64,000 nucleotides of DNA, taken from the NCBI GenBank assembly GCA_907165135.1, contig OU015569.1, forward strand, positions 1,364,001 to 1,428,000, written 5' to 3'. The notes under the pieces were generated by a model. The model worked only from the letters and a program-made list of their open reading frames with translations, did no database searches and was not told the DNA's origin. Position numbers and translations under genes: made by a program. The stretch is from Oikopleura dioica (Eukaryota; Animalia; Chordata). Below are positions 1 through 64,000 of this stretch, one piece after another (the first letter of the stretch is position 1; every line of letters starts with the position of its first letter).

Positions 1-510
1 AGAGACATAGAATGATGTTCGTATAAATTCCAGCTGAAAGACGAAAAGTCGGTAAATCAGCCTTTTTAGAAGCGCAATCTTGCGGCGAAGGCCAGTGCGC
101 GCCTGGCCAATGAGCGCCAAGGGGAAAACTCTAAAAATGCTGTTATTTTTTTTGCGTTAGCCAGGGAACTCAAGCAGTTCTAGAATGCCTCCGAGAATGT
201 CTTTGAGCATAGAGAAGAGAATAGACGAAGGAATTAAAGAAGATTTGATTTCATCGCGATTTTTTAGAATTTGTAATTAAAAAAATTTTCTAATTAATAA
301 AAATGGTAATTCTCGTAAAAATTTTCTCCATTCAGAAGATTGGTAGAAATAAATTTTGGCCAAGAAATGATCCGTTGCGCTAGAAATTCGAAAAGTGCGT
401 GCATCATCATTCTGTGAATAACAAAAATTGTTGAATAGCCCTGCTCAACCTCTTTTTTCCTGATTCCAAAAATCAAAAGAACCGTTTTTTTTTCAGAAAC
501 AAAAAGATAA

Positions 511-1950
<1,440 letters not shown>

Positions 1951-2149
1951 AAAACGAATGAAACAGATAATTACTATACCATTCATCCACTTGAAACATG
2001 TTTTTTCCGATCTTATTATCTTCAGCTTCTGTCATATTTTCTTTCCCTCACTACAGCTTTTACATGTTACAGTTTTCACTGTAGTTAAATAAAATGACAC
2101 AGATACGTTAGATACTCAACAGTTGAGCTAACGAGTGGATTTTTTAAGG

Positions 2150-3177
2150 ATGTCGGGCTCATTAATTGACGGAATGGATGACCAGCAGTTAGACCAGGAA
2201 AGTGCTTGAAATTGTCATGTTCGAATTCAAGTCTAAAATGCGAGATAATGTTGATCAGTTTGAAAAAGCGCCTATCAGGCAACGATAAATGCACGTGAAA
2301 GCATCAACCGTCAAATTGCGGAAACAATTCCACTAATCGGCGAGAAAATCCCTCTTGAGTCCCTTATTCAAGACTTTTCCGACAGCGAAATGTTCCAGCA
2401 ACAAGTCAAGGTTTCTCTTTCTCTTTCAATCGTTATCACCAGCCATTAATTTAAAGATGCTGCTAGAGAGTTATAGAAGCGTCATCAAAATACGCCCGGA
2501 TGGAAACTGTTTCTACCGTGCCTTCTCTTTCGCCCTGTTCGAGACGCTTGTGGGAAATGCATCCGGCCGAGAAGAGCTCAAAGCACAATTCAAAAAGACA
2601 CGCGATTTCTTGATAGAAAAGCAAAACTACCCGAGCGTCACTGTTGACGATTTTTACGAGCAGAACGTCGACTTCATCGACGGAATCAGTGATTATAAAA
2701 CGAGCGAGGAGTTGCGCGTCGCAATGAGGTATTTAAATGGCTTTATTTGATCATTTTAACAAGGATTCTAGCGATGAAGGTTTTGCCAATTACATCGTTT
2801 GTTTCTTACGACTAGTCGCATCTGCAGAGCTGCAGCAGCAACCTGACTTTTACATTAACTTCTTGCCCGATGTTTCTTCCGTTCAAGACTTCTGCAGAAA
2901 GGTAAAAAATCTATTCAAATCATCAAATTATAAATGAGCAAGGATGTGGAACCTCTTGGAATCGACATCGACCACGTCGTCATCACTGCCTTATCCACCG
3001 GTCTAAGCGTGCCCGTCCGGGTCGCCTGTCTTGAGCAGCGCGAAGGAAAGCCACAGGTTCAACCCATTTCTGACGAGTGCTGTTGTAACCCATTTTAAGA
3101 TTATCGACTTCTTCAATGAAAACGCAAGCATTTCTCTTCTCTTTCGTCCAGGCCACTACGATATTCTGTACAACTAA
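2150..3177 (+). CDS. OTUB1: Otubain-type deubiquitinase
   Basis: IRPDGNCFYRAFSF catalytic Cys motif, YIVCFLRL and FRPGHYDILY catalytic His motif. Exon 1 joins via a GA-AG intron at 2198-2278. Confidence 0.9.
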
Positions 3178-3364
3178 GTTCCGCCGCCCGACTGCCTAAT
3201 TAACATTCAATGTCTCTTCTTTTTTCAATAAAGTTCACCAGAAAAACACAATTCTTTCCCCTTCAATTCAGATTTCAATCAACTTACCCCGTAATGCTTC
3301 AAATATAATGTGACCTTTTGAGCTACAGTAATTGTTAAATCACCGTTCAATTCAGACATTCGAT

Positions 3365-4298
3365 ATGTCGTCGAACGCTGCTTTGAAGGCAGGTGGCCAA
3401 ATCATCGGTCACCAGTTCGTGCCCGCCTACCAAGTGGCACGATTCCTGCCCCACCGTCACCGAGTCCTCAAGTTATACAAAAAAGCATGGCGTTCGATTT
3501 CTGCTCACAACGTCGACGCCTATGTCATGCGTCCGTATTTATCTACTCACATTATGTGTTTTGAACACGCCGTTCTACGTGCCCGATTTGATGAAAACAA
3601 ACATGTCACCTCGCTGGCGAAGGCTACTGAATTGCTTAAAGGTAGTAGAATGCTCCAAAGAGAGTTTCATCGAACACGATTTATTAGATGGAGAAGAAGA
3701 GTTCTGGCTGAATCAACACTACGCTCCAGATGAGCACGGAAAGCTCCCAGATTCGCCCGATGGCATGTCTTTCCAGCGATGGGCTCATATGATGCAGGAA
3801 AACAATGTCCTCAACGATTGGGGAGCTGACGATTGGGCTAGGTACCTTTCGGTCCTTCAATTCTTCAGCATTTGATTATTGTCTTTTAGATATCCAGATA
3901 TTTATGACAACTACAAAAAATGGAAAGCGCTCCGAAACGACACCTGGGAAGAAGAAATGCGAACTCTCGAGGTAAGACGCAGTGGGCCGATTTATTCGTG
4001 AGGCTTGCGCAACGAATTACATTCGCTCGTCAATCGGTCGTAAACTTTTATCAAAATTTGAGTACTACCTCCTTACAATTTGTTTTAGGAGGCCGATGCT
4101 GCCACTATTGCTGCCGGAGGCCGCTTGAGTGACGACTTCCCCGCCGCCAAAGAGGTTGATGGGCCACCACCATTCTGGTAGAGATTCTAGAGAAACAACA
4201 GTCGCTTAACACTTTTTAGGTGGCGATACGTCACCCGACCTCTCGAAAGGCCGCGACGACAAGACTTCGATGACATGTCCCTTTGGCACAACGATTAA
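3365..4298 (+). CDS. NDUFB9: NADH dehydrogenase 1 beta subcomplex subunit 9 (LYR family)
   Basis: VLKLYKKAWR LYR-like motif, LRARFDENK, EEEFW, PDSPDGMSF and PPFWWRYVTRP match NDUFB9. Introns near 3642-3687, 3841-3889, 3971-4088 and 4178-4219. Confidence 0.88.
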
Positions 4299-4406
4299 GT
4301 TCACTGCATTAACTATTTATTATTCTCTTTTTGAACAAGTAACATCCACAACAACGATACAACAAAGATGCTCGCCCTCACTAGCCTCCGTTATTTCAGA
4401 ACTGCG

Positions 4407-5729
4407 ATGGGTAAGCGCGTCTGCATTGTTGGCTCTGGCAACTGGGGCTCTGCCATTGCGAAACTTGCCGGTTTGAACGCTGCTACAAATCCTCTTTTCG
4501 AGAAAAAGTAAGTCGCTGGCTTTAATCTCCTTTTTTAATATTTTGCTTAAGTGTTAACATGTGGGTCTACGAAGAGATGGTCGAAGGCCGAAAGCTCACT
4601 GAAATTATCAACCAAGATCACGAGAACGTCAAGTACTTGCCCGGTGTCAAGCTTCCAGAAAATGTCATCGCCGTCCCAGAGCTCGTCGACGCTGCAAAAG
4701 ATGCCGACCTCTTTATCTTTGTTATCCCCCATCAGGTACGCGTCCGAGCCGCTTTCAAATACAAACTTGCAATTCTAGTTCATCGCCCGAACCGTTGCAA
4801 CCATGAAGGGTCACGTGAAAGAAGGGGCCGCCGCCATTTCTCTCATCAAGGGTATCAACATTACCGACAGCGGACTTGGCCTCATCTCTGACGAGATTCG
4901 AGAAGCGTTGGGAATCGATGTCTCTGTTCTTATGGGCGCCAACATCGCCAACGAAGTAGCCAGAGATCAGTTCTGCGAGTCGACTGTCGGAGGATTCGGT
5001 GAAAACGCCAAGGTTCTTATAAAATCAATCACTTCCAGTTCTAACGCCATTCTAGACCTTCAAGGCTCTTTTCCAGCGACCAACCTTCCGAGTCTCCATT
5101 TCCGAGGATCCCAAGACTGTTGAGCTTTGCGGTGCTCTGAAGAACATTGTTGCCTGTGGAGCTGGCTTCTGTGATGGCCTCGGTCTTGGCGACAACACCA
5201 AAGCTGCTATCATCCGGTAGGGAGACAGTTTGAAGTAGCCCCTTATTCTCTCGCGTTCTAGTCTCGGTTTGATGGAGATGATGGACTTCTGCAAGGTCTT
5301 CTTGTCCGAAGGAGAAGTAAAGAACCAAACATTCATGGAGTCCTGCGGCGTCGCCGATCTCATCACCACTTGCTACGGTGGCCGAAATCGAAAAGTTTCC
5401 GAGGCCTTTGCCAAAACCGGCAAGTCCCTTGATGAACTTGAGAAAGAAATGCTCAACGGTCAGAAACTCCAGGGATGTGTTTTAAAAACATTAGCTCAAG
5501 TATCGAGTAATGTTTATTTCATGCCTATTTTCAATAGTTGATAACGTTTTCAAAACGCGTTGAAAAGGGACCCGAAACAGCTCGAGAACTTCAGGGAGTG
5601 CTTACGAACAAGAAGATCTCGCCCGAGCGATTTCCATTGTTCACTTCTGTGTTCAAGTGCTGCTACGAAGGCGCACCCGTCGCCGACTTCCTCAAGGCTC
5701 TTGAGAACCACCCTGCCCATGGAAATTAA
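4407..5729 (+). CDS. GPD1: Glycerol-3-phosphate dehydrogenase [NAD+], cytosolic
   Basis: [58 protein letters not shown]. Last intron is GG-AG (5473-5567). Confidence 0.95.
5473..5567 (+). other. Non-canonical GG-AG intron
   Basis: Removal restores GPD1 QKLQ-GP. The nearest GT donor (5477) gives a stop or the wrong frame with the nearby acceptors. Confidence 0.75.
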
Positions 5730-6187
5730 CCTGACAACGACCAGTTACTAGTACATCGACTCACACTTGTTTTCCGACACTTGATCTTTCTGTGCAATCA
5801 AAGATTGAACCTTATTTATTCGCTCAAACCGTTAACGAAGAATAAACAATGTTTACTGTTACTGTACTGTGTGTGTCTGTGTCAAATCGTTTCGACAAAG
5901 CATTTCGCTCACTACTTCCGTTTTTGTTGTCATTTATAATCAATCGTAGCCTTAGAATTTACCTGTCAGTGTGATCAAGCCCGTTTTATCTAAGTACTGA
6001 TATTCTATTCGCAGTTCCACTATAATCTTAGAATATTAAAAAAATCAAGTTCCTCTGTGCCAAGTTTACCGATCAACTTCTTTCGTTACTGTTTGTTAAA
6101 AACAAGCTGACTTCTATAATCATCCTCCGTTAAACCCGGAAGCAAATAAATATAAACATTTTAAGTTATTCTGTTGTGTTCTTTATT

Positions 6188-8533
6188 ATGAGCTGGTTGG
6201 GTATCGCAGAAGGGGAGCGGATAAGAGCATGTGCGCCGATGGTCGATTTGAGCTGGCTCCCTTTTCGGAAACGGTCGGAAAAAAATAATTTTTCAATTGA
6301 AGTTTTTCGAACTTGATTCTCACCGCGATCATAGTCGTCTCGTTCACTCCAAGGGCGTTAATGTTAGTTGGACGCCAATGCACAACGCTCATTTGATAGT
6401 AAACGATTCTAAGTATCGGAAAAATGTTCTAGCAGATCTAAGAGATAGTCCCAGGAGAGTGGTTTGTCACTGCAGGTGCGAGATCCTGAGACATTATTGT
6501 TGGTGATCTTGAGAGAGACCAGTTTTCGTTCAAATGGCCGCTAATGACGTGGATTTATTTGTCGAAGCGATAAGGATTGTAAAGGACTGTTGCGATGCCG
6601 TAGATTTGAATCTCGGCTGTCCGCAGCATATTGCACGACGCGGTGGCTACGGCGCGTTCATGATGCTAGGGTCGTGGGATCTCATTGCCCGCTTGATAGA
6701 GGCAGGAAGTCGAATTCATCCAATAACAGTGAAAATCCGCGTCTTTGAGGAGATCGAGAAGACGGTTTCTTATGCTAAGGGAAGAGTGTGAATGTGAAAC
6801 CAATTTATTTTTTCATTGTTGAGTCATTGGTAATTACCAGTGATGAATTACCACAAGAATTTATAGACCAAAAATTCCTAACGAATTAATAATTTTCCTT
6901 TCTTTTTCCCATTTTCCTTTTGCAATCATTTAAAAGATGATCGAAGCCGCTGGCGCAAGGTTTGTTTTTTTTCAGTTTGAGTCGTTCTAAATTTAGTTTT
7001 AGCATCTTGACTGTACATGGGAGAACTATCGAACAGAAGAAAGAATTGACAGGATTAGCGAGTTGGGAACATATCAAGGGTACTGTTCAAATGAACAATG
7101 TTAAAAATCGGCTTGTATCTCTTGCGCCTCTTGATGACATTTTAGCTGTGAAGAACAAGCTCACCATCCCCGTCGTCTTGAATGGAAATATTCGATACTT
7201 CTCAGATGTCGAAGAAGCTTTTAGAGAAACTGGAGTCGACGGAGTTATGTCTGCCGAGGGCCTCCTCTCAAATCCCGGTATCTTTCTGCCAACAGTCGGT
7301 GAGTTTCACAAATTATATCTCAATGAGAGATGTTACTTGACTCTTTAGCAAAGATTGATCAGATTGTCGACGAGTTCATCGCCTTGTTTGAAGAAAACTG
7401 CGGGGGAGCGTCTTTGTCCAGCTTGAAGACATTTTTATTTCGAGTTTGGAAATCGGTGCTTCGAGAGAATCCGCAGCTAACATTCGATTTGGAAGCTTGC
7501 TCCTCGTTGGAACAATTCAAAGAGTGGAATGCTAGGGCGGGAAAGGAGTTTCCTACAGAGTGTGGACCTTTCATCCGCAAAGAAAGGGCTCAAGCGACGC
7601 TTACGGCAGATGAACGCCGGGTCAGAAACGAAAAGCGGCATCTAGAGCAAGAAGCGAAACGGAAGGAGCAAAAGAAACGAAAGAGACAAGAACGAAGGGA
7701 ACGAAAAAAGGAGGAAGGCGAGAAAGAAAAGGACGAGGAACGAGTCTCGAAAAAAGAGCGAATTCAGGAAGAGAAAAACAGACTCAACGCAGCTTCTCGA
7801 GAGTTGAGCCTAACAATTGCAATCGATCTGTCGTACTCGAAATCAATGAAGATGAAGGAAACGAAGAAAATGGCCGGCCAGCTTGCGAGGATACATGGCT
7901 CCAACCGGAAGAGCTCCAAGCCGGCGAAAATCTTTCTTACTTCCTTCTCTTCAGATGATTTGCTGTACAAAGAATGTGAGCGACAACACGAGGGATTTAG
8001 CAATTTCGGCTTTGAAATTGAATCTGAGAGGCATCAAGCTTGTTTTTCGAAGGAAGAACTTGTTGTTTTGTCCCCAGATGCGGATGAGCCGTTGGAAAGT
8101 GTAGAGTTGGGAAAAGTCTATGTCATAGGAGGTACGTTCACAGGAGAAGGGCATTTTTAAACCATTATTAGGCGATCTGGATGAATCATACAGCAATAAG
8201 CGCTCGCTGAACGACGCTCTGTCCCACCAACTTGTTTGTAAGCGACTTCCGATCGAGGAACACTTGGAAAGAGCGGACTCACATGCTAAGAATAGGCAAA
8301 GAGCGAAAAATACCATCCTATCTCCGAATCAGGAACGGCGAGAAATATCGTTGGCGAGTTGAGCGCACTAATCGCAATAATAATAACCGCGCTACAGATT
8401 TATAGCCCGTCGCGACTTTCTCACCGATTTGTTGAAGGTGTTTGATATTCTCTCTTTATACAACGAGACAAGTGATTGGAAGAAGGCGCTCATCACCCAC
8501 GTTCCTCTGAAAAAGGGCTTCAAATTGTGCTGA
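6188..8533 (+). CDS. Fusion protein: DUS1-like tRNA dihydrouridine synthase plus TRMT10-family SPOUT tRNA m1R9 methyltransferase
   Basis: N-half: [37 protein letters not shown]-half: IAIDLS, LSPDA, VYVIGG.LDE, KRLPI, NQVFDIL. The DUS helical domain, charged linker and start of the SPOUT domain lie in one stop-free exon (7349-8131). Confidence 0.85.
8333..8437 (+). other. Non-canonical GA-AG intron
   Basis: Removing CAG|GAACGG...TTGAAG|GTG restores the conserved TRMT10 motif NQ-VFDIL. In-frame stops lie inside. Confidence 0.85.
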
Positions 8534-8580
8534 AACTCTATTTAGCTAGAATGACAAATAGTAATCGTTCTTTTTTTAGA

Positions 8581-9372
8581 ATGTTTGATGGAACACCATG
8601 CCATACGCTTTACATCAAAAACCTCAATGACAAAATCAAGAAAATCGAACTTACAAGACAGCTGTATTCAATTTTCTCTTCATATGGCATGGTAAAAACA
8701 ACTTTATCTTACTCAATAACTAGTTTTTTTTTAGGTACTAGACATCATGGTTTCGAGGGCTCCGAAATTGAGGGGACAAGCTTTTGTCACTTTCAAGGAT
8801 ATCTCAGATGCGGCGAACGCGATGAAGAGAATGCAGGTAAATGCTCGATTTATTGAGAACGTCTTTTGACTTTATATTTGAAGGGTTTTCCATTCTACGA
8901 AAAGCCGATGATGGTTTCGTATGCTAAAAGAGAATCGCACGTGATCACGCAAGCGAAGAAATACGTTCCTCCAAAGGACGAGCGCACTCTCGCCAAAGGT
9001 TGATACTCATTTTCACTTCTTTTTTTAACTGATATTTTCAGAGACAAACGCAAAAGTTGCCGCCAAAAAGAAAACGGGTGGAGAAGAGGAGGAACCAGCG
9101 GCGACGATCTATGTCGAAAATCTCCCCGACGAGGCCAACGAGAGTATGCTCAATCTCCTTTTCTCCCAATTTCCTGGCTTCAAGAAGAGCCGACCTATCC
9201 CTGCAGGAGGAAAAGGTAACGAGTCGTTACTAACGACAGCCATCAATTGAAAAATATTTCAGCTTTTGTCGAGTTTGCGGACCCCGGCGCTGCAACTAGC
9301 GCCAAAGATGCTCTCCAAGGATTCAAAGTCACTCCAGATCGTCCCATCAAGCTCTCCTTTGCGAAGAACTAA
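8581..9372 (+). CDS. SNRPA: U1A/U2B''(SNF)-family snRNP protein, two RRMs; RRM1 specificity loop is U1A-like
   Basis: [33 protein letters not shown] (U1A: ILDILVSRSLKMRGQAF), GFPFYEKPM, second RRM IYVENLP...LFSQFPGFK...IKLSFAK. Confidence 0.85.
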
Positions 9373-9823
9373 GCTTCCTTTCTTTTGGAAGTCAAGTTCA
9401 TTAATTTCATTTAGGTCAATTTCTCTCTCACTCACTCCCCATTTACCACTCCTACTGTGCACACTGATGTCCTCAGACCAATCACTGCCGTTCTGTATAA
9501 TTTCAAAGACATTCTAGCAAAAGTGCTGTCGACTACTGAGAAACCAGAGTCAGATACTACCTTTGATACTCTCTTGGTTACAAAAGTCGATTCGCACCAG
9601 TCGATCGCTTGTCTTTGAAATGACCGGTGCAGCTCGGTTCCCCGAGTTGAAGCGTCGCCTCAACAACTCAGCCGAGATGCTATCCAAATGCTCGCAGTGT
9701 GCTTGTCAGTAACTGTTAGAGATTTATTTCCTTCTTGAAACAACTTGTGTTGTGAGAAACAGGGAGATTCTTTTTCACTCTTATTTTAAGATTGAGTGCT
9801 AATTCTTTTCGGTGGAGACGAAA

Positions 9824-10654
9824 ATGGGGTGCTCAAACGCATGTCCTGCAATTTTAAGAATCAACAGATGGGCAATCATTATCGTTTCGGCTTTCTCCCT
9901 CTTCGCTTTGACCCTCTTCGTAATTAGTAAGTGAGAGTACATCTGGGCTCAGCAACCTGTATAGAGACAGGCTTCGTTTTTTCGAGACCTGGAGTAGATA
10001 AAAATGGAACTTGAAATCAACGAGGAGAACCAGAGTTGACATTTCATTTCAGAGAAAACTTCAACAGAGTGTCCCTACATCAAAGACAAAAAGATGCACT
10101 ACTACTTCTACGCAACAATCGCCGCTGGACTCTTCACGCTTGCTGCTTTCTGCATCGGTATGACTAGTCGTTTACTAGCTTGATTTAATCGAAACTCTTC
10201 AGGGCGGTGCATCCAAATGCGCAAGAATAACAGCAGTAACAAGTCTCATTGGCAGTTCAAATTCAACATTCCTGCTCTTTGCTTGAACATAGCCCCGTTA
10301 ATTTTCGGTATTTACGTTCTGGCCTCGGCTGAGGGCGAGCGTACTTCGGAACTCGACAAAAACCACGCATATCCAGAGAATTATTGCTACCCTCTCATGT
10401 GGAAAGCGTTCCTCGCCGCAATCATAACCTCATCAATATTCCTCGCCTACTGCTTCGTCGAAATCCTCATTATTCGCTGTTGCCTCTGGGACGTGGCCGA
10501 CAAAAACGATCCTTCTCGTGAGAATCTGCGGATGAGCTACCGCCATACGAAACCGAAAAAGACGAGTTCGTCTCGTTTAGCCGGACACTCTCGCTCTGGA
10601 CGAAATAATTATCATCGAGGCTCTGCTCATGATCCTTTTGGCACCGCTCACTAG
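9824..10654 (+). CDS. Uncharacterised four-transmembrane protein (TMEM272-like Cys pattern, tentative)
   Basis: Three exons (GT-AG introns after ~9926 and ~10158) give four hydrophobic segments, with CP after TM1 and YC before TM4. The 3' end frame is uncertain. Confidence 0.55.
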
Positions 10655-11101
10655 AATATTTTTAAATTTACGCTCTTCTATAGTTTCTCTTTCTCTGTAT
10701 CATTCGCCTATTACTATCTACAGTTGTAAATAAGCCATTTCTGTAAATTCTCAAAACTCATTGGAACTTTTTTTCATTTTCTGCAAATTTTTGAAGCCAG
10801 CAATTTTCATTCTATTCATTCTTATTTAATCTTCCTTTAGTGAATTACATCTTCGATGACTTGTGACACTTTTTACTGACCTCGCTCTATTGAAATTTCG
10901 AATCAGATCTGTTTTTATTCCTTACCTCTTTTTACAGCCTTGAACGACGGATATGAATAAGTTAACTGTAAAACTTTTGTGTTAATATCGATTCCGCTGC
11001 CCCAATAAAAATGATGCTGTTATTTTTTGATTTCAGCCATCGACTCGACTTGAGCCATCAATGAGGATTGATCCGCACAATCGAACATGAAGATTTCTTA
11101 A

Positions 11102-14100
11102 ATGGGTGCAAATCAGGTTCGTTCGCTAGAGATTCACGCTCATTAGGCATTCACTGTAATTAGAGAAAAAGTCGATGTCCATGTGGCGTTTTTATAGTGA
11201 TATTTCAGGGTCGGCCGGCGAAACCTGAATCCCAAGGGAAGGGCTACCATCAACATGCTCCCCGGCTGCATGCGACCGCCAATGGGATCATTAATAAGCC
11301 TGTGCCTGTCCCTGGAAATGTGAGTGTTTATTTTCCTTGTCCATTTTTAAATACAGATATTTTCAGAAGGTTATCAGCGCCGGAGCGAAAGTTCTCGTCA
11401 ATGGGCAGCAAAGTGGATCTTATGACGGTAAGTAAAGGCTTTACTGAGCTGATGATAACGAAAGTAATTTTGTTCTTGTGTTTGATCAATCCTTTTTATA
11501 AGTCGCATTCAGTGACGATCATAAGTTCATCTTCGAATGATGGTTGTCAGCGGGGAAACTTTCTTGTTCCAATAAATTCCGTCGATATCATGCAACCATC
11601 GAGGCAACAAGAAGATCTAGCTCGCTATCCCTGGTTCCACGCTGGCATCAATCGCGAAGAGGCAAAGATCCTGCTCGACAGTGGAGTCGACGGTTCTTTT
11701 CTCATCAGAAACTCTGAGACCCAAGCTGGCCACTTTTCAATCTCGCTACGAGCACATGAAGAGCGAGAAGGAGCATCGAAAGACACGATCTATCACTACA
11801 GGATTCAGTACGTGGACGGGCTGTACCACATCACTCCTAGCCATCGATTCAAGTTCTTGTCCGATCTAGTAGAGCATCATCGGCAGAATCCTGACGGCTT
11901 AATAACAACACTTCGCTGTCCCGTCATTAGGCGCAGTTTTAATGCCCACAATGATCCACTGGATGAATGGGAAATCGACCGGCAACTTGTCTCCATAGAA
12001 AGCAGGCTTGGATCTGGTCAATACGGCGACGTCTATCGCGGAACCTACTCCCTAGGGATGGGACGCCGTCGATTGCCGTCGCCATGAAAACTCTTCGCGA
12101 CGAGAATCAAGTTTCCGACGATTTTCTCAAGGAAATGGCAGTCATGAAAAAGCTGCGTCATCGAAATCTACTCCCGCTAATCGGCGTCGTATCGAGGGAC
12201 AAACCGTATTTGCTCATCACCGAATTCATGAATCAAGGCAGCTTACTTGACTTCATTAAAAACGCGAATCCGATTACAATCAATCACTCCGTGCAACTTA
12301 GAATTGTTCTCCAGGTAGAGCAAACTCCAAAACTAGATAAAAAAATTAATTTCAATGAATTAGATTTGCGACGCAATGAAATATCTTGAACGCGAAAACT
12401 TCATTCACCGAGACCTGGCGGCGCGCAACTGTCTTGTTAAAGCCGACGATTGTAGCGACCAGCCGTTAGTGAAAGTTGCTGATTTCGGCCTCTCTCGTTT
12501 AGTCGACCCAGACGAAATCTACACTGCTTCGCAGGGCAAGAAATTCCCGATCAAGTGGACAGCACCTGAAGGCATCTCGCACAAGCGCTTTTCTGTCAAA
12601 TCTGATGTCTGGTCTTTTGGCGTTCTCTTTTGGGAAGTCAGCTCGTACGGGCTACAACCTTATCCAGGCATCGACATAGCGAACGTCTTCAGTATGCTTG
12701 AAAACGGAAAGAGATTGGACCAGCCTGACAACTGTCCAAGGGACTCTTATGATCTCATGAAGAAGTGTTGGCTCTGGGAACCTGACCATCGTCCTTCGTT
12801 CTCCAGCCTCTACGAGCGTCTGCTTCAGCTGATCGATCGAGAAAAGCGTTCAACAAATGGAGCTCCTGCTCTTCCAGACTACAGAAATCACCCATCAGTC
12901 AGGGAAGCTCCCGGTCACTTTTCGCCGAATATGAAGAGAGCTCAACCAACTCGACCTACATCCACCAGACCTTTGATGACATCCCACAATTCAGCATCTC
13001 ATATTCGAGAAAGACCTCACACAGCGATGGGTACCTCTCATGAGCAGCCATTTATTGTAAGTATTACCATTCACTACTGGACATTATTTTTAATTTCAAA
13101 ATAGCGAAACGAGCCCAAAAGAAAATCAGCTGGACTTCTTTCTCGGCTGAAACAGTCTTTTGGAAAAGGGAAGAGCAAGAAAACGCGTCCCCCTCAAAGC
13201 CAAGCCCTGCGAAATCCGAATCAAGCTGGCCCCGACGTGCTGCACCACCCTATGAGCTACCAGCAGCCAGTCCATCTCCACCAGCCAAGCAGTATGAACG
13301 CAGTTCCGAAATTCTCTTCCCAGGTCGCTACTCATAATCTTCATCATCATCACGCTTCGCACTTATCCCAGCATGAAGAGCCAATTCCTGACTTTTGGTT
13401 GTCGGGCAAGCAGCCACCAAATCACAGTAGGGAATTGGCGAAGCCCGTTCCCCTCAAACCACCTCGTCGCAGTCGCTCTCGGTCAGTTGAAAACCGCTAA
13501 ATAGCATTAAACAATAACCCGTTCAGCTCAAAGTCCGGTTCCGGCTCCTGCAGTTCACCTTCCTCCCAACCTCCTCTAGCTTTACCTCTTCCGCAAGCTC
13601 ATTCCTCACTCTTTTACGACACTCGAAATTTCAACTTATCAGAGTTGGGTTCTCCTCAAGTTGTTGAGCTAACTCCAACAAACTCCCAAGGTAGCAAAAT
13701 GCGCATATAAATATCATTTTCAAGCAGCGAATTCAGAAAATATCTGCGAAAACTCCTCGCAGAGTGACTTTTCATCGCTCCATTCAAGCGGAGGCCACGT
13801 TCAATATCAAAAAAGACCTCTCAAAAAACCACCTGGTGAGTTTTCAAAGACTCACCGTATTTCTCAAGCTTTCAGTTCCTCCTCAAGAAAAAATACACTC
13901 TCATGAGCGAATAAGCGACTTAGGCGCGCTTCATGGGCAACCAGGCCAGTCCGACGCTCGAACAGCCGAGCAAGACTTCGCAAAGGACGTTCAAACTTTG
14001 CTCTGTCTTCAAGTAAGCTCTATAAGCCTGGAAGATGACGACATAAAGTTCCTTCTATTCAGACGCGCCTTGTAGAGAGTCTGTCAAGTTCAATCAACAA

Positions 14101-15020
14101 GGACAAGAAGTCGGTAGTGCTGAGTTACGGACAGCGCTTGTGCGACTTCGGACAGCGGCTTCTTGAAGCTGAGCCATGCTATCTCCCGCTCAAGACCAAA
14201 TTCAAGTTCTCCGAAAAGCTAAGCTCAGTAAAATCCGAAGTGTCCGCGATTCTGAGTAATCAGACAAAAGGTACGCCAGCAATAAGTGTTAAGGGATCCC
14301 CCGATCTCGCCAACTTTGACCTCTATCTACTTTTTTTTGAGCTTACGTAGGAAGCTGGTTTTGGGCGCATTAGAAAGCCCGCTTCGAAAGGAGCAAATTC
14401 TGGTAGAATCAGCTTGCCAGCAAAACATTCGCTTATGCATCACAGGCCGTCAAAGTGATTAACATTTTGAAAAATGGCCATTTTAGGTCATTTTCAAATC
14501 GTATCTACTTTTTTTTGGGCTTTGGGATTCAAAATCTTTTTCGTTTATCTAAAAGTATAGACGCTAATCTTTATTTTTTGGTAGAATCAGCATGATCGGG
14601 TAAGTTAATAAAAAAATTCTAGTTGTAAAACTTTTTGAAACCATTTTTGGCCTTATTTGGGTGTTAGAATGCTCTCTAGCGCTAACAATTGGCCGAAAAT
14701 TCTAGTGCGGCTATTATATTCGTAATCTTCACATTCTAAGCTTTCGAAAGAGCCCTTGTTTGTGTTATTTCGATGACAATGAAAAATCGAAAAAAATTGC
14801 GATTTTCACGCTAAGTACAATTTACATGCATTTTCCCGAACTTTGGGAGCCAAAATTTCGGGGATGCATTTATGTAAAGGGGTACTATCATATATCAAAA
14901 TGATCCTCAGAACACGAGGAATCTAATCATAGGCAATAATGACCGATGCCAAAGTTTTGAAAAATCGGGGGGTGATCCCTTAAATACAAAGCTCACTCCA
15001 TTCAGACGGAACTCGTTTGA
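11102..15020 (+). CDS. ABL: Abl-family non-receptor tyrosine kinase (myristoylation Gly2, degenerate SH3, SH2, kinase, C-terminal F-actin-binding-like domain); one apparent frameshift near 12055
   Basis: MGANQ start, SH2 PWFHAG...GSFLIRNSE, LGSGQYGDVY, HRDLAARNCL, DFGLSRL, KFPIKWTAPE, C-terminal KTKFKFSEKLSSVKSEVSAI. Terminal exon 14992-15020 is inferred. Confidence 0.85.
14289..14983. mobile_element. MITE with TTAA target-site duplication, in the last intron of the Abl-like gene
   Basis: Left TTAA-GGGATCCCCCGAT...AACTTTG; right end reverse-complements to TTAA-GGGATCACCCCCCGAT...AACTTTG. Internal direct repeats ATCTACTTTTTTT and TGGTAGAATCAGC lie ~180 bp apart. No transposase ORF. Confidence 0.75.
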
Positions 15021-15495
15021 CCCGATACAGCCACGAACTTGTGAATCTGTTGAAATAACAATACAAAGTAATCTTCCTCTTTGCGTATCTATCCTTTTCT
15101 TGAAATTTGTCACATTTCTATCCGCAACTGCTTCTAACTAACAGTGAATATCTTCAAATCTTCGCCTCCTCTTCGAATGAAAAAAACTCACCCACTGAAA
15201 CTCAATATATTGATAATATTCAATCGAAATCGTCGTTCTTGCTAATCAGCTCTTTTTTAAATGATAAGAGCTTATTGCGAAATTATCAGAACTCATTCAG
15301 GAGATTTGCATGCATACGATCGGAGAATCCGCTGCTAGATTCTGCATCTAAATAAAGCAAACAATTATTTTCAACTTGACCAGAGGGCGGGAGCGTCTGC
15401 ACATAACCTTGGGGCGTAACCAAATATTTTTATGCACAGATCGGTCTTTATATTGAACTTACGCAGCGGTCAGCTTCTTTTCGCAAGATATCAAA

Positions 15496-16839
15496 ATGGT
15501 CGAGGAATACATTGAATTGAGAAATGGAGCCAAAATGCCCCGAGTCGGCCTTGGTACCTGGCAAGCGCCTCCAGATCTTACCAAGGCGGCGATAAAATGC
15601 GCGGTAAAATCTGGCTACAGGTAATCATGCATACTTGATCGATGGTTGTTAATGCTTCTGCCTAGGTTGTTGGACACTGCGAATGATTATTCAAACGAGC
15701 ATGTGATTGGGGAAGCACTCGAAGAGCTGTTTTCCGAGGGCGTCGTCAAGCGCGAAGAACTCTTCATCCAGTGCAAGCTCTGGAACACCAACCATCGACC
15801 TGAACACGTCAAGCAAGATCTTCTTGACACTCTTCACGACCTCAAGCTTGACTACGTCGACTCGTTCGTGATCCACTGGCCTCAAGCGGTCCCTAGCAAT
15901 GGAAAATACTGCGCCAAACGATCTGGTAACAGAAAACTGTTTCAAATAGAAATAAAAACTATTTAAAGATGGCTGTTCTTTGGCTCACGAATCGAAAAAG
16001 ACAATGTTCCCTGTCGACGATGATGGCTACTGGTGTACTGATAAAGAGTCGCACTACGTGGACACATGGGCGGTGATGGAAACTCTCGTCGACGAAGGAT
16101 TGACTAGATCGATCGGCCTTTCTAACTTTAACCGTCGCCAGGTCAAGAAAGACTCTCTTTCATTTGTTTTTCATCCTATTCTCAGGTGGAAGAGATCCTC
16201 AGCGTCACGAAAAAACACTTCCCCTGTGTCCTCCAAAACGAGAGCCATCCTTATCTCCACGAGCTCGACCTGCGCAACTTTTGCCGCATCAACAGGATCG
16301 CCTTTCAAGCGTACTCCGCCTTAGGAAGTGCTAATCGACCTTGGCGAAACTTCGGGAGCATCACTTCTGGCGCTCCAAAAACTGGTCACGAAATTCTCGA
16401 GCACCCTGACATTTTGAAAATCGCTCAGAAATATGGAAAATCCACTGCCAAGTAAAACTTATTATCGATAGATTAGCATTACTTTGCTTTTAGTGTTGTC
16501 ATGCGATGGCATCTACAAATCGGAGGAACTCTTGTTGCAAAGTCAACTAATCCTGGAAGAATTGAAGCAAACTACAAAGTGTGGGATTTCGAACTAACTC
16601 AGGAAAGGGGCTTTAGAAGCATGAGTTTTGTATTGAATGCATTCATCATTTCTGTACTGTTTTAAAGCTCAAATAAGGATGAGATGAGCGTATTCGAAGA
16701 GCTCAATGTCGGCTGGCGACATTTAATTTGGCCCGAGACGTCCAATCATCCCGACTTTCCCTTCAAAGATGATCTCCCCACGATTACGTCCTGCAGAAGC
16801 CTGATCCGAGACTTTTCCAAAGAAGTTAAATATTTATAA
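15496..16839 (+). CDS. Aldo-keto reductase (AKR1-like)
   Basis: [15 protein letters not shown] catalytic Asp/Tyr, [41 protein letters not shown] intron 16603-16677. Confidence 0.92.
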
Positions 16840-17016
16840 ACAAAAACTCACCATTCCTATTTTCTCATCTGTGAAAAACACCTTTCACTGCGTTTACATC
16901 TTTGCTGTTACATGTATTGGACAAAAAAAATCAATCAGTGACCACAGTCAGCCCTACTGGGAGAAGGCTACTCCTGATAAGCAATAAATAGAAAAATAAT
17001 TATTTTGTGTGTGTGT

Positions 17017-17390
17017 CTAGGTCTAGGATTGGGGGTGACCGATGGTGGTCCAAAAAAAGTTGCTCGGGATGAATCACCAAAAGGTGGTGATCGGGTTTCT
17101 CGGATCACCAGAGCTTGGTGATCGAGACTCGATCCTGGTGATCCGCTGGTGATTGTTAGCAGAAAATTTTTGCAGATTTGCTAGTTTTAACGCAAAAGGT
17201 CATATTATTATATATTGGGCAAAATAAGCCTATCAATTAAGCTGATCGAAGAAATAACAGGCACTGATTTTCACATCTGGCCTCGATCACCAACCTCTGG
17301 TGATCGGAGAACCCGATCACCATTTTTTGGTGATCCGTCCTGAGCAAATTATTTTGGATCACCAACGGTCACCCCTAATCCTAGACCTAG
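17017..17390. mobile_element. 374-bp MITE inserted in a (GT)n microsatellite
   Basis: ~39-bp TIRs (CTAGGTCTAGGATTGGGGGTGACCGATGGTGGTCCAAAA and its near-perfect inverse), GTGTGTGT on both flanks, many subterminal GGTGATC/GATCACC motifs. Confidence 0.85.
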
Positions 17391-17448
17391 GTGTGTGTGT
17401 GTGTGTTTTTTTTTTTCTTTGCAGATGATATCATGTCCTGGTTTCAGA

Positions 17449-19094
17449 ATGGAGGACGATAAGGAAAACACGCCGGATAGGCGTCGCCAATCTCAAAGCC
17501 AGAATCGTCGTCGTTCTCAGCGACGAACTAATAGCCAGTACGATACTCAGAGCTTCTTATCAAAGGCGAATGAGACAATTCGCGACATTCAAAAGAAAAA
17601 AGATGATCTTGATAAACTAAGCAAGAAGCGCGAGCTTGAGGGAGAGGATGATATGAACAAGTATGATTTTTTCATTTGAAATTTTAGTAGTTTTTGCTCA
17701 GGTTGACCGATGGAATCACGGATTATGATGACTTGCGAGCAGTGCACGAGGATGATCCGACTGCTGACTTGTTTGTGGACGATAGCGCTTTTCTTATCAA
17801 GTGCATCGATCTTTTTGGCAAAGACGCGAGCGAGTTTGACTTCAAAATCGGAAAGAATTCATAAATCAGGCATCAGATCTTGACTTTCGAATTTAGATGA
17901 TTACTTCGATCAGATTGTGGCTAACAACGGAGAGAGCGTTCGATCCCGCGAGTTTTGGGACAACATGGACCAGGTTCAGAACATCCGATCTCTCCGGGAC
18001 GAGTGGGTTCCAAAGTGGACGGTTAGTTCGGATTTTTTACAATAAATTAAATTATTTCTATTTAAGAAATTTCGTGGACGCGCGATCATCAACGAGCACG
18101 TCTTGAATTACCAAGAGACTTTCAAGAATGTCTCTCTTCGAAGAGTCATTACAGTCAGGCGAAAGAAGAGCGTCACATTCGAGGTTTGAGCCGTCACAAT
18201 TATCCGCTTTCACTCAATATTTTATTCTTTCAGGCGATTTGCGCTGATGTCATCGAAAAAGGAGGCATTGAGAAGGTCAAGCGACGACGACACGGCGACG
18301 ACGATGCTGGGTAATATTCTTCCTTGTTATTACTTTTGTCTCATTTTGAAAATTCAGAGAAGAGCAGCGAGTAGCACAGGGAGACACAGAGTCCACGAAC
18401 GACGAGTATGAACAGAAACGAATTCTGAAGACTGTGCTGGCCGACTTCCAGTGGAAAGCCAATCAATTCAAGGATCAGGAAGATGCAGAGCCACTTCTCT
18501 ACTGGGAGTTCGTCATGGCCCCGGACTTTGCCGAGACTATCGAGAATATCTTCTACCTGAGCTTTCTCGTCAAAGATGGCTCGGTCACGCTTTTCGTAAG
18601 TCCCCTTCTTTTTGGTAGAAATTGACAGGTATATTCAGACTGATAAAGATTGGAACCTGACTGCGTTGGTGCCAAACTACCGACGGCTCCAGGAGAAAGA
18701 GTGCAAGTTCGCGTTCGAACACGATGGAAACGGGATGCTGAAGAAATACGAACCTGATGATGAGTTGTTTGCCTTCGCCGAGCAATACATCAAGCGAAGC
18801 AAGGAGCACTTCGCAGGTAAGATTTTTAATGATATTTAAGGATTTTGACGGCCCTATATTCACTTAATTTTAGAGCTCAAGAATAAGCATGTGATGGACC
18901 GCAAGTACGTTGAATACGGCGGGCACCCCCTCCTCTCTAAAGTGTCCCACGTGCATTTGACGATGGGAGAGCACGCTGCATTCGTCCAGCACTTCCAGAA
19001 GAAGGCCGAGAAGTCTGGTCAACCGTGGAAGCCACCACTTCGACGAAAAGAGAAGGACCCTGACGCGAAGAAAGAAAAGCGAAAGAGAAAATAA
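17449..19094 (+). CDS. NSMCE4A: SMC5/6 kleisin Nse4/EID family
   Basis: C-terminal winged-helix motif YWEFVMAPDFAETIENIFYLSFLVKDG typical of Nse4_C. Multi-exon, including a GA-AG intron at 17851-17896. Confidence 0.75.
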
Positions 19095-19554
19095 ACTTGT
19101 TTTTTTTTTTTGAACCCAGCTCCTCAACTGTGGAGGGTTTTGGACCACCGCGATATTTGAATTTTTTTGCACCTTATTAGAAAATGTCTGTTGCTCGAAT
19201 TTTCCCGTTCAAGGCTTCAGGCATCCTTTCTTCATTTTTTATGCTTAGGAACACCACACTCATTTTTTAACAGAAAAGTCTTATAATTTATAAGTTATTA
19301 AATACTGCCTCACTCAGCCAATGCGTGCTTGACACATACCTTCCTGACAGATTCCTTTCAAATGCTTTTTTTTATTTAGCTAACCGAGTTCAAATTTTTA
19401 TTAAAAATTTCAAATTAGTCAACAATCCTTTTTTTCTGCCTCTCTTTTATTGCTGAATTTATTGAAAACTGAAAAGAATTTTGCTCCACAGACAGATACA
19501 ATTTTAAAAAATAAATCCCACACACAAACAAATCAGTGAAGATCTTTTTCTAGC

Positions 19555-20096
19555 ATGATTCGCTTTATTCTTATCCAAAATCGTGCTGGAAAGACTCGGC
19601 TCGCAAAATGGTACATGCAGTTCGACGATGACGAGAAACAAAAGCTCATCGAGGAGGTCCACGCTCTGGTGACGATTCGAGACGCAAAGCATACGAACTT
19701 TGTTGAATTCAGAGATTACAAGGTTCGTCTTTTGTCTTGTCTTTTTGCGAAAGAGGTTGCCTATTAACTTGCTTATTTCAAATCATAGATTATCTACAGA
19801 AGGTACGCTGGACTGTTCTTTTGCCTCTGCGTGGACGTTAACGATAACAATTTGAAGTATCTTGAGGCCATTCACAACTTCGTCGAGGTACTTGCACTCC
19901 AGTTAGTTCTAAAGGCTCATCAAAAGTCCAAAAGGTGCTGAACGAGTACTTCCACAATGTGTGCGAGTTGGACCTTGTTTTTAACTTCTACAAGGTGTAC
20001 ACGGTCGTGGACGAAACATTCCTGGCTGGGGAGATACGAGAGACGTCGCAGAACAAGATCATCCGCCAGTTGCAAACACTCTCGCAGCTCGAATAA
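19555..20096 (+). CDS. AP2S1: AP-2 complex sigma subunit
   Basis: [70 protein letters not shown]. Confidence 0.97.
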
Positions 20097-20405
20097 GCAC
20101 TGCTCATTATCCCCTGCTGGCTTCTGTACGTGACATAAGATGAATAAATACTGTACTCGAGAATAGAAAAGCTTAACTGGCCGAGAGTGTCTTCTTCTTT
20201 GTAAATCTTTCCCTCGATTTCTACCGACTTCCGACTTCAATTACCGTTCTACTCCTATTTTAGTTCAATCATTCAAACAAATATCCAGCTGCAATATCAA
20301 TTCACATGTTTTACTACTTTTATTCCTCGTGGCTGTAAGAAAATGAGCCAAACATTACACACACGAACTTTCTTAAAAAATCCTGGCTATTTCTTACTCC
20401 CCAGA

Positions 20406-22081
20406 ATGGCATTGAGTCGGGCAGCAGCTCACTGGGGATTACACACGAAAAATTGGGTGTTGATTAACTGTGATCGTCAATGCTTAGGTACTCTCTTTCA
20501 ATCATTTATTTCGCATGCTAGTTTTTACTAGATGAAGTCTCGCGAATCGCTGCGGACGCGCTCCAAGGCCGCAACAAAGTAATCTTCACGCCAAAACGCG
20601 ACATCGGCGACCACGTGGTTCTCTACAATACGCGCAAGATCGCTCTCGAAGGAAATCAGTGGGAAGAGCACACTTATCACCAAAAATTGGACTGGTCCAT
20701 GAAACGCTTAAAATCGTACTACAAGAACACGCACGAGCGAACGGAACGAGAGGCTCGTCTCAGACGAAACTTTTGGATCACTGCCGAAGAAGCACATCTA
20801 TTAGGTAATCATAGATTTTACGATATTTAGTAATTAACGAGCTAGATCCAACTTACGTTGTGCGCGCAGCTATTTACGACAAACTTCTTGGCGGGAGAAA
20901 TTCTGACAAGGACGCCTCGATGGCCAGGTGTATTGCTTATTCTGATCGGGAAGTGCCAAAAGATATTCTACAAAATATAAACGGTACGCTTCACCTTTTC
21001 GTTTGTTTATTTTTGGTAATATGGGTAAAAGGAAGTAATTATAATTGGAGAACGAGAATAAACAAGTAAAAGAGCCTATACAATAAGATCAATTATTATC
21101 AATCTGATTTCGCAGTGCCGCCAATGAGGGTTGAAAAAACCCCAGTTTCTTCTGGCTCAACTTTTCCCTTTTTCTTTCTGTGCTGAATATACAGCCAGAT
21201 GAAGTACTGTACGTATTTGGCGATGAAAAAGAACGCCCCGATCACGCTAAAGAGAACTTTACTTTGGGCGTTGAAAACTCAATTTTACCCAAAAGCAATC
21301 GCCCATTTTCGTGCTTCCGTTTCGAGGTCCTTGCAAAGGCAGTTGTATATTCGATGGTCGCCTGGATAAGTGGCGACGTATGCGTTCACAGATTTGTTTT
21401 TGCATTTTTCAAAGCAAAATTGTTTAATTGGATCGTCACTGTTTTCCATCGCTTAAAAATTGATACACTCTATGGTCATTTTCAAGTGTCAAATTTTCGG
21501 GAGACATAGAAGAGAGTCATTATTGTTACCTTGGTATGTATCCGCTTTGGAGGAAATTGAGCCCATTTTCTCTGGCTGATTTATATCCTTTTTCGGATTT
21601 TCGATTAAAAATAGTTTCTTCGGGGCTGGTACGTTTTTGAGCAAGTTTACGATCGGCGAGTTACTCATTCGTAAAACTAATCAAAGGCGCTGTAATTTTT
21701 TTATTGCTATGATCATCTTTGACCGACAATTAAAATCCATTGCGATTGTCGATAGATACAAATGAGGGGTAATCATGCACTTCAGAAATCGCCGATTTAC
21801 CTCCCGTAACAAAGAAGCTTTCCGACTATACTGCCGAAGAGCGAGCCGCGTTTCCTCAAATTGTTTCAGCATCGGATGAAGCTAGAATTTACGAAACAGA
21901 CGATCTTAAAGAAAAATACTTTTGGGATAAGACACTCGCCGAAAAGATGGGCGATATTGGGTCTGAGGAAGAACTTCAGTTTTATAAAGAGCAGGGCTTT
22001 GATGAGTTCGTTACGCAGCCAGGCGAAAAGCGACGTACTAATGTACAAGCTTTCAATCGTATTAGAAGGAAATTCCGATAA
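20406..22081 (+). CDS. MRPL13: Mitochondrial ribosomal protein uL13m
   Basis: LQGRNK...DIGDHVVLYNTRKIALEGNQWE, DP..VVRAAIY, VPKDILQNI. Last exon (from 21786) KKLSDYTAEERAAFPQI matches human KRLDEYTQEEIDAFPRL. Last intron 20984-21785. Confidence 0.85.
21099..21668 (-). CDS. Nested antisense orphan gene: ~150-aa single-pass membrane protein with a Cys-rich segment
   Basis: ATG at 21668 and two GT-AG introns give MSNSPIVN...QAMENSDDPIKQFCFEKCKNKSVNAYVATYPGDHRIYNCLCKDLETEARK-WAIAFGVIGAFFFIAKYVQYFIWLYI-QHRKKKGK...KSD*. Confidence 0.65.
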
Positions 22082-22117
22082 AGATTGAATACTGACTTTG
22101 GCGGCGTTTAGACTGGG

Positions 22118-25100
22118 ATGGGAGTGCACGGGCTGCACTACTTCGTCAAGCAGCGCGCGCAGGAATATGTCAGCTCGGAGAAACTGACGAACTTCTTGCC
22201 CAGCGTCAAGAGCCGCGACGGCAAGATCCGCGTCATCATCGATGGCAACAACTTTGCGTACGCGCTGATGAACCAGTCCCGCTCGCCAGGGTGCTTCGGA
22301 GGCGAGCCAGCAGTCTACGAATATCACATGCGACTCTTCCTCGAGAACAACTTGACATGTTGCGATGAAATCATGATGATCATGGGCTGCTCAATCCCAG
22401 CCGGTTCGCCGGAGTGGGTCAAGAAACGTGCCAGCGAGCACGATGGCTTCACGCGCCTCTTCGAAAACGTGCACGCCGGCCGCTCCCCTCACAGTCTGGG
22501 AAAGTATGGCCGCGACGGTCTCAAGAGCTACGTCGATCAGAAAGCCTCCCCACCATGGTTTGTCAATCAAATCATGGAAATTGCCGCCGAGTTCCCAAGA
22601 GTCAAAGTCTACCAGGCAGAATGCGACAAAGACTACGCGATTATGGATTTGGCGGTCACTTTGGGATGTCCAATTATGAGTAACGACTCGGACTATCTGC
22701 TTTTCGCCGTTCAGGGAGGGTATTATCTTTGAGTTAATTATAATTGGTGGGAGTTTTCTTTGAATACCCATCGCAGCCAGTGATAAAATGCGACTTCAAT
22801 TGGCGCGGTGGAAACGCCTTAATTTATCGAAAGCGATGGTATAATTCTCCACAAGTGCGCCTTCACTCCTACCATCTTCCTCTGGTTTCGGCATTGAGCT
22901 TCAATCCGGAGTGCGATTTTACGAGGGAAGATCTAATGCCCTTCTGGTTCGGATTAATTGGCGCAGAACACTTCGAAGGCGACAATATTCCTCAAGTACT
23001 GCCGTACATTGTCGACTGGCTGTCTGACAATTTTAGAGATGCGGGCGATTGTGCCTCGATTGAGCGCATTTGTCGGAAACTCGACGAAGTTGCTTTGAAA
23101 TCGGAAGAAATGTACCACGACTTGGTGCGAAAATCGTTCTATTGCGAACGAGCGAGGCGAAATAGATTCATTAAAAGTATCAGGCGATTCATGGTTATGG
23201 ACAAGGCCTATCCTTGGGAAGAAGACAAGACATTCAATACTGTTCCTGCATTTTACCGTTCCAAAAAAGGAAAACATCCGCTTCTTCGCGGTGCGAAAAA
23301 TACAGAAGCATTCGATGCGCTTCCTGAGCCAATTGCAAGTGCTTTAGAAGCCTCCAGGGATGCAGCCCTTTCCGCTGCGTTGCCAGTTCCAATCTTCACG
23401 GAACAAGTATTTCAAATTTGGAACTGTCTTCACGAACGATCGACTGAAGAAGAAACCGTCGATGAAGAGCTAGAAGTGGATCAGTTGAAAGGGAATAAAT
23501 TACCAGTTATCTCAATGCTCTTGAAAAAGTACTTACGCCGAGAGCTAGCGATTCTAGATATTGATGAAGCTCGGTACTACAGATATAAGCCCAATACGAA
23601 GTCGTGGAATATCATAATCGAGCAAGAGTGGGCTTTTCGATATCTATCAAAAAATGAAGTTCCCACGCTTCCCACCCTGTACAAATCATCCCGGGAAGAA
23701 AAAGTACGCGCATTCCTGGCCTGCTTCGATGCGGAAATCGTCATGTTCATCGATCCTAATTTCAGCAATATGCCGTGCTTTATGATCACTTTTATCGCAT
23801 GTTTGAGATATCTGTGGGTGCAGACGAACATGGAAGAGTGGGAAGTGGACGCGTTTGTGGCACAATTTGCCTTGCTCGATCTTTTTACTTCGCCTGACAA
23901 GCACTTTCGTCGGCTAAAGTGGCTCTTTGGAGGTGGCGAGGAAACCTGTCCGGTGGAGCTGCCCGCGTGTGAGCGAAGTATAACGCTGGCGAACCTCTTT
24001 GCAGCAGTCTACTACGCCGTAATGCGGTGTCAAGTCGTAACGGGTCTTCCCTTCCAGGATGGCAATGGAAAACCATGTCTCAAGGATATCTTCTCCGGCT
24101 CTGTGTTCGCCTGCACTTACCAAATCCTAAAATCGAGTCCTGCAAAGAGAAACAGTGGCCGCTACGCCTGTGGAATCTACGACGATAAGTGGCTCGGCAT
24201 GAATCCCGAAAGCAACAACAAAATGGAGGCTGAATGCTATGAAAAGGCAGCAACCGTCTATGATCGCATGCGAGCGAACTTTATTACTCCTCTAAGAAAA
24301 TTTGATGCCAGGCTGGCAGAAATGAAAAGCGCCGAACAAGCACGACAAGAAGAATTAAAACAGGTAATTTTATTTCGTACACTTCGATTCTGTAAGGAAT
24401 ACTAATGTAATTTTAGATTCATTTCTTTGAATAATGATTCTCATTCTCGTATTTCTCCTTATATCTAGTCTTATCAGTCTAAGATCTCCTTGAAACCGCA
24501 GATTTTATCGTAAGGATCAACCCAAAGTTAAAGAACAAACCACTAGAAACAATCTTGTAATTTATTTCAATATCGTACCATTTTAGAAAGCTGAGAAGGA
24601 GAAACTTCGCGCCCTTAGAAAAGCACGAAAAGCTCAAGAAGCCAATCCTCTGGATCGAGACTTTTCAAATCTCTTACAAAAACACGAATCTATAGACAAC
24701 TGCGACGGCTGGCTGAACAGGGCTCTAGGGGACCATTCTAGTGATTCTGCTGCGCCAGAACTTCGGTAGGTAGATTTACAAAGTTATTTCTTCGATCAAG
24801 GTGCTGCAGTACTTTGGACCAGGATTTACAGTTCTCTTTCTAGCTCGCCAAATATAGACGACCTGCCAATAGCGCGAATGCAACTCGAGGGGACTAGTTC
24901 GGGTGACGAGCAGACACTACGTCCAGACGCGGTCTCACCTGAACAGACCATTACTCCTGATGATTTCGAAACTCCTTCCATTCCTGAGGGGGAATCTCCT
25001 TCCTTCGAAATGCCAGATGAAAACGAAGCGAAGCCAATCATTGACAAGGTCGACGACACTCCAGTTCGACGACCAGCATCAGTGATTGCTCCACCGCCTC

Positions 25101-25484
25101 AAAAGTAGGTGGAAACAAGGAGGAAAACCATCAAATGAATTTTACTAGGGAACCGAGCGGCGTTAAAATAGACGATATATTCGAGCGAATTCAAAAGGCT
25201 TCCGAGACTCCTGAACCAAAACGTAATCTAATTCATCATAATTCAACAAATCTGATTAAAAATTTAGCTGCTTCAGAAGCCAAAAGCCCTGCTCCTTCTA
25301 CAAGTCAAAAAGATAACTCATCAACTCCACAAACTGATGCAGCTAAAACGCCGAAAGAAATTCCGAAAAATATGCAAGAACTCAAGCAGCTAAAGAAGTC
25401 ACTGACCAAGTATGAATATAACTTTATTAGTAGCAAGAAAAATGTAGAAAAGGAGGGATAAACAGACGGTGGACACAATCTTGA
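22118..25484 (+). CDS. Asteroid/FAM120-like protein with N-terminal XPG/PIN-like domain and low-complexity Ser/Pro/Glu tail
   Basis: MGVHGL start, VIIDGNN, ECD.DYAI, IMSNDSDY, later LRYL...EVDAFVAQ and DIFSGSVF. 3' exons and the stop position are uncertain. Confidence 0.7.
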
Positions 25485-25781
25485 ACGGTTTCAGACAGTC
25501 AAGCAACGCATACTTTTTTAAGTTGATTTGTAAGAGCGGATTGGAAATGATTAAAAGGCACTTTAACTTATTTTTTTTTTCTCGAATAATATTTTTATGA
25601 CCTCATCTGTAAGATAAGTTCTGTTTTATTCGGCATGTTAGTTATCTAGGAAAAATAACAGGGGATTAGTATACAGTAAGGGTAGATAGTACGATTTTAA
25701 ATGAATGTTTGTTTGGATGAAGCGGTTTTGATTTGTATATTCCGTAAATTTCATCATTACAGTTATACAGAATTTGAACGA

Positions 25782-26994
25782 TTAGAGAAGCTTGTGGTAG
25801 GTAATCTCCGAGCCCTGTATTTTGATGACAGTGTGGAGTGGGACCTCCATCTGTGGGACTTTCTCGTCGCTGAGGCCAAGCAGAATGCCTATCAAACAAC
25901 GGGCCACGGCCTGGTGAATGATCAGGAAGTTGTCGCAGCTCTCGAAGTCGACATTTTGGATAGCACGACGCGTGCGTTTGAGCAAGTCCACGTAGCTCTC
26001 GCCATTCGGGTAGCGGTAGTTCAGTTTGTCAGCCTTGCGCGCCTCGTACTCCGATGGATACCGACCTGAATGTTATGTAATCGCCATGCTTGCAACCGTC
26101 TGGTTTCGGGGTTTAAAGCCCGCTCGCCGGATGATGAAATGTAGCGTGTGTTTTTGACTTTCGAAATGATGCATCAAAAAAGATGCTGCTAGAATTCAGG
26201 TCATCCCAGTCTTGCGCAATTTACATCAACTCCACCTGTTGTTTTTTCTATGAATTAAATTTACCAGTATTTCAGCTTTTTTTAGGCACTGTTTATGTTA
26301 AAATTTTCTAATTATTCAATATGGTTGGAATCTTACTTCGATGGTTGGTTTTAATAAATTTTTGAGGTGAAGCACGTTAATTTAAATTTCGTAAAACAGA
26401 ATTTCAAAATATTATTTTCATGTTTTTCAAAAATTCTAGACCTCAGAAGGTGGCCATAAAGGAGTGTTTATCTTCTAAAGTAACCTGTGCCAAGCTCGAG
26501 GTCTTTTGTTTGCGTGCGGGCCATTAACGTGCGGGGCCAGCTCGATTATTTCGCAAAAAGTAGGAGTGGCCAGAAATTGGCAAATACTACGTACGGTCGT
26601 TTACTCACATTTGACCTCGCCGTAGCTGAGTCCGTCGAAGTCACCGGCGTCTATTTCGTCCAGGTCGTTTATCTGGTCCGGGTCCAGCCCAGCCAGCTTT
26701 GCCGTTTGTCTCGTTCGATTCATAGAGCTCGTCACAAAACGTGTTTTCTCCTGGTCAATGTGATTTGCAATAAAGTCGCCCAGCTTCTCCCCGTACTCGA
26801 CGCCGCTAGGAGAAAGATATCCATTCCCTCCGATGATATCTTTCACGTTCATTTCTGACTGCCCATGTCTAAAATTTTGGTCCATAAGAAAATATTTTCA
26901 ACAACAAGAAAATTTCCTCTAAGAAAAAATTCTTCATATCTTACCGGGAAATATAGATGACTTTTTCTGTATTCTCTTTGGCGTTGATGAGCAT
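25782..26994 (-). CDS. Stand-alone PFKFB-type fructose-2,6-bisphosphatase (histidine phosphatase) domain, ~200 aa
   Basis: IYISRHGQSE, RTRQT, LDEIDAG, YRYPNGESYVDL, IHQAVARC, EVPLHTVIK. Three exons with a 543-nt intron at 26066-26608. An in-frame stop precedes ATG 26994. Confidence 0.85.
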
Positions 26995-27352
26995 TGCGTA
27001 GTTGTTGCGTATTTAACGACGGCGTGTGGTCTGAAGGGGGATCTCCGTTCAAGCTACGCTTGTTTCTTCGGCGCGGGGGGAAGCTCTGAGTGTGGGAGAA
27101 TCACAGTGGGGCAGATTGTGATATGGAAGTCGGTTCCCTCCGGTGCCAGGTTGAGGAGGCGGTCACCACGCCCCCACTAGGCCCTCAAGCGGCAATGGAT
27201 CAGCAGAATGAATGCTCGTAGCGCTGTGAGCTGGACGCTTGTTGTGTTGTGTTGCACCGAAACGATTACACCATGAGCATCTGTGGCATCATTCACGAGA
27301 GCCAAACGCTCGCTAAAGGACGCCGCTGATCGTTCACGCACGCGCGGACCCT

Positions 27353-27365
27353 TCACCTTTGACCT
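27353..27365 (-). promoter_or_regulatory. Candidate DR1 nuclear-receptor element (AGGTCA-A-AGGTGA)
   Basis: Minus strand reads AGGTCAAAGGTGA ~360 bp upstream of the bisphosphatase ATG. Motif match only. Confidence 0.3.
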
Positions 27366-28184
27366 TCAATCGCTTCTTCTCACCTTTAGTACAGTAAATA
27401 CTAGCATCTCTTCTACATTATAAAAAATCAGTTAATATTTGTCAGTCGTCTTTGATTCCAGCTCTCGATCGAGGTTCCGCCAGTATTTTCGAATTTGTTG
27501 TCAAGGTCAAATAGATTGATGCCATTCTTGAGGGATTCTTCTTTCATCTTCAACTTCATTACATAATTATATAGGAGCCTGAAGCGTTAAACTCTCGCTA
27601 AATCATTTTTCGATCGAAAAGAGGACAATAGAGATTCTTTAAATCAGCATCAAGCAAAAAACATTGATTGATATGATCATTTCAGAGCGATTTCGAAGAA
27701 CATGCTCGCCCAAGACTCGAACAAGTCCTGATCTTTTCATTACCGACGTCATTATTTTCTTCCTATCACCAAAAACGTACTACTGCTTTACTAACTTTCA
27801 ACGCTCACTATTTACACAATTTTACAATTCAATAACAACCAAAACCAACGACAGTTTTTCTCTCAAAAGTAGCTTTCAACTCTAACTTAAAAATGTCTAA
27901 TTTAAACTGCCAAAGTCAAAATCAGTTGCCATTTACAGTAAAGCCTTCATTGCCTTATTTACTTATCTTTATCTTCTAAATTTCTGTTCACTATTTAAAA
28001 AGTTCTTTCTTCTATCTTAAAATTGCCAAACTGATGCCTTGCACAAAACAAAAAAAAAATGGGTGAAGTTCCAATTAGTCCTCACTAGTTCCGTTTTGAT
28101 TTTTGGCCGATTGTCACCAAAAAGCCTTTCAGTGTTTCAAGAAATATCTTTTCTAAAGCAAATGTCTGTTTAGAGCACCTGCGA

Positions 28185-29225
28185 ATGGATTTAGCGGAAG
28201 GACTTCATGGGACAGAGGGATCTAAAAATGAATCTTCGAATTCAGAAGATCAAGAAATCGATGTCAACGCAAAAGAAGTCGAAACTGTGAGTATTTTACC
28301 TGCAAAGTTCTAACCACTATGAGAAAGTGCTAATGAAAATAACACCTGCAAAGAAAGAGATAAACAAATGACTTTTGGAAGGCCTTTTTGGATCGTAAAA
28401 GGATCATTTCGGTCCTTCCAAGAAGTAATAAGAATAGAGAAATTGATTTTATTCAGAATTCACCATTGGCTGCTTTTGCCATGCCGTATCACTTTCCCCC
28501 TTCCCTTTCGGGGCTTTTGCAAAGTTCATTTTCAACGCCAAGGGTTAGTGGAATCGAGCTAAAAATTTACTTGAGTAAAGTTAACTGATCGTGTTAGCAA
28601 AATTTACCTGATATTTGACAGATTTCGGACCCTCCTTTCTCCAAACTTACTTAGGAGATGAATGACAGAATACGAAAATCAAGCTTTGGAGAACCGAAGT
28701 TCTAGAGAATTGGATTATTTTCTGACGATAAATTTTAAGATGTCCGCCCTACTTCTTGATCAGCTGAATGAAAGAGACGAGTTAGTGAATGCCATTCAGC
28801 TCAAAAATAGGTGAGACGGCGTTTCGAATGCTTTTCGACTCTTTTAGGTTTATTTCGTTCGTGCACCGCGTGGAAGAAGTTTCCAAATCGAGCAGGGAAG
28901 GGCGTATGAATACGATTCGCGGCATTCTCAAGTAAGCATTCTTTCCAAGGCCAAGGACCAAATGAATTTTGTTTTTCAGATCTCTTCACGTGCCTGTCCC
29001 AACGACACTTTCACCGCACCCGTCTACTCTCGTCATCCCCTACATTCCAGAAAATGGAATACCATCAGACGAGCAGCTCGAGGCTCTCTGCAGGTGCCAC
29101 TAGAATCACGTCCAACTGAAGCCTTTCTAACTGTTACTTCTAGATGCTTGGAGGCGATGGCTTCAAATTCGCGAGTAGCTCCAACACTCCTGGCCAAGTA
29201 CATCTGCTCTGTCTATCTCGAGTAA
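28185..29225 (+). CDS. Uncharacterised multi-exon protein
   Basis: Exons from 28740 (MSALLLDQ...) to 29225 join through three GT-AG introns without stops. Upstream exons 28185-28660 also join by GT-AG, but linking the two halves needs a non-canonical donor. Confidence 0.5.
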
Positions 29226-29533
29226 ACTCCTTCTGTTTGAATAGTTCCTTTCTGATTCTTCAACAACAAGCACCGTTTTCTGTAAACTACCCTGCTACTG
29301 TCTATTTCCCGTCTTTTTCTTCAGTCTATTTAATGTTGCGCGTTTCTTCAATCCCAAAAATAAATTCCCTTCATTCTTCAATTCTGTCTTTTTGCGTTTC
29401 TCGAGTTCCCATGGAAAGAGGCGTTTCTTCTGATAAGTCTTATCGAGCTCGCGTGATCGATTTAATTAAAAGTCAGATCGTCTCATTCGATTTCTTCCCG
29501 TTTAATTTCTTTTTTATTTCAGCTCCATCGGTG

Positions 29534-30666
29534 ATGGCGCGGCAAACGCCGTTAACATGCTCAGGACACACGCGACCAGTTGTGGATCTTAGTTTTTCAG
29601 ACAACACAAAAGATGGGTAAGACGCTTAAGAAATAATAGGATATAACTGTTGTTAGATATTTCATGATCTCAGCTTGTAAAGACGGGAATCCGATGCTCC
29701 GCCAAGGCGAGACTGGCGATTGGGTGGGGACTTTCATCGGCCACAAAGGTGCAGTGTGGGCCGCCTCACTCAACAAAGCCTGCTCCCGGGCGGCGACTGG
29801 CAGTGCGGACTTTAATGCTAAGGTACCATCTCCCTCGACTTTCGTAATTTTAAGCTGATGCTTAGATTTGGTGCGCTCTCTCTGGAAACGTGCTCCATAG
29901 CTTCCAGCATGATCACATCGTCCGCGCTGTGGATTTCTCGCTGGATGGGAACCAGCTTCTCACCGGCTGCCAGGAGAAGAAAGTAAGGATTTTCGATCTT
30001 CAGAGCGAAGGAAGCAAACCGAAAGTATACCAAGGCCACAACGGAACGGTCAAGCGCTGTCTCTGGCTAGACCAAAACGTGTTTCTGACCATCTCCGATG
30101 ACAAGAGCTTCAAAAAGTGGGACACAAGGTAATCCTTGCATCTCACTGACTTTCCTCATATTTTTCGTAGAGCTGGGGAAGAGCCTGTTCAGTCTATTAT
30201 GTTGGAAAAGTCGGCGACGGATTTGGTGATTCACGAAAAGCGTCAAGTAGCCACCCTTAGCTACTCGAACATGGTCTCGTTCTGGAATCCACACGAAATG
30301 ACGATGATCAAGGAATTCCCCACGAAAACGCAGGTGAACTCGGCGCACCTCCACCCCAATTCCGAGCATTTTGTTTTTGGCGGCGCCGACTTTAAAATTT
30401 ACAAGTGCGATTACAAGACCGGCAGCGTGGAGGACTCTTACAAGGGTGCGTTATTAATTCGGAGTATTTATTGATATCATGGAAGAGAACGAAGCGTTTG
30501 TGTTCAATGATCTTTCCTAGGTCACTTCGGGCCGGTTCATATCGTTCGTTTCTCGCCTGACGGAGAGCTGTACGCCTCTGGCTCTGAAGATGGCACAATT
30601 CGTCTCTGGCAGAACAATGTAGGCACCAACTACGGGCTCTGGCGCTGCGTGAACACAAGCGACTGA
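29534..30666 (+). CDS. STRAP: Serine-threonine kinase receptor-associated WD40 protein (unrip)
   Basis: [79 protein letters not shown]. Confidence 0.96.
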
Positions 30667-30848
30667 AGAAGAAAAATGTTTGAAACTGCTAACTGCTCTC
30701 CGTACTGTCCTACTGTATTGCACTGTGTCGGTACTGTTACTGCTCCTACTATGAATGACAAGTCGATTTTCGGGCCTCGAAACAACACGCGTTTCGATGT
30801 TACCTCAAAAATGGGATCCACTCGTTAAAAAAGGGGGTTCCTTTGGGG

Positions 30849-31250
30849 GTGAGTTCAGTGACAGTGTTTTTTTTATATTGCACAAGCGATTTTTGACCCC
30901 TTCGAAAAAAGGAATGGGCTGATCACATGACATTTTGAACCCCCTCACTGCACAGTCCACATCTTCAGCTACATTTTCATCCCTTTGGCGACCCTCTATG
31001 ATGTCTCCGCTAGGAGTAGATAGAGTCCCCAATTCGGGTCAAAATAGGAAAAATCAAAAATTTCCGCAAAGATGGCGTGATTTTTTATAGATCACGTGGT
31101 AAATTTAATTTTTAAACCCCCTTACTGCACGCAGCAGACCCTTAGCTACATTTTGAGCATTTGGGGGACATACTACGATGTCTGTGCTTCGAGGAGTTAG
31201 CGTCCCCAATCTTGTGCAATATAAAAAAAAACACTGTCAGTGCCACTCAC
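30849..31250. mobile_element. MITE-like element with ~38-bp inverted arms and two internal ~105-bp imperfect direct repeats
   Basis: GTGAGTTCAGTGACAGTGTTTTTTTTATATTGCACAAG at 30849 is inverted at 31211-31250. Internal unit ACCCCT.ACTGCAC...AGCTACATTTT...GATGTCT...GTCCCCAAT occurs twice. Exact ends unresolved. Confidence 0.7.
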
Positions 31251-31708
31251 TGCCCTTGACCATTAACTTTCCAAAACACCCCACTCTGAAGAGCCACTTC
31301 GCGCCCTCCCAAAAGCTTACCCGCCCTTTCGAATTTCAATTCCATCTGGCGGTCCACCTTTTAGTATTTTGCGGAGAGAACACTAAACCAAGAAATTGCT
31401 TGTAAATGGATCCGGCACATTCACTCTTGCGTCTCTTTTGAAATTTTAAACTAGATTAACTTAAAAAAGAAAACTTTAAAAGAATGTAAAAGTCTTTGAA
31501 AAATATCTTTCCTTTAGCCCGATTTCCTAAAACTGCCCGTTCCCTGGCGCAAAAAAATAAGTAAACTTGCTGCCCCAAAACCAAATAAATAAATTACAAA
31601 AACGAACACTCAATTGCCATGGAGCGCAAATTCTTTATTAGGGTTAAGAATTTTGTTATACCAGTTATTTAAATAAACGCATCCGATTCTCCACATCTCT
31701 CTTGGTGC

Positions 31709-32703
31709 TCACATTACCGAGCCATCAATTGTTGCTGTCAATTCGTTTCTTTCAGCAGTCCAGTCTTTTTCGGCCACTAAAACCGCAATAATCAATTAGG
31801 CACTTTTAAAAAATTGACTTACCAAGCGGAATTAGCTTTTGCAGGACTTTGACCGCATTTCTCGCATTCGTTTTCATCTGCTTCAGGACTTTCTCGACTG
31901 AGACTTCTTCACTTTCCTTCCAGCAGTCTAAAAACAGTATTATCAATTGTCCAACGAGCAAAGTTTACCGTAATCAGTAACAAGCGCAATCGAAGCATAA
32001 TGCAGTTTCATTTCTTTAGCAATAGCTGCTTCAGGCGAGAGAGTCATGTTGACAATGTCGCCGCCGAAGAAACTCGAATACATTTTGCTCTCGGCCAGGG
32101 TTGAAAAGCGCGGACCTTCAATAACTACGCATGTTCCATTTTCTTTGAAGGATACGTCCGTGTCTTTCATCACCTTGATGACCATTTGTCGGAGTCCCTC
32201 GTCTAGAGCGGGCTTAGCGGGAACATGAGCGATTCCTTTTGGCCCAGTTGGGGAAGTTCCGAAGTGCGTGTAAGTCCGAGTCTTTGTCATGTCGATGTAG
32301 TCGCTGACAACAACAAGATCACCTGGAGCGTACTCTTCTCGGAGACTTCCACAGGCAGTGGTGGCTAGTGTAAGCTACATTTAGTTAAATTGAAAGACCA
32401 AACCGCAAACCTATAACATGCGTGACACCAAGCTGCTTCAGCGCCCATAAATTGGCGCAGTAGTTGACTTGAGACGGAGACAGCTCATGTGATTTTCCGT
32501 GTCTCGAAAGGACGAATACCTCCACCGAGTTTAGCTTGCCCTTCCAGATTGTCGAAGCTTCTCCCCAAGGAGTGTTTTCCACGCTCACTTCAGTCTTGTC
32601 TGAAGAGAAGAATTTACCTTTAAGAATTTAGTCTCTAGTGAAAACCTTGGAAGACATCTGGATCTTCAAGTCCGGTTCCACCGATAATTGCAATTCTGGT
32701 CAT
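31709..32703 (-). CDS. MTAP: S-methyl-5'-thioadenosine phosphorylase
   Basis: IAIIGGTGL, TPWG, LSRHG, VNYCANLWALK, TACGSLRE, IEGPRFSTLAES, VNMT..PEA, VTDYDCW. Confidence 0.95.
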
Positions 32704-32901
32704 TCTCTCCGTCTAGCCTGCGTCACCTGAGCTGACTCATTTGGCAAGCACTTTTCAATAAACTCGCCCGTTATTACGTAAGATGAAATCAACAAAGACA
32801 ATATCATTTTATCAATAAATCCCTGCATTGAACAATATATATATAGTTTCGCATTTATTTCTTTCTCTTTCACACAACTATCTTACAGGGTAACAACTTG
32901 A

Positions 32902-33590
32902 TCACCAAGATTTGTCATTCCACTCGTGTCGATCAATCTTTCGTCTCTCTTCGTAGGTCTTTCGACGATTTGGCATTGTACCATTATTGTACACTTGCGA
33001 AATGCTGGTGAAGTTGTCCGATGAAGCCCATTTGCTGTCGAGCGACCTGCATTCAATCCATCTGTTGTTCACATCCTAATTTTCCAATTATAAGGAATGT
33101 TAAAAAAAATTACCTCTTCCGAGTCACTGGAATCTTCCCGCCGTCGTTTTCTCAGTCCTTTTGTAACCTTGTCGGTCTTCGTTGAGCTACGCACGTCGAG
33201 TCTTATCAACCGCTTCTCTTCCTTCTTATAATACTCTATAAATATTTTCAATCCTTTGATTCTTTAAAACATGAGTACCCTTATTCCGCTGTAGAGATTT
33301 CTTCCCTTCCTCGAGCTTCTTCATCAGATAGGCTTTATGCTCTTCATTTCTATTTCCGTCTTTGCTGTATTTCTCCAGCTTTCTTGAAGTTTCCGCGATC
33401 AATCTCTGAGAGTACTCAATCCAACCTTTGTGTGCTATTGAACGTTGAAAACTGATTTATAAATGATACATATAAACTTTTTATCAACGATTCCTTTGAG
33501 CTTGAATTCTGACTCCACAAGTTCAATGTCATCAATATCTCTTTTAAACTTCATGTTTCTTATCCGATCCTCTGGTTTCTCACGGCTCAT
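32902..33590 (-). CDS. Orphan charged ~190-aa protein, 4 exons
   Basis: MSREKPEDR... exons join to ...HEWNDKSW*. Introns 2 and 3 are GT-AG; intron 1 needs a GA donor. Same orientation as, and ~200 bp upstream of, MTAP. Confidence 0.55.
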
Positions 33591-34296
33591 TTTCAACGAG
33601 AGACTTTTTATTTTTCAATAAAAAACTTAATCTAAGCCTGTGCTTGGATGGGCCGGACTCAATTTGATTCAAAGTCTTTTGATTGTCGACAAGAGAGAGA
33701 CCATGCGGAGCTCGCCGATTTCGTCACAAGGATTTTATCTTTTTGAGCTGAAGGAAAAGAAACTAATGATAAATGTAGATTGCTGTGAGAAAGAATGAAA
33801 TCGTATCGAAACTGATGTCGAATAACATTTCTATTTTTGAACTCCACACATTTCTAGCACTTGTGCTGATAAATTATTGACGACTCCTGATGAATAATTA
33901 TCAAGCTTACCGGAATGAGAGCGTTATAAAAGTAGACTGGAAATGGTGTGAAAAATCCGTGGAGCGTGACTATCACCGGAAATTAAAAAGAAACTCGACT
34001 AGATAAGCGATCTAATGAGCATTTAGTGCTTTGTTGTGGGACTGTAATTGTATGAGGTCATAAAAAGTTGGTTATTACGGTGTGGAACGCATTTGGCGCC
34101 GTGCGCGCCCTGCGGCACTATGGGACTGGGATGCGCGCAGTCCCTCCACCAAAGTTCTACTCGCACGGTATTGATTGGTCTGCGCCAGCTCAGCACCATC
34201 TCTGAATGCCTTTCCCTTGCTTAGAGTACCAAACCCAACGAGTCCAATGACCTGAGCGCAACAATTCGTAGTAGAGACAAAAAGATATAAAGAGAG

Positions 34297-37200
34297 ATGA
34301 GCTTCAACCCTTTCGAAGAGGCGCCAGCTGCGCCGGGGAGCTCCGGCGGATGTCCAGAAGGATTTGAGGAACGTTCACTGAATAAATTAGATTTCATTAA
34401 TTAGCGACAGTTATGATTTCACGCCAGTTACTAGAACTTTTAGCTTAAAAATCATTTATCTTGAGCAAAAATCTTCAATGCGCATGAAAAGTAATATAAT
34501 CATCAATTATTGAGAGGGCTAGATAATTTTGATTGACTTTTATTAAATAATAAATAATCTAATTACACGTAATTCTGACACTGTTGTTTATTTGACAAAT
34601 AGTAGAAGAGATTTAGCACCGAATCAACTCCGATTTGTCTTTTTTACCTCCTCAATGCCGATTAATTTTCAATAAATCCCAGTCAAAAACATCTAAATTG
34701 ACAATAGTCACCTCTACTTTTCGCCAGCTTTGAACTAAATAAAGCCTTTTGGAGCCGTTTGCTACTATTTTGGCGATCACTCGAGCTACGTGTCGGCAAG
34801 TGCGAGTTGCATGAAATACAATGCGATGCTTGCAAGCGTCAACGATCGTAATATCGGTAAGTTGTTGTTGTGTAACATAAAGTATGTGGAATGTCTACAC
34901 AGCGATTTCTAAATAACCCCGCTGCGTTTTTGTTTGACCTGGCGGGAACATCCGTTCCGAAGCATAATAATAAAATCACGCCAAAGTAACTTGATCTAGC
35001 TTTTCCGATTAAAATTTCTTATCGTTCGCGAACATGGAATTATGGTATACGCAAAAGCGTTATGTTTTGTAAATGATAAAATATTATGACGACGAACACT
35101 ATCGATTGTGCTTTAGATTACTTGGTGACGATGGTTGGCGAAAAAAGTGGCAACGATGTTTGGGTTGGTGACTCGAACGTTCGTGGCCGCCCAGTAAAAC
35201 GTACAGCCAAGTCTTGCCCGATGATGAAGGGCTCTGGCCCGGATCAGAAGGTTATGGCAGCCGATTGCACCTCTGCCAACCCGTACATCTGTGAGTTTCA
35301 ACCTGGAAGACCTCCAATGATGCCTGGCGGAGGCTTCGGCGGTGGAGGCTACGCTCCACCAGCACCGTACGCACCTCCTGCTGCCAATCCGTATCCTGCT
35401 AACTACGGTCCCCCGGCGGGAGCTGCCCCTTACAATCCTTATCCGCCTGCTTCCGGTGCAGGATATCCTCCACCAGCGGGGGCTTATCCTCCTCCAGCTA
35501 GTCAGCCAGAAACCTTCCCCAACTATGGTCTCCCAGAGTCAGTTGCAGCAGCACCGACAGAATCTCCTGATCCTCCCGTGCCTGACGTTGAACCAGAACC
35601 TAAGCCAGGCAGTAAAACTTCAAAAGCCCTCGTCCCAATCATGATCGTTTTGCTAATCTGCCTAGCCTTCTTCGCCTATAAATATTGGAAGAAAAACTTT
35701 TCCGGAAAGCCCTCAAAATCAATCATTCCAGCTAAGAGGCCTTCCAACGATGATGGAACACGACTACAGCCAAATACGCCAAATGAGATTCCATGGAACC
35801 CGCCGCAGAGCTTTGAAAATCCAGTCTTTCAGCAGGATCAGGAACAGAGTCGAGTTGCTTCACACGAGCAGCATCATGAGATGGAGCAATTCAGACCGCC
35901 GAGTTACGAGAGCTCGCAAGTACCGGCCGGAATGACGATGGACGATCCACGCGATGATCACAAGACGATATCGCGAAGCAAGTCGGGCAGATCTCGTGGA
36001 GGAAGATACAACGAGCAAGATTATGCCTCTGAAAGCCACCAAGTTCCACCACCTAATCGGCGACGAGATGAGTCCGAGTTCGAACTCGCCGAAGGTCTGC
36101 CAGCCAATGAATGGGGTAGAGGAGATGTCTTCAATCAAATGATTTCACCAGAAACTGGCGGGCCGCCGAACTCAATGACATGGCAGAGAGACTATCGACA
36201 GCAGTTCCATGATCAAGAAAAAGGATACGATCCTAACAAAGGTACATAAAGTCTTCCTTGATTCCAAAATCCTTATTTGAAATTCTTACATAGCTAACTT
36301 TCGGTTTAGTCTATGAACTGCAAGCATTTGATTCACGAGATAGCTACGACCCTCATTTACCAGACGTAGTACAGCACCAGCCTCCAGAATTCAACGTTCC
36401 AACTGGCCGTCAATCTTACGGTCGCCGGGAATCAAACGTAATGCCATCGCGACCTCCGCCACCAGAAAGGATCCGTTCAGTCCGCGAGGACATGATGAAG
36501 GCAAGGACAATGTTGCCCGACGCACCAAAAGGAAATGGTTAGTCGAAAAGAATGTCAGAATTTTTGAAAAAGTGTATTTCAAATAGGTTGGGACCGGTCC
36601 ACGCTGTCACGGAATGGTAAATCCGCTTCACAGCCTGGAATCCGGCTTCGCTTTTTTCCTCGATTTATAATTCTGTGTCTTACTTTTTAATTTCAGGAGT
36701 GGAAGAAAACCGAGCTGACGCTCCGCAGTACCGAGCCGCTCCACCGCGACCGGGTGAAGCTGTCATTCGCAACGTGCCAAGCACCTACCAGCCGGGCCAA
36801 GGAGAGCAGAAAGACAAACTTTGGGCGGCGGCCTTCCACTCGTTGGTGACAGGCGAAGAGCTACCAAATAAAACCGCAGAAGACTTCAAAACAATGCAGA
36901 ATCCACCGGCAAATCCACTTCGAGCAAATGAAAGCCGGGAATCTGGTGGCACAAATGACGATATTCCTAGAGCATATGGACAGAATAATGACGTAAGTTT
37001 AAAAATGTTCGAGGTCGAAATAAGTTAGGGTTAAGTTCAAAGATGATACTGAATAAATGCTTATTCAACTAATTAAGAATATCGAAATTATGAAGATGGA
37101 CAGCTTCGAAATCGGCCGCAACGTAGAACAAGTTTCTTCCAATAAACTGCGAGACGTTCCCGACTCTGGACCAAAATCAATCCCAGTTCCAGTAACACAG

Positions 37201-37774
37201 GTATAAATCGGTGATTAGCTTTGGTGTTATTACTAGGGTGAAAAGGTGGACTTTTTGGAAAGGTTTCGAAACCACCAAAAGTCGATGGGAAAGCGGACCT
37301 TTCGAAAACGCGGGTCACTACCGGCAATTCCGAGTGTTCACTCCCTTCATCCAAAAATTGGCTCTGATGAGAATATTTACTGTATAATAGGTGAGTACTG
37401 TCGTCTTTGGTGACCTATCTGTTAATTAAACGTGCATTAAAATTTCGAATTAGATTCCTTTGGGACGAGAAGCCAGAATGGAAAATTTAACTCTTCGCGA
37501 TCTCGACCAAGCACTCAAAGAGTACAAGGTCGAAAAAGAAGACGGCGTCGAGTTTACGGTAAGCGTTCGTAAATTGCAGTTTTGATTGAAGTATTCCTAG
37601 CAAATCGACCTGAAGGTTCCCGAAATCGGACGCCCCGCCGACTATAACGATGGCGAAATCTTTGACGACCTCGACAGCGACGACGATGAGCTAGACGTGG
37701 GTGCTCGTGTTGCCAAGCCAGAAACGACCGATCAGTTCAGAAAGTCACAGATCATGAATCTCAAAAGCCAATAA
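34297..37774 (+). CDS. C-type lectin domain, Pro/Tyr-rich stalk, TM helix and long cytoplasmic tail
   Basis: CPEGF...CYYF...ASASCMKYNAMLASV, DVWVG, DCTSANPYICE, PPAAYP repeats, TM ALVPIMIVLLICLAFFAY-KYWKK, spliced tail ending IMNLKSQ*. Confidence 0.75.
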
Positions 37775-38245
37775 AGTAAACTATTCTCCCTGTACAGCGT
37801 CAGACCCTCTACTATAAACACAAAATATGTTCAACACTGTGGCCAACTCAACAACTGTATAATTCCATTATTACGCTTTTGCCAATAAATATTTCATATT
37901 TATGCTTCCAAAAACCAAACTAAGCCTCGAATTTTCAACCGTTTCTTGAAATTTTCAAGCTGATATTTTACCTCCCAAAATTTGCTTTTGCAAAACAAGC
38001 ATAAAATTATCGCAAGCAGGCATAAGCATGAGCAGCCATGCATAATTCTCTATCAGCAATACCGCATGGTTCGATTTCCGCCTCGGTTGTTCTCATAGAC
38101 TATTCTGGGCGTGTCTCGCTGGGAAAATTGCCCCGTGGGCCGATAACCCGGCGCAGCACTTCTATCACAAGCCGGATTCTTTTCTCAGTCGATCCTTCGC
38201 CTCCTCAAGTAGTTTTTGTAGACTTTTTTCAATTTCAAAAGAGAA

Positions 38246-39834
38246 ATGTTCTCAAAGATCATTCGAAGAACTGTCGTCTCGCCAGCGTTGAAAGAATCGT
38301 TCGCTGCTGAAGGAACAGCCATCAAAGCTGCTGGAACTTGGAAGAGTGAGAGACAAATCATTTCCAAACAAGGTAAAGATGATTTTTGTTATTTTTTTAT
38401 ATTTCAAAATTTTAAAGGGTCCTCGATAAGAGTGCGAAAGCCATGCGGGACAGAGATCAACTGCGTGAATTTCTGCGCGAACAATTACCTCGGCCTTAGC
38501 GCTCACCCAGACGTTGTCGACGGTGCTCGAGCGGCTCTTGAATCACACGGAGCGGGACTTAGCTCAGTTCGCTTTATCTGTGGAACCCAAGACATTCATC
38601 TCGAGCTTGAAAAGCGACTTGCCAAGCTTCATGGGACGGATGATGCGATTCTCTACGCTGCTTGCTTTGACGCCAATGCTGGCATCTTTGAGGTACAGAT
38701 ATATTGAGAACTAATTCCTCAACTTCTATTTAGGTCATTCTTGGAAAAGATGATGCAGTTATTTCCGACAGTCTCAATCACGCATCCATCATAGGCTAGG
38801 GTCAACTTTTACCTTAACAGTTTGAGTTAATGATCGTCTTTTGATCTTGAATAAAAGACGGAATCCGATTGTGCAAAGCGCAACGAAAACGTTACGTGCA
38901 CATGGATATGTCTGATCTCGAAGCAAAACTGATCGAAACTGCAAATTGTCGTCGACGACTGGTTGTCACCGACGGTGTTTTCAGCATGGATGGTGATATC
39001 GCACCCCTTGGTACATTCAACTCATCGTTCAAGGATTTTAATGACAATTTTAGATGAAATCAAGGCTTTGTGCGAGAAACACGATGCAATGCTAATGATT
39101 GACGAGTGCCACGCCACTGGAATCCTTGGCGACAAAGGACGCGGAACTGATGAACTTTTTGGTCTCCACGGACAAGGTAAACGTTGATTGTATTTCAAGT
39201 TGATATTCTCCGATTTTCAGTTGACATCATCAACTCTACACTTGGAAAGGCTCTCGGAGGCGCTTCCGGAGGATACACTGCTGGACCCAAAGAAATTGTC
39301 GATCTTCTTCGACAGAAAGCTCGTCCATATCTTTTCTCAAACACTCTTGCCCCTCCTGTTGTTGGAGCAGCTCTTAGCGCGATTGACTTGCTCGAAACGT
39401 TAGAGAACAAGGACGTTCTCTAGTTGATATATTTTTAGAAAGCCTGATGCTTTTATTGGTGAAATTCAGCGAAAAACAAAGCTTTTCCGATCGAAGATGA
39501 CTGCAGCTGGTTTCGATATTATGGGCAAAGAACATCCTATCTCACCAGTTTTCATCGGCGACGCACGGCTTGCTGCAGAACTTGCTGACAAGCTCCTCGA
39601 CTGCGGCATTTTCGTCATTGCTTTTTCTTATCCAGTTGTTCCAGAGGTTCGTTAAAAAGACAACGGACAAATTATATATCTTTATCTCGACTTATATTAA
39701 ATCATATCTTTATATCTCATTAGGGAAAAGCACGAATTCGAGTCCAAATTTCTGCCGCCCACAGCGATGAACAAATCGACCAAACTGTCAACGCATTTGC
39801 TAGCTGCGCGAAAGAATTGAACATCTTGCCCTGA
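38246..39834 (+). CDS. GCAT: 2-amino-3-ketobutyrate CoA ligase (glycine C-acetyltransferase)
   Basis: [63 protein letters not shown] (PLP Lys), RPYLFSN. Confidence 0.95.
38795..38857 (+). other. GC-AG intron
   Basis: Removal restores the invariant LNHASII-D-GIRL. Read-through hits TAG immediately. Confidence 0.88.
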
Positions 39835-39947
39835 TTTTTCTGATCACATAAATAACATTCAAAAATGTTGTCTACGAATAAGTCTCCTAACACGATAACG
39901 ATTTATTTTGATGTAAATTATGTCGCATTGAAAAATAATTCAAATCC

Positions 39948-41136
39948 CTACGGCTTAGGGCCTGCGCAGTATCCAGCGCAGATGATGCCGTCATATCGTG
40001 ACTCGTAGAGGTGACCTCCATATGTCCTTGCACCAACGTCTGCATATCGAGCAATAAGCGTACTCTTACTGTTATTTGAGCAGAAACTTGTCTCTCTCAT
40101 GCAGTCTCTGACACACTGTACTTTGCTATAGGCGGAATAACACATGTTGGCGCATAAATCACACTAAACTTTTTCATGAATTGATATTAACTTTTTGAAA
40201 ATTGTATTAAAGAACCTATTCGAGACTATCCGTCATCGTTTATTTATCTAGCCGAAAGATTAAATTTACCTTGTCCTCAAAGCGAGACTGGTCCACGCTG
40301 TATCCACTGTCAGTACCACAGTTTGCATAGTAATAACTAGAATAATATGCACTGAGAAAGGTTTAAAACAAATCAAACTCAAAAATCTAGTACAGGTAAT
40401 GACCAGAATATTTTGTTCAGAATTACGGAAGTATCTTAGTGTTGTTCGTTAGAAAAACTCTTATTCTGTACGCAAAAAATCCAACGTTCTCTGAATGTTT
40501 TAAACCCTGTGGTGATTCTGTGCCCATCCAGAAACGCTCTGGTAGTCAGTTGATGTTACACAACTATATTTTCTCTCAAGCCTAGCATAGAGCTTTTCCC
40601 CCATCTCAGTAGCACATCTCAAGGTGTCCCAATCGTATCTGTAGCAATCAGCAATCACGTCGTTCATTATGTCCTCTGCAGCCTTTCTGAGCTGTCGAGA
40701 CGTCGAGTCTGCATCAGTAACTTCTTCATGCATTTCACTAAAGAAGTGTTTATACGCTTTATAATTTTATCCGAGCCTTTTGTTAAGGACGATCTTAGGA
40801 TTCATGGTTTCAGTTTCCTCAATCGACATTCGAGCACACACATCCTCGCAGAACTTATCATCGCCGTAGCAAGCACAGTCTTTGAAAGTGCTGTTGCTCG
40901 CTTTCTGACCAGTGAACTTTGAGCATTCCGCGTCATTACCGACGCAGGAATAGGAAGACTCTTGGTTCTCAAGGGTCTTTATCTGGACCTGAGAAGCTTA
41001 ATTTTGATTCAAAATTATTAGGTTTACACTGTAAACTTTACAGATTTTATTTTTAAAAACTTAAAAAATAAGCCAAGAATCAAACTGTTCCTTTGAGGCC
41101 GAAAGTGCATGCGAAAAATCCAGATAACAATTTCAT
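39948..41136 (-). CDS. Orphan secreted Cys-rich protein
   Basis: Signal-peptide-like MKLLSGFFACTFGLK, then Cys-rich exons (SCVGNDAECSK...CACYGDDKFCEDVC; CYRYDWDTLRC; CDLCANMCYSAYSKVQCVRDC...CAGYC). Some junctions need GG or GC donors. Confidence 0.6.
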
Positions 41137-42216
41137 TTTTTCGAGTGAGGAATATATTTTATCCTCGCTTTTATTGACTTCTGCATGTGTTCTTTTCTCA
41201 GAATGAGTCGGCAAAGATGGCGTCTCCGAAAGACTTTGCTCTGTAAAATTACGAGATTTAGATTCTGCAAGAGTTGCAGATGTTCTCATCCCATACTATG
41301 CCGGCCTGAAGGCGCGATTGAAAGGCTACTCAGCAGTTCGGATTTTCCTATGCATAATCAACCATCAAAAACATAACATTTCGAAGGTCTTGATTAAAAA
41401 AAACTTAGTGAGCATTCATTCACAATATTTCCAGAACTCTCTTCCTTGATTTTTATGCTTTAGTTAAATATTTTTCAAGCTAAAATTTGGAATTTTAGAA
41501 ACAGATATAAATTTCAAGAAGAACGCTTTGAAGTATTATCATATTATAAGACTAATATATAAATATAAAAGGAAATATTACACTGGTCCTTAACATTTTA
41601 CACTGGATTTCAATTTCCATGTCCGATAGATGAAAGCGCGGTTTGGTAATTGAGTTTGGATAAACCAATAATATGCGGATTTCGATAGTTATCACCGGCT
41701 CGGTATTGTCGGTGCTGCTTGAAATTCGTCGACCAGCCGGAAAGTGAGTTTTGCGCGAAAGTCAAAAAGAGTGTGTGACCATGCCGCGTGCGAGTAAATA
41801 CGATCGCACTCGTGAAGCAACGCCTCACTGAATAACAATTACCCTTCGACAGTTCACCTGATCCCCGTAAACGTCAAATTTCAAAGCTATATCCTCACCA
41901 AATCCGCTTAAAAAGTTCTCATTTTCTTATTCGTAAAACTTAGATTTATTCATTAGAATAACAATTTTCTTATCTTAATTTATTTATTAGAAAAAAAATT
42001 CATCAAAGCAGTGGTTTTTCTTGGTGGTTTGAACCTTTTTTTCTCATGCATGGAAAAAAGTCAATGAAAGGCGCAGGGAGGGATAAATGAGTCACATGTT
42101 GTAAATCAGCTGGGGTTGGTCCCTGATAAGGAAACTCTGTCTTCACCCTGAAATACTACGAAAATACTGATTTTTTGAACACGCAGGGATTTATTTATTA
42201 ACTTTGACAGAGAGAG

Positions 42217-44258
42217 ATGAAAGCAGGCGGTAGAGATGTTGGAGTCAGTGACTTGTCGAATCTTGGTGGTGGAGGAAGAACTTTAGACAGTGAATATTGA
42301 ATTTCTATAAAGTTTTTCTAATAAAAAGAAGCTAAATTAGTTTTAGACAATAAGGATAATTTTCATTTTTTTCTATTAGGCTTTAAGAAAATCTTATTAT
42401 TTTTAGATGATTATGAAGACGAGTATTCTGAAGATGAGGACTTTTTTGCGGAAGAAGGAGGTCCACCAAACATGGCTCGTCGTGTTTCGTTTGGAGAAGG
42501 AAACCTCATGGGTCTGGGTATCGAAGGCCACGATCACGATCTCGAAGAAGACTCTGCAGAAACGAAGAAACACAGAATACGAACTACCCTTCTCCAGCTG
42601 GAGAAAGCCAAACAGAAGCCCGTCGCGTTCTCTGTCCGCGCAAAACTTGGCTTTATCGGCGAAAGATACACAGACAACGACGCTCCCTTGCCAGCTGGGA
42701 CAAAAGACCTCTGCGGAAATTTACGCGACTATTTGGTGACCTTCGAGAACAAGGACTACCTGCACATCATCGAAAAGTTCAACAACGACTGGTGGATCGG
42801 CCGTGTGGTTCGCGAGGGCTGCGACTTTTGCTTCATCCCATCGCCGCTCAAAATCGCCCATCTTCGAGAAACCCTCAAAAATAGGAAAAAAGGGGCGGGG
42901 TTCAATATCGAGTCAGATACTGAAACTTTCAATTCAAAAGTGGAAAATGGTTTTTGAACCCGTCTAGGCCATCGGAACTCGGGTGGCGGAATCTCCTCCC
43001 ACCACGGCTCTGATATTGATCTCAACTCTCACGCTGCCCAAGAAGAATATTCAAGGTGGGATGAAGAAAGTAGTAGATATCTTCCTAGTAACAATCCTCC
43101 CTAGACCCGCCCAAATGGAATCCTACGATTACGACATGGATCCGAAAGACACTGGTCCACTCAATCTCGGCAAAAAGTCTCAAAGACTGGGTAAGTTTGG
43201 AAGGAAGAGTTTCGTAACGAGAATATTTTGTAGGAAAGAAAGAACAGCCGTATGTTGTCGTGCCAAATATGCGACCTGTGGTGTTTGTCGGCCCTAGTTT
43301 GAAGGGATATGAAGTTACTGATATGATGCAGAAGGCGCTGTTCGACTATTTGAAGAAGAAATTTGAGGGAAGATGCAACATAGGAACCGCTTTTATCATA
43401 ATAAAAATTTGAATACAAAATTTAACGCAATAAGTTTTCAAAGCGGCGCAGTTCGAATTTCGTCGGATCTTTCCCAGGCCCGGCGTAACATGCCACGCAC
43501 GGAAGAAAACCGTAAGTTCGTTCTATTGTTCCATCATTTTCGCTAAAATACACAGCTCCCTGACTCTCGTTCATGAATAGGGCCGATCTGCGAGGATTAC
43601 GATCGAATTTATGAATTGGGCAAGAATCTACAGCTGGTGATTTTGGACTGCGACATGATAAACAATCCGAGCCAGTTGGAGAAAACCGGCTTGATGCCTA
43701 TAAATGTCTTTATAAAGGTACATTCACTTATTTGGATTTTGTAGTGATTTCATCTTAGATCAACGACCCTGAAGTTCTAAAAAGGCTGATCAGATGGCGA
43801 GGGCGACAACAGATGCGGCATATGAGCGTACAATGGATGGCAGCGGAAAAACTGTGCCAGTGCGATCCGGTAAGTCAATTCAAAGGCCATGATTCAAGTA
43901 ACTAGAGTCAAGTCATTGACTACTAGTCAACTCAGAACTAAATCTAACTCAGAATGTCTTCGATGTAATTCTCGACGAGAATGTGTTCGAAGAAGCGTGC
44001 GAGCATCTGACCGAGTATCTCGAGGCTTACTGGAATGCCACTCATCCTGTTCTTCCTGAGGCGACTCATCCCAAGGTAATCTTAATCCGCTCTCTATTTT
44101 AAAAACAAGCGTTTCCGTAGGAACTTCTCAACGGCGGCGAAATCACTTCTAATCTGCCGAATGTTCTGACTAAGCTCATCCCTCGTAACCTCCGGGAAAA
44201 AGTTGACCCTCGAAAGTATTCTATATTTTCCGTGGCCTCAGACGAAGAACGAGTCTGA
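42217..44258 (+). CDS. CACNB: Voltage-gated calcium channel beta subunit (SH3-HOOK-GK)
   Basis: [96 protein letters not shown]. Confidence 0.93.
43384..43451 (+). other. Non-canonical GA-AG intron
   Basis: Removal gives [19 protein letters not shown], colinear with CACNB FEGRISITRVTADISLAKR. Confidence 0.8.
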
Positions 44259-47200
44259 TTTTCATCCGTCTTTTTTCCGCTTATCTTCTCAAAAAAGAAA
44301 ACTCAATACATTTTATACCAGACAGGGATTTCGTTTATTTCCGTTCGTATTCCTTGTTGATTTCCATGCATCCTCGATGGTCGAATGCCAATTTTAATCA
44401 GAAACAGTTAATTGATATTGGGCTTCGATTTTAAAAAAGATCAGGTAAGAACCGCAAAAGACAGCTGCTGAGGCAAAAATTGAATAAATACGTTTCCAGT
44501 TGAGTTGTTTTAGTTTCCGCTTTACTAGAGAGATTTCTCCCCAAAGCAAACTTATTAAACAGCTCATAACAGCGGCGAATGTCAAACCGATTTGCGGAAA
44601 TGTGAAACAGGCTCGCAATGACAGTATGAAGACAGTCGAGCAGGGGAAGTCTCCATGGGCGGCTGGAGGACAAAGCTGTGCGCTTCCTGGAGCCCCTTCA
44701 ATGCCTCCGGTCGAGCTCGCTTTGTCTCCACGAGAGCGACAAACACGCCAAAAGCAGCGAGAACTTCACGGAAAGTGCGCTCCGGCCCGGGGGCACTGCC
44801 TCACGCTGCGAGTACTTCAACAATCACGTCACCTTGTCCATCGCTTCCGCATTAATTGTTCGCCCCTCTCTGGGCAAACTCGCTCTTCCCCGATTGCGCA
44901 AATCCTATTACAGTCAACATTCGTTCAGCGGTACATGCTATCACTTACCAGCCATTTTTGTTCTACCAAAAAGAAAAATTGCCTCCTCCATGATTCCAAT
45001 GAGCTTTATTTTTAGAAAAAAGACTCGCTATATCATATTTTAATTTGGCTAAATTTAAATGGCACGCGGAGCGGGATCGAGAGGTTAGTTTAGCCAAGGC
45101 CAGGGATCAGGAGAAGAAACACAAACTCGAGTTTTGCCTGAGTCAAGTTTTGAAGTTGAAGTTTGAACCGCCGCGCTGGTGTTTTTAGAAAATCAGTTCC
45201 CATGCCAGCAACCGCCGCCGTGCACTGCCCATGATCGACCGAAATGCCTGGCGAACAACAATAGGACATTAATCCACAGCTCACCTGGCTCCCTTCCCTC
45301 CACTTTCATTACACCAGAATTTCTTAGTATGTTAATGAGGGCTTAATTTCTCGATATATTCCTGTACATACCGTATTCAACGCCGGATAAGCGCGTTTAT
45401 GTTTCAATTAGAGTGAAAGTCTTGATTAGAAAATGAATGAAGAAAAAGGTTTTAAAATAAAAAAGCCAAGAAAAAATGCTGAAAATTGATCTCTGTATTG
45501 TGAAAACGTAAAAATGAAAATGTGAACTCGCGAAGAAAATAGTTTAGCGTGTCCGTGGCGTTCGGTTTTGTTCGGTTCTTTTTATAGTATCCTCCTTTTT
45601 GTGCAGCTCATTCAGCCATTGACGTTTATTATCTGAAAATAATAGACGAATGAGGGTAAAATCATAAGTATATTCACACATTTTCTCAAAAGGAGCTTTC
45701 ATTCTTTTCCTGGACGCAAAGAGAGAGACGCCAGAAATGAAAGAAATCTCGAGAAAATCGACTTCCAAAGGTAGGCCTCCTCGAAATCATCTGCTGAAGA
45801 CGCTTGAAAATATGAAAAATGAACGGAGGAAATATGCTTCGTATAGTCTTATAGTTAATTTATTCTGTACTGCCTCTTCTTGAGTAGTTTTGGGATGGAA
45901 ATTATTGGAGTGCACTTATCGAAAAATTGTATTTTCGCAAATTGCAATTTACAAATTGGGTAATTTTGCGTTTTGCGGGCGGCAACACCGCACTCGATGG
46001 TTTTCGATCAAAGGCGCTCTCAGTATCCGATGATTGAGCAGGGTCGATCCTTTTTTTTCCGACCGCAGGATGCGTGCCCGAAAATCGAGAAGGCCAAAAT
46101 ACGCGCAAAGGGGGCACCTGATCCCCTCTCAGATTAAGTGTCCGTTTCATGTGTAGCTAAGGAGATTTCGAGATGTGGGATTAGAAAAATCGCCAAATAA
46201 AGCACATTTCGGAGAACAAAAGTTGTCATGGTGGCCCACTGCACGCTCCAGGGACACTGAATCACCAACACCCCCAGCACTCACCACAGGTGCATACATC
46301 ACGTGAGAGGCTCAAATTTTACAGCATTCTTTCACTTTCCAAACTTTGACTTTCGGAAAACTAGCTGATGAGAGCCTTTTTTAGTCTCTGGAAAAATTGA
46401 AAGTTTGAACCCCCTTTTCCATTTTAGGTGTTTCTAAATCTTTGTTCGACCTTAAAATTCAACTTCTAGCAGGATGTTGCGCGGACAGTAGCAATCAATA
46501 ATCCATTATTTACATTGTAGCATCCTGAGTTCTGTCGAACACCCCTTAGGGCACGGTGAGACTTGCCTGGAGCGTTGCGTTGAAGGGCTCTTTAGGGGAG
46601 ATACGAGTGCCACGCTACTTTGCTGGACGAGAGCTTACATATGTTTTCAAAACAAAAGCTTGAGCGGCCACTTTGTTCAAGTAACAAACATTACGAAAAT
46701 CTGAAAAATGCCCCTTGCGATTATACAAATTTAAGTTATGCTTTATGGAATCTGATACGACAATTCTAAAACTATGATTCCTTCTGAAGTGATAGTTTAT
46801 TCAACTCAATTTACTGTAATATAAGTCGGCAAGATTATTGATGCTTTTTTTTAGTAAATTTAATAATAAAAATAAAGTTTGAATAATAGATATTTAATAA
46901 AACTTAATGAAGTTGTTCGTAGCTGAGTGACCGTATACTCGGCCATTAACGGAAGCCATGGCAACTGATTTGGCATGTGAGCAGACAGCTCAATCACTCT
47001 CTCAGTGATTGCCTGGCGGGGTGAGTTTGAGACTCCCTGGTGTGATGCGCGGCAGGCAGTGGACCCAGCACCGAGGACATGCCCGGTGGCTAGTTCCCTG
47101 GAATGCTCTGCTCTTCACGAAATGTCTCCTGCTACAGAAAAAACGCAATCGCGGCCGGTCATAAAGGAGGAAGAGCCACTAATTCGGTCGCTATTGCGCG

Positions 47201-47718
47201 CTTGATACCCGCGGGCCCGGTTCGACTTCCCCCGGAGCGAGTTGTCTATTTGTCGAGTTGCAGGGCCTGATCCCCTTCTCAGACCCATAAAGTGACTTTT
47301 TATGAAGCTTATCTGTGATCATAAGGGCTGAGCGCGGCGCCGCTTATGGCCCAGTCCGACTTCCGATAATTCTGATAGTATTTGCACCGGCCTCCATAAA
47401 TGAACTTCTGATTGCCAATCGATGCGGCGGAAGTTGGGCACGCGCTGCAACGTCCAAATCAATCACACCGACGCCATCTTAATCGCATTGTCTCACCCCT
47501 GTTCCAACTGATTTTGCATCAAACGGCGCCGCCCCGTCACGAACTCCGAAATTCCCAATTTCCCTGAATTCGAATGATTTCTTTGAAGCCGTAACTGCTG
47601 TTTGATGCATTATTAGAAATAATTAACGCTTTCTTTTTTTTGCTCTCCTACAAAATTGGAATCACATTTACAATTCTACAGAGGCTGTACTAAAAAGGAT
47701 CCTGGAGACATAGATGAC

Positions 47719-48030
47719 CAGAGTTGCAAATTTGCTGAGCTGAGTGAGCTGAGCGACTGCTAGAGCTTGAATACAATTTTACTACCAAAAGACAGTAAAA
47801 AAACAGCTCAGCTCAATCAGCTCAGCTCAGCTCTAATTAGGGTCCGCTCAGCTCAGCTCAACTCTCTTAAACAAAAGGTCTGCTCAGCTCAGCTCCGCTC
47901 AATGACCTCTGAAAAAGGCCAGCTCAGCTCAGCTCAGTCACCTCCGAAATAGGCCAGCTCAGCTCAGAGAAATTTTTACTCAGGTCAGCTCAGCTCAGCT
48001 CAGAAAAATTAATCAAAATTTGCAACTCTG
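47719..48030. mobile_element. hAT-type MITE with (GCTCA)n subterminal repeats, copy 1
   Basis: TIR CAGAGTTGCAAATTT / AAATTTGCAACTCTG, 8-bp TSD TAGATGAC / AAGATGAC (7 of 8), 312 bp. Confidence 0.88.
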
Positions 48031-51000
48031 AAGATGACCGAAACAAAGAAGACCCTTCGATCATCTTTGTTTTCGGGGCAGTCTTAAAATAACCACCCAT
48101 TGTATAGAATTACAGTTTGATAAGGCTAGCCTATAAAATTGGTATTTCAACCTGCTTCAACTGGGTCAAAAATATCCGCCAGCAAATGATTGGTTTTTGT
48201 GTAATTCTCAGACCCTTATCGTTATTATTTAACCCGTTCGTGAGCCGAAGCGCAAACACTCCAGCCACGTGGGCTGATTACTTTTTCATTTTCATTTTGG
48301 GTTTGGAAATTTTTAATCCTATTTGACTTGACAGCGTCGCGCATTGTGACCTCATTAGGGAGCGCGCTGTGGATTCAGTAAATACTCAACATTTTACGTT
48401 CTTAATTCAAGAGCTAATCTTCATACCTAAAATATAAACAATTAGCTGTTTGTCTCTACAAAATCAAGTTTAACCAAAATTTGTTTTTCGATCTCCTTGA
48501 ATAAATTGCAAATGATTTTGAATTTTGAGTTTTCAATAAAAATTTTTCTATGAAAAAACAAACCTTCTGGTTTAAATTGAACTAGGCAAGTATAAGTAAA
48601 AATTGACGACGAGTCTTCAATAAATCCTTCACTAAGAAGGCAAGGAGATTCTACGCGCGCGAGATCATGAGTTAGCCTGGTCGAGGCCATCCCCGCTGAG
48701 CAAGTTTAGCTTCCCACGCGGCTATAAAGTGGACTGGCTTCATATTAGCCCAGCCAGTGGTTGACTCGACTGCTCGATTTTGCTTGTAACGCGTCAGGGG
48801 GTTAATCACTTTGCTAGTTTGTTTCTCGAGGAGATGAAATCGGAAGACACTTTTATTTGACAAAAATTAAGGATTACTTCATGAACTTAGTTTTTTACCC
48901 TCATCTGTGAAGATGGATAGTTATCCGTCATTAGCTAAGAATGAGTTTACGAAGCAATGCGTGTATTTGCTCGTGAAAAAAGCTGTCTTTGATCTTCCTG
49001 ATTCAGAAAACGAAAAAATACTCAGAGTGAATTTAAGGGTGTGACGAGGGCATTTGCCGGCGGCGAGTGTTTTTGATTCAATATCCATATTTAATCCATT
49101 TGCGCGGCCAAGTTAAGTAAATTCACGCTCTTATACGAGTTGCATTGAGTCTTTACAAGCTTCCCGCGCAAACATGAGCGAAACGTAAAAAAAAGATCCA
49201 ACGAAGAAACATTCCAAAATTTGGAAGTGATTAAATCGCAAAAATCAATAACGACGGAATCATAATCTTCTTCCTTTTTGTCTCTTGTGCCTGAGACATC
49301 GGAAGTTTCGATAAAAGTTGTTAGTGCTAATGGCACTGAACTCTAGCAAAAGGCTCTTACGCGATAAAATTGCGGATTGGCAGAAGTGTCGATAGTCGAT
49401 TGAGATCAAAAGCTCTTTACACCCTTACTACTGAAATGCGTCTGCATAAGCTCATTACGCATCGTTTCGGGCCTTCTTGTCTGCCTTGTCACCAGCCCAA
49501 TTACCGACTATAAATATTCCCGAGAAGATACTCTAACGATCTGTACAGTTGCATACCAAATCTACGTTATGTTCGGATTGACATCCTGAAATAGAAAAAG
49601 AAGAACGACGGTTGATTAGTGAAGATCAATTCTCCGAATTATTGGTCAGATTTTGCGCTTTCTGCTGGATAGTAGAAATGTCATGATATCAGAGGAGTCT
49701 GGTCGGAAATTGGGATTATCATAAAGGAGCATCTGGCAGCGCTCGTTTTCGTGCAACCGTGACAAGTGACTTTGATCGGTGCGGGCGGCTCAAAGTCAAC
49801 CTTGTAATGCAGGAAGTCCAGCACCTGCCTCTGCTCAGCCAAATTACAGTAGTCGATTACAACCCTGCTCGTTTGTCAGACGGACGAAATCAAAAGAAGC
49901 TCAGCTAAACAAAAACTCAAATAAAAGTGGATCACATGACTTTCTTTTACATTATCATTCTTATTCTTCAAAAGACTCGATCTTAAAATATCCCAAAATC
50001 ATATTTTCAGCAGGAGCGAAGTCCTAAAATATAGCCTTGCTGGAGCAAAGTGATGATAAGCAAACATGGCAATCAGATTATTATGATATCGATCGTTTTT
50101 GGAAATGTTGATTCTATATAGCAGGTGATGAAAAAAGTGCACTTGCTCAGCGTGACGCCTCGATGTCCCACCGAGCTATTCAGAATATCACTGGCTACGA
50201 TAGCGATCTTATATCGCGAGGGTGCCGGGAAGCCGGCCTGGGCATGGCTGCTCCTGGCTTACACGTGATGAAAGATGCTATCACCCGGGCAGTACGCGTA
50301 ATGAATAGGAAATACTAATCTGCGCATTGTGCGGAGAGCAAAAGGGGACTTCCGATCATCCGATTTCGGAAATTAACCGGAAAGGCACCTTATCTGTAAG
50401 TTACGAGAATCACCAGGCACAGTCTGATAGACAGTCGACCAGACAATCCTATCGCTAAATCATCCTGCTCGTCTCTGACCTCTCTCTTTCTCAAATGAGC
50501 GCGGAATCGTGGGATGATCACAGTCTCCAACTTTCCCTCAAAGGTCAAGTCATTCTCAGCGCTTCTTGAGCTCCTTTGTTTTCGGCTCGGGAAGACACAA
50601 TGACTTCTAAATGCGCTCCAGGCGGGTGCGTCGATTGAAGACAGCTCTAGGCGCGGATTTTGGGCGACAAAAGTCCCGCTGGAAGAGGGAATTACCCGAT
50701 TTGGGCACAATGGTACCTCCTAGTCCAGAGCTGCTTTCAAGGAGGATCAACTGCCGGCGAAAGTGCACTGTAAATAAACCAACAGACAATCCAAAATCTG
50801 AACCTTTCAATCGCCATAAAATCACTCATAAAGGGAAAAATCCAAGACAGGAACTTCCCAAAATTTTACAAAATTTAAATCGCTCCATAAATTAAAAAAT
50901 AAGTTAGTAAAACTGCAAAAAATCGACGGAAATTCGAAAGTGATTTTTGAAGCCTCTGATTTAGTCCCTAAAAAAACTCGTGTCTGGCACAATAAAGTAG

Positions 51001-53658
51001 CTGTGGATTCACGGGTAGGTTCCTAAATACACAAGCATCAATTGTGCGTAAAATGGGCTTTCATAGGTGCTGAGCCACGTGCCAAGAAATGTTGTCCCGC
51101 GATCGGAAAATTCAGGCACACAATTGAATATAATTGCTCAGTAAAACATTGGAGCATTGTACGTTCGGAGGGGTGCCCCTTCCATTGTTATCCTGAGGCG
51201 AGAGCCCCATTGTGCGCGATAATTGAGCTCGGCGGCTAATGCCGCCCCAATTTCTACGTGGCACCTGATAATTGCAAAATCGAAAGTTTTTACGAACAAC
51301 TACCCACTTGGCACACTTTCCAAACAATCCACAAAATCAACGATTAGCTAAACGCACAATTTCAAGCCTCAGAGCTTTTCTACACTCATGATTCAGTACT
51401 GCCAAACGCCTCTATTTTAAGAATAAGGCGATACAAGTTAGGCTGAAAAATATTATTCTAATTCTTCGGCTAAAAATATTTCCAGTCTTAAAAAGTTATA
51501 AATCGGTTCTGGCTGATCGGTAGATGGCTGTCAGGTGTGTGGTTAGAGACGATTCATCCGTCGAAAATGGTTTTTATATAAAACTATTAACTCAAACAGC
51601 GCTTTTCTCAAGCTCGCTTTTACAGCTCTAGCAAGCCGACAGCAGATTCAAAGTCGCTCAGCCACATCAGCCCGGCGATTTTCGCGGATTTTCGCTAGAG
51701 CGTAATAACGCACTACCAAACAGCTAAAATATTTACCAGCTTTACAGACTGGGTCGATTATAAGATCACCTCGGAAAGAAATTTTTCAAAAAATGATCGA
51801 GCAAAAATCGGTTTTCAGATTCACCCGACTAATCCTCGGTTTCTGATGATAAACCATGTCTGTAGATAGCGAATTCGAGCCGTAAGGAGAGCCGCATTGA
51901 TAGAAAAAGTGAGCTGGTTAGTGGATGAATTTTTCATTTTCGGGAATTAAGGAGCCTCCAAGAAATATCAAATTAGCAGCCGCAGCTCAAGTGCGAATTA
52001 TTAATTCTAGCTAAATAGATTAACGCCAAAACGCCAATTTAATCGATTCGCCAAAGTACCCTCTCGAGCCTGGCGAAAATTAATTTCACTTCAGAATGAT
52101 TCTATCTTTCTATTTAAAAATTCGCACACTGGGTAATTACTGTTCGTGCTTACTGTGAGATTGGGCTACGGGCTCTGTGGGAGAGGGTCCAAGGGTTCAT
52201 GAAAATTGGGCAGCTTAGGGCTGGGAGATATAAATTAAACATAATCGTCTAAGCAGGGGGCAGGCTCACCCTGCGGCGCGTGCTCCCACCGACTAAGCTA
52301 CTATAAGCTCTTCTCCTGCTAAACCGGGTGATTTCTAATTATTTCTATCTGTATGAAATTTGTATTTAGCGGCTGGGACATTAAGCCATAAATAAATTAA
52401 TACCGAAAGTGAGCTAGTCTGCCCTCAGGCACGTGCGCAAAGCTCTTCTGCAGGACTTTCTCTGTTCTGTGTATTTTGGAAGCGGCGCGAGAGAAGATAA
52501 GGGTGGACCCCCTTCTGAGCCCGCTCTGAAAAAAAAACACGCGCTATTCGGGATGATCTGGCTCCGGCGATGGCTTTCTTGGATCTGATCGAAATGAATT
52601 CTGCTTCTTTTAGAGCAGAGCCCGTTCACAATAAGATCTTTCATGAAAAGGTATTGTCCCCCTCTCTGTCAATGCCGCTTTTTTCATCATAGATCTATAA
52701 GTGCTCTCCGATACACCCGCCATCCGACCACTGCCATCTCTAACAATCCAACTCCAACAACAAAGCACTAAATTGGGCATTATTAGAGTTCACTTGCCGA
52801 GAATTAAACTCTGTCTAGACAGCACCTTTCCTTGTCTTTTGCTGTTTGTCCATTTTTTATCTGTTTTCATCCTGTAGAAACTTCTCTATTCAACTTTCCA
52901 TAAATATAAACTTCTATAAATATTGAAGAATGTAATTGAACATAAAGTAATTTCAAAGCTAACCAAACAAAAAGAAAGAAAAAAAGTTTATCAAGAAAAA
53001 TATTTCCCAGTAAAAGAATGAGAAGACTCTCACAAGTCCTAATGATTCTAAGAAATATAATTTGTAGATCAGAAGACGGATTAAAATGAGCTTTGAAAGT
53101 ACGATAACAAAATATTTTGGACTCTATACGTCAATTTAAGGGGGAGGTCCTCCTTAAGGATATTTATAGAATGTAAGATTATTACTATTATAACGCTGCT
53201 ATTTTCAATGTATAAGATTCTTCATTGAGAAAAACTTATTTCTTTGAAAGGAAATGATAAATAGAGACTTGTGTTTTAATGACTAAGTAATGATTTTAGA
53301 TTGGAGCTATAAAGTTTGCTGGATGGAGAGATATTGGCTGTTCGAGTTGGCCTGGTGCGTGGCGGGGTGGTTTGGGTGGCGAGAGTCGAGAAGAAACCAG
53401 AAGATGGCGCTGCGCTGCGAGGCGCTGCGGGGCGCTGGTGCATTGCCCGCGTCGTAGCGCATTGAGGGCCATCGTCTCCAAACTACTGGGCATTCATAGT
53501 CTCAGCCTTTTGAATAGAGCACCCCTACGAGAAGAGCTCTAATAGAGCAGAGAAGAAAGGAAACCAATAAAGAATAGAATCCGCTTTTTGAGCTGACTTT
53601 TGACTGGCAGAGAAGCCATTGACCTTCGAAGACAATCAGAACTATAGAATCATCAGCG

Positions 53659-55462
53659 ATGCAGTTCGAGCACATGGAATCGCACGCAATCAATCAAATG
53701 GCTAATCCGATGGTGGCGATGAGCCAGTCGAGCCCGATCCCCTCTTCGCAGCCCGGCCTCGCAGTCGCCCACGTGATGAGCCCATCTTGTAATCAGGTAA
53801 GAATCTACCAGTTCGAAAATAAACGCAATCTTGATGGATAAGTCGGGGTAACCATGGGGATCAGTATATTCGCACCGCAGCGGGAATACATACTAAACGC
53901 GTACTTTCAGGCCCTGCCGAGACAAGACAACCGACAACAAGGTGGCGGCAAAGCCGATCGAATCAAACGACCAATGAACGCATTTATGGTGAGTCCAGCT
54001 TTCTTTATCTTGAAAATTCAAAAATATAACTTTTAAAAATTTCAAATTTTAAAATAATTTTAAAGGTCTGGTCAAGAGGTCAACGACGAAAAATGGCCCA
54101 AGAAAATCCAAAAATGCACAACTCCGAAATCTCCAAGCGTCTTGGCGCCGAATGGAAGCTTTTGACTGATCAGGAGAAGAAGCCATACATTGACGAGGTA
54201 AACTAGTCCTTGTTGTTGTCAAAGACTAAATCGTTACTTAGGCCAAACGTCTCCGAGCCCAGCACATGAAAGATCATCCTGACTACAAGTACCGACCACG
54301 ACGAAAGACTGTAAGTATCGAAAGTTTTTTCATAGGATAATTAACAAGTTTCAACTTTGACAATTTCGAACAAATTTCTAAATTTGATAACATAAACGAG
54401 ATCTTATGCATAATTATTCAAAAGAATTCATATTCTTTTTTAGCCCCAAAAACCTGGTCAGGGCAAGCCCGAACATTTCCGACCTGGTCAACATCTTCCC
54501 GGTCAGCTTCCCGGTCGCAATCAGCAAGGAATTATGTCCAACTACCAAGTCACCGATTCGATGGGCTCTTCTTACTACCCTGGGTAAGTGAATAAGTCAC
54601 ATTCATATGTTAGCTAAAATCGAGATCTGTCCTGGAGGAAGCTTACGCTTCAAAACATATTTAAAGTCGCTCGTAAAGCTCGTGACTTTCTTTGCGCAGG
54701 CTAAATATTCTTTTCATATTTTTATTATTTGCTAATTTTCTTTCGGCCTTAACTTGCTGCTTCAGATATCCCGTCCAAGTTCCCGGCTCATACCCAATGT
54801 ACACTGAAGGCTCGTACCCAGTTTACGGAAACACATCCTGGGGACAGCCCGGATCGCCCGGCGCCAACCCTCAAGACGCGCCAGTTCAATTCCCGAAGGA
54901 CCCGTCAGGCTCGCCGCTGGCGTACCCGCCGCAGAACGTCTCCCCTAGTGGACAGTCCCAAAGCGCTGCGCACCAGATCCAAGGCGCGTACCACATCTAC
55001 GGCTACCCAACAGTCGTACAAAGTCACGACGGACACTCGCTTGTCAAATCCGAATTGGAAGAAAACGGCGACGTGCAGGCTCACTACGTTCAGACTCATC
55101 CAGAAGCCGTCCACCAAGGCTACATGGTCCAGACCGCTCCGCTCTACTACGACACGCTGCCAGTTTCTTCCTCAGCCGAGGGCGAGATCTCTCTCAACCT
55201 CGCTCACCAGACAACTCCACAGAACGTCGACCAGTACGCTGAACAAGTCCCACACGGCTCTTCCGTCGGCTCCGTCAGTCCCGAACACGTCAGCGGTCAC
55301 CAGGTCAACCAGGCGAGCCCGAAAGTGGTCACTAGCATCCCCTACAGCATGAACCCCGAAGACCCCGCTGCTGCCAGTGGCAGTCCCGACGCCGGCTTCC
55401 ACAACCAGTCCAGCTCCTCGGAATACGCCTCCGCTACTTCCGAGTGCGTCCAGAACATCTAA
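53659..55462 (+). CDS. SoxB: SoxB-group HMG-box transcription factor
   Basis: [44 protein letters not shown]...[26 protein letters not shown] assembled across introns 53989-54065, 54198-54241 and 54311-54443. Gln/Pro/Tyr/Ser-rich C-terminus. Confidence 0.93.
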
Positions 55463-56878
55463 GTAATACAGTCAGATCTCATCAACTCTCTCTAAGTACA
55501 CGCTCGAGACTCGACCCTTATTATTTTATCGACTGTAAATACTCAATCTTTTGCAACGCGTTATAAAAAGAACCTTCTATCAAAATAATCAGAACTTTAG
55601 TTCACATTCTTTCTTCTCCCCTAGTTTTAATAATTTATCCTGATGTCACCATGTAAATCATATAAGCAAGGGGAGAGTTTCAGCCTTTTGCACATGTACA
55701 GTAGCCGAACGGACTTCCTATCACGTGATCGATTTTATCGAGTCATAAATAACTGGTATGACTTTGTACAGACAACCCACAGTATTCATCCTTAACCACG
55801 TGACTACTGAATTTACTGTAATTTATGTTCTTATATCTTCTCTATTATGAAAATAAAACTCTCAAAAAAAAAATCTCTTCCTTGTTATCAACCGATGCTC
55901 CATGTGTAGCTTACAGTATCAAATAATATCGTATTCAACGTTGGCGCTAATTATTCGCGAAATTCTTGAATATTTCACAAGGAGAATTTTCGTAATTTGG
56001 CAATTACGACGGATGCTTTCTAACATCAATAATTCAGCCGCGCGGCGGAGTTCGCTCTAACCTACATTTTTGATGGATTTTTCCGCTCTATCCCTTTTCA
56101 ATTCAAAATTTAGTATCCCCGGCGTCGAGTCAATGTACCCAATTTTATAAGAAATAAATAGTGTACTCCACTCCACGGCTCATCAAACTAAACTGGATGG
56201 CGATTAGGGGCGTAATGTCGATTTCTTCTGGCGATGCGGTCAACCTCAAGTGACATAAGTTAATTTTGCTCGCCCCTGAGTTGTCGCGATTTTATGATGT
56301 CGCTCTTGAGTTGAATATTCCAGAATCGGGTCAAATTCTTCTTTGATTTTAAACCTAGTTGTACTTGAGCTAACATTTTGAAAACAGCAAAAAGTTAATC
56401 GAGTCTCATTTTTTGTGAAGAGAAAGAAAGAAGAAAAATGCAGTTATAATAGAGAAGAGGAAGTGAAAGAATGAAAAAGATTATTTTTGGGTTACTTGGG
56501 ATTTCAACCGCTCAATTGCAGTATTCAGGTAACAGAACAGTAATGATATATATGCTCTCTGCGTTCTGCAAAATTAAGCTCGTTTCCAGTTATAAAGTTT
56601 AAAATCGTGCACCAACGCTTCTTTCATCCTAGTTCAGATAGTATAACGTAAGCACAAGTGCGAAAAATACTTAGCTCTTCCAAAGTTAGACAAAAACGTC
56701 ATCATCTTCACTTTTTCCCGCCAGATAATCTACGTTATATCACCAGTATAGTCAAACTTTCGCTTTTTAAATGGAAATAATGCAGTGCTCTAATATAAAT
56801 AATATAATTTCAATATTTTTGAATTGACAACTCATGTTGATTGTTTTTATTAGAAGATAAGTAAGATAGAAAGGTTGC

Positions 56879-57096
56879 AATTAGAATTGGTACAGTACCA
56901 ATTCATCTATAATATAGCTAGAATTGATATGATACCAAACCTTTTCTCGGTTAGGGATTAGGGTTAGGGGGCTGGGAGTACCTACTGGGGGGTGGTGTCC
57001 CGGGGAGCGAAGCCCCTGGGTAGGGCTTTAGGGTTAGAGGTATCATACCAATTCTAGCCAAATTATATAAGAGTTGGTCCTGTACCAATTCTAATT
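56879..57096. mobile_element. 218-bp foldback/MITE with ~58-bp TIRs and a TTAGGG-containing G-rich core
   Basis: AATTAGAATTGGTACAGTACCAATT...GCTAGAATTGATATGATACC is inverted at 57039-57096. The core has TTAGGG at 56951, 56958, 56964 and 57028 and a GGGGAGCGAAGCCCC hairpin. Confidence 0.8.
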
Positions 57097-57720
57097 CTAG
57101 TTGCATACTTCTGTCTGATTATAAACAAAATTGAATGCAAGAGAAGAACCTCAATTGTAGTATTTTCTTTGGGAACAGGAAAGGAGTAGTAGTACTTCCG
57201 TAGTGCCTTCGATTTTTGATTTTTTTATTCTATCTGTGCTTGTATGAAATCGGGGATTTGAATCCCACTTTTCTATTTTTGCGAATAAACAAAGATAATT
57301 ATAATAGTGAATTAAATAGTAGGTGGTGTTAGGTTATCCTGTAATAATTGGGCAAATATATCTTCAGCGAATGTTTTTTTTTTGTATTTTGTAATAAGAA
57401 ATTCTATGCTGATTATTCTGGGTGATTAATATTATGATGATTGGGAGGATAACACGTTCACTTGAATAATGAAGCGCTCGAAATCTGGTGGGCAGAAGTT
57501 GTCGCAAAACGGACGACAAGCCGACAGTCCAAACTTACTCCTCAATAGTCCAATATGCAAATTTACCCATTTTCCAACGTCGCCATTTCTCCGGACTGTC
57601 ATACTTACCAGCACTCTCAACGAACTTTCATATTCATATTATAAGCGAATTTTATAATCGACCGTAATCAAAGATCAATTTTCCTGAAATGACCTAAAAA
57701 AAACTTTAAATGCATTTCAG

Positions 57721-59903
57721 CCTGGGGAGAATGGACTGAATGGGGACCTTGCTCGATTTCTTCAGACTACGGGAGTCGGATTCGCCATCGTTCCTGTAAC
57801 TCAGGCGCGTATTCAAGCTGCGCTGGGGAAGATTACCAAGTTGAAGAGTGTACAGAGAAGCCTGTTAATTGTATAGTTCCATCTTTGCCTTTGAACTCTT
57901 CGTTTGTAAATTGTACATCCACTGCTCCGGGCAGTACATGTGAGATTGCTTGTCACTCGGGCTTTCTTCCATCGGGGGAGACGCGGCTCACATGTACTGA
58001 TTATGGCTGGAGCGCGGAATTTGGAAGTTGCGTGCCTATTCCATCCGCGAGATGCCCTGCTCTAGAAACGCCCGAAAACGGGAAAATCATTTGCTCTGAT
58101 TCCTCTTTGTCTTCGAGCGAGTGTTTGCTCTACTGCGATCCAGGATTTCAACCCAGCGGCGAGAGCTCGACAATTTGCGACGAAAACGGCCAGTGGAATG
58201 CCGAACTAGGAAAATGTCTCAAAGCAAAGTGTACTTTCGAGCAGAAGGAATACTATGCAGGGGTAAGTATTTTAACTGATAATTGTAGACAAGAATGCAC
58301 TTGCACCGATGATGGCCTGTGGAGATGCAAACATCACTATTGCAAGAGTCACAATGAGCAGTGCATCTTAGGAAACGGAATAAATAAAACAAAGCTTATT
58401 TCTATCAAAATCAGGGTTTCAAATATTGGTTTATTTTTGCTGAGCTGAGCTGAGCTGCCCTTCTTCAGAGGTCATTGAGCTGAGCTGAGCTAAGCAGACC
58501 CTAATTAGAGCTGAGCTGAGCTGGGTGAGCTGAACTGAGCTGTTTTTTACTGTATTTTTAGTAGTAAAATTGTGTTCAAATCATTGAGCTGAGCTGAGCT
58601 GACTGATACTTGTCTGAGCTGAGCTGAGCAGAACTGATCATGTTCGAAAATCACTGAGCTGAGAGACTGCTCAGCTCACTCAGCCAGCTCAGCTCACTTA
58701 GCTCAACAAATTTGCAACACTGATCAAAATGTAAATATTATATTTATGATCCGAAAAAAAGACATAGAAAGTACAAATTACAAGTGCCAGGAACGCGTCG
58801 ATTGCTACGGTCCCAGAAGCTGGAGTAGCTGGATAAACAGTAATACTCCAACGAATGGAAATGAACGCGAGAGTGCCCAAAAGGCTCGAAACTTTCACCC
58901 AGAAGCGGCTGTCTGCAAACAACCGGATGCCATAGGAAAGTGAGACATCTTTGCTTAATTTTTAAATAAGGAGGATGCTTGGAATCTCATTTCAAGAGGC
59001 GAGAAGGGTGAGAGATCAAAAATCTGTAGAATCTCTTCTTCAAGATGGGTGGCGCATTTTCGTGGGCGACGACAAAGTTGTTTGTAGAAAACGAGATCAG
59101 GAAAAGGCTTCAACTAATAAATTTACGCAAATTATTAAAAAAAAATTATTTTTAATTCCAAACTTTTGAAAACCTGAAAAGATTTCTGAAAAAGAAGACT
59201 GCGAAGACATGGAGATCAGATTCTGCTGCGAAGAAAAGAATGCTACTCCAGAATGTCCAGATCATATAGGAGAGTTTTTTCTTCACAGTTGTTATTTTTT
59301 TATTCTAAGCAAATATAAAAACAGAAAAAAAGGCACCTGGACAAAGTGGGCAAATGCTGATAGAAACCCGAATGATGGTGGGGACTTCGAGCTTCTCTCT
59401 CGACATCGTGCTCTGGATCCGGAAGGGGTTTGCGAAGTTCCTCACTCGATTGATTTTCGCCAAGTCAACGAAACACTTGACTGGGAAGTTAAATACAACC
59501 AGAAGATCACTACCGACCCGCAAATGGGACTCGTCTGTTATGACCAAGGTAAGAATATCGACAAAAAAGTATGATAATCGAATGTTCAGCAAATTCCAAC
59601 TCTGGCGGATGCGGAGATTACGAAGTTCGATTCTGCTGTTCCGCCCCATTGGACTTGAGCTGTCTGCGGCAACGGCCGCCGTGGAATGGGAATCGTCCCG
59701 ATCCTACGTGGTTGCCGCCTGACAGGTGCTGCGGCAATCGTCCCTACAATTCCAATCTAAAGGTATCAAAAGCAGAATTTTTAATTTGACGTCGCAATTA
59801 TCACTGATATAATCCAAAAACCGGACTTACCCGTTCTTAGACTTGCTGCGAGGGAGAGCGCCTCGTCCAGCTAGAAGAAGACTGTACAGAAAATTCCTAC
59901 TGA
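57721..59903 (+). CDS. Extracellular mosaic protein: TSP1, two sushi/CCP, VWC/TIL-like, two mucin WxxW domains, CCG-xPY tail (5' end unresolved)
   Basis: WGEWTEWGPCS (TSP1), C..C..G..P.G....C...G.W (sushi x2), WSSWINSNTP and WTKWANADRNP...DYEVRFCC (WxxW), RCCGNRPYNS, ends CTENSY*. Confidence 0.8.
58412..58722. mobile_element. hAT-type (TGAGC)n MITE, copy 2 in opposite orientation, intronic
   Basis: TIR CAGGGTTTCAAATATTG / CAAATTTGCAACACTG, perfect 8-bp TSD ATCAAAAT, 311 bp. Shares CCCTAATTAGAGCTGAGC and CAGAGGTCATTGAGC blocks with 47719-48030. Confidence 0.9.
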
Positions 59904-60461
59904 ATTTCGCGCTAAACAACTTGTACATACGAAAAGAAACAATCTTGCCAGATATAGATTGCAGACCCTGGTAGAACAGTTGCTACAGAATCCTTTGCAA
60001 ATAAACACCTTCAAATTTCCATCAAGTCTGTTTCTTAATAATTTAATTTAATATTTATTTAATTAAATTAATAATTATTCAAATTATTCAATATTGTTTA
60101 ATATTATTAATTTTATTTAATTATTTATTAAAATTATTAAAATTATTTTTTCATATTTATTCGTTCAATTAATTATTTACTTACGAGAAAAAGTTTGTTT
60201 CCTTGTTATATTATAAAGCTTATATAATAATGCTATGTCGATGATTTTAAGCCGGCCATGCTGGAAACATATGTATCATGATAATCAATTATGCGCATGC
60301 TTTCGTTGAGTCGGTTTTAGACGATGCAATTGCAGAGAAATCTAGTTCTTGTGGTCGCGCTGAGAAAAGAGGCTAACTGAACGAAGACACCAATGCAACG
60401 ATTTATTTTATTTTTTCGCAAACAATCAATCAGCCCAGCGGATCGTAGTCTATCAACGGAA

Positions 60462-62588
60462 TCACTCAAATACTTGTGTTTTCAATGCTAGAACTCTCTC
60501 TAATGATTCCGTTTCTTTGGGGCAATTTTTGGGGCCACACTCTTCAGCTTCGAACGCTTCTTTGAGGCAAAAGGCGAGCTCGCAATCGAGTGTTTGCCCG
60601 TAAATGTCGACACTTTGGTCGAATGAAAAGCTTCGATAGCTACGAAAAGAGTGATTCGCTTTCCCTTCCAGGCTGAAATTTACCTAAAACGAGCCATCTT
60701 TCGCGTCACGATCTTGTCTCCTGGATGTTGTTTGTGGAAACGCGTCTCAGTCAGAATACTGCCACAGCCGTCAGAGATGATCGGGTAGCTGTGGCCCGAC
60801 CTTGAATCTTTTATAGTGCACTTATGAAAGCTCTAAAGCAAAATCCCTGTCGACTATCGAACTGCTTTTTCTCTCAATAAGTTAGAGCTTCTTCCTTGTC
60901 AACATAAAATAAAACCGTAAAATCCTGGTGAAAGTCCATCCAGTCAACCTTGAAATAAACCCGCTGACCGACAAAGTAATCTTTAGGATCCACTTCTTGG
61001 CCAAAGTATCTGTCAGTAAAAGACAGTCTTGCAGTTTTGTCCCAGTTTGACGAATCGATGAGAAAAGAGTCGAAATTCTTGGATGTTAGCTTGAATCCAT
61101 TCTTAGTGCTTATTGTTTTGATCCCTTCAGACTCAATTTTGTAGTTGCATCTCATCGAGACCTGGCCAGAAAATGCATCTGAGGTGTAGATGTTTATTTT
61201 GTCTTCTGGGATGTAGTATTTGTCGCCTTCTGCTGCGTCGAATTTTGTATTGAAGGAGAAAACAAGGTTGAACTCGATGAAATCCTCGTCTTCTTCCATG
61301 TTCTTTCAAGAGAATCAATAGTCTTTAACTTAAAAGCTGCAAATCAATCCGATCAATTCCATTCCTGAACAGCAATCATGTTACAGGTACCAATCGGGTA
61401 CTTGAATTTGACCATTTCCGTCTTGGCATCCCACTTTAATCCCTTGACGCAATCGCTGTACCCTTCAAAATCCGCTTTTCTGTTGAAATACGGCTTTTGC
61501 TTGTGACCTCTTCCCGCACGAAACTCCTCCAATAATTGACGATCGTTGAATGCTTTCACGGCGACTAGAATCAAGAACTACTGAGCAATCAAAATGGAAA
61601 TTGCCTACTGGCGCCTTCTATTTCGGTCTCGGTGCAAGTGAGCGCGTAGCAGCCAGATTCTCTGGCAGGCTGACAGTAATGAAGCTTTGACTCATCGTCG
61701 ATGAAGTCGTCGGCCAACTCCCAACAGCCTTGAAGATCCTTTTCCACGTCAAAGATTGAATCTCTGTTGAAGTCATTTCCGCGACAATGAGTGAGGTTGG
61801 CGATCGTCGCAAAGCCCGAGTCGTACAAGTTACTACTCCGCCGAACATAGTCTCGCTGGCCAATATCAAGAGTCTGCTTCAAGTAGCAGTAGCCGGCCAA
61901 AGGTTGCTGCTTCTTTAGTGTCCAGGCGCCGCACTCGGGCACTCTTTCTGAGCAAAGCACCGCGCACTGCTCGGCTGTATCGACGAAGAACTGACTGGCG
62001 CCATTCCGCAGAGCAGAGCCAGAAATGAACACATCATTGGCGATTCCGTAAATTACTCCTCCGTACTCGACGATTTCAGGCTCGTCAGACGGATTCGTCG
62101 TCGCAGTTGCCATCCAGCCGTCTGCTAGAATCACTGTTTTTTCGAAAGAACCTTCAAAAACCGTCGGGTTTTCAGATGCTTTTGGATTTTTAGCTCCGTC
62201 CCAAAACGACATCGCAGCAATTTTAGAATGGAAATCATCTTGATCCCTAATGATTTTGATCTCTTCCAAATCGTCGCAGAGCTTAGAGCTCGAACAATCT
62301 AAGAAAACGTCATTTTCTGTACGAGCTTTATCGAGTAAGAAATACCTATCCAAATTATATTCACTTCTTCGTCTTCTCTAAATTTGAGCATCATTCCTTT
62401 CCACGCTTTCCTCGCTTGGTCACAACTCTCATCACACTGACTGGCATCAAGGAAGAGAGCAATGGTGACATAGCCAGTTCCGTGAATGACATTTTCGAAC
62501 GTCTCTTCAGTCTGGTAAAATATCTGAGTTCCAAATTCACTCGTTACAGAATGCCATAAAAAGCTAGAATAAAGAAAAATTTTCGCAT
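60462..62588 (-). CDS. Secreted protein: thioredoxin-like N-terminus, PAN/apple domain, ZP module, no TM; apparent 1-nt frameshift in the signal peptide
   Basis: AEQCAVLCSERVPECGAWT...CYLK (PAN), VYFKVDW...FYVD, YPIISDGC...ARFSYRSFSF...LDCELAFC (ZP-C). Stop at 60462. Confidence 0.75.
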
Positions 62589-62873
62589 ATTGAGCCACTA
62601 GTTTCGCCACTAGTTGCCGCCTGAATGTCCTCTCCTCGCGGCAACAAGTAGCGGAGAGATTTAAATCTCCGAGTCATTTAAATGTCTGACTTCACCTTGA
62701 AATAACTACGTTATTCTCCAATAATGTCACTTATTTCAAAAATTGACCTAATTAAAGTCTATAATTTATAGACGTAGACACAATTTTCTGAGTTAGAACT
62801 GCCTTTACTTTGTAAATTTGCTTTTCCTGCAAAAAATGGAGTCGTAAGAAGAAAGATTTTTAAATAATAGAAA

Positions 62874-64000
62874 TTATATTAAATAGTGAAATTTGAATAA
62901 GAAGCATAACAATCGTGAACAGTTTGATTGAATATGAGCTAGAAATCGCGGAATGCCGGATTCGGCAGACCGGAGTCGATTTTCTTGATTTGAACTGGCA
63001 GTTGCGAGGATCTGTTCGAGTTCTCGTCCCGCGATCGCCGACGCGCCCCGTAGTAAAAGGTTTTTCGAAGATGCGGATCGTCTTCGTTTCTTCGTCCACG
63101 TTTCTGATTGAAAATTCGTAATTGAAACACAGTTTTTCGGAAAGAAATACCTTTTGTAAAAGAGAAGGACGAAAGCGATAAGAGTAGCGAAAGTGAGCGT
63201 AAAGAGGATGTTGTTGACCCAGTCGAGCACCAAAATCACTTTTTCAGTGTGGTAGGTCTTTTCGATGGTGAGCTTGGCGCGGTTGAGGGTCTCCATGTAG
63301 CGGAAGGCCTCGACCCAGAACTCGATGGCCGACGCGTCTCGATCCACTCCATCCGGAATCTCAAGCGGCGCGGCTCTTCGTCGACGGTCATTGTTTCCTC
63401 GCTGAATCGCTTCACAATCTGTTTCTGATGGTTGGCAGGGAGTTCCGCGGCAATGCTGAAGTTTTAGTTAGATAGTATCTCATCCAAATAAATGTCTAGT
63501 GAGTAGTCCTTGAATGGTAAGTACTTACTGTAACAAAGCATTTGTACTGCAGCTGCTGTCTATCTTCCAGATTGTCTCGGAAGAAAAAGTTTTTCCACTC
63601 GAGCTCGGTGTTGCCGTTGGACGCAACTTTGGTGAACTTCATGCCGAAAATTTCCTTCATGTCAGGAAGAATGCATCTGTTCTTGATGATGTATCGTTTG
63701 CGCTCTGGCTTCCGAAGATCTGTCACTTCGCACGACTCGATGGTGACGGCTGTTGGAGAATTGACCCGTGCATAGACCATGGCCTCGATGTAGAGCATGT
63801 TTGAAGTCGTGTCTTCATCGGTGATGATGTTTTTGAAGAGGGGATCTCGTGCCAACTGGAATGAAACTTCAGTCGCTCCTGGAATCACGTCCGTGAACTT
63901 GATCGGGTTCAATCGAGGAATCATCGACAACGGAGAAGCGTCAAGATCTTTTGGAGGCGGAAGCGAACACTGGACGCTAGCAAAGTGAATTCGCGAAGAA
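62874..64000 (-). CDS. ZP-domain type I membrane protein, 3' part (5' end beyond the window)
   Basis: VTIESCEVT...YIIKNRC...FFF...QYKCFV (ZP-C), furin-like RRRR site, TM NILFTLTFATLIAFVLLFY. Cytoplasmic tail frame is ambiguous. Confidence 0.75.

What the first reader, a model, noticed from the sequence alone, without database searches (positions are those of the whole stretch)
6188..8533. DUS1L-TRMT10 fusion: two tRNA-modifying enzymes in one polypeptide
Seen: a complete Dus TIM-barrel plus helical domain ([12 protein letters not shown]...LFRVWKSVL) runs without a stop through a Lys/Glu/Arg-rich linker into a complete TRMT10 SPOUT domain. The junction lies inside one exon (7349-8131), so it is not a splicing-model artefact. 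No in-frame Met precedes the first TRMT10 strand (IAIDLS). The vertebrate DUS1L C-terminal Cys-rich tail is absent. Established: Dus1 makes D16/D17 and Trm10 methylates purine 9, which are neighbouring sites in the tRNA core; in model eukaryotes they are separate genes. Inference: a bifunctional tRNA-core modification enzyme, plausibly formed by collapse of two operon neighbours. I know of no described example.
Basis: partly seen in the sequence, partly recalled or inferred. Interest (0 to 1): 0.8.

Follow-up and report, generated by a model that had tools for sequence, protein, structure and literature searches.

The report
Dus1–TRMT10B fusion tRNA enzyme gene
One gene here does encode a tRNA dihydrouridine synthase joined to a position-9 tRNA methyltransferase in a single protein, but the same fusion also occurs in choanoflagellates, spiders, worms and a sea anemone, so it is not an invention of this animal.

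Summary
A nine-exon gene (6188-8533, + strand) encodes a 588-aa protein. It has a complete Dus1-type dihydrouridine synthase at the N-terminus and a complete Trm10-type SPOUT methyltransferase at the C-terminus, joined inside exon 7 (7349-8131) with no stop or in-frame Met between them.

A sister-lineage locus (about 71% nucleotide identity, synonymous sites saturated) keeps the same frame through the junction. Its protein-level conservation there equals that of the two domains.

The "linker" is not neutral. It is the Dus1 C-terminal motif followed within about six residues by the Trm10 family's own basic N-terminal segment. The zinc-module tail of DUS1L is replaced.

The same architecture occurs in six choanoflagellates, a sea anemone, a nemertean, annelids, many chelicerates, a centipede and Tara Oceans plankton (there as one intronless ORF). 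The methyltransferase half falls in the TRMT10B clade. The Dus half is Dus1-like, and several species also carry a separate DUS1L.

In this window all catalytic residues of both domains are intact. In choanoflagellates the Dus catalytic cysteine is lost.

I found no paper describing the fusion. RNA evidence for this exact lineage could not be obtained.

The parts
6188..8533 (+). Whole coding region of the fusion gene: 9 exons, 588 codons plus a TGA stop.
   Evidence: Model and translation. Collinear with L001 and L002.
6188..7542 (+). Dus1-type dihydrouridine synthase, TIM barrel plus helical domain, aa 1-307 (exons 1-6 and the start of exon 7). It contains the TPM motif (6372-6380), catalytic Cys105 in NLGCP (6609-6623), K143 (6732-6734), and H171 and R173 (7016-7024).
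   Evidence: Pfam Dus hits. Domain limits. The window keeps 60 of 77 columns that are at least 92% conserved, including all catalytic and FMN-site residues.
7349..8131 (+). Exon 7, a single exon that carries the end of the Dus helical domain, the junction and the first half of the SPOUT domain.
   Evidence: ORF 7330-8160. GT-AG introns on both sides.
7549..7584 (+). Degenerate Dus1 C-terminal motif ([12 protein letters not shown], aa 310-321). It corresponds to LPxWxCQPY(V/I)RP of canonical DUS1L.
   Evidence: Comparison of tails. Coordinates.
7600..7710 (+). Trm10-family basic N-terminal segment (aa 327-363). It is equivalent to the LSKxxxRKxxR... stretch of stand-alone TRMT10A, TRMT10B and yeast Trm10.
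   Evidence: The phmmer alignment to full-length fission-yeast Trm10 runs through it. N-termini of stand-alone TRMT10A and TRMT10B. Against L002, pN is 0.18 and pS is 0.80.
7807..8530 (+). Trm10-type SPOUT methyltransferase domain, aa 396-588 (rest of exon 7, then exons 8 and 9). The GG-x-x-D motif with Asp507 lies at 8128-8182 and spans intron 7.
   Evidence: Pfam tRNA_m1G_MT. PDB Trm10, TRMT10A and TRMT10C hits. The window keeps 18 of 21 columns that are at least 85% conserved. TRMT10B-clade placement.
6780..6936 (+). Non-canonical GG-AG intron (intron 3).
   Evidence: The join YAK|MIEAAGA is continuous in the L001 ORF.
8333..8437 (+). Non-canonical GA-AG intron (intron 8).
   Evidence: The join ...SPNQ|VFDIL... 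is continuous in the L001 ORF. L002 reads SPNQ followed by a GA donor.
7846..7872 (+). First in-frame Met codons after the Dus domain (M409, M411, M417). They lie downstream of SPOUT strand 1, so they are unsuitable as the start of a functional stand-alone Trm10.
8581..8691 (+). First exon of the next gene, a U1A/U2B''-like RRM protein. It starts 47 nt after the fusion gene's stop, behind a T-rich tract ending in AG, which is operon-like spacing.
   Evidence: Sequence. RRM_1 hit in its second exon. L001 has the same gene order.

Best explanation
The locus is one gene making one 588-aa protein. The protein is a Dus1-type FMN-dependent tRNA dihydrouridine synthase, joined through the Trm10 family's own basic N-terminal segment to a TRMT10B-type SAM-dependent SPOUT methyltransferase.

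It belongs to a gene family with this same architecture that is spread across choanoflagellates and animals. The family is paralogous to canonical DUS1L and orthologous, in its methyltransferase half, to vertebrate TRMT10B.

Inferred mechanism: the two domains work on the same tRNA core. The Dus domain reduces U16/U17 in the D-loop, and the SPOUT domain N1-methylates purine 9. The shared basic segment holds the tRNA, so one binding event can serve both reactions, probably one after the other.

Shown: the ORF, the domains, the intact catalytic residues, conservation of the frame, and the distribution of the architecture. Inferred: the enzymatic activities, the target positions and any hand-over between the domains.
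For: - One ORF with both domains.
- No in-frame Met between M226 and M409.
- Sister-lineage locus L002/L003: same frame through the junction. It has one extra 66-nt GT-AG intron there that holds the only stops.
- Window versus L002 across exon 7: synonymous differences are saturated (pS 0.78-0.89). Non-synonymous differences are low and even (pN 0.11-0.18) in the Dus end, the junction, the basic segment and the SPOUT part.
- The nearest outside relatives, P0002 and P0157, are single intronless ORFs of 593 and 617 aa on Tara Oceans metagenome contigs.
- At least 14 clusters among the best 150 representatives carry both domains. Several choanoflagellate ones are complete ORFs on transcript contigs.
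- Trm10 trees put every fusion with vertebrate TRMT10B and apart from TRMT10A and fungal Trm10. The quick tree gives SH-aLRT 94 and the careful tree 92/92.
- The Dus tree places the window inside holozoan Dus1.
- Catalytic residues of both domains are intact here.
- Function of relatives: Dus1p acts on U16/U17 (PMC3674756). Human TRMT10B makes m1A9 on tRNA-Asp (PMC7293042).
Against: - There is no RNA evidence for this exact lineage. The only RNA runs offered belong to a diverged lineage, and nothing mapped on 7547-8092.
- In the more distant locus L001, the Dus and Trm10 frames can be joined only by a non-canonical G(A/C/G)-AG intron. The Dus frame there ends in a TGA followed by an AT-rich spacer and an AG, which also resembles an intercistronic region.
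- The backbone of the Dus tree is unresolved. The window's clade does not group with the other fusion clades in the free tree.
- No activity was measured. In choanoflagellates and a mite the fused Dus domain has lost its catalytic residues, so Dus catalysis is dispensable for the family.
Confidence: 0.72

Rival explanations
1. Independent, lineage-restricted fusion. In the ancestor of this animal, L001 and the Tara relatives, a canonical-type DUS1L (or a recent copy of it) fused to a neighbouring TRMT10B. This would be separate from the fusions of protostomes and choanoflagellates.
For: In the quick Dus tree the window, L001 and Tara clade sits with cnidarian canonical DUS1L, not with the other fusions. 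In the careful tree the three fusion clades are separate branches of a polytomy. The junction motif of the Tara proteins is the canonical CQPYVRP and the window's CGPFIR resembles it, whereas protostome fusions have CHSRPR.
Against: The AU test does not reject one clade of all fused Dus domains (p = 0.205). The window's branch is long and was flagged for long-branch effects. All fusions have the same domain order and the same break points: after the Dus1 motif, before the Trm10 basic segment, with the zinc module lost. RNA reads of the sister lineage include a second, canonical-type Dus1 message (GCPQMIAKRGHYGA, a motif found only in unfused DUS1L in my set). This suggests the fused Dus is an extra paralogue here, as in spiders, Nymphon, Actinia and Salpingoeca rosetta.
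Confidence: 0.25
2. The fusion is real, but the Dus half is only a tRNA-binding module with no reductase activity, so the protein is a TRMT10B with a built-in D-arm reader.
For: All six choanoflagellate fusions have Trp in place of the catalytic Cys and have lost the Lys, His and Asn positions. The mite protein is also degenerate. The Trm10 residues are intact everywhere.
Against: In the window, the Tara proteins, the nemertean, the annelid, the spiders, the scorpion and the sea spider, every checked catalytic and FMN-site residue is kept. The window keeps 60 of 77 near-invariant Dus columns. pN in the Dus part is as low as in the SPOUT part.
Confidence: 0.15
3. Two cistrons. A spliced-leader acceptor or internal start in the linker yields separate Dus and Trm10 mRNAs and proteins.
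For: The genome has operon-like spacing: the next gene starts 47 nt after the stop. The L001 junction looks like an intercistronic spacer.
Against: There is no in-frame Met until after SPOUT strand 1. The conserved basic Trm10 segment lies upstream of any Met in the window, L002 and L001. The frame and the protein sequence of the junction are conserved at saturated synonymous divergence. Relatives have one intronless ORF.
Confidence: 0.06
4. Assembly or sequencing artefact that falsely joins two frames.
For: None found.
Against: Two independent Logan assemblies of the sister lineage and one ENA assembly show the same arrangement. Many unrelated genomes and transcriptomes do too.
Confidence: 0.02

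Closest known systems
Predicted Dus-Trm10 fusion proteins already in public databases. Examples: Tubulanus polymorphus XP_074654537.1 (657 aa), Salpingoeca rosetta PTSG_08201 / XP_004991225.1 (699 aa), Argiope, Nephila, Stegodyphus, Centruroides, Nymphon and Lamellibrachia models, and Tara Oceans ORFs P0002 and P0157.
   Same: Same domain order. Same break points: Dus1 C-terminal motif, then the Trm10 basic segment. Same loss of the DUS1L zinc module. TRMT10B-type SPOUT domain.
   Different: The window's linker is the shortest seen, about 77 aa between the domain envelopes against 81-238. Sequence identity to them is only about 35%. The choanoflagellate members have a catalytically dead Dus domain and one carries an added KH domain. 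All carry automatic names only, and I found no paper on them.
Canonical DUS1L / yeast Dus1 (tRNA dihydrouridine 16/17 synthase).
   Same: TIM barrel plus helical domain, TPM motif, catalytic Cys, Lys, His and Arg, and the C-terminal WxCQPYxRP-type motif. Placed within holozoan Dus1.
   Different: Canonical DUS1L continues with LSKNKQKK...NPHK and a Cys-rich zinc module. Here that tail is replaced by a whole Trm10 enzyme.
Vertebrate TRMT10B (m1A9 methyltransferase of tRNA-Asp, PMC7293042).
   Same: The nearest stand-alone relatives of the window's SPOUT half. The opossum TRMT10B is the third-best hit, at 40% identity. They fall in the same clade in both trees and have the same basic N-terminal segment.
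   Different: Vertebrate TRMT10B has an unrelated 100-280-aa N-terminus and no Dus domain. Base specificity (A9 or G9) of the fused form is unknown.
Other Dus enzymes with appended RNA-binding or other domains, such as animal Dus2 with a dsRBD and Dus3 with zinc fingers (PMC3674756, PMC9775027).
   Same: A Dus core extended at the C-terminus by a module that helps handle tRNA.
   Different: There the appended modules are binding domains. Here it is a second catalytic enzyme. Neither survey lists a SPOUT or Trm10 partner.

Membership tests
Dus family (PF01207), Dus1 subfamily | FMN-binding TIM barrel with catalytic Cys in the NxGCP motif, a conserved Lys, and His/Arg of HGRT | tested here: met
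   C105, K143, H171, R173, N204 and N206 are present. 60 of 77 near-invariant columns are kept. Pfam Dus E-values are 6e-17 and 6e-12 on single exons.
Dus family (PF01207), Dus1 subfamily | C-terminal helical domain after the barrel | tested here: met
   The alignment to the Tubulanus Dus region covers query positions 18-299. The exon-7 start aligns to Dus ORFs of L002 and L003.
Dus family (PF01207), Dus1 subfamily | Subfamily markers: the (T/S)PM motif of Dus1/Dus4 (PMC3674756) and tree placement among Dus1 proteins | tested here: met
   TPM at aa 42-44. The window sits inside the holozoan Dus1 clade, rooted on fungal Dus1 (99/95*). No Dus2, Dus3 or Dus4 outgroups were in the tree, so exclusion of Dus4 rests on the best hits all being DUS1L-named.
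Dus family (PF01207), Dus1 subfamily | Reduces U16/U17 of tRNA | not testable with these tools
   Needs an enzyme assay or complementation.
Trm10 / TRMT10 SPOUT methyltransferases (PF01746, PF27710), TRMT10B branch | SPOUT domain with the conserved GGxxD loop (catalytic Asp) and SAM-pocket residues | tested here: met
   G503, G504, D507, P530 and N556 are kept. 18 of 21 conserved columns are kept. Pfam E-value 9e-11 on the exon-7 part alone. PDB Trm10, TRMT10A and TRMT10C hits.
Trm10 / TRMT10 SPOUT methyltransferases (PF01746, PF27710), TRMT10B branch | Basic N-terminal segment preceding the SPOUT domain | tested here: met
   aa 327-363. It aligns with the N-terminal region of full-length fission-yeast Trm10 and matches the N-termini of TRMT10A and TRMT10B.
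Trm10 / TRMT10 SPOUT methyltransferases (PF01746, PF27710), TRMT10B branch | Groups with TRMT10B rather than with TRMT10A or fungal Trm10 | tested here: met
   The quick tree gives SH-aLRT 94 for the 88-row clade (labels). The careful tree gives 92/92 for the split. Support is good but not maximal. No labelled TRMT10C was included.
Trm10 / TRMT10 SPOUT methyltransferases (PF01746, PF27710), TRMT10B branch | N1-methylates purine 9, and which base (A or G) | not testable with these tools
   Needs an assay. Human TRMT10B is A9-specific (PMC7293042).
Dus-Trm10 fusion gene family (database-only, unnamed) | Both domains in one ORF in the order Dus then Trm10, joined after the Dus1 C-terminal motif and before the Trm10 basic segment | tested here: met
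Dus-Trm10 fusion gene family (database-only, unnamed) | Common descent of the window's fusion with the protostome and choanoflagellate fusions | tested here: inconclusive
   The free Dus tree leaves three separate fusion clades in a polytomy. The AU test for one clade gives p = 0.205. The Trm10 tree puts all of them in the TRMT10B clade without resolving the order.
Two-cistron operon with spliced-leader trans-splicing | A stop ending the upstream ORF, and an acceptor plus start codon for the downstream ORF | tested here: not met
   There is no stop in the frame from 7349 to 8131 and no Met before aa 409. RNA confirmation for this lineage was not obtainable.

The most novel reading that the evidence does not exclude
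TRMT10B was born fused. In the common ancestor of choanoflagellates and animals, a Dus1 duplicate lost its zinc module and was joined to a Trm10 duplicate. The stand-alone TRMT10B of vertebrates is then a remnant that lost its Dus half after the split from tunicates. In this reading the Dus half is TRMT10B's original tRNA D-loop reader. It stays catalytic in some lineages (this one, spiders, nemerteans, annelids), giving a true two-reaction enzyme, and has become a pseudoenzyme in others (choanoflagellates, a mite). That would tie D16/17 formation and purine-9 methylation into one modification circuit.
Probability: 0.4. Interest if true: 0.72.

Novelty: new variant of a known kind. Interest (0 to 1): 0.55.

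Why it matters
A natural fusion is a strong hint that two activities belong together. Dihydrouridine at 16/17 and N1-methylation at position 9 sit close together in the tRNA core. No link between their enzymes has been reported in the papers I could search.

TRMT10B is the least understood member of its family. In humans it has a single known substrate (PMC7293042). Many invertebrate and choanoflagellate TRMT10B orthologues carry a Dus1-like domain that is active-looking in some and dead in others. This gives a concrete, testable idea of how the enzyme finds its tRNA.

This tunicate-like genome is the closest relative of vertebrates in which I saw the fused form. Its linker is very short, which makes it a compact candidate for biochemical and structural work.

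The fusion is already visible in public protein databases under automatic names. What is new is recognising and interpreting it, not the sequence.

Tried and rejected
- RNA-seq check. The only RNA runs offered carry the same species label but belong to a diverged lineage, with most reads under 90% alike. Only conserved patches mapped and nothing mapped on 7547-8092, so the linker could not be tested. From the loose ends I could take three things. The sister lineage's orthologue is transcribed. Its exon 6/7 and 7/8 splices are used. A second, canonical-type Dus1 message is present.
- Exact look-up of the window's ORF in the assembly index: not on record. The organism was therefore not named by any tool. 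'Larvacean-like' rests on tiny introns, G(A/G)-AG introns and operon-like spacing.
- The word-index protein search with the Tara fusion's Trm10 part found few fusions. Searches with the Tubulanus protein were more productive.
- The ESM Atlas has no cluster of 50 or more members with both domains.
- The scan's earlier notes hold nothing on Dus or Trm10 in this genome.
- A canonical GT-AG join of the two frames in L001 does not exist.
- Structure prediction was not run. The window's full protein is spliced and has no reference, and relative domain placement without error estimates would add little.
- The full-length window protein was never sent to a remote search, for the same reason. Exon 7 and database relatives were used instead.
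Full report
**What is in the window**

The + strand between 6188 and 8533 holds nine exons separated by introns of 40-157 nt. Six introns are GT-AG, one is GG-AG (6780-6936) and one is GA-AG (8333-8437). Joined, the exons give a 588-codon ORF with no stop.

Pfam finds Dus in exons 3 and 6 and the Trm10 model (tRNA_m1G_MT) in the second half of exon 7. Exon 7 (7349-8131) runs without interruption from the last helices of the Dus helical domain into the first half of the SPOUT domain.

After M226 the next in-frame Met codons are M409, M411 and M417. These lie behind the first SPOUT strand at aa 397-405.

The two non-canonical splice joins are not guesswork. In a related locus (L001) the same residues are read straight through in uninterrupted ORFs.

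**Is the junction translated?**

Two Logan assemblies (L002, L003) carry an orthologue with about 71% nucleotide identity. In L002 the frame is the same from the Dus end to the SPOUT domain. The one exception is a 66-nt GT-AG intron (L002:1836-1901), which holds the only two stops. Removing it restores a sequence that aligns residue for residue with the window.

Across exon 7, the proportion of synonymous differences is 0.78-0.89, which is saturated. The non-synonymous proportion is 0.11-0.18. It is no higher in the junction (0.11) or the basic segment (0.18) than in the Dus end (0.16) or the SPOUT part (0.15). An untranslated spacer would not have kept its frame and 72% amino-acid identity at that distance.

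The closest relatives outside this group, P0002 and P0157, are single intronless ORFs of 593 and 617 aa on Tara Oceans metagenome contigs.

**RNA evidence is weak**

The RNA runs offered belong to the L002-type lineage. Their loose ends match L002 rather than the window. Only conserved patches mapped, and nothing mapped on 7547-8092.

The loose ends do show three things. The orthologue is transcribed. The introns equivalent to 7299-7348 and 8132-8171 are spliced out. Reads that start in 7366-7452 run on for a median of about 240 further letters, but only the first 30 are reported, so continuity across the junction is suggested and not shown.

**Anatomy of the 'linker'**

Canonical DUS1L proteins end their helical domain with a motif of the form LPxWxCQPY(V/I)RP. 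They continue with an acidic stretch, then LSKNKQKK...NPHK, then a Cys-rich zinc module.

Stand-alone TRMT10A, TRMT10B and yeast Trm10 begin their conserved part with (L/I/C)SKxxxRKxxR followed by a run of Lys/Arg/Glu.

The window has a worn copy of the Dus1 motif ([12 protein letters not shown], aa 310-321). About six residues later comes the Trm10 basic segment (aa 327-363). The two proteins are therefore joined almost end to start, and the DUS1L zinc module is replaced by a whole Trm10. The distance between domain envelopes is 77 aa here, against 81-238 aa in other fusions.

**The architecture is widespread**

An exhaustive HMMER search with exon 7 gave 838 hits. Among the best 150 cluster representatives, at least 14 carry both domains in the same order. 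Named sources are:

- **Choanoflagellates:** Salpingoeca rosetta, S. infusionum, Didymoeca costata (with an extra KH domain), Choanoeca flexa, Barroeca monosierra and Hartaetosiga gracilis. Several are complete ORFs on transcript contigs.
- **Cnidarian:** the sea anemone Actinia tenebrosa.
- **Nemertean:** Tubulanus polymorphus.
- **Annelids:** the tubeworm Lamellibrachia. The Ridgeia 'TRMT10B' model still carries the Dus1 motif at its N-terminus, so it is a truncated model of a fusion.
- **Chelicerates:** many spiders, a scorpion, a sea spider and a mite.
- **Myriapod:** a centipede.

Salpingoeca rosetta, Actinia, Araneus and Nymphon also have a separate canonical DUS1L.

In the sister lineage of this window, RNA reads covering the NLGCPQ motif continue with MIAKRGHYGA. 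That is the canonical DUS1L form, not the fused gene's [10 protein letters not shown], and the flanks differ from L002. A second Dus1-type message is therefore probably present there too. I cannot exclude that those reads come from food or contaminant organisms.

**Which subfamilies**

In a 148-row quick tree and a 51-row careful tree of the SPOUT domain, every fusion falls with vertebrate TRMT10B. They lie apart from insect and fish TRMT10A and fungal Trm10 (SH-aLRT 94, and 92/92). The window pairs with L001 (100/98) and then with the Tara proteins (98/94).

In the Dus tree, rooted on fungal Dus1, all fused domains lie inside holozoan Dus1. The backbone, however, is a polytomy. There are three fusion clades: window plus L001 plus Tara, protostomes, and choanoflagellates. 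They are not united in the free tree.

Forcing them together costs 12.3 log-likelihood units, with AU p = 0.205. One origin is allowed but not shown. The identical order and break points favour one origin. The canonical-looking CQPYxR motif of the Tara proteins, echoed in worn form by the window's CGPFIR and contrasting with CHSRPR in protostomes, is the best argument for a separate event.

**Are both halves enzymes?**

The window keeps 60 of 77 Dus columns that are at least 92% conserved. These include the catalytic Cys105, K143, H171, R173 and the Asn/Gln residues around the flavin site. It keeps 18 of 21 Trm10 columns that are at least 85% conserved, including G503, G504 and D507. The same holds for the Tara, nemertean, annelid, spider, scorpion and sea-spider proteins.

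All six choanoflagellate fusions have Trp at the catalytic Cys and have lost most of the other Dus residues. The mite protein is also degenerate. The Trm10 residues are intact in every member.

The constant part of the family is therefore the methyltransferase. The Dus half is either a second enzyme or, where a separate Dus1 covers that job, a non-catalytic tRNA-binding module. For this window the bifunctional reading is the better one.

**Mechanism (inferred)**

Dus1p reduces U16/U17 (PMC3674756). Human TRMT10B methylates N1 of A9 in tRNA-Asp (PMC7293042). Both sites lie in the D-arm and core region.

The tethered domains, with the basic segment between them, would hold one tRNA for two reactions. 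These are probably sequential, because both enzyme types must distort the D-arm. That last point comes from general knowledge of Dus-tRNA and TRMT10C-tRNA structures and was not tested here.

**Literature**

Searches combining Dus/Dus1 with Trm10/TRMT10B and fusion terms found no description. The TRMT10A/B characterisation paper, the Dus family evolution paper and the Dus2 fusion survey do not mention it. Subscription-only literature was not searchable.

**Verdict**

The proposed recent operon-collapse origin is not supported. The gene is one more, unusually compact, member of a family with this architecture that spans choanoflagellates and animals. That family sits unremarked in the databases. 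It is interesting for tRNA-modification biology but is not unique to this genome.

Noticed in passing
window 8534-8691 and onward; L001:2207-2709: The next gene is a U1A/U2B''-like RRM protein. It starts 47 nt after the fusion gene's stop, behind a T-rich tract ending in AG. The same Dus-Trm10 then RRM order is kept in the distant relative L001. This looks like a conserved operon-like pair.
   Followed up: partly
window 5269-5729: The upstream neighbour on the same strand ends here. It is the C-terminal part of an NAD-dependent glycerol-3-phosphate dehydrogenase (Pfam NAD_Gly3P_dh_C). A 458-nt gap separates it from the fusion gene's ATG.
   Followed up: partly
window 7080-7145 and 6516-6779; L002:1113-1147 and L002:1836-1901: Intron positions differ between the two lineages. 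L002 lacks the window's intron 5. It has extra introns inside the equivalents of exon 3 and of the junction in exon 7. L001 lacks the first four introns altogether. Intron turnover is rapid while the frame is strictly kept.
   Followed up: partly
window 6780-6936 and 8333-8437: Two non-canonical introns (GG-AG and GA-AG) in one gene. The GA donor after ...SPNQ appears to be shared with L002.
   Followed up: partly
proteins P0253, P0299, P0280, P0285, P0204, P0203 versus P0003, P0146 and the yeast Trm10 alignment: The tail of canonical DUS1L (LSKNKQKKxLRNP..., also seen in a chytrid Dus1) resembles the start of the Trm10 basic segment (LSKxxxKKLxK...). It could be a shared short tRNA-binding or nuclear-import motif. 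It could also have eased recombination between the two genes. This is unexplained.
   Followed up: no
proteins P0050, P0051, P0052, P0091, P0098, P0112, P0060: The Dus domain of all six choanoflagellate fusions and of the mite Galendromus has lost the catalytic Cys (Trp or Phe instead) and other active-site residues, while the Trm10 domain is intact. This is a likely Dus pseudoenzyme. Didymoeca also has a KH domain between the halves.
   Followed up: partly
window 6591-6626 (reads of runs X1, X4-X6): Many RNA reads match only this 36-nt stretch. Their flanks encode a canonical DUS1L-type sequence different from both the window and L002. This is evidence for a second, more highly expressed Dus1-type gene in the sampled organism, or in something sampled with it.
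   Followed up: partly
protein P0028 (Ridgeia piscesae KAK2176579.1): This protein is annotated as a 368-aa TRMT10B, but its N-terminus carries the Dus1 C-terminal motif. It is nearly identical in its Trm10 part to the Lamellibrachia fusion, so it is probably a truncated gene model of a fusion.
   Followed up: no
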